Positions 1 through 64,000 are shown, counted from the first letter of the stretch. The stretch is DNA of 64,000 nucleotides from Candidatus Iainarchaeum sp. (GCA_017610175.1 JAFCCO010000004.1:1-64000); one strand, 5' to 3'. Translations and numbers: made by a program. The notes: generated by a model not told the origin, from the letters alone.

Positions 1-45
1 AAGCAGGAATAATGCCGTTGCAAACAATGCCCTTGTGAAACCCAA
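1..45 (-). CDS. 5' end of a gene running off the window, signal-peptide-like start (MGFTRALFATALFLL...)
   Basis: TTG at 45 on minus strand preceded by GGTGAGG RBS; hydrophobic open frame to window edge. Confidence 0.45.
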   Translation of the reverse strand, partial: MGFTRALFATALFLL

Positions 46-232
46 TACCTCACCCTAACTAATCAGCATAAATATCAAATGCATTCTACTATAAAAGGCT
101 TGTTTTTTGCTGGTTTAATTCCTTGAAAATCCCAAAAAAAAGTTGTTTTTGCATTTTTTTATTTGAATTCCACGCAATAAATATAAATAAGGGTAATATA
201 TTCTATTTGATACCGTTGAATTGGTATTGGTA

Positions 233-1480
233 ATGACCATGCTTGAAATTGACTTGATTATCCTGGCAGTGCTGCTGGCTTTGAGTGCCTTTTTTTCAGG
301 GGTCGAGACAGCCCTTGTTTCAATAGACAGGGTTAAGGCAAGGCAGATTTCCAAGAAGGGAACCAAGGCGGCAAAGCTGATTGAGGAATTCCAGCAGAAC
401 CCGCACAACATGCTTAGCGCAATACTGATTGGAAACAATTTGGTTAACACAGGCTCTGCCGCATACGCAACAGGGCTTGCACTTACCCTCTTTGGAAGCA
501 GTGGAATAGGAATTGCCGTCGGAATAATGACTTTCCTAATCCTTGTGTTCGGGGAAATAACCCCGAAAAGCATTGCGGTGCAGAACGCGGAAAAGATTTC
601 ACTAATTGTGATAAGGCCGATTAATCTTCTTGCAAAGATTCTTAGCCCGCTCATTTGGCTGCTTGGAGGGGTGAGAAAAATAATTATGCGCGCAATCGGG
701 GCGCCCGAACCGGAACCCTTAACCGAGCAGGACGTTAAGACAATGGTTGCAATGGGCGCAGAGGTTGGAGCAATCGACAAGGAAGAAAGGGAAATGATTC
801 AGAGAATTTTCCAGTTCAACGACATAGAGGTCGAAGAGGTCATGACCCCAAGGGTTGAAATGAGGGCACTGCCTGCTTCAACAAAGCTCAAGGACTTAAA
901 GGACTTCCTTGCGGAAACCCCGCACTCAAGAATTCCTGTTTACAGGGGAAAGCTTGACAACATCGAGGGAATCTTTTACATTAAGGACGCGTGGGATTAC
1001 GTTGAAAGCGGAAAAATGGGCACAAAACTTGAAAAAATGATTAGGCCCGCCCTATTTGTCCCAAAGACAAAAAAGATTGACAAGCTTTTGTCGGAATTCC
1101 AGCGGGAACACATCCACATGGCAATTGTTGTTGGGGACTACGGTGGAGTTATAGGGCTTGTAACAATGGAGGATCTGCTGGAGGAGATTGTGGGGGAAAT
1201 TGTTGACGAGTCGGACATTGTCTACGGAATAAAAAAAACCGGCAAAAACGCGTTTGAGGCAAACGGAAGAATCTCCCTGGACGAGGTAAACAAGTTCTTT
1301 GCAAGCAAACTTGAAAGCGAGGAATACGATACGCTTAACGGGTTTATCATTGAAAAGCTTGACCGGGTCCCCGAGCAAAACGAGGAACTCAAAATTGGAA
1401 AGCTTACGCTGATTGCAAAGAAAGTGAAGGCTCCAACAATTCACACAGTGAAAATAATTAAAAACGAGCCCAAAAAATAA
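233..1480 (+). CDS. CNNM/DUF21-CBS-CorC hemolysin-family (Mg/Co transporter-like) protein
   Basis: SAFFSGVETA, FGEITPK, VMTPR, HSRIPVY, VTMEDLLEEIVGEI motifs; ATG 233 or 239. Confidence 0.92.
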   Translation: MTMLEIDLIILAVLLALSAFFSGVETALVSIDRVKARQISKKGTKAAKLIEEFQQNPHNMLSAILIGNNLVNTGSAAYATGLALTLFGSSGIGIAVGIMTFLILVFGEITPKSIAVQNAEKISLIVIRPINLLAKILSPLIWLLGGVRKIIMRAIGAPEPEPLTEQDVKTMVAMGAEVGAIDKEEREMIQRIFQFNDIEVEEVMTPRVEMRALPASTKLKDLKDFLAETPHSRIPVYRGKLDNIEGIFYIKDAWDYVESGKMGTKLEKMIRPALFVPKTKKIDKLLSEFQREHIHMAIVVGDYGGVIGLVTMEDLLEEIVGEIVDESDIVYGIKKTGKNAFEANGRISLDEVNKFFASKLESEEYDTLNGFIIEKLDRVPEQNEELKIGKLTLIAKKVKAPTIHTVKIIKNEPKK

Positions 1481-1510
1481 AAAAACCTAATTTTGCGCCA
1501 AAAAGAAAGG

Positions 1511-1539
1511 TTTAAATATAGTTATGAACATATGTTCAT
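1511..1539 (+). promoter_or_regulatory. TATA box (1511-1518) plus perfect 16-bp palindromic operator ATGAACATATGTTCAT (1524-1539)
   Basis: Perfect palindrome between TATA and the DUF134 start codon; related copies at 9716 and 16002. Confidence 0.75.
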
Positions 1540-1542
1540 TAC

Positions 1543-1836
1543 ATGGTTAGGCCAAAAAAATGCAGGTTTGTTGGAACAGAACCGGAAGCTGATTACTTTA
1601 AGCCAAGGGCTGTTCCGCTAAGCGAACTCGAAGAGGTTTGCCTCACAGTGGAGGAAATTGAGGCCTTCAAGCTCAAATTTTTGGACAAGCTTGAGCAGGG
1701 GCAGGCTGCAAAAAAAATGAGGGTGAGCAGAACCACTTTTTGGAGAATACTTAACCTTGCCGGGAAAAAAATTGCAGACGCACTAATAAGTGGTAAGGCA
1801 ATTAAAATAACCGGGGGAAACTACAAATTAAGGTGA
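1543..1836 (+). CDS. DUF134 (UPF0251) predicted DNA-binding protein
   Basis: MVRPKKCR..YFKP..EEIEA..AAKKMRVSRTTFWRIL..KIADAL..GKAIKI signature. Confidence 0.9.
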   Translation: MVRPKKCRFVGTEPEADYFKPRAVPLSELEEVCLTVEEIEAFKLKFLDKLEQGQAAKKMRVSRTTFWRILNLAGKKIADALISGKAIKITGGNYKLR

Positions 1837-1842
1837 TAAAAA

Positions 1843-2001
1843 ATGCCTTTTGGGAAAGGAAGAATGAGCGGATTTGGATTAGGCCCAGGAGGCAACTGCG
1901 TTTGCCCTTCATGCGGAGCAACGGCAACACACCAAAGAGGAATACCTTGCCTCCAGCAAAAGTGTCCGAAGTGCGGAAGCCAAATGACCAGGCAAATGTG
2001 A
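1843..2001 (+). CDS. 52-aa Gly-rich double CxxC (zinc-ribbon/rubredoxin-like) small protein, absent from the ORF track
   Basis: AGGTGA RBS; MPFGKGRMSGFGLGPGGNCVCPSCGATATHQRGIPCLQQKCPKCGSQMTRQM; fills the gap between operon genes. Confidence 0.85.
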   Translation: MPFGKGRMSGFGLGPGGNCVCPSCGATATHQRGIPCLQQKCPKCGSQMTRQM

Positions 2002-2008
2002 TTTTGAA

Positions 2009-3193
2009 ATGAACGAGCTGGAAAAAGCCGCCGCAGTTTCCGTCGCCGGAAACGCAATTGTTTCAGTACTGAAATTTACAGCAGGCATAACCTTTGGATC
2101 GGTTGCACTGGTTGCCGACGCAATACACTCTTTTACAGACATAATCGGAAGCATTGCAGTCTTCTTCGGGGTCAGATTTGCGGACATTAAGTCGGAAAAA
2201 TTCCCCTACGGGCTCTACAAGCTTGAAAACTTTGTAAGCCTTTTTATTGCATTGATTATTTTTTGGAGCGGGATAGAAATTGCCCTTGAGTCCTGGGGAA
2301 GAATTTCTTCGGCAAGCCAAATAATCGGTTTCGAGGCAATTACTGTTGCATTAGTTTCGCTTGCAATCGTCTACGCCCTGGCAAAGTACAAGGAAAAAAT
2401 TGGCAGAAAAGAGCATAGCCCAAGCATGATTTCAGAGGCAAAACACAGCATGCTGGACGCATACGGAAGCGTTGGCGTTGTATTGGCTTTGGGCCTTTCC
2501 ATGGCCGGCTTTCCAATATTTGACCCTTTGATTGGACTTGTTATAGCCGTGCTTGTTTTCAAGGCAGGGTTTGAAATTTTTATGGACTCGGCAAAGGTTT
2601 TGCTGGACATAAGCCTTGACTACAAAACAATGAAGAAAATTGAAAGGATTGCGGCACAGCAGAAAGGCATTAAGGTAAAGGAGCTTACTGCAAGAAATTC
2701 CGGAAGATACATATTTGTTGACCTTGCGCTTGAAACAAACATCAGGGAATTGAAAAAAGTCGACCAAGTGCGCAGGCAATGCGAGGAAAAAATAAGGAAG
2801 GGAATCCCAAGAATTGACAAGATAATGATTGACGTGGAGTACAAAAAGAAGGATTTGCTTGTTTACGCAGCCGCGCTTGAAAAAAACAGCACCAAAAGCC
2901 CTATTGCAATGGAATTTGGAACCGCGAAATTTTTTGGCCTCGCACATGTTTCAAACAAGCCGGGAGAAAAGAGGCTTGTGAAAACAGAAATTATTGAAAA
3001 CCCCCATTGGAAAAGCAAGGAAAAGAAAGGCATTCTTGCCGCACAGCTTTTGGTAAAAAACGGCGTTGACGTGCTTTTTGCAAGGGAAGAAATGCACAAG
3101 GGCGGGGCATACTATGCACTGCATGAAAGCCTTGTTGAAATGCGAAAAACCAACAAAAAAACGTTTGAAAGGCTGCTGGAGGAATTCAGATGA
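2009..3193 (+). CDS. Cation diffusion facilitator (CDF) transporter fused to a C-terminal NifB/NifX-like domain
   Basis: ADAIHSFTD, FPYGLYKLE, EAKHSMLD CDF motifs; C-terminal FGTAKFF..IENP..GILAA NifX-like segment. Confidence 0.88.
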   Translation: MNELEKAAAVSVAGNAIVSVLKFTAGITFGSVALVADAIHSFTDIIGSIAVFFGVRFADIKSEKFPYGLYKLENFVSLFIALIIFWSGIEIALESWGRISSASQIIGFEAITVALVSLAIVYALAKYKEKIGRKEHSPSMISEAKHSMLDAYGSVGVVLALGLSMAGFPIFDPLIGLVIAVLVFKAGFEIFMDSAKVLLDISLDYKTMKKIERIAAQQKGIKVKELTARNSGRYIFVDLALETNIRELKKVDQVRRQCEEKIRKGIPRIDKIMIDVEYKKKDLLVYAAALEKNSTKSPIAMEFGTAKFFGLAHVSNKPGEKRLVKTEIIENPHWKSKEKKGILAAQLLVKNGVDVLFAREEMHKGGAYYALHESLVEMRKTNKKTFERLLEEFR

Positions 3194-3453
3194 TTGAAAG
3201 GGAAGCATTCAACCTCATTGGGTTTGCGGTCCTGGCCTTTTCAATAGTGTTTGCCTTCACCCGAACGATTGAAAAATGCTCTTACAGGCGTTACATCGTG
3301 CCAGCAATGCTTTTGGCTGTGGCAGCAATACTTTGGGAGGAAACCATTGCGGCATTAATGGTTGGAATTTCGTCTGTTTTGATTTACTACGGATACAAAG
3401 GTTATGGAATTGAAGCAAAAAAAAAGGAAAGCAAAAAGGAGGAATCTGAATGA
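3190..3453 (+). CDS. Small membrane protein (3 hydrophobic segments)
   Basis: 4-nt overlaps with both neighbours; hydrophobic. Confidence 0.65.
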   Translation: MIEREAFNLIGFAVLAFSIVFAFTRTIEKCSYRRYIVPAMLLAVAAILWEETIAALMVGISSVLIYYGYKGYGIEAKKKESKKEESE

Positions 3454-3902
3454 ATGTAGCGGTTAGCGCAGTTTCAAATGACATAAAACAGCAGGTGAAC
3501 CCTGTTTTTGGCAGGTGCCCAGGCTATGTGATAGCAAAAATTGAGGGAAAGGAATTAAAGGAAACAAAGTTTGTGAAGAACCCTGGGGCAGAAACAGGGA
3601 TGGGAGCAGGCATTGCCGCAGCACAGGCGGTTGCAGGCCACTCGGTTCAGGCGGTGATTACAGGAAACGTCGGGCCAAACGCATTTGCGGTTTTGCAGCA
3701 GGCAGGCATAAAAATTTATCTGACAACAGGAAGCTCTGTTGAACAGGCTTTGCAGCAGCTTGCCGAAGGAAAACTCAGCGAAATGCCGAACTCAAACGTG
3801 CCAGGCCACTTTGGAATTGGCAAAGGAGCCGGATTCGGCGGTGGCAGAGGAATGGGCCAAGGGCCTGGAGCCGGCAGAAGAAGAGGCAAATTAGTGCAAT
3901 AA
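3450..3902 (+). CDS. NifB/NifX-family FeMo-cofactor-binding-like protein with GRG-rich tail
   Basis: FGRCP, NP..GAGIAAAQ, GNVGPNAF motifs. Confidence 0.9.
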   Translation: MNVAVSAVSNDIKQQVNPVFGRCPGYVIAKIEGKELKETKFVKNPGAETGMGAGIAAAQAVAGHSVQAVITGNVGPNAFAVLQQAGIKIYLTTGSSVEQALQQLAEGKLSEMPNSNVPGHFGIGKGAGFGGGRGMGQGPGAGRRRGKLVQ

Positions 3903-3920
3903 AAACGGAGGTTTTTTTAA

Positions 3921-4268
3921 ATGGATGACGCAAAAGAGCTGTTGAATGAAACCAATCAAAGCCTTGCAAAGCTTGGCAGAGACTACCCAAAAGTAATGAA
4001 GACATTTTCTTCGTTTATGGGCGCCGTAGAGGACCCCGGAGCTTTGGGCACAAAAACCAAGGAGCTAATTGCAATTTCACTAAGTGTCGCAACAAGGTGC
4101 AAGTGGTGCATTGCGTTTCACGTAAAAAACGCTTTGGACGCAGGCGCATCAAAAGAGGAGATTATGGAATCCTGCTTTGTTGCCGCCTTGATGGCGGGTG
4201 GGCCTGCCTTAATGTACACCCAGCTTGTGGTAAAGGCAATAGAGGAATTTGAGGGGGGAAAAAAATGA
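3921..4268 (+). CDS. Carboxymuconolactone decarboxylase / AhpD-family protein
   Basis: KTKELIAI..RCKWCIAFH..GASKEEI..MAGGPA. Confidence 0.9.
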   Translation: MDDAKELLNETNQSLAKLGRDYPKVMKTFSSFMGAVEDPGALGTKTKELIAISLSVATRCKWCIAFHVKNALDAGASKEEIMESCFVAALMAGGPALMYTQLVVKAIEEFEGGKK

Positions 4269-4642
4269 AGGTGGCAATTTCAACCGATTCAGGAAATGTG
4301 GCAGAGCACTTTGGCAGGTGCCCGCAGTTCACAATTGCTGAAATCAAAAATGGAAAAGTGATTAAAAAAGAGGTAATTGACAACCCAGGGCATGCAACAG
4401 GATTTCTTCCAAAGTTCTTCAATGAACAGGGGGTTGAAATTGTGATTGCAGGAGGGGCAGGATTCAGGGCACAGGGCTTTTTCCAAGAGTTTGGAATAAG
4501 GCTTTTGGTCGGGGTTTCCGGCCCGGTGGACCTTGCCCTAAAGCAGCTTGCAGAGGGCAGCCTTAAATCAGGAGAAGGCAGCTGCAGCCCAGGAGCCGGA
4601 AAAGGATACGGGATTCCAAAAGAGGACGGACACGGTGAGTAA
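4265..4642 (+). CDS. NifB/NifX-family protein
   Basis: HFGRCP, NPGH..GFLP, IAGGAG. Confidence 0.9.
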   Translation: MKVAISTDSGNVAEHFGRCPQFTIAEIKNGKVIKKEVIDNPGHATGFLPKFFNEQGVEIVIAGGAGFRAQGFFQEFGIRLLVGVSGPVDLALKQLAEGSLKSGEGSCSPGAGKGYGIPKEDGHGE

Positions 4643-5204
4643 ATTCAAACCAATAACTTTGCTCTGCTTTCTGCTTTTGTGCTCAAGCGGTTGCTTGGAG
4701 AAAAAAGAACTTGGACTGGCGCAGGGCAAAGACAGCGAAGTGCTTTTGCCAGCAGGAAAAGAAACAGTCCGGGACAACAATTACCCTGTAAAAAACGAAA
4801 ATAAGGAAACGGATGAAAGCAAAGAACCAGCCAACGAAAGCAATGAAGTGGAAAACGAAAAACAGGAAGTGGAAAAAGATGCTGGTGAAAACAAAAAAGC
4901 CTGCTGCCTGTATTTTGTGCACAATAACAGGGGCAACCCCTGCTTGGCTGAAAAAGAGTTTTTAAATGAAATGAAGCAAGAACACAGCCTGGAAGTAAGG
5001 GAAATTTTAACCACTTCAAGCGAAGGCTTTGAGCTTGCCCAGCACATTGCAGGCGAATATGGGGTTAAGATTTACTCTGTCCCATGGACTTTTGTCTGCG
5101 AAAACAGCTTTCTCGGCTTTGGGGAAAGCACCAAAGCGGAACTGGAGAAAGCAATTGAAGACTGCAAATGCGAATGCATTGAAACAGGAGGGGAAACGGA
5201 TTGA
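4635..5204 (+). CDS. Lipoprotein with a thioredoxin/glutaredoxin-like domain
   Basis: GTG start; lipobox-like SSGC; acidic linker; YF..GNPC..EKEFL..SVPWTF..FLGF resembles the Trx domain of 17844..18989. Confidence 0.7.
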   Translation: MSKFKPITLLCFLLLCSSGCLEKKELGLAQGKDSEVLLPAGKETVRDNNYPVKNENKETDESKEPANESNEVENEKQEVEKDAGENKKACCLYFVHNNRGNPCLAEKEFLNEMKQEHSLEVREILTTSSEGFELAQHIAGEYGVKIYSVPWTFVCENSFLGFGESTKAELEKAIEDCKCECIETGGETD

Positions 5205-5851
5205 AACTCAAAATTTTGGTTGACAACCAGGCACTGCCTGGCTTTAAAGCAGAGTGGGGCTTCAGCTGCCTTGTTGAGGCAACCGAAAAAGTGCTGTTTG
5301 ACACAGGCACAAGCTGTGATGCAATTGCATTCAATGCAAAAAAGCTTGGGGTTGAACCTGAAAGCATTGAAAAGCTTGTTTTGTCACACGACCACTTTGA
5401 CCACACAGGAGGTCTTGACTGGGTTCTGCAAAACCCAAATGTTAAGGTTTTTGCTTTGGACTCTTTTTCAAATGAAACAAAGCAAAAAATAAGGGAAAAA
5501 GCCGTTTTGGTGGAAGTAAACAAGCCAGTTAAAATAAGCAAGGGCATTTTTTCCACAGGAAAGCTAAGCAACTCCATTGACGAACAGTCCCTTGCACTGG
5601 AAACAGGGAAGGGAGTGGTCGTATTAACAGGTTGCTCGCACCCGGGCCTTGAAAAAATTTTGGAGAAAGCCAGTGAACACGGGGCGGTAAAAGCGGTTGT
5701 GGGTGGCTTTCACGGTTTTAACAAATTCGACGCACTGAAGGGAATTGATTTTGTTGCCGCAACACACTGCACAGAACACAAGGGACAGATAAAAAAGTTG
5801 TTTCCAAACCAGTTCAGGGAATGCGCTGCCGGAGCGGAATTAAATTTTTAG
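5201..5851 (+). CDS. MBL-fold metallo-hydrolase (COG1237-like)
   Basis: AEWGFS, LFDTG, SHDHFDHTGG, GCSHPG, GGFH, HCT. Confidence 0.9.
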   Translation: MKLKILVDNQALPGFKAEWGFSCLVEATEKVLFDTGTSCDAIAFNAKKLGVEPESIEKLVLSHDHFDHTGGLDWVLQNPNVKVFALDSFSNETKQKIREKAVLVEVNKPVKISKGIFSTGKLSNSIDEQSLALETGKGVVVLTGCSHPGLEKILEKASEHGAVKAVVGGFHGFNKFDALKGIDFVAATHCTEHKGQIKKLFPNQFRECAAGAELNF

Positions 5852-5998
5852 ACAACGCTCCTCTTTTGAAAAAATTGGCTGGGCGAGAAAAAAAAGGCAG
5901 GACCAAGGTAAAAAAAAAAGGCGAAAGCAAACCCTTTGGGCTGGCAACTGTGCTGTTAACTATATTATTGTTTTAATTGCGAACGAGGGTGAGATATT

Positions 5999-6757
5999 AT
6001 GAAAACAGTGTATGGACCGGTTCCAAGCTGGAGACTGGGAAAAAGCCTGGGGGTGGACCCTGTTTGCGAAAGGGCTTGTTCCTTTGACTGTGTCTACTGT
6101 CAGGTTGGAAAAACCGAAACTCTCACGGCAGAGCAAAGAAAATTTGTCGAAGCCGAAGACGTTGAAAGGGATTTGAAGGAAGCGCTTGCAAAAGGGAATG
6201 CAGATATAATAACATTCAGCGGAATGGGCGAACCAACCCTTGCAAGCAACATAGGAGAATTGATTGACGTTGCCAGAAAATTGAGCACTTTACCGACTGC
6301 AATCCTTACAAACTCAACACTGTTATCCAGGCCAACTGTCGCAGATGGGTTGAAAAAGCTTGATTTGGTTTCGGCAAAACTGGATGCTTCCAGTGAGAAC
6401 CAGTTTCAAAAAATAAACAAGGCTGTTCAAGGAATCAATTTTGAGGAAACGGTTAAGGCAATTAAAAAATTCAGAACCAAATTTAGCGGAAAGCTTGCAC
6501 TGCAAATGATGTTTTTAAAGGAAAACGAAGGCAGCGCAGGCGAGATGGCTGCGCTTGCAAAAGAAATAAACCCGTTTGAAGTGCAGTTAAACACTCCACT
6601 GAGGAAATGCGGGGTGAAACCCATTTCTGCGGAAAAAATGGAGCTTGTTAAAAGGGAATTCAGCGAACTCAACGCCGTTTCAGTTTACGAGGCAAAAAAA
6701 CCAAACGTAAACATTTTGAATTTGGGGGAAACCCTGCGAAGAAGGCCAAGCGAGTAA
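5999..6757 (+). CDS. Radical SAM protein (COG0731-like)
   Basis: YGPVPSWRLGKSLGVD, CSFDCVYC, GMGEPT. Confidence 0.9.
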   Translation: MKTVYGPVPSWRLGKSLGVDPVCERACSFDCVYCQVGKTETLTAEQRKFVEAEDVERDLKEALAKGNADIITFSGMGEPTLASNIGELIDVARKLSTLPTAILTNSTLLSRPTVADGLKKLDLVSAKLDASSENQFQKINKAVQGINFEETVKAIKKFRTKFSGKLALQMMFLKENEGSAGEMAALAKEINPFEVQLNTPLRKCGVKPISAEKMELVKREFSELNAVSVYEAKKPNVNILNLGETLRRRPSE

Positions 6758-6875
6758 ACCAAAACGGCAAAATTAACAAAAATTTGGAAGGCTAACTGTT
6801 TTTTTGGGATTGTTTAAATAGAATTTCGGTGTTTGTTTTCATTAAACTAACCGGTTTTAGGAGAGGAGGGGTTTT

Positions 6876-8219
6876 ATGAAAACAGATGTTTTAATTGTTG
6901 GAGGCGGACCGGCGGGCGTTGTTGCCGCTTTAACCGTTAAAAAAAGTTACCCGGAAAAAAAAGTTGTTCTCGTTAAAAAAGAGGAAAAAGTCCTCATTCC
7001 CTGCGGAATCCCATACATTTTTGGCACACTTCCCAGTGTTGAAAGTGATTTAATGCCAAACACCCCCCTTGAAAAAAACGGGGTAGAGCTTGTCTTTGAC
7101 TGCGCTGAAAAAATTGATACAAAAAACAAAACGATTTTGACCTCGGCAAAAAAAGAAATTGAATTTGACCGGCTTGTCCTTGCAACCGGTTCGCAAACCG
7201 CAAAGCCGCCAATTAAGGGCGTTGGGCTGAAAAACGTGTTCTTTGTTGAAAAAAACATGCAGAACATTGAGAAATTGAAACATGCGCTAGATACAGCCCA
7301 AAATATTGTGATAATCGGAGGCGGGTTCATTGGGGTTGAAATTGCGGACGAACTGCGCAAAAAGGAAAAAAATGTAAGCATTGTTGAAGCCGCGCCCTGT
7401 CTGCTGCAGCAGGCGTTTGACGAAGAATTCTGCAAAGCGGCTGAACAGCGTTTGGAAAACGCTGGAATAAAGTTTTACACAAATGCGCTGGCTGAAGAGC
7501 TGACAGGGAATGAAACTGTCGAGGGCGTAAAAATTTCGGGCAAGAAATCCCAAACACTCAAGGCAGAACTGGTGCTTATTTGCGTTGGGACAAAACCAAA
7601 TTCATTGCTAGCGGAAAAAGCCGGGCTGGTTATTGGAAAGTCGGGAGGCATTGTTGTTGACGAGTACATGCAAACAAGCGAAAAGGGCATTTTTGCAGTG
7701 GGGGACTGTGCCGAAAAGAAAAGCTTTTTTACAAGGCAGGTTTCAAATGTGATGCTGGCTTCAACTGCGGCATCTGAGGCAAGAATCGCCGGAAATAACC
7801 TTTTCAGCTTCAGGGTAATACGGCAAAACAAGGGCACAATCGCAATCTTTTCAACGTTTGTTTCAGGCCTTGGCTTGGGGGCCGCCGGACTAATCGAATC
7901 CGAAACAAAAAAACAGTGCTTTGAGTATGTTGTGGGCGAAGCACAGGCAAAAGACATGCACCCCGGCTGCCTGCCAAACTCAAGTGACCTGCATGTAAAA
8001 ATGCTGTTTTCAAAAGACAGCGGTGTTTTGCTTGGGTGCCAGGCAATGGGCGGAAAAAATGTTGGCGAACTGATTAATCTTGCAGGGTTCGCAATTCAAA
8101 GCAATGCAACTGTTTCGGAAATCAGCACTCTGCAAATTGGAACGCACCCGCTGCTTACCGCAGCCCCGACAAACCACCCTTTTGTGCTTGCGGCGGAAGC
8201 CGCAATGGCAAAACTGTAA
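6876..8219 (+). CDS. FAD-dependent pyridine nucleotide-disulfide oxidoreductase (NADH oxidase/CoA-disulfide reductase family)
   Basis: GGGPAG, PCGIPY redox Cys, ATGS, GGGFIGVE, AVGDC. Confidence 0.9.
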   Translation: MKTDVLIVGGGPAGVVAALTVKKSYPEKKVVLVKKEEKVLIPCGIPYIFGTLPSVESDLMPNTPLEKNGVELVFDCAEKIDTKNKTILTSAKKEIEFDRLVLATGSQTAKPPIKGVGLKNVFFVEKNMQNIEKLKHALDTAQNIVIIGGGFIGVEIADELRKKEKNVSIVEAAPCLLQQAFDEEFCKAAEQRLENAGIKFYTNALAEELTGNETVEGVKISGKKSQTLKAELVLICVGTKPNSLLAEKAGLVIGKSGGIVVDEYMQTSEKGIFAVGDCAEKKSFFTRQVSNVMLASTAASEARIAGNNLFSFRVIRQNKGTIAIFSTFVSGLGLGAAGLIESETKKQCFEYVVGEAQAKDMHPGCLPNSSDLHVKMLFSKDSGVLLGCQAMGGKNVGELINLAGFAIQSNATVSEISTLQIGTHPLLTAAPTNHPFVLAAEAAMAKL

Positions 8220-8236
8220 CCCTTCACCGGTAACCA

Positions 8237-8725
8237 ATGGGCAAAATTGAAATGAAAGACATTAAGAAAAAATCCGCAGCAAGTGGGGGAGTGAATCCGT
8301 GCCAGAAAGGCGCATATCTTTTGCTTGTCAAAATTTCAAAAGACACCAAAATTGAAATTGGGGCACTGAGCAAACTTTTTTTTGAAAAAGGGACATATGT
8401 TTATGTCGGCAGTGCAATGAACGGCATTGAAAAAAGGGTTAAACGCCATTTTGGAAAACGCAAAAAAATATTTTGGCACATTGACTACCTACTTTCCGCG
8501 CCAGGGGTAAAATTGGGCGCTGCGCTTGCAAAACCCTCCAAATTAAGGGAAGAATGCAAAATAGCAAACAAAATTGCATTGGAAGGCATTCCTGTACTTG
8601 GCTTTGGCTGCAGCGACTGCAATTGCAACAGCCATTTGTTTAAAGTGGACGGAACAAGCGCTGTGACCAACTTAAAGGGGTTCAGAAAAGTAAAGTTCCA
8701 CAGGAAAAAACAAATAAGCAAATAA
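8237..8725 (+). CDS. GIY-YIG (Uri superfamily, DUF123) nuclease
   Basis: KGAY, YVYVGSA, RVKRH, WHIDYL, GFGCSDCNCNSHL. Confidence 0.88.
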   Translation: MGKIEMKDIKKKSAASGGVNPCQKGAYLLLVKISKDTKIEIGALSKLFFEKGTYVYVGSAMNGIEKRVKRHFGKRKKIFWHIDYLLSAPGVKLGAALAKPSKLREECKIANKIALEGIPVLGFGCSDCNCNSHLFKVDGTSAVTNLKGFRKVKFHRKKQISK

Positions 8726-8727
8726 AC

Positions 8728-8748
8728 ATATAAACAAACATTTATATA
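8728..8748 (+). promoter_or_regulatory. Inverted repeat ATATAAA-N6-TTTATAT overlapping the TATA box of the ArsR gene
   Basis: 7-6-7 inverted repeat at 8728-8747, directly upstream of an ArsR-family gene. Confidence 0.55.
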
Positions 8749-8773
8749 CTTCTTTGTGCCCAATATTAATGCA

Positions 8774-9151
8774 ATGATTACCCCAAAAGATTCCCAAGCA
8801 GCAATGATTTTTGCAAGGGCCTTCGGGACGCTTTCAGACCCAAACAGGCTTTTGATACTGAAGGCGCTTGGAAGCGAGGAAAAGCCGGTTAACAGAATTG
8901 CGATTGATTTGGGCCTTTCGCAACCGCTTGTTTCACACCATCTTGCGGCGCTAAAGGCAGGCGGACTGGTAAAGGCAAAAAAGGCCGGCAGTTTTGTTTT
9001 TTACAGTGTTTCAACAGAAAAAATTGCCGCATTGGTTAACAATCTGGAGGACGCTTTAGAGGACATTTCAAAGAACATTGAATTAACCACCTTCCCACAG
9101 CCAGTGCCAAGATTTATGGGGCGCGGCAGAAGGGGAAGAAGGTGGATGTAA
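8774..9151 (+). CDS. ArsR/SmtB-family transcriptional regulator
   Basis: LSDPNRLLIL, LSQPLVSHHL..L...GLV..FVFY; start 8774 (ATG) or 8756 (GTG). Confidence 0.9.
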   Translation: MITPKDSQAAMIFARAFGTLSDPNRLLILKALGSEEKPVNRIAIDLGLSQPLVSHHLAALKAGGLVKAKKAGSFVFYSVSTEKIAALVNNLEDALEDISKNIELTTFPQPVPRFMGRGRRGRRWM

Positions 9152-9171
9152 AAAAAAAGGAGGTGCGAGCA

Positions 9172-9261
9172 ATGGCTTGCCCAGGAGATAAAATAAGAAG
9201 TAAAGGAAAAGGAAGAGGCCTTGGAATTGGAAAAAGAAAAGGCCCGATTGGAAGGAGGTGA
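9172..9261 (+). CDS. 29-aa basic Gly-rich micro-protein MACPGDKIRSKGKGRGLGIGKRKGPIGRR
   Basis: Strong GGAGGTG RBS at 9159-9165; its stop overlaps the RBS of the next gene. Confidence 0.6.
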   Translation: MACPGDKIRSKGKGRGLGIGKRKGPIGRR

Positions 9262-9267
9262 AATAAC

Positions 9268-9621
9268 ATGCCAGCAGGAGATGGAACAGGACCCAATGGA
9301 TTTGGCTCAATGACAGGAAGGCGCGCAGGATACTGTGCAGGCTATTCGGCACCGGGCTACACCAACCAAGCGGGCGATAGAGGCTTTGGACGGGGCTTTG
9401 GAAGAGGCGCAGGCTTTGGAAGGGGTTTCAGGGGTCGATTTTACGCAGTACCAGCACCAGCTTACAGCGCTTACACGGCACCGCAAGCCCAACAGCAGGT
9501 ACGGCAGCCCACAGAAGCCGACGCAAGAATGCAGGAAAAGTCCGCACTTGAACAGGAAGCAAGCGCCTTGGAACAGGGGCTCGCGGAAATAAAGAAAAGG
9601 CTCGCTGAATTAGGCAAGTAA
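9268..9621 (+). CDS. DUF5320-family protein (RGFG repeats plus C-terminal coiled coil)
   Basis: MPAGDGTGPNG.GSMTGR.AGYCAG N-terminus; GRGFG repeats; heptad-like C-terminus. Confidence 0.88.
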   Translation: MPAGDGTGPNGFGSMTGRRAGYCAGYSAPGYTNQAGDRGFGRGFGRGAGFGRGFRGRFYAVPAPAYSAYTAPQAQQQVRQPTEADARMQEKSALEQEASALEQGLAEIKKRLAELGK

Positions 9622-9640
9622 ACCAAATTAAACAATTGCA

Positions 9641-9702
9641 CCGGCGGCTTTTACGGCCGTCGGATTGGATTTTTTTCCCAAAAAAATATGTGGAAAAAAA
9701 CC
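9641..9702 (+). terminator. Two hairpins with a T-run after DUF5320
   Basis: CCGGCGGC-ttttacg-GCCGTCGG stem, then T7CC..GGA7 stem. Confidence 0.45.
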
Positions 9703-9715
9703 GGATTTTAATGTA

Positions 9716-9743
9716 ATGCACATATGCCCAAAACTATTTAAAT
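9716..9743. promoter_or_regulatory. Operator copy ATGCACATATGCCCAA next to TTTAAAT
   Basis: Near-identical to 16002-16030; related to 1524-1539. Confidence 0.7.
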
Positions 9744-9821
9744 CAGTTCGGTTTATTATAATAGTATTGCCCTAAAAAAAATATGGCGCAAAGAGCATAA
9801 AACATATTTAGAGTGTAGAAG

Positions 9822-10110
9822 ATGGTTTTAAAAAAGAAATAGAAACGGCTTTGGAAAAAGTAATGCACCCGGAGTTTGATAAAAGCCTTACTGAATGCAA
9901 TATGATAAGGGCAGTGGAAATTAAAAACGACAAACCAGTTGTGACTTTGGCGGTGCCTTTTTTGCACGTTCCAATTAAAAACGACCTGATTCAGATAATT
10001 AAAAGCAAGGTAAAAAATAAAACCGGCCTTGAAGCCGAAGTGGAAATAAAGGAAATGAACGAAGAGGGAAAAAAAGGTTTGGAAAAATAGTTAAAGAAGT
10101 CAGAGACTAA
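9822..10110 (+). pseudogene. DUF59/SufT-like (Fe-S assembly) gene with two single-A deficits in homopolymer runs
   Basis: Core LEKVMHPE..SLTECNMI..VTLAVPF; the ATG at 9822 and the C-terminal RFGKIVKEVRD are each one frame off, at A6 (9830-9835) and A7 (10069-10075). Confidence 0.6.
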
Positions 10111-10188
10111 GCCAAATGCGGTTAAGCAAACCCTTAAAGTTTTTCCCACAAAAATGCTTTTAAACCAGAAAAGGGGATTAATCCTTCA

Positions 10189-10674
10189 ATGAAAAAGATA
10201 TGCTATAAACCAATAGGCATAATACATTCAGGCCATAAGCAAATGGAAGGCACCCCGATTCAAAGCACATTGTCAAAAGATTCAAGTGGGCAAGTAGAGG
10301 TTTTTCCCGAATATGCCCTCGGTTTGAAAGACCTTGAAGGATTCTCACACATTATTTTAATTTACCATTTTCATCTGTCCAAAGGCTATTCCCTTTTAAG
10401 CAGGCCGTTTCTGGAAAATAAAAAGCATGGAATTTTTGCCATTAGATCCCCAAAAAGACCAAACCCGATAGGGCTTTCAGTAGTTAAATTGGAAAAAAAA
10501 GCCAACAACATACTGCACATAAGCGAAGTGGACATAGTTGAGGGTGCAATGCTGCTTGACATTAAGCCCTATGTTTCAAAATTTGATGTGAGAAGCGGAA
10601 CAAAAGACGGTTGGCTGACAAAAAAAATAAGGGATGCCAGGGAACATAAAGCCGATAACAGATACAGCCCATAA
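10189..10674 (+). CDS. tsaA: tRNA m6t6A37 methyltransferase TsaA/TrmO
   Basis: PIGIIHS, GLKDLEGFSH, GIFAIRSPKRPNPIGLS, LDIKPY. Confidence 0.9.
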   Translation: MKKICYKPIGIIHSGHKQMEGTPIQSTLSKDSSGQVEVFPEYALGLKDLEGFSHIILIYHFHLSKGYSLLSRPFLENKKHGIFAIRSPKRPNPIGLSVVKLEKKANNILHISEVDIVEGAMLLDIKPYVSKFDVRSGTKDGWLTKKIRDAREHKADNRYSP

Positions 10675-10799
10675 ACAGCCAAAGACTGAAGCTTGATAGT
10701 GGCTTTTAGGCTGTTCCAATTTCACTACTCACTAGCTATTTAAAAATGGAAGTGGGCATACTAATCACTATTAAACCCTTTTTTATGAGAGTGTTTTTT

Positions 10800-11207
10800 T
10801 TGTCCGACTTAGATTTAGAAAAAATTAAAGCAAAGAAATTAAAAAAAATGCAGGAACAAATGCGTCAAAATGAGGTGAAACAATTGGAAATTGAAGCAAA
10901 CGACGAAAATTTTCAAAAAGAAGTAATTGAAAAAAGCAGCAGTGTCCCTGTTGTGGTTGATTTTTGGGCAACATGGTGTACCCCCTGCCTCATGCTTGGC
11001 CCAAGCCTTGAAAAACTCGCCAAAAAATTTGGCGGAAAGTTTGTGCTGGCAAAAGTGAATGTTGACCAAAGCCCCAGGGTGAGCGCAAAGTATGCGATTT
11101 CAAGCATTCCAGCCGTGAAAATGTTTAAGGATGGCAAAGTTGTTGATGAGTTCATTGGAGCTATTCCAGAATCAGCAGTTGGGCAATGGCTTGCCAAAAA
11201 TATCTAA
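10800..11207 (+). CDS. trxA: Thioredoxin with N-terminal helix
   Basis: VDFWATWCTPC, AKVNVD, SSIP; start uncertain (10785 ATG or 10800 TTG). Confidence 0.88.
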   Translation: MSDLDLEKIKAKKLKKMQEQMRQNEVKQLEIEANDENFQKEVIEKSSSVPVVVDFWATWCTPCLMLGPSLEKLAKKFGGKFVLAKVNVDQSPRVSAKYAISSIPAVKMFKDGKVVDEFIGAIPESAVGQWLAKNI

Positions 11208-11218
11208 AGGCGGTTGAA

Positions 11219-12028
11219 ATGAAAATAAAAAAAATAACTATTTTTCCGGGCAAGGGCAAGCAGGGCAAAAAAGAAGATTTTGAAAAAATCGAAATACTTG
11301 CAGGGCAAAAAATAGGAATTGTGGGCCCAACCGGGTCTGGAAAAAGCCAATTGTTGTATGATATTGAAAAGCTTAGCCAGGGAGAAACCAAGACTTTAAG
11401 AACAATTTTAATAAATGGCCGCAAGGTTCAGAAAGACCTTAAGATAGACCCTGCAAGAAAAATAATCGGATATCTTACCCAGCACATGAATTTTATGACA
11501 GACACAACAGTCCAAAACTTTTTGGAAACACACATAATTACACGGGGCAAGCACAGGTCACAGGAAAGCACCAAAGAGCTGGTTGAAAAAATAATAGATG
11601 CCGCAAACACAATAACTGGTGAGGAAATCAACAAGAATACAAATCTGCTTATTTTGTCCGGAGGCCAATCAAGAGCATTAATGGTTGCTGACCTTGCATA
11701 TGTTAGCGAATCCCCAATTATTCTAATTGACGAAATAGAAAATGCAGGCATAAGAATCCGCGAGGCCCTTGAGCTTCTTATCAAAAAAGGAAAAATAGTT
11801 TTTTTGGTTACCCACGACCCGATTCTCGCATTGGACACTGACAAAAGGCTTGTCATGAAAAAGGGGGCGATAAGCAACATTATTTATACATCTGTTAAGG
11901 AAAGGGGAATTGCAAATTACCTCTCATGGATTAACAACTACCTTTTGGATGTTAGGGAAAATGTAAGGAAGGGAAAAAAGGTAGAGGAATTGCGGTTAAT
12001 ATGCACTCCAGTGGGGGCGAAAAAATGA
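11219..12028 (+). CDS. Stand-alone ABC-type ATPase
   Basis: GPTGSGKS, LSGGQSR, LIDEIENAG, VTHDP. Confidence 0.85.
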   Translation: MKIKKITIFPGKGKQGKKEDFEKIEILAGQKIGIVGPTGSGKSQLLYDIEKLSQGETKTLRTILINGRKVQKDLKIDPARKIIGYLTQHMNFMTDTTVQNFLETHIITRGKHRSQESTKELVEKIIDAANTITGEEINKNTNLLILSGGQSRALMVADLAYVSESPIILIDEIENAGIRIREALELLIKKGKIVFLVTHDPILALDTDKRLVMKKGAISNIIYTSVKERGIANYLSWINNYLLDVRENVRKGKKVEELRLICTPVGAKK

Positions 12029-12813
12029 AGATGATAATCTTTGGCGGCACGCCTGGAAGCGGAAAAACAAGCGTAATTAAATTTGTAATGCAGGAATTAA
12101 AAGATTTGAGCATTCATTACGTAAAATTTGATGTTTTGTCCACAGAAGACCATTTTCTGATAAAAAACAAATTTGGGGTGAGCGCTGAAAGCAAAATATC
12201 CGGAGACGTGTGCCCAGACCATTACGCCGCATTGGAAATCCCAAAAATCGTTGAAAAACACAAAAGGAAGGACCTAATCATTATAGAAACAGCTGGGCTT
12301 TGCCTAAGGTGCTCACCATACATAAACGAAGGACTTGCAATCAATGTTTTGAACATTTTGGCGGGAAAACCATCAAGCTATGGGCCATTGTTAACACAAG
12401 CTGATTTGGTGGCCACAACCAAAGGCGACTTGATTTCACAGGCTGAAAGGGAAATTTTTAGATCAGAAGTTTTAAAAGTTGCCAAAAACGCCTCAATAAT
12501 TGAAGCAAACGGGTTAACCGGAGAAGGAGCGATTGACATAGCTGAAGCCATAAGAGAAAGTCCCGAAATAAAAAGGAAACTTAGCTTAAAGCACTCAATG
12601 CCAACCGCTGTCTGTGGGTACTGCTATGGAAACAAAACGATTGATTCAGAGGAAACATTGAAGCGTTACTTGCTTGGCAAGGAATTGAAAGCAAAGATTC
12701 CAAACCTAAACTGCGGAAAATGTGGGTTCAAATCGTGCAACGAATTTATAAGAGCGGTTTTGGATGAAAAAGTCGGGGAAGAAAACTGCCCGTATTTAAA
12801 AAAAGGGGATTAA
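12025..12813 (+). CDS. HypB/UreG-like GTPase fused to a C-terminal FeS domain
   Basis: GTPGSGKT, CPDH, ETAGLCLRC, TKGD; C-terminal NCGKCGFKSC..CP. Confidence 0.85.
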   Translation: MKMIIFGGTPGSGKTSVIKFVMQELKDLSIHYVKFDVLSTEDHFLIKNKFGVSAESKISGDVCPDHYAALEIPKIVEKHKRKDLIIIETAGLCLRCSPYINEGLAINVLNILAGKPSSYGPLLTQADLVATTKGDLISQAEREIFRSEVLKVAKNASIIEANGLTGEGAIDIAEAIRESPEIKRKLSLKHSMPTAVCGYCYGNKTIDSEETLKRYLLGKELKAKIPNLNCGKCGFKSCNEFIRAVLDEKVGEENCPYLKKGD

Positions 12814-12814
12814 A

Positions 12815-13810
12815 ATGGAAAAAAAGCAGAAAATAACAGGTAATGGGGCATATCATTTTAGCAGGCTGGAAAATTTTCCAATATCCTTTTTGGCGGTCTG
12901 TTTGGGCTTGTTTGGTTTTACCTTGGCTTGGCAAAAAGCAGAGCAGGTGTTAAAGTTTCCATTTAGCATAAGTACTGCTTTGCTCTATTTTTCAATCCTG
13001 GTTAGCGGAATAATACTTACAACCTATTTTATAAAATTCGTTAAATATCCTGAAAAAGTCAAACAGGAGTTTAACCATCCGATAAAACTTAATTTTTACC
13101 CAATAATCGCAAAAATTTTTTTGATTGCCAGCATAATTTACCTTAGCTTAAACATTGTAATTTCAAAATATCTTTGGTGGACGGGAGTTGCAATGCAATT
13201 TATTTTTACAATAGTGATACTGTCTGCGTGGATAAAACACGAAAAATTCGAAATACACCATATTAATCCATCCTGGTTTATTCCGGTTGTAGGATGTATT
13301 ATCATCCCAATAGCAGGAATCAAACATTTTGCTCCAGAACTCTCTTGGTTCTTTTTTAGCATAGGCTTTTTTTGGTGGTTAATATTAACAACTTTAATTA
13401 TGAATAGAATAATTTTCCATCGCCCTATTCCAAATAAATTAGTGCCTACTTTGTTTATCTTATTTGCACCACCTGTAATAGGATTCATAGCTTTAACAAA
13501 ACTATTAGGTGGAATAAATCCTTTTGGAAACTTGCTTTATTATTTTGGGCTATTTTTATTTATCCTATTATTGTTTCAGTTTAAGCTGTTTGCAAAACTT
13601 AAATTTTATTTGTCCTGGTGGGCATACTCCTTTCCCTTGGCTGCTTTAGCAATAGGCACATTTTTGTTCTACCACGAAACAGGATTGTTTTTCTTTAAGA
13701 TAATGTCATGGATTTTATTCATATTATTAAATGCCATCATTTTATTATTGTCCATTAAAACATTAAAAGCTATAAAAAATAAAATAATTTGCATAGATGA
13801 AAAGGATTAA
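12815..13810 (+). CDS. SLAC1/TehA (tellurite resistance/dicarboxylate) anion channel
   Basis: EFNHPIKLNF, NPSWFIPVVG, PTLFILFAPP, LSWWAYSFPLAA. Confidence 0.9.
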   Translation: MEKKQKITGNGAYHFSRLENFPISFLAVCLGLFGFTLAWQKAEQVLKFPFSISTALLYFSILVSGIILTTYFIKFVKYPEKVKQEFNHPIKLNFYPIIAKIFLIASIIYLSLNIVISKYLWWTGVAMQFIFTIVILSAWIKHEKFEIHHINPSWFIPVVGCIIIPIAGIKHFAPELSWFFFSIGFFWWLILTTLIMNRIIFHRPIPNKLVPTLFILFAPPVIGFIALTKLLGGINPFGNLLYYFGLFLFILLLFQFKLFAKLKFYLSWWAYSFPLAALAIGTFLFYHETGLFFFKIMSWILFILLNAIILLLSIKTLKAIKNKIICIDEKD

Positions 13811-13854
13811 GCAACAGGCTTATTTAAATTTTAAGCCAAAGGAGGATAAATCAA

Positions 13855-14205
13855 ATGCCTTGGATTGATGAAGAAAAATGCAGTGGATGCGGTATTTGCG
13901 TAAAAAACTGCCCGGTAGAAGCCATTTGTATGGAAAATGGAAAAGCCAAAATAGATATGGGCAAATGCATCAGATGCGGCAAATGCCACGAGATATGCCC
14001 CCAAAATGCAGTCAGGCATGATAGTGAAAAAATTCCGCAAGAAGTTAAAGAAAATATTGAATGGGCAAAAAGGCTGATGAAACACTGCAAAACTAAAAAA
14101 GAGAAACAAGAGTTTTTGGAAAGAATGGTCAAGCACTTTAATAAAGAAAAAATAGTCGCAGAAAAAAGCCTTAGCAAGATTAAAGAAATCAAAGATGAAA
14201 ATTAA
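13855..14205 (+). CDS. 2[4Fe-4S] ferredoxin-domain protein with helical C-terminal extension
   Basis: CSGCGICVKNCP and CIRCGKCHEICP; GGAGG RBS. Confidence 0.9.
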   Translation: MPWIDEEKCSGCGICVKNCPVEAICMENGKAKIDMGKCIRCGKCHEICPQNAVRHDSEKIPQEVKENIEWAKRLMKHCKTKKEKQEFLERMVKHFNKEKIVAEKSLSKIKEIKDEN

Positions 14206-14252
14206 GCAAAGAAATAAGAAACCGGAAATAAAAATAAGGGGTTAAAAACTCA

Positions 14253-14456
14253 ATGAAAAAAACAATAAACGGGTTGTTGTTTAACAGGATTGAAAAGCTT
14301 GGGGGCAAGGACTTTAACCACCTTGGATGTGAAGGCAAAAATGAATCTTTTGGCGACTTCCTTGCCGGGTTTGTACCAAAAATAGGAATGAGAAAAAAAG
14401 CAAGGTTTACTATAGAAACACTGGACGATTCTGGAAAAAAATCGAACAAGCACTAA
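14253..14456 (+). CDS. Small hypothetical protein
   Basis: GGGGT RBS-like site; co-oriented in the operon. Confidence 0.55.
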   Translation: MKKTINGLLFNRIEKLGGKDFNHLGCEGKNESFGDFLAGFVPKIGMRKKARFTIETLDDSGKKSNKH

Positions 14457-14476
14457 AAAAAGGAGGCAGATTGAAG

Positions 14477-14653
14477 ATGGTTAAAATAAACAGAAAACTA
14501 TGTACCAGTTGTGGAAACTGTGTGGAAGCATGCCCTTTTGGGGTATTAGAAATAAAAGATGGAAAAGCAGTGGTTGCAAACCAGGAAAAATGCCAAAAAT
14601 GCGGGGCCTGTATTTCAGCCTGCCCAAACAACGCAATCAAAATCGAGGAATAA
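14477..14653 (+). CDS. 2[4Fe-4S] ferredoxin
   Basis: CTSCGNCVEACP and CQKCGACISACP; AGGAGG RBS. Confidence 0.92.
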   Translation: MVKINRKLCTSCGNCVEACPFGVLEIKDGKAVVANQEKCQKCGACISACPNNAIKIEE

Positions 14654-14654
14654 T

Positions 14655-14921
14655 ATGGGCGAAAAAGCTGCAAGACTAGTTGAAGAATACAAAAGATATG
14701 CAAAAGAAAACAGGTTCAGCTTGAACCCCAGCAAAAAAATAGTTGAAGGCGTAATAACCGGCCTGTTTGAAAATGAGAAAAGACACGGGGAAAAATACTG
14801 TCCCTGCAGAATGGTAACGGGAAAAAAGGAAGAGGACAAAAAAATAATATGCCCCTGCATTTACCACAAAAAAGAAATTGAAACACAAGGCCACTGCCAC
14901 TGCCGGCTATTTTTTAGGTGA
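14655..14921 (+). CDS. Ferredoxin:thioredoxin reductase catalytic subunit
   Basis: YCPCR, ICPC, HCHC motifs. Confidence 0.9.
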   Translation: MGEKAARLVEEYKRYAKENRFSLNPSKKIVEGVITGLFENEKRHGEKYCPCRMVTGKKEEDKKIICPCIYHKKEIETQGHCHCRLFFR

Positions 14922-14927
14922 TACAAG

Positions 14928-15245
14928 ATGAACCTGCTTGTCTTTGTTTCATCACATTGCTCCCACTGCCCAAGCGCAGTGTCAGCCGTTAAAAAGATTC
15001 TGCCAAAATATGAAGAATATGGCATTGAATATGAAAAGATAAGGGCAAAAACCCAAAAAGCAAAGGAAATCTCAGGCAATTATGGCATAAGGGCATATCC
15101 AACAATCGTGGGTGTTAAAGACAACGGGGAAATCGCTTTCAAAATCACTGGAACTCCAAGCGAAGAAAAACTCAAAAAAGAAATTGAAAAAGGACTTGGG
15201 CTGAAAAAATCAATCTTCAGCAAAATTTTTGGCGAAAAAACATGA
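14928..15245 (+). CDS. Thioredoxin/glutaredoxin-family protein
   Basis: HCSHCP, YGIRAYPT. Confidence 0.85.
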   Translation: MNLLVFVSSHCSHCPSAVSAVKKILPKYEEYGIEYEKIRAKTQKAKEISGNYGIRAYPTIVGVKDNGEIAFKITGTPSEEKLKKEIEKGLGLKKSIFSKIFGEKT

Positions 15246-15658
15246 ATGCAAACGATTTTTTAAACAAGGGAAACAAAATTGCAGTAGCGGGAGTTTCAGC
15301 CGATTCCAAAAAATGGGGATTTAAAATTTATAAAGAATTGAAGTCTGCCGGACTCCAGGTTTACCCTCTAAACCCAAAATACAAAACAGTGGGCCAAGAC
15401 ATTTGTTACCCCACTTTGGAAGCATTGCCCGAAATCCCAACAGTGGTAATAACAATTGTGCCCCCAAAGGTTACAGAACAAATTGTGGAACAGTGCAAAA
15501 AAATCGGCATAAAAAAAGTGTGGATGCAGCCTGGCTCAGAATCAGAAAAAGCAATAAAGTTTTGCAAACACAACAACATTGAAGTAATGCACGATGCCTG
15601 TTTTATCGTCAATGGCTTAAAGAAAAATAGGAAAACAAAACAAGGTGAAGCAAAATGA
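15242..15658 (+). CDS. CoA-binding protein (YccU/COG1832-like)
   Basis: IAVAGVS, YPLNP, VWMQPGSES, DAC. Confidence 0.88.
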   Translation: MNANDFLNKGNKIAVAGVSADSKKWGFKIYKELKSAGLQVYPLNPKYKTVGQDICYPTLEALPEIPTVVITIVPPKVTEQIVEQCKKIGIKKVWMQPGSESEKAIKFCKHNNIEVMHDACFIVNGLKKNRKTKQGEAK

Positions 15659-15999
15659 TAACTTTTGCATGCAAAAAAATAAGGCTGGATGAAATTGTTA
15701 GGTGCTCATTCAGTTTAAACAAAACAGAATACAATATGCTGATGTTTTTGCTTGGAAAAGAAAAAGAATTTGATATTCACGCCATTTCCAAAAAAATGGG
15801 TCTTGAGAGGACAACAGTGCAAAAGGCACTGAAAAAGCTTTTGGATAAGAAATTAGCAAAAAGAAGGCAGTTAAACATAGAGACAGGGGGATATTTCTTT
15901 TTGTACAGCGCAAAAAACAAGATCTGGATAAAAACGCAGCTTTTGAAAATAATTAGGCAATGGGAAAAAACCGCTGAAGAAGAAATACAAAATCTATAA
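15655..15999 (+). CDS. TrmB-like HTH transcriptional regulator (COG3355-like)
   Basis: ITFACK..RCSFSLNKTE..ERTTVQKAL..GGYFFLY. Confidence 0.8.
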   Translation: MITFACKKIRLDEIVRCSFSLNKTEYNMLMFLLGKEKEFDIHAISKKMGLERTTVQKALKKLLDKKLAKRRQLNIETGGYFFLYSAKNKIWIKTQLLKIIRQWEKTAEEEIQNL

Positions 16000-16001
16000 T
16001 A

Positions 16002-16030
16002 ATGCACATATGCCCATAACCTATTTAAAT
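16002..16030. promoter_or_regulatory. Operator copy ATGCACATATGCCCAT next to TTTAAAT, upstream of the ATPase pair
   Basis: Near-identical to 9716-9743; ATG lies 30 nt after the TATA. Confidence 0.7.
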
Positions 16031-16059
16031 GCTTTGACGCACAATCTGATTGGTTTAAG

Positions 16060-16893
16060 ATGAAACAAATTGCGGTAACAGGCGGAAAGGGCGGAACAGG
16101 AAAAAGCACTGTTGCGACAGCCTTAGCAGTTTCACTCGGCAAAAAGCACAGGGTTTTGCTTGTTGATGCGGATGTTGACTGCCCAAACGACCACCTGCTT
16201 CTTGGAATCAAAAGGGAGAAAGTGAAAACCGTTTGGCAAAGAATCCCAAAATGGGATTTTGAAAAATGCATTAAGTGCGGCAAGTGCGCTGAAGCCTGCA
16301 AAGTCAACGCAATTTTCGCCCCAAAGGAAAAGCAGCCGATTTTTATGCAACAGCAGTGCAATGGATGCGGGGCATGTGCCCTAAGCTGCCCAACACAGGC
16401 AATTGGGTGGGACAAAAAAGAAATCGGACACGTTTTCAGGGGAAAAGCGCACGGAATCGATTTCCTCGGGGGGGAACTGAAAGTAAACGAAGCCGTTTCC
16501 GAATTTGTCGTGGACGCCCTGAAGGAAACGCTTGAAAAAAACGCAGAAGAATACGATTTTGTGGTTGTTGACACTGCGGCAGGAACACACTGCGACGTAA
16601 TCAGTGCATTGCAAGGCAGTGAATTTGCACTTGCCGTGACAGAGCCAACCCCTCTTGGAAAACATGACCTTGAACTGATAATGAAACTGCTTAGCGAACT
16701 GCAGGTTCCCTTTGAAATAGTGCTGAACAGAAGCGACGTGGGAAAAGCGAATTTGATAGAAAAAGTTGCGGCAAAATACGGTAAGAGCATTGCCGCAAAA
16801 ATCCCATACAAAAAGGAAATTATGATAGCCTACAGCAAAGGCATCCCAGTAAAAGACAAAAGCATTGAAGAACTGAGAGAGATGGTTAAATGA
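16060..16893 (+). CDS. MinD-superfamily P-loop ATPase with inserted ferredoxin domain (COG1149)
   Basis: GGKGGTGKST, DADVDCPN, two CxxCxxCxxxC, VTEPTP. Confidence 0.9.
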   Translation: MKQIAVTGGKGGTGKSTVATALAVSLGKKHRVLLVDADVDCPNDHLLLGIKREKVKTVWQRIPKWDFEKCIKCGKCAEACKVNAIFAPKEKQPIFMQQQCNGCGACALSCPTQAIGWDKKEIGHVFRGKAHGIDFLGGELKVNEAVSEFVVDALKETLEKNAEEYDFVVVDTAAGTHCDVISALQGSEFALAVTEPTPLGKHDLELIMKLLSELQVPFEIVLNRSDVGKANLIEKVAAKYGKSIAAKIPYKKEIMIAYSKGIPVKDKSIEELREMVK

Positions 16894-17792
16894 AGCAAAT
16901 AACTGTGTTGAGTGGAAAGGGAGGGGTTGGAAAAAGCAGCATTACCGCGTCGCTCGCAATTGCCCTGTCAAAAGGGAAAAAGATAATTTGCGCAGACTGC
17001 GATGTTGACGCTTCAAACCTTGCACTTGTATTCGGGCTTGAGGAAAAAGACATGCAGCAGTGGAAGGGGCTTGCGACAAACGAAAAAGCCTTTTTGCTTC
17101 CGGAAAAGTGCACAGGCTGCGGAGCCTGTGTTGGGAGTTGCCACTTCAATGCAATCGGCTGGGATGAGGAAAAAAAACAGCCGGTGTTCGATAAATATGG
17201 CTGTGAGGGCTGCGGGGTCTGCCCAATGGTTTGCCCAAGCGATGCAATTGAATTAAGGCAGGTGGAAAATGCAAAAATCGGGTTTGGCAAAACAAAGTAC
17301 GGGTTTGACGTCGTGTCGGCACAGTTGAAAATGGGCGAAAGTGGCAGTGGAAAAGTTGTCGCAGAGGTTAAAAAACTGGCGGCTGAACGTTCCAAAAAGG
17401 AAACTGAAATTTTGTTGATTGATGCCGCCGCGGGAATTGGCTGCCCGGTAATTGCATCCATTTCAGGAAGCAATTATGCGGTTGCGGTAACAGAGCCAAC
17501 TCCATCTGGATTAAGCGACCTCAAAAGGGCCCTTGGAATTGTCGGGCACTTTGGAGTCCCATGCGGGATAATAATAAACAAATATGACCTAAACCCCTCT
17601 TTTTCAAAAAAGATAGAGTCCTTTGCGGAAAAAAGCGGGATTGATGTGCTTGCAAAAATTGCATATGACAAAGCATTCACCGATGCATTGGTAAACCTTG
17701 TCCCCATTGTGGTTCACAAAAAGGAGTACACTGCGGTGTTTGAAAAACTCGCGGAAAATATTCTGGAGAGAACCAGCTTAGGCAAAATGTAA
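16890..17792 (+). CDS. Second MinD-superfamily ATPase with inserted ferredoxin domain (COG1149)
   Basis: SGKGGVGKS, DCDVDASN, CTGCGACVGSC, CEGCGVCPMVCP, GIGCPVIAS, VTEPTPSG. Confidence 0.9.
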   Translation: MKQITVLSGKGGVGKSSITASLAIALSKGKKIICADCDVDASNLALVFGLEEKDMQQWKGLATNEKAFLLPEKCTGCGACVGSCHFNAIGWDEEKKQPVFDKYGCEGCGVCPMVCPSDAIELRQVENAKIGFGKTKYGFDVVSAQLKMGESGSGKVVAEVKKLAAERSKKETEILLIDAAAGIGCPVIASISGSNYAVAVTEPTPSGLSDLKRALGIVGHFGVPCGIIINKYDLNPSFSKKIESFAEKSGIDVLAKIAYDKAFTDALVNLVPIVVHKKEYTAVFEKLAENILERTSLGKM

Positions 17793-17843
17793 ACCTTTCA
17801 CCAAAATTTAAAAACTTTTAGTAATTCAATAAGATATGATATT

Positions 17844-18989
17844 ATGAAAAACACTCTGCTAATTGTGCTTTTGATTGCTTCAATGGCTTTAATGCCTGTT
17901 TATTCGCTTGCGGAAGAGCCCGCGGGCAAAACAGACCAAAACATGGTGGAAATCTTTCTTTTCTGGTCAATTGGATGCCCACACTGCAAAGCCGAAACAG
18001 AATTCCTGCAGGGGCTTGAGGAAAAATACAGCGAAAAAATTGAAGTGCATTATTTGCTTGCAAGCGACAATGCCGAACTATTCCACCAATTGGCTGAAGA
18101 AATGGGTGTGTCAACACAGTGGGTTCCCGCCACATTCATCCCTTTGTGCAACTGGAACACGGTTGGGTTTAATGATTCGGTTGGAGTGGAAATCGAATCA
18201 AAAATCAGCGGCAAACTTGATGAGATAACCTGTGAGGAAGACAATTACCTTTTGGTGCCCATTCTCGGCAGGGTTGAAACAGACAATATTTCCCTCCCGC
18301 TTTTCACAGTTGTACTCGCCGGCCTGGACGGCTTCAACCCGTGCGCAATCTGGGTTCTAATGTTTTTGCTTTCGCTGCTTATTTACAGCAAGAGCAGAAA
18401 GAGAATCCTTTTCATTGGGGGAATTTTTATTGCAACATCAGGCCTCATCTACTTCCTTTTTATGGCAGCTTGGCTGAACCTCTTCCTGTTTATTGGGTAC
18501 ACTGAAATTATGCGCGTAATTATAGCGCTGATTGCACTCGCGTTCGGCGCAATAAACCTAAAGGACTTCTTTGCGTTCAAGAAGGGGCTTTCCCTGACAA
18601 TTCCCGACAGTGTAAAGCCAAAGCTTTTCAAAAAAATGCGTGACATAACAACCGCTGAAATGAGCCTTGGACTTGTCCTTACAACAGTTTTCCTCGCAGT
18701 ATTCGTTAATTTAATTGAGCTTGCATGCACACTTGGACTACCAGCAATTTACACAAGAATTCTTACACTGCAGAACTTCCCACCAATAATCTACTACCTT
18801 TACCTTGCGGTGTACAATATTATTTATGTTATTCCACTTGCGATAATTGTCGGGGTGTTTGCGTATACAATGGGTGGAAGAAAGCTCTCTGAAAAAGAGG
18901 GTAGGATTCTAAAACTCGTTTCAGGAGCGTTGATGCTTACACTTGGACTGGTAATGCTTTTCGCACCGGAACTATTGATGTTCAGTTAA
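17844..18989 (+). CDS. Glutaredoxin-domain plus CcdA/DsbD-like membrane protein
   Basis: Signal peptide, GCPHC, DGFNPCA, ELACT, multiple TM helices. Confidence 0.85.
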   Translation: MKNTLLIVLLIASMALMPVYSLAEEPAGKTDQNMVEIFLFWSIGCPHCKAETEFLQGLEEKYSEKIEVHYLLASDNAELFHQLAEEMGVSTQWVPATFIPLCNWNTVGFNDSVGVEIESKISGKLDEITCEEDNYLLVPILGRVETDNISLPLFTVVLAGLDGFNPCAIWVLMFLLSLLIYSKSRKRILFIGGIFIATSGLIYFLFMAAWLNLFLFIGYTEIMRVIIALIALAFGAINLKDFFAFKKGLSLTIPDSVKPKLFKKMRDITTAEMSLGLVLTTVFLAVFVNLIELACTLGLPAIYTRILTLQNFPPIIYYLYLAVYNIIYVIPLAIIVGVFAYTMGGRKLSEKEGRILKLVSGALMLTLGLVMLFAPELLMFS

Positions 18990-19723
18990 GCAGCCATTCT
19001 GGCTTTCAGGATATCAGCGGCAGTAAAAAGCTCTTCTGCCTTGTCCCATATGTTTCGTTTGCTGTAAAATTCACCCGCTGCAGCGTAGGCCCTGACAATT
19101 GTTTCAGTAAATTCCTTGTTTTTGGCCGGGCCAGATCCCCTCAAAAGCCTGATTTCAGAATCCCGCGCAAAAGTTTCAAGAAGGCCAGCAACCATCCCGC
19201 TTTCCTTTTTCGGAACCGACGCAACAAGAAAACCAATCAACTGATTGCATTCCCCAAAGTTCTGTTTTCTCATCTTTCGCTTCAGCCTGTCCCACACAGC
19301 CAGAGTGCCGTCACTTAAGGCAAACCCGTGCCCCCTTCCAAACTTTGCCCTTTGCCCGATAAATTTCTCCTCTGCCGCAAGATTAAACTTTATCTTTGCC
19401 CTCTCGGCCTCAATCAATTGGATTACGCGTTTGTTTCTCTTGCCGGTAAATGCGCGGCTCATCAGGTTAGTTAATGCCCTGAACCGTTCTGCTCCACCCT
19501 GAGCAACCTTTGGAATTGCTGCTATCTGGCGCCTGGCTTCGGCAACGGTTTCAAGCGGAAGCTGTTTTCTTGAAACAATTGGGATGCCACATTTTGCTTT
19601 TTGTTTTCGCCACTGCCTTAGCGAAACCCCTTCAGGCGGTTTGCGCTCCCGCCTTCTTCGCTCGCGTTTTCTTTCAAAAACTTGGGGGGTAATTTTTTTA
19701 CCTGGTTTTTTTGGAATGGCCAT
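18986..19723 (-). CDS. Highly basic hypothetical protein
   Basis: Long ORF filling the gap; Arg/Lys-rich N-terminus; no motif recognised. Confidence 0.65.
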   Translation of the reverse strand: MAIPKKPGKKITPQVFERKRERRRRERKPPEGVSLRQWRKQKAKCGIPIVSRKQLPLETVAEARRQIAAIPKVAQGGAERFRALTNLMSRAFTGKRNKRVIQLIEAERAKIKFNLAAEEKFIGQRAKFGRGHGFALSDGTLAVWDRLKRKMRKQNFGECNQLIGFLVASVPKKESGMVAGLLETFARDSEIRLLRGSGPAKNKEFTETIVRAYAAAGEFYSKRNIWDKAEELFTAADILKARMAA

Positions 19724-19786
19724 GTTCTCCAAAAAAATAATGGCGTTAGCTTGTATTTAACACTTTGCAGTTTTCGCAAAACCGCT

Positions 19787-20536
19787 TTAAAAGAATTTGT
19801 CTATTGTTGCCTGTTTCTTTTCAATGCCCTTTATTTTCGCCTTTGGATTGCCTATTTCAAACTCAAAGTTGTAGAATTCAAGACCGTTGTTCTGCAAAAG
19901 CTCCATTGCATTCTTACCAATGCTTGGTGCAAGAAGGAGCCCGCGGCAGTTCTTTCCCTTTATTTTGGAGGCCTGCTGGACATACCTCTTAAGCTGCATG
20001 ACCGCATTGTAATCTGCCTGGCGTCTCTTAAGCTCAATTACAACAATATTCCCTTTGGCGTCCTCTGCCAAAATGTCCACAACCCCTTTTCTGAAAACCT
20101 CTTCCTGATTAAGCGGTTTTAGGCCTGGTTCCAAAAAAGAAAGGTCCTGCATTAGTTCATCACTTAGCTCGCGCTCTGAACCAAACAGCCGCAAATCAGC
20201 GGATTCCCTTATTGGATACGAGTGCAAACCGTCAACCGAGTAAAGCAGAACCTTTATTGTTTCCTTTGGATTTGTTTTCTTTGCCTGAAGCACAAGTGCA
20301 GAATCTTCAATGTTGCATGAAATGCGTGCGTCCATCATATAATTGGTCGGGCGCAGCAGCCTGTTTTGGTGAATTGCAATTGAATTGTCTCCCTTGATTA
20401 AAAGAAGCCTTTTCCCGCACGGAAGCTTGGATGCAGCCCTACCCCAGTATTCAACATAGCACTCTCCAATAACCATTAGCATGTCCTTTCGGGAGATTGC
20501 CTCCGCTATCTGTTTCTGAGCCTGCTCCAACCGCAT
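19787..20536 (-). CDS. nucS: Mismatch-specific endonuclease NucS/EndoMS
   Basis: YWGRAAS, IKGDNSIAIH, PTNY, GSEREL, VDIL..VIELKR..QLKRY; C-terminal PIP-box-like QATIDKFF. Confidence 0.92.
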   Translation of the reverse strand: MRLEQAQKQIAEAISRKDMLMVIGECYVEYWGRAASKLPCGKRLLLIKGDNSIAIHQNRLLRPTNYMMDARISCNIEDSALVLQAKKTNPKETIKVLLYSVDGLHSYPIRESADLRLFGSERELSDELMQDLSFLEPGLKPLNQEEVFRKGVVDILAEDAKGNIVVIELKRRQADYNAVMQLKRYVQQASKIKGKNCRGLLLAPSIGKNAMELLQNNGLEFYNFEFEIGNPKAKIKGIEKKQATIDKFF

Positions 20537-20590
20537 GATATAAGGGATGGGGCAAAGATTTAATAAAAAGAAAGCCGTTTTTAATTGCGA

Positions 20591-20869
20591 ATGGATGCAA
20601 CTGATTTTGCGATAGGAATTGCCCTTGTTGGAATTATTGTGTGGGTGTCGATTATTGCACTCAACCTTAACGTAGCCAGTGCGGAGATTGCAGACCTGTA
20701 TGTGCTCACAGCCCTTAACAAGCCGTTGATTTCAGTGGAAGAGGCTTGCCCAATTCAGGGTGGCTTTGAGCTTGTTGAGCCAAAAGGGTTTGATGCAGCA
20801 CCGTACTATATCCTGTCGGGAAGAAATGATTTCAACCAGACTTACTTCTGCTTTTATAGGAAGACCTAG
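20591..20869 (+). CDS. Small membrane-anchored hypothetical protein
   Basis: N-terminal TM helix; fills the gap. Confidence 0.55.
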   Translation: MDATDFAIGIALVGIIVWVSIIALNLNVASAEIADLYVLTALNKPLISVEEACPIQGGFELVEPKGFDAAPYYILSGRNDFNQTYFCFYRKT

Positions 20870-21189
20870 CGCTGAATGTACTTTGTGCCGGATTCAAGGC
20901 AGTTTTTTGCAATCTCAAGCTCTGATGCAATATACCCCATGTGCTCCAGGCCAACAAGCTTTCTGGACGTAATTTCCTTAATCATTTTCTCAATATTGGT
21001 TCCCCTGAATTCAACTGCCATTTTGTGGCTGTTGTTAACAAAGCCACAGCAAACCAGCCCGTTCTCCAGCTTTACCAAAAAATAGCCGTTGGGGTCCTGC
21101 CTCCAGGGAAATTCAAGGGAGTCAACCTCCACAATTTCCCTGTCCTTTGGAATATCAACCGGGTGTGATGGGCATTTTGTATCTGCCAT
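20866..21189 (-). CDS. DUF4346-domain protein
   Basis: QDPNGYFLV, LEHMGYIASELEIA..YIQ. Confidence 0.75.
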   Translation of the reverse strand: MADTKCPSHPVDIPKDREIVEVDSLEFPWRQDPNGYFLVKLENGLVCCGFVNNSHKMAVEFRGTNIEKMIKEITSRKLVGLEHMGYIASELEIAKNCLESGTKYIQR

Positions 21190-21224
21190 AAAATTACCAC
21201 TCAACAATTTCCGCAAAACAATAT

Positions 21225-22295
21225 TCACCGCAAAGGAATTAATTCTTTTGGCGCAGAACTCAGTTTTCTGCACTTTCTCTTTCCAATCACCACATCGTCC
21301 TCAATTCTTACCCCAAAACCCCTGAGGTAAACCCCTGGTTCCACCGTCAAAACCATCTTGTTCAGCATGTGCTCCTTTGATTCCGGAATAAATCCCGCAG
21401 GCGAATCATGCACATTCAGGCCAAGGCCGTGGCCCATTCCGTGAATTAATTCCTGCCCCGCATTTCTTTTGAGGAATGAGGAAACCTGCTCGAACACATT
21501 TCCCGCAGAAATTCCCTCAACGCACAGCGCTTCACCAAGGCTTTTTGCCTCGTAAACTATGTTGTAGAGGTCGCGCTGTGCCCTGGTCGGCTTTCCAACG
21601 GAGAAAACCCTTGTAAGGTCCCCGCAGTATCCCTTGAACTTTGCGCCGCAGTCGATTAGCACAGGCCCCTTTGTTATTTTGGAATCATTGGGAAAGTGGT
21701 GCGGAAAAGAGGAATGCCTTCCTGAAGCAACAATCACGGGAAATGCTATGTTGTCCTTGCTTTTTTCCCGAAGCCTAAATTCTATTTCAAGCGCAAGCTT
21801 TCTTTCAGTCATTCCTTTTCTGAAAAAGGAGGGCACTTTGCCCAGAACCCTTTCGGTTATGCGCGCGGCCTTTGCAATCCTTTCAATCTCCCACTTTTCC
21901 TTGATTGCCCGCACTTTGGACAACTGTTCTGAAACATCCACAAACCTTTTTCCGGGAAGTGCCTTTTTGAGGCGCTTGAGCATTGCTGCAGGGTAAAGCG
22001 ACATGTTTATTCCAATTCTTTTCCCGTCGAGTTCGCGGTTTAGAATTGCCTCCATCTCGCGCCTTTTCTTAACGGTTTTGATTCTAATGTTTTTTCTTTT
22101 AATTTCAGGATCCAAAACTGTGCGAACCAAAAGGGGCTTTCTTTTGGGGGCAAGAAAGAGGACGTTGTTGTCAATTTTTCCGGGCGCGATTCCCGAGAAA
22201 TAAAAGAGTGACGGCTCAAACCCGCTGGGGAATGTGCGCAGCAGGATTTTGTCTACGCCTGTCTCGCTAAACAGCTGTTTTATTTTTTGCTTCAT
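21225..22295 (-). CDS. Xaa-Pro aminopeptidase/prolidase (M24B)
   Basis: RAIK..EI, IDCG, GDLTR, HGMGHG, TVEPGVY, GVRIED. Confidence 0.92.
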   Translation of the reverse strand: MKQKIKQLFSETGVDKILLRTFPSGFEPSLFYFSGIAPGKIDNNVLFLAPKRKPLLVRTVLDPEIKRKNIRIKTVKKRREMEAILNRELDGKRIGINMSLYPAAMLKRLKKALPGKRFVDVSEQLSKVRAIKEKWEIERIAKAARITERVLGKVPSFFRKGMTERKLALEIEFRLREKSKDNIAFPVIVASGRHSSFPHHFPNDSKITKGPVLIDCGAKFKGYCGDLTRVFSVGKPTRAQRDLYNIVYEAKSLGEALCVEGISAGNVFEQVSSFLKRNAGQELIHGMGHGLGLNVHDSPAGFIPESKEHMLNKMVLTVEPGVYLRGFGVRIEDDVVIGKRKCRKLSSAPKELIPLR

Positions 22296-24070
22296 TAGAC
22301 CACGAGGTTTCCCTTGCGCATTATCCAGATAATTTCTTTTTTGGGGGTTTCAACCCAGATGTCAACCTTCTGCCTTGGGCAGTTGAGGACAATGTCACTG
22401 TGGTATGTTGTTTCGCGGCTTGGCTCATAACCGGAACCAAGGGCGATGTGCATCATTTTTGCAATCTTCTCGGTTTCAATCAGGTAGCGTGAAAGCTTTG
22501 CCTTTGGGTTTGTGTTTATGGCAAACTCGCCGACCATATCAAAGTTCCTGCGGTAAGTGTTAATTATGCTTTTCGGGGTGCTCTTGCTTTTTGCAAGGAT
22601 GTTAATCATTTTCTTGGCCTCGCTTTTTCTTTTTTTAAGCGCGGCAAGAATTTTCTTCGGGCCTGAAACAACGCGGTACTTGCCATCCTTGATTTTTACA
22701 ACCAGGGGATTTTTGTTCCCAATCACATAACTTTGGTCAACGTTGATTACCACATCCCCAATGTATGTCCCGTTCAGCCCGTAAGGGGTCCAGAAAACCT
22801 CCCCGCCGGGAAAGTTTCCGTAGCGCCCGCTTTTCATCTTGAATATTCCGGCCGACTCGTGCGGAGTGCTTGGGTTTACCTCTATGTCCGAGCCAAGCAC
22901 AGGGCTTTTTTTCTCAAGAATTCTTGTAAGGTCAACTGTAAGTTCGGTTCTGCCCTGCTTTATTTCCTTTCCGCGAACAAACAGGGTCTTGCCTTTCTTT
23001 ACAATTGACGCAATCTTCTGGTCAATCTTTCTTAACTTGTAATAATCGATGTAGCATGTGCGAATAAAGCTTTCAAGCGGAAGCGTTCCGGTTATTGCAA
23101 ACCTTGTTTGCGGTTCCCTGTTATCTATTTTGGTTTGTTCATACCAAAACGGCTTGAGGAACATTGTCCCGGGACCCTGCCACCTGCTTTTCCTGTTGGG
23201 GGTGGGGTATCCTATGGTCATTCCAAAAAAGTGCTTGCCGCCATAGCCCCTGCCGCTTACGCCAAACGCCGCCTGGTTTGGCTTGAGCTTTTCAAAGCGC
23301 ATGAGTTTTGAAAGCTTTTTGAATTTTTTGAAAACAGGCTCGTTTATGTTCTTGTCATATTCGCAGCCAACAAGAGTTGATGAAAGGTCTGAAATGCGGT
23401 TCATTTTTTCAAGCTGTGACATTTTTGCAGTGCTTGAGCCAAGTGAAATCCTGGTGCATTTCTTTTTTGCGGCAATGGCCATTGCCCGGCCTATAACAAA
23501 ATTGTCGAGGTAGTCATCCAGGGGGAGAAGAAGGTCCTTTTTTGTGGGAATCAATTCAAAGGAAACCGAGAAGCGTTCGCGTTTCTTGAGGGCATAGCCC
23601 TGTTCAAGGATGCGTCTGCATGTGGCAAGGGTTTCTTTCCACTTTCTTTTCTTGAACCACTTGAGTTCAAAGCCAAGCTCCCGCTCATCAAAGAAAAAAT
23701 GCTTTCCTGAAGCCGTTATTAGGTGGTCGGGGGCCTTGAAAAGCTTTTCAAAGTACTTGCTTTTCGATTTTTTGTTAACTTCCTTAATGAATTCGTCCAA
23801 CGCCTTCTTCTTTTGCCCTTCATCCAAAAGATAGGTGAGCCAAGTGCGCTTTAGGGCCTCAAGGCTCTCGCTTTTCTTGTCTATTACAAACAGGTTCATT
23901 TCCGCGCCCAGCTCGTGGATTGCACGGCTTAGGGGCGCAACAGAGTAGAATGCCTTTTCATTTGAGATTGGAAACTCCACAAGGCAAAGCTGTCCCTTTT
24001 TCAGCCTGCCTTTAAGGCCGTGCTTGTATGCCGCAACAGCTTTTCCAAACGCTTTTTGCCTGTATTTCAC
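22295..24070 (-). CDS. M29-like (thermophilic metalloprotease) aminopeptidase with long N-terminal extension
   Basis: GNFPGGEVF, GEFAINTN, ETEKI..HIALG, HSD. Confidence 0.75.
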   Translation of the reverse strand: MKYRQKAFGKAVAAYKHGLKGRLKKGQLCLVEFPISNEKAFYSVAPLSRAIHELGAEMNLFVIDKKSESLEALKRTWLTYLLDEGQKKKALDEFIKEVNKKSKSKYFEKLFKAPDHLITASGKHFFFDERELGFELKWFKKRKWKETLATCRRILEQGYALKKRERFSVSFELIPTKKDLLLPLDDYLDNFVIGRAMAIAAKKKCTRISLGSSTAKMSQLEKMNRISDLSSTLVGCEYDKNINEPVFKKFKKLSKLMRFEKLKPNQAAFGVSGRGYGGKHFFGMTIGYPTPNRKSRWQGPGTMFLKPFWYEQTKIDNREPQTRFAITGTLPLESFIRTCYIDYYKLRKIDQKIASIVKKGKTLFVRGKEIKQGRTELTVDLTRILEKKSPVLGSDIEVNPSTPHESAGIFKMKSGRYGNFPGGEVFWTPYGLNGTYIGDVVINVDQSYVIGNKNPLVVKIKDGKYRVVSGPKKILAALKKRKSEAKKMINILAKSKSTPKSIINTYRRNFDMVGEFAINTNPKAKLSRYLIETEKIAKMMHIALGSGYEPSRETTYHSDIVLNCPRQKVDIWVETPKKEIIWIMRKGNLVV

Positions 24071-24081
24071 AGTAAAAACCC

Positions 24082-24246
24082 TTATTTTTTCTTCAACAGC
24101 GGAAGGCCTGTTATAGTGTTTTCAACAACAAGGTAACCCTCGGGAAGATCAATTCCTTCCTCCGGCTTCTTTGAAAAGAAAAACAGTTTTCCCCTTTGGT
24201 GCAGGTAATATGTTTTCCCTCTGCTGTTCTCGTGTTCGTATCCCAT
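24082..24246 (-). CDS. Small hypothetical protein (YYLH..FFSK..DLPEGY..VEN..TGLPLLKK)
   Basis: GGAGG RBS; motif pattern I recall in small CPR/DPANN proteins. Confidence 0.75.
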   Translation of the reverse strand: MGYEHENSRGKTYYLHQRGKLFFFSKKPEEGIDLPEGYLVVENTITGLPLLKKK

Positions 24247-24325
24247 AAAAAAAACCTCCGAAAAAACACTCAATATAATTAGCCTGTTTCAATTATTAAA
24301 CCTTTTCCCACTTCAAAACAATTGG

Positions 24326-25411
24326 ATGAAACGCACACTGGAAGCAAGGTTCAAAGATTTTTGCCTTGGTTTGAGCAAGAAGGATCGGGTCGCAGTACTG
24401 CACCATTCGGATCCGGACGGATTTTGTTCAGGGCTTATTGTGATGAAAGCCATTGAAAAGCTTTCGGGAAAAAAACCTGTTCACATCGCACATTATGAGT
24501 ATGCAAATGAAAAGCAGGCGCGTGAATTTGCGCGCGCAGTCAAAAAGAAAAAGCTCAACAAACTTGTTCTCGTGGATATTGCAATTGACGGAGACATTCA
24601 GCGCAAAAGAATCATCAAGCCTTTTGACCGTGCGCTGATTCTTGACCACCACAAAATTTATGAGGACTTAAACAGCGAAAAAGTTGTTTTTCTGAAGGCC
24701 GGGTGGTTTTCAAAAAAGGACCCTGCACAGTATGCATGCAGCAAATTCTGCTTTGACATGTTTGGAAAGGTAACAAATGTTAGCGCGTTCGACTGGGTGG
24801 CCTGTGTTGGAATTCTCGGGGACATGGGCTTTGAAAGCTGGAAAAGCTTTGTGAAGAAAACAATGGTGAAAAGAAAACTTAAGCTTGACCAGCTTAATTT
24901 CCTTCTCGAAATGATTGCGGCAACCGAGGTTATGGCCGGAAACAGGATGAACTCCCTGCTTAATGAATTCTACAAGGCAAAAAACCCAAAGTCACTGCTC
25001 AAAAGCAGCTTTGTAAAATATATCAAGGCAGTGAGGTGTGAAAGGGACCAGCTTGTTGCGGGCTTTGACAAAAGGGCAGAATACATCCCTGAAGTCGATT
25101 TGTTTGTTTACGAATTTGTGGTGAAAAGAGACGGAATCAAAAGCTATGTCGTGAACGAAATAAGCCAGATTCACCCGAACACAAATGTTGTTGTTATACA
25201 GGATTCAAAACGCGGGGACTTAAGAATAAGCGCAAGAAGGCAGGATTACAAGGTTAGGATGAATGAGCTAATGGAGAAGTCAATTCACGGAATTCCAAAA
25301 TCAAACGCAGGCGGGCACATTCCTGCGGCTGCCGCAAGAATTCCAAAAAAGTTTAGGGCAAAGTTTCGCGCAAATATGATTAAGGTTTTGAAGAAAATGA
25401 AAAAAAAGTAG
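24326..25411 (+). CDS. DHH-family phosphoesterase (RecJ/NrnA-like)
   Basis: HHSDPDG, VDI, LDHH, AGGH. Confidence 0.88.
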   Translation: MKRTLEARFKDFCLGLSKKDRVAVLHHSDPDGFCSGLIVMKAIEKLSGKKPVHIAHYEYANEKQAREFARAVKKKKLNKLVLVDIAIDGDIQRKRIIKPFDRALILDHHKIYEDLNSEKVVFLKAGWFSKKDPAQYACSKFCFDMFGKVTNVSAFDWVACVGILGDMGFESWKSFVKKTMVKRKLKLDQLNFLLEMIAATEVMAGNRMNSLLNEFYKAKNPKSLLKSSFVKYIKAVRCERDQLVAGFDKRAEYIPEVDLFVYEFVVKRDGIKSYVVNEISQIHPNTNVVVIQDSKRGDLRISARRQDYKVRMNELMEKSIHGIPKSNAGGHIPAAAARIPKKFRAKFRANMIKVLKKMKKK

Positions 25412-25413
25412 TT

Positions 25414-26367
25414 TTAGCCCCTTACTTCCCTTTTTTGCGGCTCAACAAATTTCATTCCAAGCGCCTTGAAAACCTCTTCCTCGGTTTTGCCTGCAACAAC
25501 TTCCTCGCCCCTAAACAGGCCGTACTCATTTAGCTTAAGCCCTTTTTTGATTGCAATTCTTCTTATGGATATGTTAAACTGCTTGCTGCCGGTAAAATAA
25601 AGAAGGGCCGCTCCCCACTGCTCGGGCTTTACCGCACGAAGGTCAACCTGAATCCCTTCGCCTGTCCTAATGCTTGACTTTGTGGACCCCTTCATTATAA
25701 CCTCTGAAACAGGCTTTAGTGAAGTGAAAAGGTCCATCACTTTCTTCGGCTTGGTTGTTGAAACAAGAACATCCACGTCCCCGATTGTTGGTTTCATTCT
25801 GCGAACCGAACCCGCAATCTCAATTCGTTTTACGGCCCTGCTTTTTTGCATCGCCGACTTGAATGTTTTGGCCGTTGCAATCGCTTCGGCAAGGGGAATT
25901 CTCCCGCCTGACTCCGCAATCGCGATGTTTTTCAAAATCTGTGCCTCACTTTTCTCACCAAAGCCCTCAAGCCCGCTTATCTTGTGCTGCTCTGCCGCTT
26001 TCTTCAAAGACTCAATGTCTTTGACCCCAAGCTTTTCAAAGAGAATCTTTATTTTTCTTGGGCCAAGCCCTGGAACGCGATTGAGTGAAGCAATGTCAAC
26101 CCCTGATTTTTTGCGAAGCTTGGCAAGGCTCTCCACCGCCCCTGTTTCAATGAACTCAATTATTTTTTGGGCGAGCGCCTTTCCAACCCCTGGAATTGCT
26201 TCAAGCGCCTTTTCTCCACCGCGCTTGTAAATTAGTTCAACCGGCTCGGGAATGTTTTGCAGGTTAATTGCCGCAGTGCGGTAAGCTCGCGGTTTCCACG
26301 CAACATTCTGCATTTCAAGAATGTCGGCTATTTCAAAAAATATTTTTGCTAAAGCCTCATTTAGCAT
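25414..26367 (-). CDS. polX: Family X DNA polymerase, no PHP domain
   Basis: RAYR, IPGVG HhH, AGSVRR..GDVD, QVDLR, YFTGS, LNEYGL. Confidence 0.92.
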   Translation of the reverse strand: MLNEALAKIFFEIADILEMQNVAWKPRAYRTAAINLQNIPEPVELIYKRGGEKALEAIPGVGKALAQKIIEFIETGAVESLAKLRKKSGVDIASLNRVPGLGPRKIKILFEKLGVKDIESLKKAAEQHKISGLEGFGEKSEAQILKNIAIAESGGRIPLAEAIATAKTFKSAMQKSRAVKRIEIAGSVRRMKPTIGDVDVLVSTTKPKKVMDLFTSLKPVSEVIMKGSTKSSIRTGEGIQVDLRAVKPEQWGAALLYFTGSKQFNISIRRIAIKKGLKLNEYGLFRGEEVVAGKTEEEVFKALGMKFVEPQKREVRG

Positions 26368-26407
26368 AATGCAAAACCAAGGGGTTTTTTTGTATTAAAT
26401 TATTGCC

Positions 26408-26677
26408 TTAATCAAATGCCTTCCTTTTTTCGAAGGTTTCCGCACACTTCAGGCTGCAGAAGCTGACCATTTTCCCGTTAATTTCCCTTTCAACTATGTG
26501 GGCAAGGTCTATTTGCTTTTTGCAGGCATTGCACTCAACCCACTTTGTGTCCTCATACCCTTCCATAAAACCCGCTTCCGCAGGGGTTATTTCACTGTCG
26601 TCAAGCTGGTCCTCTCGCTCTTCCTTGTTGTAAATGTTTTCGTCCGGGGCTTCCTCTTCCCTTTTTTTATCAGTCAT
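26408..26677 (-). CDS. Small acidic protein with TRASH/FCS-type metal finger
   Basis: EAGFMEGY; CNAC..FCSLKC. Confidence 0.75.
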   Translation of the reverse strand: MTDKKREEEAPDENIYNKEEREDQLDDSEITPAEAGFMEGYEDTKWVECNACKKQIDLAHIVEREINGKMVSFCSLKCAETFEKRKAFD

Positions 26678-26747
26678 TTCAATTCCTCCTCAAAATATGA
26701 TTAGGTACAAATAGTTAATAAAAAGGGTTTGTGGTTTAATAAAGCTT

Positions 26748-27326
26748 ATGGATGTATTTGAGGCAATTTCCGGAAGAAGAACTGTCAGAATATTTCTTGA
26801 AAAAGCAGTGGGGTTTGAACTGCTTGAAAAGTGCGTTGACGCCGCACGCATTGCCCCCTCGGCAAAAAACAAGCAGGAACTTGATTTCATCGCAGTAAAT
26901 AATCCCGAAACTGTTGAAAAGATAAATGCCGCCGCATTCTTCGGCGGAGTGGTTTATGAAAAGGGACGCGTTAAGGGAGAGGAACCGAAAGCGTTTATTG
27001 TAATCGTTTCAAACAAGGAAAGGGCAAGCGAAGACTACACACTTACAAACGCGGGAATTGCCGCAAACACAATTGCACTTGAGGCATTTGAATTGGGCCT
27101 TGGAACATGCATAATGGGTGCGATTGAAAGGGACAAAATAAGGGAAATCCTTTCAGTGCCAAACGGGTTTGATATACCGCTTGCAATTGCAATTGGCTAC
27201 CCAAAAGAAAAGCCTGTTATGGAAGAAGCCAAGGAAGGCAATCTAAGGTACTGGATTGATGAAAACAGCGAGATTCACATTCCAAAAAGAGCATTGAAAG
27301 AAGTGCTGCACAAGGACAGGTTTTGA
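26748..27326 (+). CDS. Nitroreductase-family protein
   Basis: RRTVR, APSAKNKQ, GLGTC, IGYP. Confidence 0.9.
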   Translation: MDVFEAISGRRTVRIFLEKAVGFELLEKCVDAARIAPSAKNKQELDFIAVNNPETVEKINAAAFFGGVVYEKGRVKGEEPKAFIVIVSNKERASEDYTLTNAGIAANTIALEAFELGLGTCIMGAIERDKIREILSVPNGFDIPLAIAIGYPKEKPVMEEAKEGNLRYWIDENSEIHIPKRALKEVLHKDRF

Positions 27327-27331
27327 TCAAA

Positions 27332-27748
27332 ATGAAATTCAACAAGCTAATTCCCGAATTAAGCGTTTCAGACATTGAGAAAAGCCTCTGGTTTTACGCA
27401 GATGTTCTTGGCTTCAAAATAGAGTACAGGAGAAAGGAAGCGGGATTTGCTTTCATTTCATACAAAGGAAGCCAGCTGATGATTGAGCAGGTGAACGGGA
27501 AATGGGAAACCGGTCCCTTGGAAAAACCGTTCGGGCGGGGAATAAATTTCCAGATTGAAACAGATGAAATTGATTTGCTTGTTAATGGACTTAAGAGCCA
27601 CGAGCTTGAGATTAAAATGATGCCAAAAGAGAATTGGTACCGAAAGGGAAACGAACTTGTTGGAAACCGCGAGTTTCTTGTAATGGATCCCGACGGCTAT
27701 CTTTTAAGATTTGCTGAGGATCTTGGATACAAGCCAGTGCAGAAATGA
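27332..27748 (+). CDS. VOC (glyoxalase/bleomycin resistance) protein
   Basis: LIPELSV, PFGRGINFQ, DPDGYLLRF. Confidence 0.88.
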   Translation: MKFNKLIPELSVSDIEKSLWFYADVLGFKIEYRRKEAGFAFISYKGSQLMIEQVNGKWETGPLEKPFGRGINFQIETDEIDLLVNGLKSHELEIKMMPKENWYRKGNELVGNREFLVMDPDGYLLRFAEDLGYKPVQK

Positions 27749-27753
27749 CCAAT

Positions 27754-28677
27754 TCAGTAAAGCACGTCGAAAGCTTTTTTGCCCTCAATTGAAAGAAGGA
27801 AGTCATACCGGTCGTTAACGTACTTCTGGATTTTTTCAACTTCCTCTTCGTTCACGTGCCTGAATCTTCCCTGAAGCTCAAGATATTCCTTTACAGGCTT
27901 TGGCTTTTCCACTTTCTGGTTGAATTGGAGAACGCCGTTATCTATTTCGTAAAGCGGGAAAACCCTTGTCTGGATTGCAAGCCTGCTTAATTCCATTGTG
28001 TCAGCGCTCTTGCAGTGCCAGCCAACAGGGCAGACACAGTAGGCATGCAGGAAAGTTGTGTGGTTTCGGGAAAGTGCCGTCTCAACCTTTTTTTTCATGT
28101 CAAATAAGTTTGCAGGTGACATTGAAGCCACATAATTAAGCCCGTGTGCGGCAACAATGAATGCGAGTGGCTTTTTTGGCTCCTGCTTTCCGTGAATTTT
28201 CTTTCCATCGGGGCTTGTTGTTGTTGAAGCGTACGGGAAAGTTGCCCCGCTTCTCTGCACCCCTGTGTTCATATAAGCCTCGTTGTCTGTTGCAATGTAG
28301 GTAAACTTGTGCCCGCGTTCCATTGCCCCGCTCAATGCGCCAAATCCAATGTCAAACGAGGCGCCGTCTCCGCCCATTGCAATGATGTTTACGCCCTCTC
28401 TTTTGCCCTGTGCAATCAATCCACGGTCAATGCCTGAGGCAATTGCCGCTGCATTTTCAAAAGCACCGTGAACCCACGGAACTTTCCAAGCGGTTTGAGG
28501 GTAGGGTGTTGAAACAACTTCCATGCAGCCAGTTGCCTGTGCAACTATTGTGTTGGAGCCCGCTGCCTTCATTATGTGCCTTAGCACAAGCGCCTCTCCG
28601 CATCCCGCACATGCCCTGTGCCCGGAAGCAAAGTACTCGTCGTAACTAATTCCCTTAACGTCCTTCACATTAACCAC
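27754..28677 (-). CDS. porB: Pyruvate/2-oxoacid:ferredoxin oxidoreductase beta subunit
   Basis: GHRACAGCG, TGCMEV, GGDG TPP motif, DNEAYMNTG. Confidence 0.93.
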   Translation of the reverse strand: MVNVKDVKGISYDEYFASGHRACAGCGEALVLRHIMKAAGSNTIVAQATGCMEVVSTPYPQTAWKVPWVHGAFENAAAIASGIDRGLIAQGKREGVNIIAMGGDGASFDIGFGALSGAMERGHKFTYIATDNEAYMNTGVQRSGATFPYASTTTSPDGKKIHGKQEPKKPLAFIVAAHGLNYVASMSPANLFDMKKKVETALSRNHTTFLHAYCVCPVGWHCKSADTMELSRLAIQTRVFPLYEIDNGVLQFNQKVEKPKPVKEYLELQGRFRHVNEEEVEKIQKYVNDRYDFLLSIEGKKAFDVLY

Positions 28678-29801
28678 TCTCTCTTCTGCTTTCCTGTTTC
28701 AAGGTCCAGATAAACGCTTTCCATGTGGTCCAAGGTAACATCGCGCCCTCCAAGCCCTGCAATGTACCCGAACACGTCAAGACCTGGGGCGATTGCGTTA
28801 ATTTCCGTGAAAAGTGGCCCGTCTGAACCGAGGGAGATGTGCCTGTCAAGAACAGCAAGCCTTGTAAGCTTCTTAAATGCTTTTTTAAGTGCCTCAACAG
28901 GGAATGGCCTGTAAGACCTAAGCCTTATCACCCCAACCTTCTTCCCTTTCGCCCTAAGTTCCTCTGCTTTTGCCTTTGCCGTTCCGCAGATTGTTCCCAT
29001 TGCAAGAATGGCGTATTCGGCGTCATCCATTTTGTAAAGTTCAATTAGCCCGTCGCCGTAGCCTCTGCCAAAAAGCTTTTTGTAGTCAAGATTTGCCTTC
29101 TTGATTACATCAATTGCGTTAATCATTGCGTCCTGCTGCTGTTTCTTGAAGTTCATGAAAGAGTCAGGCAGTCCGATTGGCCCGAATGTTTTCGGGTTTT
29201 TCACATCAAGAATGTCTTCCCTCTTAAACGGGGGCAGGAATGAATCAACCTGCTTTTGTTCAGGGATATCGACATTTTCAAACACATGGGTTAATGAAAA
29301 CCCGTCGAGGCACATCATCACAGGCATTTGGACATTTTTGTCCTCCGCAATCTTGTAGCACTGGATTATTGTGTCAATACATTCCTGGCTTGATTCAACG
29401 TAAAACTGTACCCATCCCTGGTCACGGGCTGAGACCGCATCGCTGTGGTCGTTCCAAATGTTAATTGGCCCAGCAACCGCCCTGTTTGCAACAGCCATAA
29501 CTGCAGGAAGCCTCATTCCACTCAAGATTGGCAAAATTTCGTACATCAATTCAAAGCCGTTGCTGCTTGTCGCGGTAAAGCTTCTTGCACCGGTAAGAAT
29601 TGATCCAATAAGTGCGGATGCAGCTGAGTGCTCTGACTCAACGTGAATCATTTCGGCATCCATTTCCCCGTCAAAAATGTAGTCTGAAATCCTTTCAGGA
29701 ATGTGTGTGGAAGGGGTTATGGGATACATTGGGCATACCTTTACCCTTGAAAGCTTTGCACCGAGCGCAACAGCCTCGCTTGCCTCAATAACAGTCTTCA
29801 T
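28665..29801 (-). CDS. porA: Pyruvate/2-oxoacid:ferredoxin oxidoreductase alpha subunit
   Basis: YPITPST, ESEHSA, TATSS, NRA, GLGGRD. Confidence 0.93.
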   Translation of the reverse strand: MKTVIEASEAVALGAKLSRVKVCPMYPITPSTHIPERISDYIFDGEMDAEMIHVESEHSAASALIGSILTGARSFTATSSNGFELMYEILPILSGMRLPAVMAVANRAVAGPINIWNDHSDAVSARDQGWVQFYVESSQECIDTIIQCYKIAEDKNVQMPVMMCLDGFSLTHVFENVDIPEQKQVDSFLPPFKREDILDVKNPKTFGPIGLPDSFMNFKKQQQDAMINAIDVIKKANLDYKKLFGRGYGDGLIELYKMDDAEYAILAMGTICGTAKAKAEELRAKGKKVGVIRLRSYRPFPVEALKKAFKKLTRLAVLDRHISLGSDGPLFTEINAIAPGLDVFGYIAGLGGRDVTLDHMESVYLDLETGKQKREWLM

Positions 29802-30112
29802 TTCTGCTCCAACTCCTTGCTTATTGCCTTAACCGGGCATTCCCTGAAGCAAATCAGGCATCCCTTGCAGTAGTCATAGTTTATGCGATACTTCCCGTCC
29901 TTGTCAATATAAATTGCCGCATCAGGGCAGACTCTCCAGCAGGTACCGCACTTGATGCAGGTTTTTTGGTCAATTACCGGGCGAAATGTTCTCCAGCTTC
30001 CGGTGTGGTACTTCTTGGTGTTTCCGGGAGTCCTGATTACTGCACCGGTATTAAGCGGAATTGACTCCTTGGCCACATCCCCAACTGTTTCCTTTCTGGT
30101 CACCCTTGGCAC
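29798..30112 (-). CDS. porD: Oxidoreductase delta (ferredoxin) subunit
   Basis: TGSWRTFRP, CIKCGTCWRVCP, YCKGCLICFRECP. Confidence 0.93.
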   Translation of the reverse strand: MPRVTRKETVGDVAKESIPLNTGAVIRTPGNTKKYHTGSWRTFRPVIDQKTCIKCGTCWRVCPDAAIYIDKDGKYRINYDYCKGCLICFRECPVKAISKELEQK

Positions 30113-30667
30113 CTACTTCATCCCCTTTGCTTTTTCGTAGAGAACACGGCAGGCTTCCTTGTTGAGGCCTGCAATCTTTCCCTTTTCCGCAAAGCGTTCA
30201 TCAATTGCCTTGTTAAGTGCTTCAATTGAAACCTCGCCGGTCATTGCGGCAAATGCCCCCAAAGCCGCTATGTTTACAAACGGCTTGCCTATTACCTCAA
30301 GCGCAACCTTTGTTATGTCAATTGATTTTGCATCAAAACCTTTGAGCCCAAGCTCAGAGGGTGTTTTGTTGCTGTTAACAATTATTAAAGCATCCTTCTT
30401 CAGTCCCTTTGTGACATCAACGTTTGCCATAAGGGAGGGGTCGAGAACAATAACGTAAGCAGGACTGTAAACGTGTGACCTGACATTAATGTGCTTGTCG
30501 TCAATTCGTGTGTAGCTTTCAACAGGAGCCCCTGTCCGTTCAACACCAAAATTTGGAAAGGCCTGGGTGAATTTCCCGTCGTGGAAAGCGGCAATTGCCA
30601 AAACCTGGCTGCTGGTTACAGCCCCCTGTCCACCTCGCCCGTGAAAGCGAACTTCTTTCAGAACCAT
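30113..30667 (-). CDS. porG: Oxidoreductase gamma subunit
   Basis: RFHGRGGQG, FGVERTGAPV. Confidence 0.93.
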   Translation of the reverse strand: MVLKEVRFHGRGGQGAVTSSQVLAIAAFHDGKFTQAFPNFGVERTGAPVESYTRIDDKHINVRSHVYSPAYVIVLDPSLMANVDVTKGLKKDALIIVNSNKTPSELGLKGFDAKSIDITKVALEVIGKPFVNIAALGAFAAMTGEVSIEALNKAIDERFAEKGKIAGLNKEACRVLYEKAKGMK

Positions 30668-30722
30668 ACACTCTAAAATAAGAGAAAAATATTATAAAGG
30701 CAAGCCACCTACATTTTTAACC

Positions 30723-30995
30723 ATGCCAAGATGCAGAATTATTGTTAAAGGGCGAGTACAAGGGGTTGGATTCAGGTTCTTTGTCTCAAGAACAGCCAAC
30801 GGCATGGGATTGAAGGGATTTGTAAGAAACCTGCCAAACGGATGCGTTGAGGCTATTGCAGAGGGAAGCAAGGAATTGCTTGAAAGATTTGTAAAACTGC
30901 TTGCAGACGGCCCGATTACTTCCTCCGTTGAAGACCTCGAAATTAAGTGGGAAGAGGAAAAAGGCGAATTTCAGGGATTTGGAATAAACTATTAA
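30723..30995 (+). CDS. acyP: Acylphosphatase
   Basis: GRVQGVGFR, GFVRN. Confidence 0.93.
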   Translation: MPRCRIIVKGRVQGVGFRFFVSRTANGMGLKGFVRNLPNGCVEAIAEGSKELLERFVKLLADGPITSSVEDLEIKWEEEKGEFQGFGINY

Positions 30996-31480
30996 ACCGC
31001 CTTTACAACAAAAGTGAGCTGGTCCTCATACTTCTTCTCACCCTGAACAAAGAGCGAAAGCTTTACTTTGTATGAACCGCTGTTTATTTCCTTGCCCGGG
31101 TTTGGCCTTATAACAAACGGGTCAAGGGTCCGTTCCGTTCCTGAAGCCATTGAATCAATTCTTCTCGATGCAGGCGAAATAATAAGGTTGCCGCTTCCAA
31201 TCTCCTCAACACGCACAACCAAGGACGACTCAGTCTGCACGGACGTATTGAAAACGTTTACATTAAGCATTGAGCTGGCCGCAGCGTGCTCGGAAAGGTC
31301 AAGTGGGTTGGGGGAAAGTGAAAAGGACAACGGTTTTGGCTTGAGTGCCTCATTAAGCGAAACAAGCAGTGCAACCGCAACAATAATTGCCAAAATTGCC
31401 AGAACAGGATACTTCAGCTGCCTGAGCGAAATGTTTATCGACGGCAGTGAAAAACTGTTGTCGTCGTCGTATATTCCCAT
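30992..31480 (-). CDS. Membrane-anchored protein with Ig-like extracellular domain
   Basis: One N-terminal TM helix, beta-rich remainder. Confidence 0.65.
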   Translation of the reverse strand: MGIYDDDNSFSLPSINISLRQLKYPVLAILAIIVAVALLVSLNEALKPKPLSFSLSPNPLDLSEHAAASSMLNVNVFNTSVQTESSLVVRVEEIGSGNLIISPASRRIDSMASGTERTLDPFVIRPNPGKEINSGSYKVKLSLFVQGEKKYEDQLTFVVKAV

Positions 31481-31519
31481 AGCTTAAAATAAGTGCCTTT
31501 TGCTTAATAAAAGGTTTCA

Positions 31520-32851
31520 TCAGGCGCTTTCATAGTAGTGTTTAAGTTCCCATTCGGTAACCTGGGCGCTGTAGTCCCCCCACTCCCTTTTCTTTATCGC
31601 AATATATTTCTCAAAAAGCTCTTCACCCAAAGTAGCCCTTACAACCTTGTCCTTGCGCAATTCCCCAATTGCCGAATTCAGTGAGTCCGGCAGGGTTTCA
31701 ATTCCGCTTTCAGCCAGTTGTTTCTCGCTGAAGGAGTGGACATTTCCATCAATTGGGGTTGGCAACTCAGCCCCCTTGCTGATTCCATCCAGCCCTGCTT
31801 CAAGCATTATGGCAAGGGCAAGATATGGATTGCAGCTCGTGTCAGGGCACCTCAGTTCAGCTCTTGTGCTCTGTTCTCTCCCTTCGCTGACCCTTGGAAT
31901 TCTTATCAGCGCGCTTCTGTTTATTTGAGCCCAGCAAATGTAAACAGGGGCCTCAAAGCCGGGAACAAGCCGCTTGTATGAGTTAACACTTGGGCAAAGA
32001 ATTCCAGCCATCCCCTTGGCATGGTTTAGCTGGCCTGCGATAAAACCCTTTGCATCATCACTTAAATTATGCTTGTCAGCGGAATCAAAGAAAAGATTTT
32101 TTCCCTCTGAATCAAACAGGCTCTGATGCACATGCATCCCATTGCCCGCATCTCCAAAAACCGGCTTTGGCATAAATGACGCATAAAGGCCATGGTGGTG
32201 GGATATGTTTTTTGCCACATGTTTGAAGGTGGAAACATTGTCGGCTGCGGTTAATGCATCGGCATATTTAAAATTAATTTCATGCTGGCCGCAGCCAACC
32301 TCGTGATGCGAAGTTTCAACGGTCAGACCCATTGCCTGAAGTGCAAATATCATGTCCCGTCTTACATCGGTTGCAAGGTCTTTTGGGGCAAAATCAAAAT
32401 AGCCCGCTGAGTCGTGCGGAATCGCTTTTTGGGAATCTTGGTCGCCCTTGAAGAGAAAAAATTCCATTTCAGGGCCTGCCATAAAATTAAAGCCCTGCTT
32501 CTTTGCTTTGTCCACCGCTTTCTTTAGGGTGTTTCGCGGGTCACAGGGGGACTGGGTGCCGTTCGGGGAGAAAACATCACACAATACCCTTACAGTGTTG
32601 CAGCCGTTGTTTTTCCAGGGTAAAACAGAGTATGTTACATGGTCGGGAACAAGGTACATGTCGGATTCCGCAAGCCTTGCAAATCCCTCTATACTGCTGC
32701 CGTCAAACCAGGCACCCTTTTCAAGCACTTCCTCCAGGCGCTCAACAGGGATTGTGACACTTTTAAGGCCGCCAAGCAAGTCCATAAACATTAGCTCGAC
32801 AAGCCTGACCTTGTCAGATTTTGCTTTGTTTAACAAATTTTTTTCAACCAT
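31520..32851 (-). CDS. glnA: Glutamine synthetase type I
   Basis: FDGSSIEGF, GPEMEFF, HHEV, FMPKP, GNGMHVH, NSYKRLVPG, NRSALIRIP. Confidence 0.95.
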   Translation of the reverse strand: MVEKNLLNKAKSDKVRLVELMFMDLLGGLKSVTIPVERLEEVLEKGAWFDGSSIEGFARLAESDMYLVPDHVTYSVLPWKNNGCNTVRVLCDVFSPNGTQSPCDPRNTLKKAVDKAKKQGFNFMAGPEMEFFLFKGDQDSQKAIPHDSAGYFDFAPKDLATDVRRDMIFALQAMGLTVETSHHEVGCGQHEINFKYADALTAADNVSTFKHVAKNISHHHGLYASFMPKPVFGDAGNGMHVHQSLFDSEGKNLFFDSADKHNLSDDAKGFIAGQLNHAKGMAGILCPSVNSYKRLVPGFEAPVYICWAQINRSALIRIPRVSEGREQSTRAELRCPDTSCNPYLALAIMLEAGLDGISKGAELPTPIDGNVHSFSEKQLAESGIETLPDSLNSAIGELRKDKVVRATLGEELFEKYIAIKKREWGDYSAQVTEWELKHYYESA

Positions 32852-32991
32852 CAAATCACAATAAAAAAAGTGTTTCTAAAGGTTATATACTTTTTGTACA
32901 ATTTACCAAACAATACCTCTACTAAAAAGCTTTTTTTAAAACAAATGTTTAAAATTACTTCCACACAGTAAACTTTTTTGAACGATTGAAT

Positions 32992-33435
32992 ATGAAAATC
33001 GACAAAACCGACCAGGAAATAATCAACCTTCTGCTGGGCAATGCAAAACTTTCATTCAGAAAACTTGCCAAAAAAGCAGGCGTCAGTGTTGCAACTGCAA
33101 TGAACAGGGTTAAAAGGCTGGAAAAAGAGGGAATAATAAAGGGTTATTCTGCAGAGCTTGACTATGAAAAACTCGGCTACGAGTTTGACGCAATAGTCGA
33201 GGTACGGGTTTCGCACGGAAAATTGTACGAAGTCGAGGAAAAAATTTCACAAAACCCAAATGTCACCGCAATATATGATGCAACCGGGGAATTTGACATA
33301 ACACTCATATGCAAATTCAAAAACAGAAGGCAACTCAACAACTTTGTTAAATCACTGCAAACCATCAAATATGTTGAGCGAACCCTGACAAAGTTGGTGC
33401 TGAAAACAATTAAAGAAAAGGCAATAAAGGTTTAG
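32992..33435 (+). CDS. Lrp/AsnC-family regulator, divergent from glnA
   Basis: IDKTD..IL, RVKRLEKEGII, TGEFD. Confidence 0.92.
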   Translation: MKIDKTDQEIINLLLGNAKLSFRKLAKKAGVSVATAMNRVKRLEKEGIIKGYSAELDYEKLGYEFDAIVEVRVSHGKLYEVEEKISQNPNVTAIYDATGEFDITLICKFKNRRQLNNFVKSLQTIKYVERTLTKLVLKTIKEKAIKV

Positions 33436-33722
33436 GGCAACGTGAAAAGCCGATCATCGCCCTTTCCGTCAAGAATTTTTGCGCGAACTCCCGCATCAAG
33501 CCAGGCATGGGCGTAACTGTAGGCGGCAAGAGCAAGCAACAGCTTGCCATGCAGCTCAAAGTGCTTTGCGTCCTCAAAATAGTTGCGCGCCATGGAAAGA
33601 AAGTCCTTTGCACGCTTAAAATCAACTGTTCCCTTTTTTGCAATTATGCTTGCCTTTTCAAGGGCCTCCCTGGTAAGTTTCCTGTACTGCTCAACCCTTT
33701 CCTCAAGCTCGTGACTACTCAT
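33432..33722 (-). CDS. DUF357 archaeal protein
   Basis: MARNYFEDAKHF..ALAAYSYAHAWLDAG. Confidence 0.88.
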   Translation of the reverse strand: MSSHELEERVEQYRKLTREALEKASIIAKKGTVDFKRAKDFLSMARNYFEDAKHFELHGKLLLALAAYSYAHAWLDAGVRAKILDGKGDDRLFTLP

Positions 33723-34476
33723 AGCCAGCCAACTCCCTCAAAGCCTCTTTCTCCTTGTCATTCAGGTCCCCTGCAATAATCAAGGACTGCGGAAAAGCGG
33801 CATAGGATGAACGCTTAAGTTCTGTTGGCTTTCCTGCCTTAATTTGTTCACTGCCGGCTCCAATCCCGTAAAGACCCACTGCAACAGATTCTGAAACAAT
33901 TGGCTTGCCGCGTTTCTTTTCAATCTTTTCAAGAATGGAGAGGGCATCACCAACGCTCATATACAATTCCTTTTCCGCATCAATGTCCAAAAGGCAGAGG
34001 GTGTGAAGCCCAGATTTCTTGTTTGCCTCAATGATGTCATAAAAGGACTCTGGAGCATAATTTTTCTGGGGCGTAACAATTGTGCAGGTTCTTCCAAACT
34101 TGTAAACGTCAAGCCCTGTGTTCCCAAGAAAATCAAATATGCTTAGGCCCGCAATTGCCTTTGACTTTATTCCCTGCTTTTTTGCATCAAGCAAAACCTG
34201 CACATGGGTTGTGGCATTAAGTGGGTTTCCAAAAATAAGCAGTGCAACGTCCTCCTGCTTTGCCCCTTTCAGCAGAAGCTCAAACCCCTGCTCAACACCG
34301 TCGCGCTTAAGCTCAATAAACTTTTTTCCAGTGGACTTCTCCAATTCAAAAATGCTACCCTCACTGTACTTGGAGGTGTATGATTCAAAAAACACCTTGG
34401 AACAGGATTCAATTGCCTCTTTGGCCTCGATGGTAATCTGCTTTGGGTTAAGCCCTACGCCTATCAAGTAAAACAT
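33715..34476 (-). CDS. dph5: Diphthine synthase
   Basis: FYLIGVGL, ESYTS, GNPLNATTH, YKFGRT, GLHTLCLLD. Confidence 0.93.
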   Translation of the reverse strand: MFYLIGVGLNPKQITIEAKEAIESCSKVFFESYTSKYSEGSIFELEKSTGKKFIELKRDGVEQGFELLLKGAKQEDVALLIFGNPLNATTHVQVLLDAKKQGIKSKAIAGLSIFDFLGNTGLDVYKFGRTCTIVTPQKNYAPESFYDIIEANKKSGLHTLCLLDIDAEKELYMSVGDALSILEKIEKKRGKPIVSESVAVGLYGIGAGSEQIKAGKPTELKRSSYAAFPQSLIIAGDLNDKEKEALRELAGYE

Positions 34477-34508
34477 TTTTTATCAAAAAAAATCTTAGTG
34501 GAACAGGT

Positions 34509-36158
34509 TTAAATCTTTGCCGCTGCGGCCCTGTCGGCAAAAATGCCCGCTCCAAAATGCGGTCGGAGAACTGCTGCAGGACAGCCTTTAACCCCGCCCT
34601 TCAACGCACACCTAACCGCCTTTGCCTTGTTTTTCCCCGAAGCAAGAAGCAAAATGCTGCGGCTGTTTCCCACAATGGTTTTCAGGCCAACAGTAAGGGC
34701 CTGTGCGGGAGCAATTCCATCCTTAAAACCCCCGCCGTTTACTTTCCTCGTTTGCTTTGAAAGCCTTACAACACGGGTTGCACTTTTCGGGGAACTTCCG
34801 GGCTCATTGAATGCAATGTGGCCGTTTTGCCCAATTCCCAGAAGGCAAAGATCAATCTTAAAATGTTTAATTGCCGATTCGTGGGCACGGCACTCCCTTT
34901 TGAGGTTGCCAATTGAACCATCCAGAAGGAAAACGTTCCTGTGCCTTGCCCTCACTTTAAGCAAAAAGTGTTTCATAAGAAAGTGGCTGAAGCTGTTTTT
35001 GTTTTCAGGAGAAAGCCCTGCATATTCATCAAGGGCAAAGAACCTCACATTTCTGAAATCAACTTCGCCCCGCTTGCTTGCACCCACAAGAAGGCTGTAA
35101 AGTTTCTTTGGGGTTTCACCCGTTGGCAAAGCAATTGATGCGTTGGGTTTTCTGTTAACAAGTTCTATTACTTTGGCGGCTGCGGCCTTGCTCAGCTCAC
35201 TGTGATTTTTGAATACCGAAACAATGGGGCTTGAATTTGAGCTGATAAATTTCATTAAGCCCTTGCCCTTTGCGGCAACAAGACCGTGCGCAACAATTGT
35301 TTTTGATGCAACAAAGTTCCCTGCACGCATGCAGTTAAAAAGTGAGAATCTGTTCATCAGGCCAAACACAAACCCCGCATTGAATGCGTCACCCGCCCCT
35401 GTTGTATCAACAGCCTTTGCTTTAATTGCGGGAACATCAACTGCTTGCGCCCCCTTTACAAACAGGCTCACCCCAAGCCTGCCCCTCTTCAAAATTACCG
35501 CGCCGGTCACTTTCTTAAGCAGGCTCTGCACCCTTGCAGTTTCTGAATTTCCCTTTACAATGTGCTTCAGCTCAACCTCGTTAGTGAAAAGGAAATCAAT
35601 AAACGGAAAGAATTTGTTAAGCGTCCAAATGTTTGCGGTGTCAAAGCAGGTGTCAAAGCACACGATTGCTTTCTTTGCCCTAAGTTTTTTTAGCAACGGA
35701 ACAAAGCCGGCGCGCAACTTCTTTAGATGATAGAAGCCACCAAAGAAAACCACGTCATCGGCGCGGACTTTTGATAAAATCCGCGATGCGACATCTGAAG
35801 CTGTAATTCCTGAAAGGCAATTCTTTTTTGAAAGAATTGCTCTGCCCCCGTCTTGCCTGATTGATATTACACTGAATGCATTCCCTTTAGTGCTTTCCAC
35901 AAGGGAGAAGCCAACGTGTGCCTTCTTCAATCCCTTTTTCAGAAATGATGTTGCAAAGTCTTTTCCAATTGCACTAACAAGCACCGGCTCCAACCCAAGC
36001 TTTGAGGCGAAGACCGAGAAGTTTGCGGCATTTCCCCCTATTGAAAAATCAAGCGAGTTAAGCGCGTGCTCTTCACCAAAAACAGGTCGGGACAAAATGC
36101 CCTGCAGGACATCCACGCAAAGATCCCCTACCGCAAAAAGCCTTCTTTCATGAGCCAT
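34509..36158 (-). CDS. nagB: Fusion of PfkB/ribokinase-family sugar kinase and glucosamine-6-phosphate deaminase (NagB)
   Basis: GGNAAN and DTTGAGDAFNAG (PfkB); LPTGETP, ALDEY, GIGQNGHIAFNEPG (NagB). Confidence 0.88.
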   Translation of the reverse strand: MAHERRLFAVGDLCVDVLQGILSRPVFGEEHALNSLDFSIGGNAANFSVFASKLGLEPVLVSAIGKDFATSFLKKGLKKAHVGFSLVESTKGNAFSVISIRQDGGRAILSKKNCLSGITASDVASRILSKVRADDVVFFGGFYHLKKLRAGFVPLLKKLRAKKAIVCFDTCFDTANIWTLNKFFPFIDFLFTNEVELKHIVKGNSETARVQSLLKKVTGAVILKRGRLGVSLFVKGAQAVDVPAIKAKAVDTTGAGDAFNAGFVFGLMNRFSLFNCMRAGNFVASKTIVAHGLVAAKGKGLMKFISSNSSPIVSVFKNHSELSKAAAAKVIELVNRKPNASIALPTGETPKKLYSLLVGASKRGEVDFRNVRFFALDEYAGLSPENKNSFSHFLMKHFLLKVRARHRNVFLLDGSIGNLKRECRAHESAIKHFKIDLCLLGIGQNGHIAFNEPGSSPKSATRVVRLSKQTRKVNGGGFKDGIAPAQALTVGLKTIVGNSRSILLLASGKNKAKAVRCALKGGVKGCPAAVLRPHFGAGIFADRAAAAKI

Positions 36159-36213
36159 TCAGGCATTTAATAGTATAAATTTGTATTTAACCCTTTTGCA
36201 GCAATTTTTCTGC

Positions 36214-36810
36214 ATGAAAAAGGCGTTAGTTGTGGTCGCACACCCTGATGACGAAACTATTTGGTGCGGCGGAACAATATTGTCAAATCCAGACAGGGCT
36301 TGGACAATAATAAGCCTTTGCAGAAAAGACGACCCGGACAGGGCACCCAAATTCAAAAAAGTGTGCGCAAAACTGAATGCAAAATGCGCGATCTCAAACC
36401 TTGATGATGAAAACGTTGAGAAGCCTGTTGCACTTGAAGAGATTAAGTCACGGGTTGAGTCAATGCTTGCAGAGCTTAATGCGGGGAGTGAATTTGATTT
36501 TATTTTCACGCACGGCGCAACCGGTGAGTACGGACACCGCAGGCACCGCGAAGTTCACCGCGCAGTTATCGAACTGCTTGGCTCCAAGAAGCTTCGCGCG
36601 CACAAAGTTCTCTTCTTCAACTACAAGTTGGACGCGAGTGACGCGTTCTGCACACCGGATGAGCGCGGCGCGGCGCATGTCGAGCGGCTCGGCAACGAGA
36701 TTGCGCGAAAGAAATGTTTATTAATCACTTCAACGTATGGATTTAATGAGAAAAGCTTTGAAACGCTAAGCGCACAAAGCAAAGAAACATTTAAAGTGGT
36801 TGATCGGTGA
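36214..36810 (+). CDS. PIG-L/LmbE-family N-acetylhexosamine deacetylase
   Basis: AHPDDE, TH..GEYGH..H. Confidence 0.88.
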   Translation: MKKALVVVAHPDDETIWCGGTILSNPDRAWTIISLCRKDDPDRAPKFKKVCAKLNAKCAISNLDDENVEKPVALEEIKSRVESMLAELNAGSEFDFIFTHGATGEYGHRRHREVHRAVIELLGSKKLRAHKVLFFNYKLDASDAFCTPDERGAAHVERLGNEIARKKCLLITSTYGFNEKSFETLSAQSKETFKVVDR

Positions 36811-36811
36811 A

Positions 36812-37951
36812 ATGAAAAGCCTTGTTTTGTATCCATATCCAATGGAACTTGACGGAGTAAGCATCCAAGGGGCAATGCTCCACCGCGGACTCGTTGAGAA
36901 CGGTGTTGAGTCTCTTGAGTGCGACCGCGAAGCCGACTTTGAAAAGGAATGGGTTTACAAAAGTTTCAAGCCCGACGTCTCAATCGGAATTGGGTACTGG
37001 GGCGACACTCCTACTATTATTGAAAATCCAATGCACCACGGAGTGACACCGGTCCCGTGGCTTAATGCGGACGGTTGGGTTGCAAACTACCACGATGTGC
37101 TTAACGATTTGCCCCTTATTATGGTTACTAGCCACTGGGTGAAGCACACCTACAATCGCGATGGGGTGAGCAACAAAAATCTTGAAGTAATGCCCATCGG
37201 GATTGATATGGATGAAATGAGCCCCCTGCCCAAAGACCATCAAAGCGTCCAACAGATTAGAAAAATGCTTCGCATAAAACCGGAGCAGAAAATGATTCTT
37301 ACAATAGGTGGGGACACAACAAGCAAGGGCTTCCAGGAAGTGCTTCATGCACTGGGCAAAATTGACAAGGAATTTGGCGACTGGGTTTACGTTGGCAAGA
37401 GCTGGGAATGCAGGTCACCCTACTACCATTACAAAGAGGAACTCAAGATCATGCGCGATCTTGGAATTAGGAGAAAGGTTCGTTTCCTTGACGGTCCGAT
37501 GTCAAGAAATATTATGAGGGCGCTGCTTAGCGCGTGCGATATTTACGCCGCCCCAAGCAGAATCGACGGCTTCGGGATGATTCAGGTTGAGGCACAGGCA
37601 TGCGGAACGCCGGTTCTCGGAATTGACAGCATGGGAATCAAAGACACGGTAATTCACAACAAAACAGGATTGCTTGCAAAAGTTGGAGAGGAAACAAAGC
37701 TTACCGAAGAGTGGGCTTACAGATGGCACGGATTCAAAAAGAAGCACAAGATTAAGTTTGACGAACCAAAAACCTTTGCGGTCAAAGCCGATGTGGACGA
37801 TTTATCAAAACACCTGCATAAGATGCTAACCGAAGATGAATTCAGGGCAAAGCTTGGAACACAGGCAAGAGAACACGTTGTCAAAAACTTTGAATACAGG
37901 CATGTTGCAAAGCAAGTTGAAAACCTGATTCAGAAAAAGCTTCATCTTTAG
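36812..37951 (+). CDS. Glycosyltransferase family 4 (GT-B)
   Basis: KG, APSRIDGFGMIQVEAQACGTPV, TGLL. Confidence 0.88.
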   Translation: MKSLVLYPYPMELDGVSIQGAMLHRGLVENGVESLECDREADFEKEWVYKSFKPDVSIGIGYWGDTPTIIENPMHHGVTPVPWLNADGWVANYHDVLNDLPLIMVTSHWVKHTYNRDGVSNKNLEVMPIGIDMDEMSPLPKDHQSVQQIRKMLRIKPEQKMILTIGGDTTSKGFQEVLHALGKIDKEFGDWVYVGKSWECRSPYYHYKEELKIMRDLGIRRKVRFLDGPMSRNIMRALLSACDIYAAPSRIDGFGMIQVEAQACGTPVLGIDSMGIKDTVIHNKTGLLAKVGEETKLTEEWAYRWHGFKKKHKIKFDEPKTFAVKADVDDLSKHLHKMLTEDEFRAKLGTQAREHVVKNFEYRHVAKQVENLIQKKLHL

Positions 37952-39087
37952 AAGAAAGGAACTTTTTTTGTTGCAACACTTTCAGATGCAAGAATAAACG
38001 CACCCGCACTCCAGGCATGGTAACTGCTTCCGCCGGCCTTCCTTGTTCCGGGGTGCACCCATTCATTAAATTCCCACTTGTAATTAACGCCAAGCTTGTT
38101 GCAGCGCAAAAGCTTTTTCAACTCATGCTCTGCCCTTTCAAACCGCTCAGCCTTAACAAGCGCGGTAACATAAAAGCCCCCAACATACGGCCAGATGCCT
38201 CCATTAATATAATAATTTGGCTTTGCCGCAAGGCATTTGCTGAAATAATCCTGCCACTCCTTTGCCCCACGCCTGATTGGGGGATAAATAACGCGAACAG
38301 GATACGGCTTGTCAATCCCCTTTTTGTCAACAAAGTCAAGAATTGATTCTGCTTCCTCTTTGCCCGCAAGGCCTCCGCAAACGGCAAGCATGTTTCCAAG
38401 GGAATCAAACCATTTTTCCTGCTCGGTAATCCCGTCATGCCCCTTCCATCTCCAGGGAAGAAAGTAGCCGAGTTTTTTATCAAACAGGTTCACATGCCTG
38501 TGGTCCCCCATTGCGGCGGACTTCACCTTTTTTGCAAGGGAAGTTTTGTCAAACAATTTCAAAGCAGAGTAATACATTGCAATCGAGTTTACTGTGTGCC
38601 CGTACTTGTGGGGGAAGCAATCCTGCCAGTCACTTGTCGGGTGCTGTTCAGGCAAATAGTCCTCGCCTGTGTCCTGGCAAAGCAGCCAGAAGAACGCTTT
38701 GTCAATCTCCTTTTTTCTTTTTCTAAGAAGCGAACGGTCCTTGTAGGCCAAAGCATATGCCTTCATCCCAAGCAGCCACCAAAGTGTGCTGTCAATTGTT
38801 GCAAAAGTTGACTGCTTTCTTCTCTTGGGGTCCCAGTTGTCAACCGCGTTTGGAATCTGACCAACAGCACTCTGGTTCCTTACAAGTGTTTCAAGAGTTA
38901 TGCTAAACTGGGTCTTGAACTGCTTTTCTGGGTCGGCAACGCTTGCCCCAATCAGGCCAATCATACTGTCCCTGGAAAACACCATATTGTAGCCGCCCCT
39001 GCCGCCACTTGCGTGCATTCCATGCGGGGTGCTGCATTTTTGCAGGGCAATTCTTGCCCTCTTAAGTGCTTCTTCCTGCTGACCCAT
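37948..39087 (-). CDS. Six-hairpin glycosidase, GH100 (alkaline/neutral invertase)-like
   Basis: FSRDS, IDSTLWW, DWQD, YINGGIWP, FNEW, HAWSAG. Confidence 0.75.
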   Translation of the reverse strand: MGQQEEALKRARIALQKCSTPHGMHASGGRGGYNMVFSRDSMIGLIGASVADPEKQFKTQFSITLETLVRNQSAVGQIPNAVDNWDPKRRKQSTFATIDSTLWWLLGMKAYALAYKDRSLLRKRKKEIDKAFFWLLCQDTGEDYLPEQHPTSDWQDCFPHKYGHTVNSIAMYYSALKLFDKTSLAKKVKSAAMGDHRHVNLFDKKLGYFLPWRWKGHDGITEQEKWFDSLGNMLAVCGGLAGKEEAESILDFVDKKGIDKPYPVRVIYPPIRRGAKEWQDYFSKCLAAKPNYYINGGIWPYVGGFYVTALVKAERFERAEHELKKLLRCNKLGVNYKWEFNEWVHPGTRKAGGSSYHAWSAGAFILASESVATKKVPFF

Positions 39088-39114
39088 CAAAAGAATAGAT
39101 GATTTAACTAGTAT

Positions 39115-39696
39115 TTAATTATTCGCAGCTTTGAACTCGTCTTTCAGCATAGAATACAGTTTAAGGTCCTTAAAGCCGCCAAAAGCGGGATTGCATTTCT
39201 TGCGCAATACCCCCTCAAACTTAAAGCCAACCTTTTCAATCACGCGCCTGCTTGAATCGTTTCCAATAACGTGGCTGACCTGGACCCTGTTTAGTTTTAG
39301 CTCGTTGAATGCGTAATCCAGCATTATGCGGACCGCTTCAGGCATTATCCCCCTTCCCCTGTGCGCCTTGCCAAGGTGGTATGCAAGTTCAGCGCAACTG
39401 TTCGGTTTGTCAATTTTGATAAGGCCAATGTTTCCGACGGGCGTAGTCTCCCCCTTTGAAACAATCGCAAGGTCAATGCGCCCGCCTGTTTGCCTCTCTG
39501 CCTCAGATCTGCTTATGAAGTCAACCGCATGCTTCAGATTGTAGGGGTGCGGGATGTGGGTAACTTTTCCTAAATCAATTTCATCACAGCTTGCCCTAAG
39601 GGCTTCTGCATCGCTTGCACTCCAATACCTTAAGAAAATCCCTTTTCCCTCAAGTTCCACCAGCACACCTCTTGTTACTATTTTTATTCGCAACAC
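39115..39696 (-). CDS. GNAT N-acetyltransferase, RimJ/RimL family
   Basis: IPHPY, AELAY, HRGRGIM, N.SSRRVIEKVGF.FEG; start may be 39666. Confidence 0.88.
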   Translation of the reverse strand: MLRIKIVTRGVLVELEGKGIFLRYWSASDAEALRASCDEIDLGKVTHIPHPYNLKHAVDFISRSEAERQTGGRIDLAIVSKGETTPVGNIGLIKIDKPNSCAELAYHLGKAHRGRGIMPEAVRIMLDYAFNELKLNRVQVSHVIGNDSSRRVIEKVGFKFEGVLRKKCNPAFGGFKDLKLYSMLKDEFKAANN

Positions 39697-39797
39697 TTAT
39701 TTTAATATGAAAAGAAACCCTGAAAAGGAGCTTTTGCCGGTTGGAAGTTAAAGGATTTAAAGTAATGCATCCCATAATTTGTTAGCTTTCAAAGCAA

Positions 39798-39835
39798 TTT
39801 TCTTTTGGCAAAGCTTTCCTTTTTCCAAAAGAAAA
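39798..39835. repeat. Perfect 11-bp inverted repeat TTTTCTTTTGG-N16-CCAAAAGAAAA upstream of the tRNA
   Basis: Arms at 39798-39808 and 39825-39835. Confidence 0.7.
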
Positions 39836-39841
39836 GGTTCT

Positions 39842-39916
39842 GGGACGGTAGTATAGCTTGGTCTAGTATTCGGCGTTCGGGGCGCCGTGACGGGGGTTCA
39901 AATCCTCCCCGTCCCA
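39842..39916 (+). tRNA. tRNA-Pro(CGG), intronless, CCA not encoded
   Basis: Acceptor GGGACGG/CCGTCCC, anticodon arm CGGCG-TTCGGGG-CGCCG, T-arm GGGGG-TTCAAAT-CCTCC. Confidence 0.95.
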
Positions 39917-39993
39917 TTCCCGAGCTTTGGCGAGGAAACACTTTTAAAGTAGTTAGACCTTATTTTGTTAAACAGTTTTTTGGTGGGTTGGGT

Positions 39994-41697
39994 ATGAAAG
40001 GAAAAGACATCCTTAATGAGATTAGTTCCACATCCAGTGGCGAATTTTACACACCTATCCCGGAGGGCTACAAGGCGGGCAAAACCAAATATGTAATTAT
40101 TACCGGCAGTGTCATGTCAGGGGTTGGAAAGGGAACCATTTCAAGCAGCCTGTGCAAGTGCCTGCAGGACCGGGGCCTGAAAGTTGAACCCATCAAGCTT
40201 GAAGCCTACCTAAACGTTGATTCCGGGACATTGAACCCATACAGGCACGGCGAAGTTTTTGTGCTGGATGACGGTTACGAAACAGACCTTGACCTTGGAA
40301 CCTACGAGCGAATGCTTGACAAGAACCTTACAAGAGACCACTTTGTCACATCAGGGCGAATTTACCAGACAATAATTGAGAAAGAGCGTGCAGGCAAGTA
40401 TCTGGGACGCGATGTGCAGTTCATTCCACACGTAACAGGTGAAATCAAAAGCATTGTCAGGAACATGGCAATGAAAAGCAAGGCAGACATCATTTCAATT
40501 GAGATTGGTGGGACAGTCGGCGATTATGAAAATATGTTTGCCCTCGAAGCACTGAGGGAACTGCAGTATGAAGAGGGCAGGGAAAACGTTTGCTTTGTAA
40601 ACATCACTTACATAATGGAACCAAAGAGTTTGGGCGAGCAAAAAAGCAAGGCGGCACAGCTTGGAATAAAGCGCCTGATTGCAATGGGAATTCAGCCGGA
40701 CATTATTGTCTGCAGAAGCCAGTCAAAACTCAAACAAAACATTCGCGAAAAAATCAGTCTCAACACAAACGTCCCGCTTGACCGCGTAATCGGAGTGCAC
40801 AACGTTGAAAACATTTACTCACTGCCCTTAACACTGCGCGAAAGCGGCTTTGACCAGAGAATTCTTGAAATATTTGAAATGGACAAGAAATTCAAGGCAA
40901 ACGGAAACTCCGGATTAAAGGAATGGGTTAAGAACACAAGTGTGACAAGCTCAAAGGACCCGATTGTTGTCGGGATTGCCGGAAAATACACCGAGGGCGG
41001 AGACGCCTACATCAGCATTCTTAAGGCACTTGAGCACTGCAGTTTTGCACTAAACCACCGTGTTGAAGTCAAGTGGATTGAGTCCACAAAAATTGAGAAA
41101 GACCAGATAAAAGTTGACGAGGCAATTAAGGGAGTTGATGGGATTATTGTGCCCGGGGGCTTTGGCTCAAGAGGGGTTGAGGGAAAAATAAAGGTCGCAC
41201 AGTACTGCCGCGAAAACAATATTCCATACCTTGGGCTTTGCCTGGGATTCCAAATCGCACTCATTGAATTTGCAAGAAACGTTCTGAAGCTTGAGGACGC
41301 AAACAGCACAGAATTTGAGCCAAAGGCAAAGCACCCGGTTGTAGACCTGCTCCCTGAGCAAATGGACATAGAGGGACTGGGCGGAAACATGCGTTTGGGA
41401 GGCAGAAACGTTGAAGTAAAAGAAGGGACAATTGCCTCAAGAATTTTTAACAAGGCAAAAAGTGTCAGAAGAAGGTTCAGGCACAGGTTTGAATGCAATC
41501 CGGATTACATCAAGCAGTTTGAGGAAAACGGAATCGTGTTCTCGGGAAAGGCTCCAAAGCAACCGATTATGCAGATTTTGGAAGTTCCTTCACTCAAGTT
41601 TTTGATGGCTTCACAGTTCCACCCTGAACTCACCTCAAGGCCGCGCCACCCGGACGAAATGTTCCTCGAATTTGTGAAGAACTGTGCTAAAAAGTAA
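39994..41697 (+). CDS. pyrG: CTP synthase
   Basis: TGSVMSGVGKG, HGEVFV, DLDLG, GGTVGD, VPGGFG, GLCLG, RHRFE, QFHPE. Confidence 0.95.
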   Translation: MKGKDILNEISSTSSGEFYTPIPEGYKAGKTKYVIITGSVMSGVGKGTISSSLCKCLQDRGLKVEPIKLEAYLNVDSGTLNPYRHGEVFVLDDGYETDLDLGTYERMLDKNLTRDHFVTSGRIYQTIIEKERAGKYLGRDVQFIPHVTGEIKSIVRNMAMKSKADIISIEIGGTVGDYENMFALEALRELQYEEGRENVCFVNITYIMEPKSLGEQKSKAAQLGIKRLIAMGIQPDIIVCRSQSKLKQNIREKISLNTNVPLDRVIGVHNVENIYSLPLTLRESGFDQRILEIFEMDKKFKANGNSGLKEWVKNTSVTSSKDPIVVGIAGKYTEGGDAYISILKALEHCSFALNHRVEVKWIESTKIEKDQIKVDEAIKGVDGIIVPGGFGSRGVEGKIKVAQYCRENNIPYLGLCLGFQIALIEFARNVLKLEDANSTEFEPKAKHPVVDLLPEQMDIEGLGGNMRLGGRNVEVKEGTIASRIFNKAKSVRRRFRHRFECNPDYIKQFEENGIVFSGKAPKQPIMQILEVPSLKFLMASQFHPELTSRPRHPDEMFLEFVKNCAKK

Positions 41698-41700
41698 GAA

Positions 41701-41874
41701 TCAGGCCTTTTCTGCCCTTTCAGGAAGCATTATTGGAATTCCATTCTCAACAGGATATGCAAGCCGGCAAACACTGCAAACTATTCTGCTTCCGGCTTGG
41801 TCGTAATCTATTTTCCCCATGCATTTCGGGCATGCAAGAACCTCAAGCAGCTTTTGCGGAATCTCCTCTGACAT
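41701..41874 (-). CDS. trm112: Trm112-family methyltransferase activator
   Basis: LLEVLACPKC..CSVC..YPVENGIPIML. Confidence 0.88.
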   Translation of the reverse strand: MSEEIPQKLLEVLACPKCMGKIDYDQAGSRIVCSVCRLAYPVENGIPIMLPERAEKA

Positions 41875-42003
41875 GAACAAATTGTTGCGCAAAATGTTTA
41901 AAACAAGAAACTGGCTTTTAGGTTTTAGGCTAAGAAAGCCAAAGCGCTTATTAAATATATATTATTCTTTTATTAATAGCCAAAAATAACTAAGGTTTGC
42001 CAA

Positions 42004-43155
42004 ATGACTGTTGAAAAGATTTTTTTAGAGGGAAAGGAAATTGTGCTGGTTGGAACCGCGCACATCAGCCAGAAATCAACCGATTTGGTGAAGGAAACAA
42101 TCAAAAAAGAGCACCCTGACTCGGTCGGGGTGGAACTTGACAACCAGCGCTTTATGCAGTTAAGGTCCGGAAAAAAATGGCTTGAAATGGACATTGCACG
42201 CATTGTAAAGGAGGGCAAAACATATCTTTTCCTCATAAACATTCTTCTTGCAAACATGCAGCGCAAGCTGGGAAAACAGCTTGGAATAAAACCCGGAATG
42301 GAAATGCTTGAAGCAATAAAAATTAGCGGCGAAAATGGAATCAGGGTGGAGCTGCTTGACAGGGATGTAAGAGTAACCCTGAAGCGCGCACTCATACTCA
42401 CAGGGTTTTTTGAAAAGCTGAGGCTTGGGTTGGATGTTCTTTTCTCGCTTTTCCAGCAGCCGGAGCCGCTGACGGAGAAAAGCATTGAGCAACTTAAAGA
42501 CAAGGACACACTTAACGCGCTTATGGCGGAACTGAGCGTAAAAATGCCGTCGGTAAAGCGGGTTTTGGTTGACGAAAGGGACTTGTTTATTGCAACCCGC
42601 ATAATGCAAATGCACGGCAACAAGGTTGTCGCGATTGTGGGAGCAGGCCACATTGAGGGAATTAAAAAAAATTTGGGAAAAAGGGCAGACATGCGTGAGC
42701 TTCTATCAATTCCAAAGAAAAAAAGCTTACTGCGTTTCATAAAGTATTTAGTTCCGATTGCATTGATTGCACTGCTTGGCTACGGGTTTTACACAAAGGG
42801 AGTTGCAGTTACTGCACAACTTATTCTGATGTGGTTCCTGATTAACGGGATTCTTTCGGCACTGGGAGCCTTGCTTGCAAGAGCCCACCCGTTTTCAATT
42901 GCAACGGCTTTCCTTGCGGCGCCGTTTACTTCACTGCATCCTGCGTTTGCAGCCGGATGGTTTGCGGCGGCAGTTGAGGCAAAAATGCGGTGCCCAAAGG
43001 TAAAGGATTTCCAGGGCCTGCAGAACCTTGAGTCTTACTCAGATTTTTCAAATAACCGCGTTACACGCGTGCTTCTTGTGGCAGCGTATTCAAATCTGGG
43101 CAGCACCATTGGAACAATTGTGGCTTTGCCCTACATTCTTTCACTGCTGGGCTAA
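42004..43155 (+). CDS. TraB/PrgY (pheromone shutdown)-family protein
   Basis: VGTAHIS, VELD, PGMEM, LDRD, DERD, VGAGH, TM C-terminus. Confidence 0.9.
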   Translation: MTVEKIFLEGKEIVLVGTAHISQKSTDLVKETIKKEHPDSVGVELDNQRFMQLRSGKKWLEMDIARIVKEGKTYLFLINILLANMQRKLGKQLGIKPGMEMLEAIKISGENGIRVELLDRDVRVTLKRALILTGFFEKLRLGLDVLFSLFQQPEPLTEKSIEQLKDKDTLNALMAELSVKMPSVKRVLVDERDLFIATRIMQMHGNKVVAIVGAGHIEGIKKNLGKRADMRELLSIPKKKSLLRFIKYLVPIALIALLGYGFYTKGVAVTAQLILMWFLINGILSALGALLARAHPFSIATAFLAAPFTSLHPAFAAGWFAAAVEAKMRCPKVKDFQGLQNLESYSDFSNNRVTRVLLVAAYSNLGSTIGTIVALPYILSLLG

Positions 43156-43479
43156 TTACATTACGCTTGAGCCAACGGCAATGTCCCTGTCAAGGGTTAG
43201 AAGAACAACTCCGTTCTCTGAGTCGGCCGCAAGAAGCATTCCGTTGCTTTCAATTCCCGCAATTTTTGCGGGCTCAAGGTTTGCAACAACCACAATTGTT
43301 TTTCCCACAAGCTCTTCTGCACTGTAGGCAGGCTTTAATCCGGCAACAAGTGTTCTCGGAGTTTCCTCCCCAAGGTCTATTTCAAGCTTCACAAGCTTGT
43401 CTTTTCCCTCAATGTCCTCTGCCTTTGTAATCTTTGCAACTTTAAGTTCTGTTTTTTGGAATTCGTTGAATGAAATCAA
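43156..43479 (-). CDS. Stand-alone tRNA-binding OB-fold protein (MetG C-terminal/Trbp111/CsaA-like)
   Basis: ISFNEF..LKVAKI, DKL, VANLEP, ESNGMLLAA. Confidence 0.88.
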   Translation of the reverse strand: MISFNEFQKTELKVAKITKAEDIEGKDKLVKLEIDLGEETPRTLVAGLKPAYSAEELVGKTIVVVANLEPAKIAGIESNGMLLAADSENGVVLLTLDRDIAVGSSVM

Positions 43480-43491
43480 GTAACCAGCCTC

Positions 43492-43890
43492 CTATTTGAT
43501 TATATCAACTACTTCTGCATCATCATTAAAATCCTTTATTTCCCCGGAACCAATCTCAATTGCCTGGCTCTCATTAACCATGCAGTAAACCGTTTCGTTC
43601 AGCATTACCTTGGGGTCAATAAGCACTTTAACTCCGTAAATGGAGACAGGGGGAAGAAACTCCTTTCTGTAGCCCGTAATCTCAAATGTTTCCTCTTCGT
43701 CCACGGGCTTAACCTTTTCACCGGCTGCGTTTTCAATTTTTGCAAAGTCAAGCGTGCTCGATTTAAGGGAAATTGCAAGAATTTGTGTTTCACCCGCTGC
43801 AAAAAGCCTGCATCTGATGAATATTACTCCTTTGGGAAGCAGAACAATCTTTGCCTTAAGGCCCACCGATTTAATAAAGTCCTCAACCAT
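43492..43890 (-). CDS. Divergent YbaK/EbsC-like aminoacyl-tRNA editing-domain protein
   Basis: ITGY...LPP, VLID pattern; canonical K and GG residues altered. Confidence 0.6.
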   Translation of the reverse strand: MVEDFIKSVGLKAKIVLLPKGVIFIRCRLFAAGETQILAISLKSSTLDFAKIENAAGEKVKPVDEEETFEITGYRKEFLPPVSIYGVKVLIDPKVMLNETVYCMVNESQAIEIGSGEIKDFNDDAEVVDIIK

Positions 43891-43942
43891 AGTAGCAAGA
43901 AATAGGGAAAGGAAATAAATAAAAAAGGAAAAAATACCGGCC

Positions 43943-45103
43943 TTAGAGGCCAGCGTCTTTCTTCAATGCGTCCACTCTGTCGGTCTTTTCCCAGGTGAAT
44001 TCCGGAAGTTCACGCCCAAAGTGCCCGTAATTTGTTGTTTTTCTAAAGATTGGCCTTCGCAGGTCAAGCTCCTCAATTATGTTGCCTGGCTTGAAGTTGA
44101 AGTTCTTCATCACAGCTTTGTGAATCTTGCTTGCGTCAACCTTTGCGGTTCCGTGCAGATCAATGAACACACTTGTGGGGTCTGTTCCGCCGATTGCGTA
44201 ACTCAGCTGAACCTCTGCCCTTGTGGCCAAACCTGCCGCAACAATGTTCTTTGCAACATATCTTGCATAGTATGCGGCTGATCTGTCAACCTTTGAAGGG
44301 TCCTTTCCTGAGAAGGCTCCGCCGCCGTGGTTTCCCACTCCGCCGTATGTGTCCTGGATTATCTTTCTTCCAGTGCATCCTGAGTCGGCAACAGGTCCCC
44401 CAATAACAAACCTTCCGGTGTTGTTGATGTAGTAGTTGGTCTTGTCATCGGTTAGGTCGCCGCAAACCGGTTCAATTACCTTTTCCTTAATGTCTTCCCT
44501 GAGCTTTTCAAGCTCAATGTCCTCATCGTGCTGTGTTGCAAGAACTATGCTGTCAATCCTCACCGGCTTGTCTTTCTCGTATTCAACTGTAACCTGTGTC
44601 TTTCCGTCAGGCCTAAGGTATGAAAGAACATTGTCCTTTCTTGCCCTCATAAGGGTTTCAGCAAGCCTGTGCGCAAGCCTGATTGGTGCAGGCATTAATT
44701 CTTCAGTCTCAGTGCAGGCATAACCGGACATCATTCCCTGGTCTCCCGCTCCAACCTGCTCCTTTGATTCCTTTGTCACACCCATTGAGATGTCAGGGCT
44801 CTGCTCGTGGATTGATGTTAGAACTCCAACGCTCTGGTAGTCAAAACCGTACTCTGGCTTTGAATATCCAACGTCTTTTAGAACATCCCTTACGGTTTTC
44901 TGAATGTCAATATAAGCCTTTGTGGTAATTTCACCGGTCACAACAATGAATCCCATTCCGGCCATTGTTTCACAGGCAACCCTTGCGTAAGGATCTTCGC
45001 CGTAAATTGCGTCAAGCACGGCATCGCTAATCTGGTCACACACCTTATCAGGGTGGCCCTCAGTCATTGCTTCACTTGTAAACATATATTTTCCATTTCT
45101 CAT
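43943..45103 (-). CDS. metK: S-adenosylmethionine synthetase, bacterial/eukaryotic type
   Basis: [32 protein letters not shown]. Confidence 0.95.
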
Positions 45104-45231
45104 CAAATCACTCCATCTATTTAAAACAAACAAAAACTATATCCAAACAAGCCAAGTTAGCTTTAAAACTGAATGTTTTTTGAAAGAATTATTCCGATAA
45201 GAATTTAATTGTTCTTTTGCACAGTCAATGC

Positions 45232-45792
45232 ATGCTTCCAAGCCTTTCAGAGATTAAAGCGCTCAGAAAAAGGCAGAACCTTACACAGTCACAGCTTGCC
45301 TCCTTAAGCAATGTTTCGCAGAGCCTTATTGCAAAGCTTGAGGCAGACAAGATTGTGCCAACCTATGACAAGGCAAAAAGGCTGTTTGATACGCTTGAAC
45401 GGATTCACGAAGAAAGCAGCCTTGCCGCAAAGGACATTATGACCACAAAAGTGCTGTACGCCACAGAGCAGGAAAGCATCAAGTCTGCAGTCAAAAAACT
45501 TGAAAAAAACGCACTTTCACAGCTTCCGGTACTGCATAACGGGCAAAATGTCGGCCTTGTAACCGAACGCGGCCTGCTTGCAAAAATAGGCCGCGGCGGA
45601 GTGGATGTTGACAAATGCATTGTGGAGGATGCAATGGATGACGCATGCCCCACAATTCAGGAAAATACACCCCTAAAAGTTGTTTCACAGCTGCTTGACT
45701 ACAACAATGCTGTGCTGGTTAAAAAGAAGGGCAAAATCAGGGGAATAATCACCAAATCAGACCTCCTTAAAACAATGCTAAAGGCCCGCTAA
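45232..45792 (+). CDS. XRE-HTH plus CBS-pair transcriptional regulator (COG3620-like)
   Basis: LTQSQLA..VSQSLIAKLE; SQLPV; GIITKSD. Confidence 0.9.
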   Translation: MLPSLSEIKALRKRQNLTQSQLASLSNVSQSLIAKLEADKIVPTYDKAKRLFDTLERIHEESSLAAKDIMTTKVLYATEQESIKSAVKKLEKNALSQLPVLHNGQNVGLVTERGLLAKIGRGGVDVDKCIVEDAMDDACPTIQENTPLKVVSQLLDYNNAVLVKKKGKIRGIITKSDLLKTMLKAR

Positions 45793-45912
45793 ATGTCCTG
45801 AAAAGGGCAAAAACCCTATTTAAACGATATCTTTAAATACTTCTACAGGAGGAAGTATATAACAGGGCTTAGTTAACAAGTGAAATACAGGTTGCTCTGG
45901 AGGGGTTATTCA

Positions 45913-46458
45913 GTGACAAAACACAGTCTTGCGATTCTAGCATTGCTATTGATTTGTTCAAATGTCTTGGCAAGCAGCATAGGCGTGCCCGGCACAATCT
46001 ATTTGTATGAGGAAAAAAACTCAACAACAATTACAATTGAAAACAGCGAAAGCTATTCACAAAACTTTGAATTGGAAGCAATCTTTCCAACAGCCATTTC
46101 ACTCAGCAGGGAAAGCGGAACAATTTCCGCAAACCGCGGCACAAGTTTAACAATCACAATCCAGCCCAGAGCAGGCCTCATCGGGCAAACTTATGAGGGG
46201 AAGGTAATTGCAACAATTGGCGAGGAAGAAATTTCAAGGCCTATGAGAATTGTTTTCAGGAAAGCAAAGGCTGCAGACAAAACACCAGCAGACCCTGAGC
46301 CATCCAACAACACAGGTTCGGCAACAACCGGATTCTTTACAGTTGCATCACCAAACGCGGTTTCAGACCTTTTGCTGAACGCGTTCCTTGGGCTTGTTGC
46401 AGCAATTCTTTTGATTGCATTTATTGCAAGGTTTACAAAACGACTGGAGGGCCACTAA
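45913..46458 (+). CDS. Secreted Ig-like protein with C-terminal TM anchor
   Basis: Signal peptide; ATTGFF motif, TM helix and basic tail. Confidence 0.75.
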   Translation: MTKHSLAILALLLICSNVLASSIGVPGTIYLYEEKNSTTITIENSESYSQNFELEAIFPTAISLSRESGTISANRGTSLTITIQPRAGLIGQTYEGKVIATIGEEEISRPMRIVFRKAKAADKTPADPEPSNNTGSATTGFFTVASPNAVSDLLLNAFLGLVAAILLIAFIARFTKRLEGH

Positions 46459-46459
46459 A

Positions 46460-48289
46460 ATGCACAAGACACTAATTTCAATGTCCCTGCTCTTGCTCGC
46501 AGCAAGCGCATTCGCTCAAGTAACAGTATACTCAGACGCAGAATCGGTTTTCATAGGAAGAAATGACTCAATCGCCGCAATCTTCACGATTGAAAACACT
46601 TCAGATGAGGAACAGTGCCTTGATTTAAGCGGCGACACCGACAGCTATTACATTGAAATAGAACCAGGCATAACCGAAGTTTGCCTGCCCAAAAACTCAC
46701 AGACAAAGGTAACCGCAAGCGTCAAGTCAATTGATGCACCTGCCGCAAACTTTGAGGCAAAATTAATTGCCGAAAACGCAAATTACACAGAAAGTGACTT
46801 TGTGGAGGTTAAAATCCTGAGCGAGCCCGAAATTGAGCTCGTTGAGTACGAAGCAGACATCTGCAGGGCGGAAGACGATTATTTCTCCGTTCTTGTAAAG
46901 AATAACTCAAACGAACTCAAGGAAATTAGGCTCTGGGCAGACAACGAAATGCTTCTCCCATACTTTGAGCCGTCAAAATTGACACTTGATGCGTTTGAGG
47001 ACAAATACGTTAAAGTTTATGTCCACACAGGCAGAAACAGCCTGCTGGGGGATTACAGGGTAAGCCTTTTTGCAGAGGACGGAAGTATTGTTTCAAAGAA
47101 AGTGGCTTTCATCCCGGTAAAGGACTGCGAGAACGAAGAGCCCGAATTCAGCATAAGCCTTTCAACCGGCTGCACTTACGTTGACAGGGAAGACGAGGAA
47201 AGAATCAGCTTCTCAATAAGAAACCTTGAGGACGAAGAGCTTGAACTAAGGGTTGCAATCGAAAGCGACCTTCCCGTTGACTACGACAGCAGGGTAACAC
47301 TTGAGGAAAACGAGAGGAGAACGTTTAACGCATATATCAACGCAAGGGAATCGGATTACTTCGGAAGGCACGACTTTGACCTTACAGTCTGGGACCCTGA
47401 AACCGGAAAAAGCATTGAAAGAACCAAATGCATTTACGTAAGAAAAAGCAAGGCAAGCACAGTTGAACTGCTCAACAATGACATTGAAATAAGCCAGTGC
47501 TTGAGCGAAGTGTTCACGCTTCTCGCAAAAAACACTGGGGACTACGAGCTCAACTACGAAATAACAATCAACGAGGACTTCAACACAGGCTACATCAACG
47601 TAAGTGTCTCAGAGGACGAGTTTGAGCTGGGTGAGGATGAGCAAAAAGAGATCTACATCTATGTTACAACCCAGAAAGGAACCCCACTCGGAAACTACGA
47701 GTTTGACATAATTGTAAGGCACAACGGCAAAAGAATGGAGAAAACAGCAAGGTTTAGCGTAACCGAGAAAATCGAATCGGGTGAGCTGGAAGTTGTTTCA
47801 TACCCGATTCAGGTAACCGTCCCCGACGGAAACGAGCTTGCAATAGTTGTTTCACTCAGAAACGGAACCGAAGAGGATGTAACAGTTGAATCGGTGAGCC
47901 TGCTTGGCCTGCCCGCGGAATTCACAGTAAATACCGCGCACACAATATTAATTAAGGCGGGAAAAACACGCACCGTTGAGCTTGCACTTGTTTCAGGCGC
48001 AGAGCCCGGAACATACAATGCAACACTTGAGGTAAAAACAAGCGAGTTTGCCATTGTGGAAAACATTGAAATTCTTGTGCCCGAAACGGAGGAAGAAATA
48101 GACGTTCCGGCAGAAGAAGAAGAAGATGACACAGACGAACAGTTCCTTGCAGGGCTGTATACAGCAGGAGGCAACGTGCTCTACGGAATTGGAACACTTG
48201 CAATCGCACTACTGATAATCCTTTTGGCAACAAAAGTTGTCAGAAGCGTTGGAAAAAATGAAAAAGAAGTTTGGATGGGGAGGGAATAA
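46460..48289 (+). CDS. Large acidic surface protein with tandem Ig-like (COG1470/CARDB-like) repeats
   Basis: Signal peptide; repeated (I/V)xN beta modules with Cys; AGLY motif, TM helix and basic tail. Confidence 0.8.
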   Translation: MHKTLISMSLLLLAASAFAQVTVYSDAESVFIGRNDSIAAIFTIENTSDEEQCLDLSGDTDSYYIEIEPGITEVCLPKNSQTKVTASVKSIDAPAANFEAKLIAENANYTESDFVEVKILSEPEIELVEYEADICRAEDDYFSVLVKNNSNELKEIRLWADNEMLLPYFEPSKLTLDAFEDKYVKVYVHTGRNSLLGDYRVSLFAEDGSIVSKKVAFIPVKDCENEEPEFSISLSTGCTYVDREDEERISFSIRNLEDEELELRVAIESDLPVDYDSRVTLEENERRTFNAYINARESDYFGRHDFDLTVWDPETGKSIERTKCIYVRKSKASTVELLNNDIEISQCLSEVFTLLAKNTGDYELNYEITINEDFNTGYINVSVSEDEFELGEDEQKEIYIYVTTQKGTPLGNYEFDIIVRHNGKRMEKTARFSVTEKIESGELEVVSYPIQVTVPDGNELAIVVSLRNGTEEDVTVESVSLLGLPAEFTVNTAHTILIKAGKTRTVELALVSGAEPGTYNATLEVKTSEFAIVENIEILVPETEEEIDVPAEEEEDDTDEQFLAGLYTAGGNVLYGIGTLAIALLIILLATKVVRSVGKNEKEVWMGRE

Positions 48290-48290
48290 A

Positions 48291-50480
48291 ATGAAAGACA
48301 AGATAATTTTTTTAGGAATAGCAATAATGCTGATTGCAGTGGGAGTTCGCGCCGCAGAACTGAGCGGAGACTTTTCGCTTGAAGCAAAATGCGGGGAGGT
48401 AACACCAACAATTTACGTGCTCTCAAATAACACATCAAGCACACAAACATATACAATCAGTGCAATCGGGGAAAACGCAGACTGGATTAATCTAAACGGA
48501 AAATGGATTGCATCCGACCCGCTTGAAATAACAATTAAAAAAAACTCATCCAAAGAACTTCACGCAATTATAAGCACTCAAGACTGTTACGTTGAGCCAG
48601 GCAAATACACACTCACTGTGAAAGTTGACGGGCAAGAAACTGAAATAGAAATTGAGGTTATAAGCACAAGCAAGCTTGAACTCGAGGTTTCACCGACAGA
48701 CGCAAGCATTACACAGTGCGAATCACAGGAGTTCACAGCAGAAGTTGAGAACACAGGCGAAACAGACGCATACGCAGAAATCTCTGTTTCAGGAATCCCA
48801 AGCGCATGGGTTTCAATCAGGGAACCTGAATTCCTGCTTGAGAAAGGCGCAAAAAGGGAATTTTTATTCACAGTTGAACCCGCATGCGACGCACAGGTAA
48901 TTCAGTACAAGTTCGACGTTGTTGCCGCAATAAGGAAAACATCGTTCAAGGCAACAGAGGAAATTGTAATTGACCTTGAGGACGCACAGAAAATTGCAAT
49001 AACTGCAACAGATTTTAAGGCATGCATTGACTCCGCAAAAAGCGGAACAATCGAGGTCAAAAACAACGGTTTGCTTGAGGACGAGCTTGCGCTCAGCATA
49101 ACAGGCGCAGGCTTTGCATCACTTGAGGAAACAAGCGTTTCACTTGAAGCAGGTGAAAGCGCATCAATTACAGTGAACTTTGAAGAGGGAGCTAACGCAG
49201 GCACTTACCCTGTAACTGTGAAAGCAAAGAGCACAAAGTTCAACAAAGAAAGCGCAGAAAACTTTGAGGTAGAGGTAAAGGACTGCTACAATGTTTCGGT
49301 TGGAAACGTTGCCTCAAGCTTTGACGGAGAAGCAGCATGCCTTGAGGAAAACCCAAAGTATGTTTTCACACTCGAAAACGACAGCGAAAATGAGATTACA
49401 GTAAAGGCAAGCATTAAAGGAATTGAAGCAACTGTTGAGCCCGCAGAAATCACAATCTCGGCAGGGCAGAAAGCCGTTGTAGGGGCAGAAATAGACCTTG
49501 CAGCAGAAACAGCAGGGGAAAAGGAATTCACCCTACTGCTTGAAAGCGACCACTTCACAGCAGAGGAAAAATTCACACTGAAAGTGGAGGACTGCTACGC
49601 AATCGAGGTTGACTATGGTGCATTGCTTGAGCCAATCGACAAGAACGCGGACTGCGCTCCGGAGCCAATCACAGTAACTGTGACGAACACAGGCTCAAAG
49701 CAGAACAGCGTTAAGGCGGAATTGACCGGCCCCAAGTGGGTTACAATGCAGCCAATTGCAGCCTCACTTGAGTCAGGCGAGGAAACAGGCTTCTTTGTGT
49801 ACATCACACCCCCCTACAATGTAAAGGAAGGAAAACACAGCGCCAAGCTGACTTTCCAGACAGAGGACTTTAAGGGCAGCCAGGAAATTGAAATAAACGT
49901 CTACGGGGGGCTTTACGCAGACCTTGGAAAGGCAAGCGTTTCAGCAAACAGTTCACTCGAAAACCTTCTCGAAGAGGTTGACAGGACAGTTGAAGTAAAG
50001 CTAAGCATTACAAACGACAGCAATGCATTGCTTAGGGTCGAGGACATTAACGTCCAGGGCTTCTATGCAGAGGACACATTCACCGAAGCAGTTCTGCAGC
50101 CGAATGAAACCGTTGAAACCACAGTAAAGCTTTACCTTGGAAAGGGCTGGGAGCTTGAAGAGTTTCCTGTAACTGTGCACTTCCTAACCAACAAGGGAAT
50201 TGTTGAACGGGAGATAACGGTTGACCTAAACCCCAAAGAGAAAGAGGAAGTTCAGATTGCCACAGTTGGCCTTTTCGGGCTTGCAAACGCAAGGAACGCA
50301 GTTCTTGTTGCAATAGTTGCAATAGTGATTGCCCTTGCAGTTGTGGCAGGACTAAGGCTCAGCAGGCCAAAGCCAAGCGCCACCCTTTCAAGCCTTGCAG
50401 ACCAAGTCCACGCAGAGCCTGGCAAAAAGCTTGAACAGATAGGGAAGAAAAAGGTCAGAAAAAGGGCAAAGAAGAAATAA
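48291..50480 (+). CDS. Large surface protein with tandem Ig-like repeats
   Basis: Signal peptide; VENTG/VKNNG/VTNTG modules, (K/E)DCY linkers; VGLF motif, TM helix and basic tail. Confidence 0.8.
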   Translation: MKDKIIFLGIAIMLIAVGVRAAELSGDFSLEAKCGEVTPTIYVLSNNTSSTQTYTISAIGENADWINLNGKWIASDPLEITIKKNSSKELHAIISTQDCYVEPGKYTLTVKVDGQETEIEIEVISTSKLELEVSPTDASITQCESQEFTAEVENTGETDAYAEISVSGIPSAWVSIREPEFLLEKGAKREFLFTVEPACDAQVIQYKFDVVAAIRKTSFKATEEIVIDLEDAQKIAITATDFKACIDSAKSGTIEVKNNGLLEDELALSITGAGFASLEETSVSLEAGESASITVNFEEGANAGTYPVTVKAKSTKFNKESAENFEVEVKDCYNVSVGNVASSFDGEAACLEENPKYVFTLENDSENEITVKASIKGIEATVEPAEITISAGQKAVVGAEIDLAAETAGEKEFTLLLESDHFTAEEKFTLKVEDCYAIEVDYGALLEPIDKNADCAPEPITVTVTNTGSKQNSVKAELTGPKWVTMQPIAASLESGEETGFFVYITPPYNVKEGKHSAKLTFQTEDFKGSQEIEINVYGGLYADLGKASVSANSSLENLLEEVDRTVEVKLSITNDSNALLRVEDINVQGFYAEDTFTEAVLQPNETVETTVKLYLGKGWELEEFPVTVHFLTNKGIVEREITVDLNPKEKEEVQIATVGLFGLANARNAVLVAIVAIVIALAVVAGLRLSRPKPSATLSSLADQVHAEPGKKLEQIGKKKVRKRAKKK

Positions 50481-50504
50481 AAGAGCCCTTTTCAACTTCT
50501 TTTT

Positions 50505-51791
50505 TTACTTTGAAAGGCTGGCAAAAACCTTGTTGTCAAGCATTGCAACAGCTTCAATTAGAGAGTCTATTTGCTGCAGTGAAACTGTAATGCTTGCCTT
50601 GTGGCCTTTGTCCGCAGCAGCGCATTTGTCTGCAGCAGTTGCCTGACAAACACAAAAGCTTTGCTGCTCAGCACTAGTTCCAGTCCAGCTCAGCCCCGAC
50701 CATTCGTGAACCTTTGATGCCTTGAATGCATCATAGCCTATCGTGGCCTCAGCGGTTCCGCTGCAGCCTGCATTCTTGAACAGGAAAAGCTTTGAGGTTG
50801 CTTCGCCCTTAAGGTTTGTTATTTTGAGCTTGAATGTTTCCTTGTTGATTAAGGTTACCGAACCAGAGTTCTGAGCAGGCTTTGTTTCACTACTGGCTCC
50901 AATATACTGAACTTGCAGGTCTGAAACAGGCGCGCCCTCTTTTATTTCAAAAAAGACGCCAGTAAATTCAATACCCTGCTGTGGAGTGTACACAATCATA
51001 ACATACTGGCCAACTGGTTTACTATTAATCATACTAAGTGCTGCTGAAGTTAAAGGCCTTGAAACCGCGGTGCCTTTGTTGACTTTGGAGTCAGAAACAC
51101 CCAAATCATCTGTTAAGTTAAACTTGTCTGCATTAAGGGTAGCCATTGCACCTTCAAGAGTGCTTCCTACCGGAAAGGCGTTTTTTGAAATGCGAAAAAC
51201 GTACCCTGTGGGCAATTCTTCGTTTGCAGTGAATGAAACTGTTGCCTCTGCGGTTGAATTTTTAATAAACGGGGATGGTGAAATCGTTATGTTTGAAACA
51301 GGAGTTGAAGCTGACGGTGTTTCCCCCCTTAAGGTTGTTTTAACAAAGTCAGCATATTCTTGGTTAACCTTAATTGTAAAGTCCTTAATTTGGTTATCCT
51401 GTCCCCAATTATCAATACACGCAAATTTGATATTAATTTCTTTTCCACCACCAACATTAAAAGCAATCCATCCCGTATTGTCGCCATCAGTACAAGTAAA
51501 ACTTTGCTCTTGCCAATCACTAGCGCTCTTGAGAACCGAAGCCTTATAAGATAATTCATCACCGCTTTCACCAGTCCCCTTCATAGTAAATATTTTGTCT
51601 CCACTCCCAGTGTCTACAATATTAAGCCAATTTCCTTCACCAAAATCAAGGGTCATCTTTTCACTAAAAGAGACCTCGCTAGTGCTTATTGCGTCAAACG
51701 ACTTGTCATAATTAGCTGCAGCCAAAACAAAAACAGCTACCAAAATTAGACTGCAGATAAGAATTAATTTGCCCCAATTATTTTTCCTCAT
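50505..51791 (-). CDS. Secreted hypothetical protein with conserved C-terminal amphipathic helix
   Basis: Signal peptide; S/T/G-rich; ends SLIEAVAMLDNKVFASLSK. Confidence 0.75.
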   Translation of the reverse strand: MRKNNWGKLILICSLILVAVFVLAAANYDKSFDAISTSEVSFSEKMTLDFGEGNWLNIVDTGSGDKIFTMKGTGESGDELSYKASVLKSASDWQEQSFTCTDGDNTGWIAFNVGGGKEINIKFACIDNWGQDNQIKDFTIKVNQEYADFVKTTLRGETPSASTPVSNITISPSPFIKNSTAEATVSFTANEELPTGYVFRISKNAFPVGSTLEGAMATLNADKFNLTDDLGVSDSKVNKGTAVSRPLTSAALSMINSKPVGQYVMIVYTPQQGIEFTGVFFEIKEGAPVSDLQVQYIGASSETKPAQNSGSVTLINKETFKLKITNLKGEATSKLFLFKNAGCSGTAEATIGYDAFKASKVHEWSGLSWTGTSAEQQSFCVCQATAADKCAAADKGHKASITVSLQQIDSLIEAVAMLDNKVFASLSK

Positions 51792-51877
51792 AAAAGCACC
51801 TAACTTCAATAAATTAATCTCTTTAAGTTATATTAATACTTTCCTGCTTTTTAAAGGTTTTTATTGCGTTAAATTGG

Positions 51878-53623
51878 TTATTTGCCAAGTTCTTCCGCAA
51901 TTTTCTCGCTGATTCTTGCAAGTGCCTCAAGCACGGTTTTTAGTCCCACAGGAACATCAGGTGGGTCGGGGGACGCCTTTAGCTTGACATCGAGCTTTGT
52001 TGATGCATCAGTAAGCATTATGTTAACGGCTTCATTGCCCTTTTCATAGAACTTTGCACGCACATCTATGGTGTACGGACTCTCCGCAGTCTTCAATGCA
52101 ATATGGCCGCGGGGCATCTCCAAACCATCTGCCCTGTTAGGAGTCAAGCCGGAATTAAAATTTGGCCACAAAACGTAAACGTTCCCCTCAGAAGCTTCCT
52201 GCTCCGCCTTCCTAAAAGTATAGAAATCAATAATGTCGTCGTCCTTATTCCAGAGGGTCACACTGTATTGATACAAAAACTTTGACTTGGATCCGTCCTC
52301 AAAATAGAAGCCCTGCACATTGTAAAATTGAGCACAAACATTGAACACCGCCGGCCTTTCCTCAGAAGCTTCAGGAATCTCAACTTCCTCAAGAGTTGAT
52401 GAATCGCATGCAAACACAACCATAAAAGGAAGCCTTTGCTTTTCAGCCTCGGTTTCAAACTTTGCCTGAAGCGTTCCGGTGGGATAGGTCACAAAAACAA
52501 GGTATGCCTTGTTTGCCACAAGATCTGCTTTGTTAAAGGTCAGCATGGTCTGCCCCGCAACACCTGCCTTTAGGTCAAATTGAGCGGGCTGCATTTCAAA
52601 GGCAACATCTTTACCACCCTCAAATGATTTAACCGAAATGTGCTCCTTCAAAAGTGTGTGGTCAGAGGGAAGTGTAACTGTTACAGTTACTGCAACCTCG
52701 TCACCAAAAAGCTCTAGCATTTGTGGCTCGAGAACAAGAGTTGCCTCAATGCTTTTGCCTGCCTCAGTTACTGCCTCAACAATATCCGATTCTGCAAGGA
52801 CAACGTTGGATGCGTCAAATGCAGCAAGCCTGAAGAAGTAAGTCTTCCCCGCTTCAAGCTTGTCAACAATGAAAGATGTTGCCCCCTCGAATGCAACCCA
52901 TCTTTGGTTAGCAACCTTGGCATAGTCCCCTTCAAGATCAGCCCTGTTTTCGGAGTAGAAAACTCGCAGGAACTTAAGGTTTGCGTGTTCGTACTTTATC
53001 CAGCCAAGCTCTGCACTTGATTCGCCGGCAGTTGCGGCAAGACCTGCTATTTTTTCAATTGTGCCCGCTACCCTTGCCTGCTGTGTCGCCGCCGCAGCCG
53101 CCGCAGATTTTCTTTCCTGCTCTGCAATCTGCTGCAGTTCAGCTGCGGTTCTCTTTTGGGTTTGAATCACTTCACCCTCGGACTTAACCGCAGGATCCTC
53201 GGCGATGAGAATTGTTTTGGGATAGGACTCATCAATCTGGGTTCCGCTGGAATTGAACACGTCAATTTTGTAGAAATACTTGACCTGCACTGTTTTCACA
53301 TCATCCACGGTTACAGGCTTTCCAAGCCTTTGAGATGCAAGGCGCGCATAGGCCTCAAGATATGCCTGCCTGTCAACAGAGTCCTCAAAAGAAAGCTCCG
53401 CGGTTTTGCCAACCTCCTTAAACGAGCCGTCTACAAACAGGCCCTTTCTTGAAATTCCGTACTGCTTTGCGGCGTCACTGTAGGAATTCCATTTTAACGA
53501 AACCTTTCCTGCAGTGTAGGATAACTGGAATGATTCCAAAAATTTTTCCCTGGGCGTTTGTTCTGCAAAAGCAAGCGAAGAAAAAAGCAGAAGAAGCGCT
53601 GCAATGAGAATTGCTTTACGCAC
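51878..53623 (-). CDS. Secreted protein with fibronectin type III-like domains and conserved C-terminal helix
   Basis: GGAGGT RBS, GTG start, signal peptide; VSLKW..Y and ELGW..LEAGKTYFFRLAA FN3 patterns; ends TVLEALARISEKIAEELGK. Confidence 0.78.
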   Translation of the reverse strand: MRKAILIAALLLLFSSLAFAEQTPREKFLESFQLSYTAGKVSLKWNSYSDAAKQYGISRKGLFVDGSFKEVGKTAELSFEDSVDRQAYLEAYARLASQRLGKPVTVDDVKTVQVKYFYKIDVFNSSGTQIDESYPKTILIAEDPAVKSEGEVIQTQKRTAAELQQIAEQERKSAAAAAATQQARVAGTIEKIAGLAATAGESSAELGWIKYEHANLKFLRVFYSENRADLEGDYAKVANQRWVAFEGATSFIVDKLEAGKTYFFRLAAFDASNVVLAESDIVEAVTEAGKSIEATLVLEPQMLELFGDEVAVTVTVTLPSDHTLLKEHISVKSFEGGKDVAFEMQPAQFDLKAGVAGQTMLTFNKADLVANKAYLVFVTYPTGTLQAKFETEAEKQRLPFMVVFACDSSTLEEVEIPEASEERPAVFNVCAQFYNVQGFYFEDGSKSKFLYQYSVTLWNKDDDIIDFYTFRKAEQEASEGNVYVLWPNFNSGLTPNRADGLEMPRGHIALKTAESPYTIDVRAKFYEKGNEAVNIMLTDASTKLDVKLKASPDPPDVPVGLKTVLEALARISEKIAEELGK

Positions 53624-54218
53624 CGCAACCGACCTCCGTTTCCTCAACCAAAACTATTCCTGAAAAGTAGGCGTTGGCCATACTCTGCTTTTCAACCCTA
53701 ATGCTTGGAACAAAAAACAGCTCGTTTGCCTCGGGGTAAAGTGAGCGGTATTCGTTAATAGACTCTGACAAATCAATTGCGATGGCGTAAGCTTCGCCCA
53801 TTGCAGTAACCGTTTCGTTCATCTTGGGCAGCAAAACACAGGTATCCCCATCCTCAAAGTTATCTGAAACCGAGAGCTCGGACGCTATTTCACCAAGCCC
53901 CCTTGACTTAAGCTCAAGTCTGATTTTTGAGTTAAGAATTTCGATGAGTAGGAGAGCTGCTTTGGAGTCAACGCTTTCTGGAAAGGCCTCAATTCGCTCG
54001 GCTTCAGAGGCAAGCTCGGACTTGAATGAAAAAAGCTGCGCCTTTTCAGCTGTTGAAAGGTCCTCAATGTCAACATTTTCTTCAGCCGCAAGTGTGCGAA
54101 TATTCAGGACCTCTTGTTCAAAGGAAAACTCTTCTCCCGCCGCAAAAAGCAAAAGTACTGCGCCAACTATGAAAATAGCTGCAATACCCAATCCGGCACT
54201 AGCTAATTTTGAAACCAA
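53616..54218 (-). CDS. Membrane-anchored acidic helical hypothetical protein
   Basis: N-terminal TM helix; overlaps the start of the next gene. Confidence 0.7.
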   Translation of the reverse strand: MVSKLASAGLGIAAIFIVGAVLLLFAAGEEFSFEQEVLNIRTLAAEENVDIEDLSTAEKAQLFSFKSELASEAERIEAFPESVDSKAALLLIEILNSKIRLELKSRGLGEIASELSVSDNFEDGDTCVLLPKMNETVTAMGEAYAIAIDLSESINEYRSLYPEANELFFVPSIRVEKQSMANAYFSGIVLVEETEVGCGA

Positions 54219-54311
54219 AAAAATCCTCCTTTCAGCTGATAAAATAAGGGTTTGGCAATTATTAATCTTTCCGCTTTTAAAGAATTTCCGTTCACATAAG
54301 TACTGATTTTA

Positions 54312-55241
54312 ATGGCTGAAAGCAGTATTAATTTGGCAATAATTGGCTCAGGCCCCGCAGGGATTACCGCAGGAATTTACGCCGCAAGAAAAAACCTTAG
54401 CGTGCGGGTTTTTGAGAGCGCTGCTTTGGGTGGACAGACATCGCTTGCAATCTTTGTGGAAAACTATCCCGGAACAAAGAGAATTCGCGGCTCTGAATTA
54501 ATGGACCAATGGGCAGAGCACTTGAAAGAGTTTGGGGTGGAAGTAGAGGAAGCAAACGGGATTAAAAGCGTTAAGAAGATTAACGGCGGATTTGAGCTTG
54601 TTACAGATGAAAAGGAAACCGTTAATGCAAAGGCCGTGCTGGTTGTAACCGGAACAGAAAACAAGAAGCTTGGAATTCCCGGCGAAAAAGAGCTTTACGG
54701 AAAAGGAATTTCATACTGTGCCAACTGCGACGGCCCCGTTTACAAGGGAAAGAAGGTTGCAGTAATTGGCGGGGGAAATTCGGGAGTGACAAACGGGCTG
54801 TTCATAGAAGAAATTGCGGCAGAAACAATGCTTATTGAATTTATGCCGGAACTAAACTGCGATGAAGTTTATTTGCCAAAGCTTGAGAAAAGCAAGATTA
54901 GGGTTTTGAAGAACACGCAGGCGCTTGAAGTTAAGGGAGAAGAGCGAGTGCAGGCACTAAAAGTAAAGGACAGGGCAACAGGGAAGGAAAGCGAGATTGC
55001 CGTTGATGGAATTTTTATCTACGTTGGGTTAGAGCCGAGGAACAGGCTTGCAAAAGAGCTTGGATGCAAGCTGGACAAGTGGGGCTTCATTGAAACAAGT
55101 GTGGAGCAGGCAAGTTCTGTAAAGGGCGTGTTTGCGGCAGGAGACATTGTTTCAGGCACTTTGGCTCAGACAGTGTGGGCGGCGGCAAGCGGTGCAAGGG
55201 CGGCTCTTGCAGCCTACGACTTCATAAAACAAGGCAAGTAG
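54312..55241 (+). CDS. trxB: Thioredoxin-disulfide reductase
   Basis: GSGPAG, VENYPG, GISYCANCDG, GGGNSG, FAAGD. Confidence 0.9.
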   Translation: MAESSINLAIIGSGPAGITAGIYAARKNLSVRVFESAALGGQTSLAIFVENYPGTKRIRGSELMDQWAEHLKEFGVEVEEANGIKSVKKINGGFELVTDEKETVNAKAVLVVTGTENKKLGIPGEKELYGKGISYCANCDGPVYKGKKVAVIGGGNSGVTNGLFIEEIAAETMLIEFMPELNCDEVYLPKLEKSKIRVLKNTQALEVKGEERVQALKVKDRATGKESEIAVDGIFIYVGLEPRNRLAKELGCKLDKWGFIETSVEQASSVKGVFAAGDIVSGTLAQTVWAAASGARAALAAYDFIKQGK

Positions 55242-55258
55242 AAAGCCTTTTATATAAT

Positions 55259-55272
55259 ATGTTATATAACAT
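55259..55272. promoter_or_regulatory. Perfect 14-bp palindrome ATGTTATATAACAT just upstream of the RHH gene
   Basis: Lies within the 12-bp direct repeat TATAATATGTTA/TATAACATGTTG, next to a TATA box. Confidence 0.5.
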
Positions 55273-55279
55273 GTTGCAT

Positions 55280-55528
55280 ATGAAGCACTATTCTTTGGTG
55301 ATTGAGCCCAGGCTTATCAAAGAAGTTGATGCATTGATTAAAAAACATGGACTCTACAGCAGCAGAAGCGACTTCATAAGGGACGCAATAAGACAGCGCT
55401 TAATTGAAATTAAGCAAATTATGGGCGAACAGCAGGAAGAAGATGAAAAATTATCCGCAAAGGAAAGGAAAGAGCAGGAAATGCTCGAGAAGGCAATAGA
55501 CGAATTCAAGTACCGCGGTGTCTACTAA
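55280..55528 (+). CDS. Ribbon-helix-helix (CopG/MetJ) DNA-binding protein
   Basis: YSLVI..LIKEVDALI..YSSRSDFIRDAIR. Confidence 0.85.
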   Translation: MKHYSLVIEPRLIKEVDALIKKHGLYSSRSDFIRDAIRQRLIEIKQIMGEQQEEDEKLSAKERKEQEMLEKAIDEFKYRGVY

Positions 55529-55577
55529 CTAATTAAGCTTTTTAATGCTTTGAGACCCATTAATAGCGGGTCGGGAT

Positions 55578-56405
55578 ATGGCATTTTCAGGAAAAAAAGA
55601 CAAACACACAGTCCTAATTCTATCCGAACAGGAATCAAGGGATTCTGGAATTGAGCTCAACAAAGAGTACGAGCTGGTTAATGCAAAAAAGGGAATCTGG
55701 CTCATGGTTGAAACAGGCAATGCAAAGGAAACGCAGCCAAAGCCGGCTGAGGAAAAGCCTGTTGAAAAGGAAGAGCAGAAAGCCAAACCAAAAAAGAGCC
55801 CTCGCGAAGTTGAACTTGAGGCAAAGATTGTCGAAATGATTGACTCACTCCCCTTGGGTGAGCGGGTTGAGGGAAAATTCGAGGAAAAGCTCAGCGAAGA
55901 GGAAAAGCCCGTTTTTGAAGCAATGATTAAAGAGAGCCAAGTGGTGGCATTCAGGTTAAGCAACAAATACAAGAAAGCGGTTTACAAGCTTGCGGCCGAG
56001 AAAGCCGGGGCTGCGAAGGATTCAGGAGTGAAGGACGCTGAGAGAACAGGAGCCCCTGAAAAAAAGATTGAGGAATACTCTCTTGAAAAAGACGGAATCA
56101 TGGTAATCAAAAACGAGCAGAGGGCAAAAAGCATTTCAGCGCGGCTCAGCAAAGAGATTAAAGAGGGAAAAATTAAGGGAATTCGCGGATTTGACGGCGT
56201 GTTCTATGTGGTGGAGGAGGAGCTCTACAAAAAATACAGGGAGCTCGCACTTAAGGAACTAAGGGTGAAGGAAAAACTTGCGCTCAACGACATTGCGCAA
56301 AAAATAGGGGTCTCAAAGACTCTTGCAAGAATAGTTTGTGAATTTTTAAAGGACGAAGGCGAGATAATTGAAAAAAGCAAAGAAACCTACCAGTTCATCA
56401 GCTGA
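55578..56405 (+). CDS. Hypothetical protein with possible C-terminal winged helix
   Basis: Long charged ORF; LNDIAQKIGVS..EFLKDEGEI. Confidence 0.7.
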   Translation: MAFSGKKDKHTVLILSEQESRDSGIELNKEYELVNAKKGIWLMVETGNAKETQPKPAEEKPVEKEEQKAKPKKSPREVELEAKIVEMIDSLPLGERVEGKFEEKLSEEEKPVFEAMIKESQVVAFRLSNKYKKAVYKLAAEKAGAAKDSGVKDAERTGAPEKKIEEYSLEKDGIMVIKNEQRAKSISARLSKEIKEGKIKGIRGFDGVFYVVEEELYKKYRELALKELRVKEKLALNDIAQKIGVSKTLARIVCEFLKDEGEIIEKSKETYQFIS

Positions 56406-56817
56406 AAAGAAAGAGTGGAAACGCACATTGATTCCGCTTGTTTCGGGAAAAGAAAATGACGACTATTTTATCAGGCGCGCAGGCGAGGGCGCGGATGAGC
56501 TTGTGCTGCTTCTGGTTGTTGACACTGCCGCAATGCCTGGCGGGTTTGGGTTTGCCGCATCAGAGATAGGGCACGGCAACGCATTAATGGAGGAAATTAA
56601 GGAAACCGCAAAAAAGCATGTGCGCGAATGCAAGGACATCGTTGAGTGGGGGGACACCGAATCAAAAATAACCCACCTGATTCAGTTAAAAGAAATTAAG
56701 CGCGTCTTCCTTATAAAGCAGGACAACGAATTTTTTAAAAATCTTGTAAAGGCGATTGGTAAAAATACAAATGCAGAGGTTGAATTGGTTGAGCTGGAGG
56801 AAATGAAAGATGAGTGA
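56368..56817 (+). CDS. Universal-stress-protein-like hypothetical protein
   Basis: LIPL..LLLVVD..VEWGD..KI pattern; start uncertain. Confidence 0.55.
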   Translation: MKKAKKPTSSSAEKKEWKRTLIPLVSGKENDDYFIRRAGEGADELVLLLVVDTAAMPGGFGFAASEIGHGNALMEEIKETAKKHVRECKDIVEWGDTESKITHLIQLKEIKRVFLIKQDNEFFKNLVKAIGKNTNAEVELVELEEMKDE

Positions 56818-57601
56818 CCTGCTTGAAGTTGCAAAGAAAGCCGCAAGGGCGGGCGGAAAGGTTGCAATGAAATATTTTGGGACAGATGTTGAATTTGAAA
56901 CAAAGGAAGACAAAACATTTGTGAGTGTTGCAGACCGCGAGTCAGAGGAAGAAATCAGAAAAATTGTTAGCGCCAAGTTTCCAAAACACGAAATCAAGGG
57001 AGAGGAAGGCAGTGAAACAGGGAAAAGCAACATTGTGTGGCACGTTGACCCGATTGACGGCACAAGCAACTTCAAAAACAACATCCCCCTAAGTGCAGTT
57101 TCAATCGGGATTGAAAAGGACGGGGAGTTTATAGTGGGAGTTGTTTACCACCCCCACGTTGACGAACTGTATCACGCTGAAAAGGGAAAGGGGGCTTTTC
57201 TGAACGGAAAGCCAATCAAAGTAAATTCATTCACCCCGAACGAAGGGATTATTGTAATCGATTCATCCTTTCGGGGGGACAGAGTTCCAAGAAAGTACAA
57301 GGCCTTTGGGGGGATATTGAAAAGATGCTCGCGCTACAGGATGATTGGCTGCGCATCGCTTCAGCTCTGCTGGCTTGCGCGCGGAAACTTTGTTTCATCA
57401 CTCTCTGACGCCATCCACTCCTTCGACTTTGCGGCAGGAGCGGTTATTGTAAGGGAAGCGGGCGGCATTGTAACCGACACGCTTGGAAACGAATTGAGCG
57501 CAGACTCAAAAGCAATTGTTGCATCAAACAATAAAGAGAACCACAAAATGGTTGTGGACGTTACAAAACAGTTTTACAAGGGGTACAAGGGAATTGATTA
57601 A
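56810..57601 (+). CDS. suhB: Inositol monophosphatase / FBPase family
   Basis: GEE, VDPIDGTSNF, DFAAG..IVREAGG. Confidence 0.9.
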   Translation: MSDLLEVAKKAARAGGKVAMKYFGTDVEFETKEDKTFVSVADRESEEEIRKIVSAKFPKHEIKGEEGSETGKSNIVWHVDPIDGTSNFKNNIPLSAVSIGIEKDGEFIVGVVYHPHVDELYHAEKGKGAFLNGKPIKVNSFTPNEGIIVIDSSFRGDRVPRKYKAFGGILKRCSRYRMIGCASLQLCWLARGNFVSSLSDAIHSFDFAAGAVIVREAGGIVTDTLGNELSADSKAIVASNNKENHKMVVDVTKQFYKGYKGID

Positions 57602-58686
57602 TTTCCCTTAACAATCTTTTCGGCAATTTTCCTTTTCTTCTTTGCCTTTGCCTGGTGCTTCTTCAGCATATCCTTTAGGAAGTCCTTTGTGTACTGCTTG
57701 CACTCACTGCAAAGCCACTTTCCTTCCCTGCACTCGTCCCAAATCCTCTGAACCTCTTTCCCATCCTCAAGGTGGAACAAAAGCAGTTCGTGAACCTTGC
57801 AGACCCCCGGGTTTCCGCCAAGCCTTCTTTGCTCTTCAAGCGTGTTCCTTCCGCCTGTAAAAGCGTTTGAAACCTTGCGGTCCAGCTCGGATTCTGAATC
57901 GTTCAGGAAAATTGCAGTGTCAGGCTGAGAGGCCGACATTTTTGAACCCTCCTTAAGCCCGCTTTGGTGCCTGAAGTAAATGAATGAAGGAACCTCCAAT
58001 GGATAGGATAGGCGCTTTGCAATATCCCTCGTTAAGCGTGCATGCGGGTCCTGGTCCAAACCAATCCCGGTAATGCTCGGCATCTTTCCATCAAATTCGT
58101 CAAGCTGCCCGTGCAGAATGTCGGCGTACTGCAAAAGGTTTGCGGAAACCTTGCCCAAGTCAAGGTGCCCGTAGATTGCCTCAAACATGTTTTTGGTTAT
58201 CTTCTTGCTGAGCTCAAACGCAAAGCTGTAGTAACGCCTTTCACGGTTGCTCTGCACCTTAATGTCCTTTGCGCCAACACCCAGCGCAAGTGCGTCAGCG
58301 GCATTGTCGATTGCAAATTTCTGCGCGTATGCAAGGGACCGAATCTTTTTGTCGGGCCTGCTTACATAGCCGTCTATGTCGCAAACACAGAAATAGTTTT
58401 TGGCCCCAAGTGACTTGAACAAAACAAACAGGTCAATGTCCGCTTTGTGCCCAAGATGAAACTGCCCCGAGCTTGCAATCCCTGTAATGTTTATGAACGG
58501 CTTTTTGGATTCAATTCTTGAAAGGACTTTTCCAAAATCTCTGTGTGCAACAATTATTCCGCGCGAAAAAAACCTGTGACCCATTTTGCTTCGCCAGTTT
58601 TCGGGAAACTCCGAGAGGCCAAACTGTTTGAATACGTGCTCGTAATCGCTTACTGCAGCGCTTGCCCAAGGATCTATTTTTGCCAT
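57598..58686 (-). CDS. trpS: Tryptophanyl-tRNA synthetase, archaeal type
   Basis: IDPW, HRD, HLGH, QYADI, GLDQDPH, KMSAS, AFTGGR. Confidence 0.93.
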   Translation of the reverse strand: MAKIDPWASAAVSDYEHVFKQFGLSEFPENWRSKMGHRFFSRGIIVAHRDFGKVLSRIESKKPFINITGIASSGQFHLGHKADIDLFVLFKSLGAKNYFCVCDIDGYVSRPDKKIRSLAYAQKFAIDNAADALALGVGAKDIKVQSNRERRYYSFAFELSKKITKNMFEAIYGHLDLGKVSANLLQYADILHGQLDEFDGKMPSITGIGLDQDPHARLTRDIAKRLSYPLEVPSFIYFRHQSGLKEGSKMSASQPDTAIFLNDSESELDRKVSNAFTGGRNTLEEQRRLGGNPGVCKVHELLLFHLEDGKEVQRIWDECREGKWLCSECKQYTKDFLKDMLKKHQAKAKKKRKIAEKIVKGN

Positions 58687-58750
58687 CCATTCACCTAAAT
58701 ACTTATTTATAAACTATTTAATGTAGTAATTAATAATATTTAAACCCTAG

Positions 58751-59266
58751 GTGTTGCATTTGGGAGAACTATTGCAGAACAAAGTTGTTGTCGGGGACAA
58801 AAAAACAAAGGACACCCTGCTTCAAAAGGGATTCGGGGAAAAGAAGGGGAAGGAACTTGTTCTTGACTTAAAGGAAGCTCTTTTTCTTTTGGAGAAAGAC
58901 AAGCTTGAGGTAGAGCTTGCGGGAAAAAAGCTTTCAGCCAAAAAGCTGAGGGAGTATGCTTCGGCACGCGAGGCAAAATTTTACTCAAAATTCCTTGTGT
59001 TCTCAGATTTGAGGGAGAAGGGTTTCTGCGTTAAAACAGGGTTCAAATTTGGATTCGATTTCAGGGTTTATCCCCGCGGAAAGAAACCGGGAGAGGCCCA
59101 CACACAGCAGGTTGTGAAGGTCTTTACCCAGGATGACGGGAAAAGCATGATTGAACTTAGCAGAATGGTCAGGCTTGCAGGCAACCTAAGGACTCTTTTT
59201 AGCATAGCCGTTGTAGACAGCGAAAACGACATAAACTATTACTCAATTCAGCGAATTACGCCTTAG
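58751..59266 (+). CDS. endA: tRNA-splicing endonuclease (tRNA-intron lyase) subunit
   Basis: EALFL, DLREKG..KTGFKFG.DFRVY, H, AVVD.ENDINYY. Confidence 0.9.
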   Translation: MLHLGELLQNKVVVGDKKTKDTLLQKGFGEKKGKELVLDLKEALFLLEKDKLEVELAGKKLSAKKLREYASAREAKFYSKFLVFSDLREKGFCVKTGFKFGFDFRVYPRGKKPGEAHTQQVVKVFTQDDGKSMIELSRMVRLAGNLRTLFSIAVVDSENDINYYSIQRITP

Positions 59267-59287
59267 TGCCGCTTCGCTGAACCCGAA

Positions 59288-59325
59288 TTAAAAAAATAGA
59301 AAAAGTAAAAAAAAAGAAATAAACC
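59288..59325 (-). terminator. Oligo-T tract downstream of the histone gene
   Basis: A-runs on the plus strand are T-runs on the minus strand. Confidence 0.45.
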
Positions 59326-59332
59326 AGAGACT

Positions 59333-59509
59333 TTACAAGTCTTCTGGCCTAACTGTCTTTCTTCCGTTTGCCTGTGCCCTTGCACATGCCTTGCCTACAA
59401 CGTCAGCAACTGCTGCACTGAGTGCGTCTGGGAAGTCTCCGGCCATATTACAGCCTGCTCCCTTTACTGCTTCCTTAACTTTACTTCCAACAACTAACAA
59501 ATCTCCCAT
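59333..59509 (-). CDS. Small histone-fold protein (DUF1931-like singlet)
   Basis: LVVGSKVKE..AGDF..AL..KA..RAQANGRKTVRPEDL; GGAGG RBS. Confidence 0.85.
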   Translation of the reverse strand: MGDLLVVGSKVKEAVKGAGCNMAGDFPDALSAAVADVVGKACARAQANGRKTVRPEDL

Positions 59510-59659
59510 ATTATTCAACCTCCATATACTAGTTGTAAAACCGCTTTAAGCGGCTTTTTCTGCATTATTAAGAAACGCAAAGTTATTTAAATGCAAGCGA
59601 AAAAAGTGCCCAAAAACGGCAAAAAACAGGGGTTTTGGGGAAAAATGGTTGAAATGCAA

Positions 59660-60028
59660 TCAGCCTAGATGCTTTCTGACTTCTTGAACAATGCGCTCAC
59701 TGCTGAACGGCTTGTGAATGCAACCGCAAATATTTATCTCCTTTAACGACTCCAGACCCCCTGATGAAATTCTCGCGGTCGACATCAAAATAAGTTTCAT
59801 TTCATTTAGATCGGAGTTCTTGGATATTTCTTCGCATACCTGCCTGCCGCTCATATTGGGCATGAACAAATCAATAAAAGCAAGGTCAAAGTGCTCGGAG
59901 CAAACCTTCTTAATTGCCTCTTTGCCATCCAAGGCTATTGAAACAAGCACATTTTCGCCTGCCAAGGCATGGGAAACAGACTCGCAAATTGCCTGCTCAT
60001 CATCAACTACAATTATTTTCTTGGTCAT
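59660..60028 (-). CDS. Stand-alone response regulator receiver (CheY-like)
   Basis: IIVVDDE, DLFMPNMSG (phospho-Asp), ST, HKPF. Confidence 0.9.
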   Translation of the reverse strand: MTKKIIVVDDEQAICESVSHALAGENVLVSIALDGKEAIKKVCSEHFDLAFIDLFMPNMSGRQVCEEISKNSDLNEMKLILMSTARISSGGLESLKEINICGCIHKPFSSERIVQEVRKHLG

Positions 60029-60167
60029 TCTGAAAAAAAGCCCCCCAGCTGTTATAATTATATAATTAATTCCAGGGTTAATAAGTCTTAGCAAAGTTTA
60101 AACAAAATAAGGTAAATGTTTAAACTAATTAAATGTTTAAATAACCCTTAATGTCAGAATAAAAACA

Positions 60168-61268
60168 ATGACCGGGGGGATAGAGGTCTGTGACACCACG
60201 CTTCGCGATGGTGAGCAAATGCCTGGGGTGGTTTTTTCACTCAAAGAAAAAAGAGAACTTGCAAGAGCTTCCTCCGAATTCGGGTCCAGCATAATCGAAG
60301 TCATGCCTGCGATTTCAAAAACAGAGCAAAGGCTTGCCAAAAGCCTTGCACATGAAAACCTTGCCGCAAAAATAACCGCTTCAACCCTCTCCAAAAAAGA
60401 ACACATTGAGCTTGCAACAAACTGCGATCTTGACCACATAACCCTTTTTACATCACTTTCAGACAACCATTTGAAACACAAGCTTAATATCTCCAGGGAA
60501 GAGAACCTTTCAAAATCACTTGAAATGGTGGACTTTGCAAAGTCACAGGGGCTTGCCGTTGCTTTTGCAGGGGAGGATTCAACAAGGGCAAACAAAGAAT
60601 ACCTCCACAAATTCGTTAAGGCAATGGCCGGCAAAATAGATTATTTTCTCCCATGCGACACAGTGGGCTGCCTGCAACCATTTCAGACTTACAGATTCAT
60701 AAAACAACTCGTAAAAAATACAGGCAGCAAAATTGCACTGCACACCCACAACGACTTTGGCATGGCAACCGCAAACACAATTGCAGGAATAATGGCGGGG
60801 GCAGAGGTCTTCTCCGGAACGTTCAACGGAATTGGGGAGAGAAGTGGGAATGCAGCAATCGAAGAGGTGTGCATGGCATTAAAGGTTCTGCTCAAAAAAG
60901 ACCTTGGGTTGAAGTATGAAATGCTTACAAGAATCTGCAACAGGGTGGAAAAGTATTCAAGGGCAAAAATGCACAAACACAAACCCATTGTTGGAAAGAA
61001 TTCTTTCAGGCACGAGTCCGGCACGCACGTTGCAGGCGTGTTGAAAGATCCGTCAACTTACGAAATATTTGATCCTGCAGAAGTGGGCCAGACAAGAAAA
61101 ATAGTGTTTGGCAAACACTCCGGAATGCGTGCAGTAAAAAAGATTCTGAAGGGGTCAAAGGGAAGGCTCAACAGAAAACTGCAGCTTCTGAAAAGAACCG
61201 CTGAACGGGAGAAAAAAAGCTTTTCGGAGAGAAAGGCAAGGAAGCTAATGCTGGGGAGCTTGCAATGA
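60168..61268 (+). CDS. Homocitrate/isopropylmalate-synthase-family (DRE-TIM) acyl-CoA condensing enzyme, no regulatory domain
   Basis: DTTLRDGEQ, EDSTR, CDTVG, HTHNDFG, GERSGNA, HESGTH, GKHSG. Confidence 0.88.
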   Translation: MTGGIEVCDTTLRDGEQMPGVVFSLKEKRELARASSEFGSSIIEVMPAISKTEQRLAKSLAHENLAAKITASTLSKKEHIELATNCDLDHITLFTSLSDNHLKHKLNISREENLSKSLEMVDFAKSQGLAVAFAGEDSTRANKEYLHKFVKAMAGKIDYFLPCDTVGCLQPFQTYRFIKQLVKNTGSKIALHTHNDFGMATANTIAGIMAGAEVFSGTFNGIGERSGNAAIEEVCMALKVLLKKDLGLKYEMLTRICNRVEKYSRAKMHKHKPIVGKNSFRHESGTHVAGVLKDPSTYEIFDPAEVGQTRKIVFGKHSGMRAVKKILKGSKGRLNRKLQLLKRTAEREKKSFSERKARKLMLGSLQ

Positions 61269-62071
61269 GTAGCTTGGGCGAACTGAGAAAATTCCTGCGC
61301 CTGAAAATTGCGTTCGGAACAGCAAGCTTTGGAGTGATTGCATTTCTATTGTTCAACAACATGGGAAGCGCGATTGTCTTTCCAGTAGCAAGCATCTTCC
61401 TGCTTACAATAGCCGGCTACTCATACAACTCAGTTACAGATGTGAAGGAGGACAGGACAAACCTTGGCCGCGTAAACAAGTTTGCGGAGGGAGCAGAGGG
61501 AAAAGCAATTGCATTTGCATTCTTTGCAGGGGGGACGGCGTTTGCATTATTTCTTGAAACTGTTGCACTGGCAGCATACCTTGCCGCTGCTTTTCTTTTC
61601 TGGGCATACTCAAAATTCAGGGTAAAAAAAGTATTGCTCGGAAAGAACGTTTACATCTGGCTGCTTTTTGCGCTTGTTTTCCTGATTGGGACAAATGCAA
61701 CTGAGCCAACCGCTGTTGGAATTGCATACTCAATTTTCTTTTCAGCGTTTATTTTTGTGCAAAGCATTATTGCGGACTTAAGAGATGTTAAGGGCGACCG
61801 CAAAGCCGGACTTAAAACACTGCCCATTGCGCTTGGGACTGCAAACGCAAAAGCATTGCTTACAGTATTTATTGTTGCGTGGCAGGTTAGCTTGCTTGCA
61901 ATAAGCCCGCTGTTCTTTGTGCTCTTTGTTCCGTTCACCGCAGCAGACATATTTTTCCTGGCAAAGGGAGAGTACACAAAAGCCCACTTGTCGGGTTTTG
62001 TTGGAGCGCACGTTTTCAGCGCCTCACTTGTTTTGGTAAATTTATTCATTTATTTCGGAGGTGTTGTTTGA
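61265..62071 (+). CDS. UbiA-family prenyltransferase
   Basis: NSVTDVKED and DLRDVKGDRKAGLKTLP; multi-TM. Confidence 0.85.
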   Translation: MSSLGELRKFLRLKIAFGTASFGVIAFLLFNNMGSAIVFPVASIFLLTIAGYSYNSVTDVKEDRTNLGRVNKFAEGAEGKAIAFAFFAGGTAFALFLETVALAAYLAAAFLFWAYSKFRVKKVLLGKNVYIWLLFALVFLIGTNATEPTAVGIAYSIFFSAFIFVQSIIADLRDVKGDRKAGLKTLPIALGTANAKALLTVFIVAWQVSLLAISPLFFVLFVPFTAADIFFLAKGEYTKAHLSGFVGAHVFSASLVLVNLFIYFGGVV

Positions 62072-62934
62072 TGTTTACCCATGAAACAAAGGAAGCCGGG
62101 TTCACAAAAAAAGTTTTTCTTGCAGGAAAGAGGATAAAACCCGCAATCGGAATAATTCTTCCATTCACACTATTGCATGCGGCGCTATTCAATGTGTTCT
62201 CAATTGAATCTGTGTTTATTGCAATCGGCTTTGCTTCAATTTACCTCTTTGCAGACATGTTCAACGACTTCTATGATTTGCATGAAGACCTTAGAAACGA
62301 AAGAAAGGACAAGCTGTTGATTTCAACAGGCATGAAGAAGAGGCAAATCCTTCACATGTCCTATTTTTTCCTAGTGTTTGGAGTGACTCTGCTGTTTGGA
62401 TTCTCCGCCGTGCTTGGTGCTGCCGGATTGTTTCTTGCAATTGCAGGATGGGCTTACACACACCCTTTTGTTAGGCTGAAAAAATACGAAGTTTATGGCT
62501 ATGTGTTAAGCAGCACGCCCTTTTTTGCGCTTCCGTTTGCACTCTCAAGCCATTACGGGCGGGAGTTTTCCATTTCACTGGCCCTGCTGGCTGTTTTTAG
62601 TTATACGCAGTATGTTTACATTCTTTGCCAGAAGGATGCAACAGATTTGAAGGATGATGTAAACCTGTTTCTTAAAAGAAGCAACACGGTTGCTTCGCTG
62701 ATAACCGGAGCGTTTTCAATCACGGCATCGCTTGCAATTCTTGCAGTTGCAATGTTAAGCGGCCTGCAATTACTTTTGATTGTGTGGATTGCAAATCTTG
62801 CAATAAAGCTGAAGAATCTTTCTGGAATCTACTCCAAAAGTATTGGGAGGGGAAAGAGATTCAGGCTGACAACATATGAATTCATATCGCACTATGCCTT
62901 TTTTGTTGCGGCTTTGTTAGCCGGATTTGTATGA
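62071..62934 (+). CDS. Second, divergent UbiA-family prenyltransferase
   Basis: NDFYDLHED, YT.P.VRLK, KDATDLKDD; GGAGGTG RBS. Confidence 0.78.
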   Translation: MFTHETKEAGFTKKVFLAGKRIKPAIGIILPFTLLHAALFNVFSIESVFIAIGFASIYLFADMFNDFYDLHEDLRNERKDKLLISTGMKKRQILHMSYFFLVFGVTLLFGFSAVLGAAGLFLAIAGWAYTHPFVRLKKYEVYGYVLSSTPFFALPFALSSHYGREFSISLALLAVFSYTQYVYILCQKDATDLKDDVNLFLKRSNTVASLITGAFSITASLAILAVAMLSGLQLLLIVWIANLAIKLKNLSGIYSKSIGRGKRFRLTTYEFISHYAFFVAALLAGFV

Positions 62935-63927
62935 GAGAATAAGCTTTCTGGAGAACTCCTTTGAGCCAACAAATTTGAATGAGTTGTCCATCGCCCTTAG
63001 ATAGCCAAGAATGTATTGTGCAATGAAGTCCCATTTGTCCTTAGCAAGTTGCATGCCGTAGGGAGGGTGTCGTATGTTGACCGAAAGGCTCTTGCCATTT
63101 TGCAAAATGTCAACTTCGCCAAAGCCGTTAAGCTGGAAGAGAAGCTTTGCATGCCTGAACCCTCCATTAAATTCTCTTGATTTGGATAGCTTGGTTTTGA
63201 AAAAATCCTCCGAAGCTCTTGCAAGCAGTTCAAGCTTCACGCCCTTCTGTGCAATTAAGTGCGGAAGGGAAGTTTCCATAATGAACATTTTTTTGCCCAA
63301 GTAAAATACACGGTTTTTGCGCAGCGAAACAGCCCCTGCACGAATCAGTTCCTCCAAGGATTGCTTTTTGTTGGGCCTCATTGTGTTCAGCCAATAATAT
63401 TCCTTCTTGTCCTTGAGTGCTAGGTCAATTTTTTCGTTTCCGAGCGCGATTGTGTAAACTCCGCCGGTTCCATTCCAGTCAAGGTTCACAAGATTTGCTT
63501 TCTTCAAATAGTATGCTTCAACCACTCCGGTGAAAAGCCCTTTGGAGAAACTGTTTTCCCCAATGAATCTGACGAAAGGTTCGCCCTTTGTTTCAATAAT
63601 TGTGTTTTCCCCGGATTTTTTTGCGTGGCATTTTTCAAGAATGCCGATTTTTTTCCAGAGCCGTTCAAGAAGGAGATTAATGCAGCTTTCAAGCGGCAAA
63701 ACCTTTACAACAGACGGAGCGTAAGCATTAATCATTATGGTCATCCAGTCCCCTGCAAGCTCTTCCATCTCTTTTTCGAAACCTGCCTTTTCGCACATTT
63801 GGAAATAGTTTGCAAGGATTTCCTCAAAGAAAAGGATGTCCCTTCTTTTTTTGCCAAAGCCCGAACTGAAAAGCGAGCCACGCCTTGACTGGACAATTTT
63901 TCTTTGGATAAAATCAGCCAATGACAT
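62917..63927 (-). CDS. Protein with two V4R/H-NOX-like ligand-binding repeats
   Basis: LWKKIG..EPF..FSKGLFTG and LNGFGEVDI..HPPY..FIAQYILG patterns. Confidence 0.55.
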   Translation of the reverse strand: MSLADFIQRKIVQSRRGSLFSSGFGKKRRDILFFEEILANYFQMCEKAGFEKEMEELAGDWMTIMINAYAPSVVKVLPLESCINLLLERLWKKIGILEKCHAKKSGENTIIETKGEPFVRFIGENSFSKGLFTGVVEAYYLKKANLVNLDWNGTGGVYTIALGNEKIDLALKDKKEYYWLNTMRPNKKQSLEELIRAGAVSLRKNRVFYLGKKMFIMETSLPHLIAQKGVKLELLARASEDFFKTKLSKSREFNGGFRHAKLLFQLNGFGEVDILQNGKSLSVNIRHPPYGMQLAKDKWDFIAQYILGYLRAMDNSFKFVGSKEFSRKLILSYKSG

Positions 63928-63943
63928 GCTTTGCCCCCCCTAA

Positions 63944-64000
63944 TTAGACTGCTTTCGTTTTTCCCATTCTGATACTTTTGGAATCAATAACTACGGAGTG
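63944..64000 (-). CDS. 3' end of a gene entering from beyond the window (...HSVVIDSKSIRMGKTKAV*)
   Basis: Open frame ending in TAA 16 nt before the next gene's ATG. Confidence 0.45.
   Translation of the reverse strand, partial: HSVVIDSKSIRMGKTKAV

Follow-up and report, generated by a model that had tools for sequence, protein, structure and literature searches.

A DRE-TIM/UbiA enzyme cassette beside a KaiC-like ATPase and a tandem V4R-type protein in Candidatus Iainarchaeum: a putative sensor-coupled isoprenoid module

The module lies at positions 59660-64000 of the window, the whole 64,000-nucleotide stretch of DNA that was analysed, from the small uncultured archaeon Candidatus Iainarchaeum sp. 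The first-pass annotation had described a five-gene layout in this region, and every one of these genes is found where it was placed (Table 1). The genes of a DRE-TIM enzyme and of two UbiA-superfamily prenyltransferases form an operon, and the translational coupling that had been proposed for it is confirmed by overlapping start and stop codons, as read in the sequence: there is an ATGA overlap between DRE-TIM and UbiA1 at 61265-61268 and a TGATG junction between UbiA1 and UbiA2 at 62069-62073. The coordinates and strands also agree with the claim that this operon is divergent from a stand-alone receiver and convergent with the gene of a 336-aa protein (P336), which the 3' end of UbiA2 overlaps by 18 nt. 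P336 is the last gene of a sensor-side operon having the order small AbrB-like protein, KaiC-like ATPase, P336; the ATPase, which had been predicted for the adjoining DNA, is indeed the very next gene on the contig and is complete at 63944-64621 of contig C5. The enzyme operon and the P336 operon are convergent, and therefore the two halves are not co-transcribed.

Table 1. Features of the module and of the adjoining DNA (positions in the window, or on contig C5 where indicated).
Feature	Position	Strand	Basis or remark
Stand-alone response-regulator receiver	59660..60094	-	PF00072, E 1.7e-20, residues 27-139
AT-rich divergent promoter region	60029..60167		Contains 15-mer TAAATGTTTAAATAA
Short DRE-TIM Claisen-condensing enzyme, 366 aa	60168..61268	+	PF00682, E 1.5e-60; PF22617, E 4.4e-20
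UbiA1, UbiA-superfamily membrane prenyltransferase	61265..62071	+	PF01040, 72.3 bits
UbiA2, second, very divergent UbiA-superfamily prenyltransferase	62068..62934	+	PF01040, 59.3 bits
P336, 336-aa cytosolic protein, unnamed family	62917..63927	-	Model with two V4R/Bet3/H-NOX-type repeats
Single-domain KaiC-like ATPase, 225 aa, 3' end	63944..64000	-	PF06745, E 4.3e-34
Small AbrB-like gene, 108 aa	C5 64618-64944	-	Upstream of KaiC; end overlaps KaiC start by 4 nt

The receiver has 122 residues when counted from the probable ATG at 60028, and its reading frame reaches a TTG at 60094. Its REC domain keeps the DD pair of the acidic pocket, the phospho-acceptor Asp, the Ser/Thr and the Lys of response-regulator receivers, as seen when the translation is read by eye. 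A receiver adjoins the operon at this locus, as had been noted; it is a frequent partner but not a constant one, flanking the cassette in 7/14 relatives whose downstream DNA extends to 4.2 kb or more. In the intergenic region, the 15-mer occupies 60130-60144, beginning 38 nt 5' of the DRE-TIM start codon, and it is found again at 64966-64980 (minus strand) of contig C5, beginning 36 nt 5' of the start codon of the AbrB-like gene. This placement before start codons would suit a TATA/BRE element that serves a leaderless archaeal mRNA. No string of more than 12 nt is shared with the promoters at other loci.

The DRE-TIM enzyme belongs to the isopropylmalate/homocitrate/citramalate synthase group and consists of an HMGL-like TIM-barrel domain and a post-barrel HCS_D2 subdomain, without a C-terminal regulatory domain. 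Among solved structures, homocitrate synthase 6ktq is the nearest (E 6.9e-61). The catalytic and metal-binding motifs of DRE-TIM synthases are RDGEQ, HxHxD, GERxGN and HxSGxH; all four are retained (in DTTLRDGEQ, HTHND, GERSGNA and HESGTH) and align with those of 6ktq and of isopropylmalate synthases. In the NCBIfam profile search no equivalog cut-off is reached: the best match, TIGR02090, gives 356.2 bits against a cut-off of 484.75, and the scores are 343.9 (cut-off 462.9) for nifV, 271.2 (413.55) for LysS, 232.4 (598.7) for leuA_bact and 166.1 (450) for citramalate synthase. With all scores under these cut-offs, an assignment as a named equivalog (NifV, LysS, LeuA or CimA) is not supported. 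The enzyme thus has the same domains and the same metal and substrate motifs as NifV, AksA, LysS, LeuA and CimA, but differs from them in scoring below every NCBIfam cut-off and in being coupled to prenyltransferases, without an aconitase or dehydrogenase partner nearby. The absence of aconitase, isopropylmalate dehydrogenase and GGGP synthase, previously noted for the window, holds for the whole contig, on which no match is found; the matches sit on contigs C6, C20, C7 and C13.

The enzyme had been suspected not to be a canonical LeuA, and the genome does hold a separate LeuA, to which it is 35% identical. It is 32% identical to a CimA-like gene, being a third paralogue besides these two, and 46-60% identical to its cassette-linked homologues in other loci. 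LeuA (above its equivalog cut-off), the CimA-like gene, LeuCD, LeuB and GGGP synthase are all encoded on other contigs, together with a DGGGP-synthase-like UbiA on C1 (209 bits, under the cut-off of 296). These steps are thus already covered elsewhere in the genome, so that the module represents neither ordinary leucine synthesis nor ordinary archaeol synthesis.

Both UbiA proteins exceed the PF01040 cut-off of 34.2 bits. They had been described as two non-identical proteins with Asp-rich motifs, and these motifs are present in both and conserved in both clades, being NxxxDxxED and DxRDxxGD in UbiA1 (18 clade members) and NDxxDxxED and DxxDxxD in UbiA2. Both give weak NCBIfam rows to ChlG or MenA. 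UbiA1 scores at most 60.5 bits with any NCBIfam model, the model cut-offs being at least 269, and 54.5 bits with the DGGGP synthase model (cut-off 296), for which UbiA2 gives no row. In a quick tree the UbiAs of the cassettes fall into clades of their own, with UbiA1 apart from the DGGGP-synthase-like clade, and the phylogeny that had been called for separates them from the C1 gene; these scores and the tree position set them apart from the housekeeping DGGGP synthase. For UbiA2, a word-based search of 5.8 billion proteins returns nothing besides the query itself; its homologues in the cassettes of other loci, found by tblastn, are 29-39% identical and make up a clade of 9 (SH-aLRT 100). The UbiA Pfam domain and the two Asp-rich motifs are shared with DGGGP synthase, MenA, UbiA, ChlG, BchG, heme O synthase and mycobacterial DPPR synthase, but the cassette proteins reach no more than about 60 bits with any of these named families and lie in separate clades.

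The sensor-side operon ends with P336, which has no NCBIfam match and no Pfam match at E<=0.1, the V4R model PF02830 included; PF02830 is also not detected anywhere in the genome. In an Atlas cluster near P336, 12% of the members carry PF02830, and the P336 family comprises 173 representative clusters at E<=1e-3. The proposal of two V4R-like repeats holds for the fold, which is present twice in the AlphaFold model (pLDDT 73.9, pTM 0.78), but not for the sequence, which lacks a Pfam V4R match. The top Foldseek matches are Bet3/TRAPPC3 (E 8.5e-4), YslB and the V4R protein MJ1460 (E 5e-3), with the palmitate-bound Bet3 structure 6aq3 also among the hits. When compared by VIA-align, which warns that Z values below 8 can mean a mere common arrangement, the N-terminal repeat (residues about 25-166) matches moderately with BcsD (Z 8.0, rmsd 3.5, 126 aligned), PoxR (Z 7.2, rmsd 3.4, 125 aligned), MopR (Z 7.2, rmsd 3.1, 124 aligned) and Bet3-TPC6B (Z 7.2, rmsd 3.1, 129 aligned), and the C-terminal repeat (residues 218-335) with MJ1460 (Z 6.6, rmsd 3.0, 98 aligned, 19% identity). 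The two halves align weakly with each other (hhalign E 0.019). The model therefore has the same alpha/beta fold as the aromatic sensors PoxR/MopR/XylR/DmpR, MJ1460, BchJ and Bet3/TRAPP; unlike the V4R sensors, however, P336 is without a PF02830 match, has two repeats in a single 336-aa chain, lacks a Cys cluster in its conserved columns, and has a KaiC-like ATPase as partner instead of a fused AAA+/HTH output. According to Podar et al. 2008 (PMC2253512), members of the V4R/Bet3 family probably bind hydrophobic ligands and act as signalling proteins in cis or in trans.

The KaiC-like ATPase has the KaiC Pfam domain and the Walker A, Walker B and catalytic Glu features of archaeal KaiC-like ATPases, and no variation is seen in its Walker A motif (GxxGxGKT), Glu61 or Asp119 among 22 cassette-linked homologues. 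With its 225 residues it is a one-domain protein, unlike the two-domain KaiC clock protein. Makarova, Galperin and Koonin, in mBio in 2017, are said to have described archaeal KaiC-like ATPases as 'signal transduction hubs', with which the present protein shares a single P-loop ATPase domain of the KaiC/RadA type, its Walker motifs being intact, an operon with small input/output proteins and adjoining receiver genes; it differs in that its partners are a tandem-V4R protein and an AbrB-like protein and in that the unit is firmly tied to a cassette of isoprenoid enzymes. The 108-aa protein, encoded, like P336, by a single gene in the genome, has no Pfam, NCBIfam or PDB sequence match. It contains a conserved motif, LTTGKLGNxNRIMLPxKIL, whose G-x-x-x-R-I-x-L-P-K pattern we take to be AbrB-like; its weak model (pLDDT 66) has MazE, VapB and C56/C68 as top Foldseek rows, at a non-significant E of 0.4-3. 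Co-folding gives weak support for a complex of the ATPase with P336: the three runs share at least 96% of their contacts with a partner pLDDT of at least 85, and the ipSAE is 0.52 as compared with 0.00 for the best control, a value that in the calibration of the tool is reached by 116/157 solved complexes and 2/215 mismatched pairs; of these, only 18 complexes, but both mismatches, scored 0.60 or less.

The neighbourhood was compared in a census of 48 unique loci encoding a P336 relative, 24-33% identical to P336. The functional link that had been proposed between the enzyme operon and the V4R-like protein is borne out by a convergent UbiA within 2.5 kb of the P336 relative in all 21 loci with at least 1.8 kb of downstream DNA, and the gene order recurs: where at least 4.2 kb of downstream DNA is available, UbiA occurs in 14/14 loci and DRE-TIM in 12/14, and on the upstream side KaiC (at least 40% identical) is found in 24/27 and the small protein in 23/27. 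UbiA1 is the most constant enzyme of the cassette. DRE-TIM is absent from L045 and L059, the two exceptions among the well-covered loci, and also from L026 and L069, so a hydroxy-acid is not essential to every version of the module. The identities among related loci are 24-33% for P336, 27-39% for the UbiAs, 45-54% for KaiC and 46-60% for DRE-TIM, such that P336 and the UbiAs diverge faster than KaiC or DRE-TIM.

Among 90 scanned neighbour proteins, the relatives' cassettes encode a radical SAM/SPASM protein in 9 loci, a cis-prenyltransferase in 3, a UbiE-like methyltransferase in 3 and a CruF-like protein in 1. The pairing of UbiA with a cis-prenyltransferase in some of these cassettes resembles the decaprenyl-phosphate route, in which a UbiA-type enzyme is paired with a cis-prenyltransferase. 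The best NCBIfam rows of the cassette radical SAM proteins are of the NirJ2, AhbC/D and MoaA types (127-133 bits), and the methyltransferases match UbiE/MenG and corrinoid-associated types, in both cases far below the cut-offs. The NirJ/Ahb-type radical SAM proteins, UbiE-like methyltransferases and weak ChlG similarities would also fit quinone or tetrapyrrole tailoring. Synteny with four same-family genomes breaks off at the module site, and by this comparison the location of the module is variable. A PADLOC scan of seven proteins finds no anti-phage defence system, the only rows being weak ones of 17.8-18.5 bits, of which two belong to the P-loop ATPase and the third to the receiver.

At the observed level, the module is a set of gene families with intact catalytic motifs, a fold and a tightly conserved neighbourhood. 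We consider it somewhat more probable than not (roughly 55%) that it couples an accessory isoprenoid cassette with a sensor-regulator made up of KaiC and V4R proteins and is conserved in small-genome archaea of the DPANN type, a label that is taken only from the names of related records. The cassette product, its binding by P336, the coupling to the ATPase and the regulation are what we infer, as follows. DRE-TIM would condense acetyl-CoA with a 2-oxoacid, and one or two divergent membrane UbiAs would add isoprenoid chains, with extra steps in relatives possibly carried out by the radical SAM/SPASM, cis-prenyltransferase, methyltransferase and CruF-like proteins. The product would be a membrane-associated prenylated small molecule, the simplest candidate being a prenylated 2-alkylmalate-type hydroxy-acid. 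The V4R pockets of P336 may bind this hydrophobic product or a precursor, and ligand occupancy could be relayed to the KaiC-like ATPase and from there, through the AbrB-like protein and neighbouring receivers, to the transcription of both operons. Of the first-pass reading, the link between cassette and V4R protein, the tandem fold, the non-housekeeping nature of the enzymes and the KaiC partner are retained, with the receiver as a frequent instead of a constant neighbour. No published description of the module is found in the searchable literature, in line with the earlier statement that no pathway with this architecture is known.

Other explanations have been weighed against this reading. 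P336 could be a carrier or chaperone that moves a hydrophobic substrate or product from or to the membrane UbiAs, with KaiC powering loading and release; such a role has been proposed for BchJ, and Bet3 carries palmitate in a comparable manner. The carrier role would agree with the P336-UbiA link being the tightest (21/21, as compared with 12/14 for DRE-TIM and 24/27 for KaiC), with the palmitate-bound structure among the fold matches and, weakly, with the KaiC-P336 co-folding. The P336 gene, however, never belongs to the enzyme operon and in every case runs in the direction of KaiC and of a small protein of DNA-binding look, and receiver genes and other regulators crowd its neighbourhood, so that signalling suits these data better than support of catalysis, and the carrier role is rather unlikely. 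A cofactor-tailoring function, in which the cassette modifies a quinone or tetrapyrrole and not a hydroxy-acid, appears very unlikely. The UbiA would then act as a MenA, heme O synthase or chlorophyll synthase, the radical SAM protein as NirJ/Ahb, the methyltransferase as UbiE or BchM and the V4R protein as BchJ, in which the V4R domain is found; the radical SAM, methyltransferase and UbiA profile rows point in this direction, but all of them are far under the family cut-offs. Moreover, the cassette in this window has neither a radical SAM nor a methyltransferase gene, the genome lacks a cassette-type radical SAM orthologue (the best matches being generic radical SAM genes, 22-34% identical), and no role is left for the DRE-TIM found in 12/14 loci.

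It could also be that a housekeeping homocitrate/citramalate synthase, lipid-synthase UbiAs and an unrelated KaiC/V4R signalling unit are neighbours by chance, given that the DRE-TIM enzyme has all its catalytic motifs and is nearest to a real homocitrate synthase, that its short clade is common (more than 120 clusters at 49-61% identity) and that LeuCD and LeuB of the genome could, at least in theory, act on a 2-alkylmalate. Chance does not account for the arrangement, however, since this set of neighbours turns up in dozens of loci at protein identities of just 24-60%, with UbiA, DRE-TIM and KaiC at the frequencies given above; the start and stop codons overlap inside the enzyme operon, and LeuA, CimA-like and DGGGP-synthase-like genes are already present in the genome. 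Coincidence is thus disfavoured as a highly improbable explanation.

A more specific and quite speculative version of the sensor-coupled isoprenoid module, which we hold to be distinctly unlikely, is that small symbiotic archaea use it as a private signal system based on isoprenoids, with P336 as the matching receptor. The prenylated molecule made by the cassette would differ between strains and be either released or displayed, and occupancy of P336 would be turned into gene expression by the KaiC-like ATPase and the AbrB-like protein. In Bacillus ComQXPA, with its prenylated pheromone and matching receptor, as in the module, a prenylating enzyme adjoins a (here presumed) sensor, and the enzyme content of the module varies among related loci, with fast-diverging sensor and UbiAs; the module core, in contrast, has no peptide substrate or histidine-kinase receptor, and the resemblance is architectural only. 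If this version is true, archaea would have in the module a lipid-based equivalent of the pherotype loci of quorum sensing, which may act between symbiont and host.

The module at 59660-64000 lies in an assembly of 1.24 Mb in 34 contigs that is 90% complete (the window being C5:1-64000), and the presence of a tRNA-intron endonuclease gene, a histone-like ORF and KaiC-like genes marks the organism as an archaeon. The five genes named in the first-pass annotation are all recovered by the ORF list and by the Pfam and NCBIfam scans, and their features are listed in the table together with those of the genes that follow. The ATGA overlap between the genes of DRE-TIM (the short homocitrate/isopropylmalate-synthase-like enzyme) and UbiA1, at 61265-61268, and the TGATG junction between the UbiA1 and UbiA2 genes, at 62069-62073, indicate translational coupling of all three enzyme genes. 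UbiA2 and P336, a 336-residue protein, overlap by 18 nt at their 3' ends. A KaiC-like ATPase had been expected beyond the window and is found there; as its gene and that of a small protein come next on the minus strand, the operon convergent with the enzyme genes reads small protein–KaiC–P336, with P336 at its 3' end.

Features of the module and of the region that follows it on contig C5 (the window ends at 64000)
Feature	Coordinates	Strand	Evidence and remarks
Stand-alone receiver	59660-60094	-	PF00072, E 1.7e-20; probable ATG 60028
DRE-TIM enzyme, 366 aa	60168-61268	+	HMGL-like, E 1.5e-60; HCS_D2, E 4.4e-20
UbiA1, UbiA superfamily	61265-62071	+	72.3 bits; cut-off 34.2
UbiA2, UbiA superfamily, differs from UbiA1	62068-62934	+	59.3 bits; cut-off 34.2
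P336, 336 aa	62917-63927	- (convergent to the enzyme operon)	Without family match
KaiC-like ATPase, single-domain, 225 aa	63944-64621	-	PF06745, E 4.3e-34
Small protein, 108 aa	64618-64944	-	3' end overlaps KaiC start by 4 nt
Signalling block, first part	within 65174-74474 (L004 7174-16474)		S51 peptidase, DUF2683 protein, DUF6580/DUF4430 membrane proteins, wHTH protein, receiver
Signalling block, second part	within 65174-74474 (L004 7174-16474)		944-aa Cache-HAMP-PAS protein without kinase domain, Cache-HAMP histidine kinase, two more receivers

An identical 15-mer, TAAATGTTTAAATAA, is present at 60130-60144 of the window and at C5 64966-64980 on the minus strand (6966-6980 of L004, the fetched part of C5 around and beyond the window end), and it begins 38 nt ahead of the start codon of DRE-TIM and 36 nt ahead of that of the small protein. 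The sequence ATGTTTAAA has four occurrences in 18 kb, where 0.49 would be expected, three of them within the two promoter regions. The 15-mer common to both operons may be a promoter or operator element; in nine other loci the two operons share promoter motifs no more than controls do, and the 15-mer is shared only here.

The association of the two operons is conserved. Pattern scans based on the P336 alignment provided 7 species-genome loci and 42 metagenome loci, one being a duplicate, so that 48 are unique; those from species genomes bear the labels Aenigmatarchaeota, Altiarchaeota, Nanohaloarchaea or just archaeon. By tblastn, a convergent UbiA gene is found within 2.5 kb in all 21 loci having at least 1.8 kb of downstream DNA; where this DNA reaches at least 4.2 kb (14 loci), all have UbiA, 12 have DRE-TIM and 7 have receiver genes. 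DRE-TIM is missing from L045 and L059, and also from two loci whose downstream DNA spans about 3.6 kb, L026 and L069. On the other side, a KaiC gene (at least 40% identical) is upstream in 28 of the 32 loci whose upstream DNA is 0.8 kb or longer and in 24 of the 27 where it is 1.3 kb or longer; the small protein is encoded in 23 of these 27. The small-protein/KaiC pair is on the opposite strand in L039, L048 and L066. Compared with the window proteins, the homologues of P336 are 24-33% identical, those of the UbiA proteins 27-39%, those of the small protein 36-52%, those of KaiC 45-54% and those of DRE-TIM 46-60%. This conservation of the neighbourhood far exceeds chance, and the proposed linkage of the enzyme operon to a V4R-like protein thus holds. 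In L023 (4770-5753), KaiC is separated from the P336 homologue by an insertion that contains a HEPN/minimal-nucleotidyltransferase pair and an opposite-strand KaiC fragment.

P336 has three relatives by word-based search, and a profile of five sequences finds 173 representative clusters at E<=1e-3, 127 of them at E<=1e-30, the length being 330-340 residues in most clusters. Its AlphaFold model, calculated from the alignment of these five sequences (pLDDT 73.9, pTM 0.78), has a poorly modelled N-terminus followed by two alpha/beta repeats. The best Foldseek matches in the PDB are Bet3/TRAPPC3 (E 8.5e-4), YslB, the V4R protein MJ1460 (E 5e-3, 22% identity), BcsD and H-NOX. In the VIA-align superpositions, the N-terminal repeat (residues ~25-166) aligns with BcsD (Z 8.0), with the phenol-sensor domains of PoxR and MopR (Z 7.2), with Bet3/TPC6 (Z 7.2) and with H-NOX, and the C-terminal repeat (218-335) aligns with MJ1460 over 98 residues (Z 6.6, rmsd 3.0). 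Similarity between the two halves is weak (hhalign local E 0.019 over 75 columns). The nearest protein atlas neighbours are archaeal hypothetical clusters, one of which has PF02830 in 12% of its members. As the top matches all belong to one fold class, P336 is accepted as a predicted tandem V4R-type protein of a new family, though the scores are moderate. The V4R-like repeats noted in the first-pass annotation are therefore borne out at the level of the fold, by the model, Foldseek and VIA-align, and a Pfam V4R match by sequence is absent.

All 22 sequences of the KaiC-like ATPase retain the Walker A motif, Glu61 and Asp119. When KaiC and P336 are co-folded, the ipSAE is 0.52, compared with 0.00 for the best control; in the calibration the mark is reached by 116 of 157 solved complexes and by 2 of 215 mismatched pairs, and 18 of those solved complexes and both mismatches score 0.60 or less. 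Three runs agree in at least 96% of the contacts, with partner pLDDT values of at least 85, and these predictions lend weak support to a KaiC–P336 complex. The small protein has a core, LTTGKLGNxNRIMLPxKIL, that is invariant in 21 homologues and which we take to be an AbrB/SpoVT-type strand-loop motif. The monomer is modelled poorly (pLDDT 66) and the top Foldseek rows for it, MazE, VapB and AbrB-like C56/C68, all have E-values of 0.4-3, so that the AbrB-like assignment is only suggestive; its profile finds one chance row (E 1.2) among the PDB sequences. P336 and the small protein are single-copy in the genome, which has nine KaiC-like genes. In the region C22 3407-5113 one of these is directly upstream of the sole cis-prenyltransferase gene, and in the region C28 39319-44417 a KaiC-like pair with a DUF835-like gene is about 2 kb from the sole polyprenyl synthase gene, so the link between KaiC and isoprenoid enzymes may be wider in this genome.

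By sequence matches, this genome has separate genes for the ordinary pathways, and the cassette is not a housekeeping one. There are three HMGL-like genes in all, DRE-TIM included: C6 carries a canonical LeuA, whose 720 bits to NF002086 exceed the cut-off of 532, with LeuCD and LeuB adjoining it, and C33 carries a CimA-like gene. GGGP synthase is encoded on C7, and C1 has a third UbiA gene whose match to the DGGGP synthase model, at 209 bits, is under the cut-off of 296. DRE-TIM itself is below every NCBIfam cut-off (best TIGR02090, 356 bits versus 484.75) and is 35% and 32% identical to its two long paralogues; its catalytic motifs are kept, and its closest solved structure is homocitrate synthase 6ktq (E 6.9e-61). 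UbiA1 and UbiA2 score at most 60 bits to any named NCBIfam family, and the Asp-rich motifs are kept in both. In a quick maximum-likelihood tree of 40 rows, the UbiA2-type proteins form a clade of 9 (SH-aLRT 100) and the UbiA1-type proteins a group of 22 (support 92), and the DGGGP-synthase-like genes, with the copy of this genome, are a separate clade (support 98). The alternative raised with the first-pass annotation, in which the UbiA proteins would group with DGGGP synthases and DRE-TIM would be a canonical LeuA, does not agree with these separate clades or with the scores of DRE-TIM, which are below every cut-off. The UbiA1-type group, in which the window protein is on a long branch, takes in two genes from related genomes fetched as general UbiA hits (L016 and L018), which adjoin KaiC-like fragments. 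For UbiA2, the word-based homologue search returned only the query and 41 related genomes gave nothing beyond a weak match (E 5.4e-4); its homologues surfaced only through tblastn of the fetched loci. Some relatives have proteins of about 500 residues in all in which a long multi-pass membrane region precedes a fused UbiA domain, namely in L009 (genome G004) and as frames of ~450-555 residues in G020, G095, G159, G056, G129, G087, G093 and G160.

Full-length P336 is found in only two of the 215 species genomes of the phylum, this one (G000) and G082, and the cassette-type DRE-TIM is equally rare among them. When all sources are taken together, more than 120 clusters (49-61% identity) belong to the short DRE-TIM clade, with source names of Altiarchaeales, Woesearchaeota, Nanoarchaeota and Aenigmatarchaeota MAGs. 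Many members of this clade (P0159, P0176, P0180, P0192 and others) bear the public name 'homoaconitate hydratase', which does not fit the HMGL-like and HCS_D2 domains and looks like a propagated annotation error. The gene order at 54312-59266 is common to four genomes of the same family (L087-L090) and ends exactly at the tRNA-intron endonuclease gene; from 59.6 to 76 kb nothing is in common with these four. This break is the site of both the module and the downstream signalling block, a dense series of genes beyond the window, and together with the rarity in the phylum it places the module in a variable region, patchily distributed. Partial P336 matches occur in nine other genomes of the phylum, as frames of ~290-390 residues mostly beside KaiC-like genes. 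These frames, in loci L073-L082 (G039, G172, G154, G157, G116, G059, G113, G101, G139), align with the profile over its C-terminal repeat only (E 1e-6 to 6e-11), with a KaiC-like gene alongside in 6 of the 10 loci, and a broader pairing of KaiC with V4R-repeat proteins may exist.

The composition of the cassette varies between loci, as seen from Pfam and NCBIfam scans of 90 neighbour proteins. Inside the enzyme operons of the relatives are a radical SAM/SPASM gene (9 loci; best rows of NirJ2, AhbC/D and MoaA types, each far under cut-off), a cis-prenyltransferase (3 loci), a UbiE-like methyltransferase (3 loci) and a CruF-like protein (1 locus, 30.5 bits). Both UbiA types are together in six loci, the window counted, the order being DRE-TIM, UbiA1, UbiA2 in the window and DRE-TIM, UbiA2, UbiA1 in the other five. 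Stand-alone Pfam V4R, DUF835/KaiC-like or HTH proteins are divergent from DRE-TIM in several loci. Searching this genome for the cassette-type radical SAM, methyltransferase, CruF-like and stand-alone V4R proteins found generic paralogues or nothing. In a FastTree phylogeny of 25 P336 sequences, the cassette types partly track the tree and partly differ between close relatives, a pattern consistent with enzymes that are exchanged while the sensor frame stays constant.

The module thus combines one operon with intact enzymes from two families, a P-loop ATPase that is likewise intact and a tandem protein of predicted V4R fold. It is proposed that the cassette would make a prenylated small molecule, that the V4R pockets would bind this product or its precursor, and that occupancy would be converted into regulation via the ATPase and the AbrB-like protein, with the receivers contributing two-component input. 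UbiA enzymes prenylate hydroxyls, as in DGGGP synthase, and carboxylates, as in chlorophyll synthase, and from this family chemistry the simplest guess would be O- or ester-prenylation of the hydroxy-acid made by DRE-TIM. The loci without DRE-TIM imply that the hydroxy-acid is dispensable in some versions of the module. An inositol monophosphatase gene (56810-57601) is 2 kb upstream of the module, and in one related locus the cassette is adjoined by a myo-inositol-1-phosphate synthase gene (L026 9674-10774); their proximity may be fortuitous, or it may suggest that inositol serves as a head group.

The main rival to such a sensing role is that P336 is a carrier or chaperone. A quinone or tetrapyrrole tailoring route is less likely, and pure coincidence of neighbours is also less likely given the recurrence of the arrangement. 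Carotenoid elongation, with UbiA and a CruF-like protein as in C50 carotenoid routes, was set aside since the CruF-like gene is limited to its single low-scoring locus and the squalene/phytoene synthase family is not found in this 90%-complete genome, which has one cis-prenyltransferase and one polyprenyl synthase. A nitrogenase-cofactor reading (NifV with a NifB-like radical SAM) was rejected as well, because the radical SAM belongs to the SPASM/NirJ type and that pathway has no place for UbiA. A PADLOC scan for defence systems gave nothing significant, and a look-up of public sequencing runs listed none, with none for RNA.

To our knowledge, KaiC-like ATPase signalling in archaea has been proposed from genomics with almost no defined inputs, the hub proposal reportedly being that of Makarova et al. 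2017. The module described here, a new combination built from known kinds of parts, is a concrete candidate input, in which a predicted ligand-binding protein of a new family is locked to putative ligand-making enzymes. This combination was not found described in the full-text literature searched, and the supplements of Makarova et al. 2017 may bear on its novelty. The hub proposal is cited in a passage of Galperin et al. 2018 (PMC5847659), and a passage of Podar et al. 2008 (PMC2253512) supports the V4R–Bet3 homology and the hydrophobic-ligand view. Each step of the proposal is amenable to ordinary expression and binding experiments. The organisms that carry it are usually regarded as having minimal biosynthesis. 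The module points to an undescribed isoprenoid product involving a homocitrate-synthase-like enzyme, and should this product serve as a signal or as a specialised envelope lipid, it would bear on self- or host-sensing by tiny archaea.
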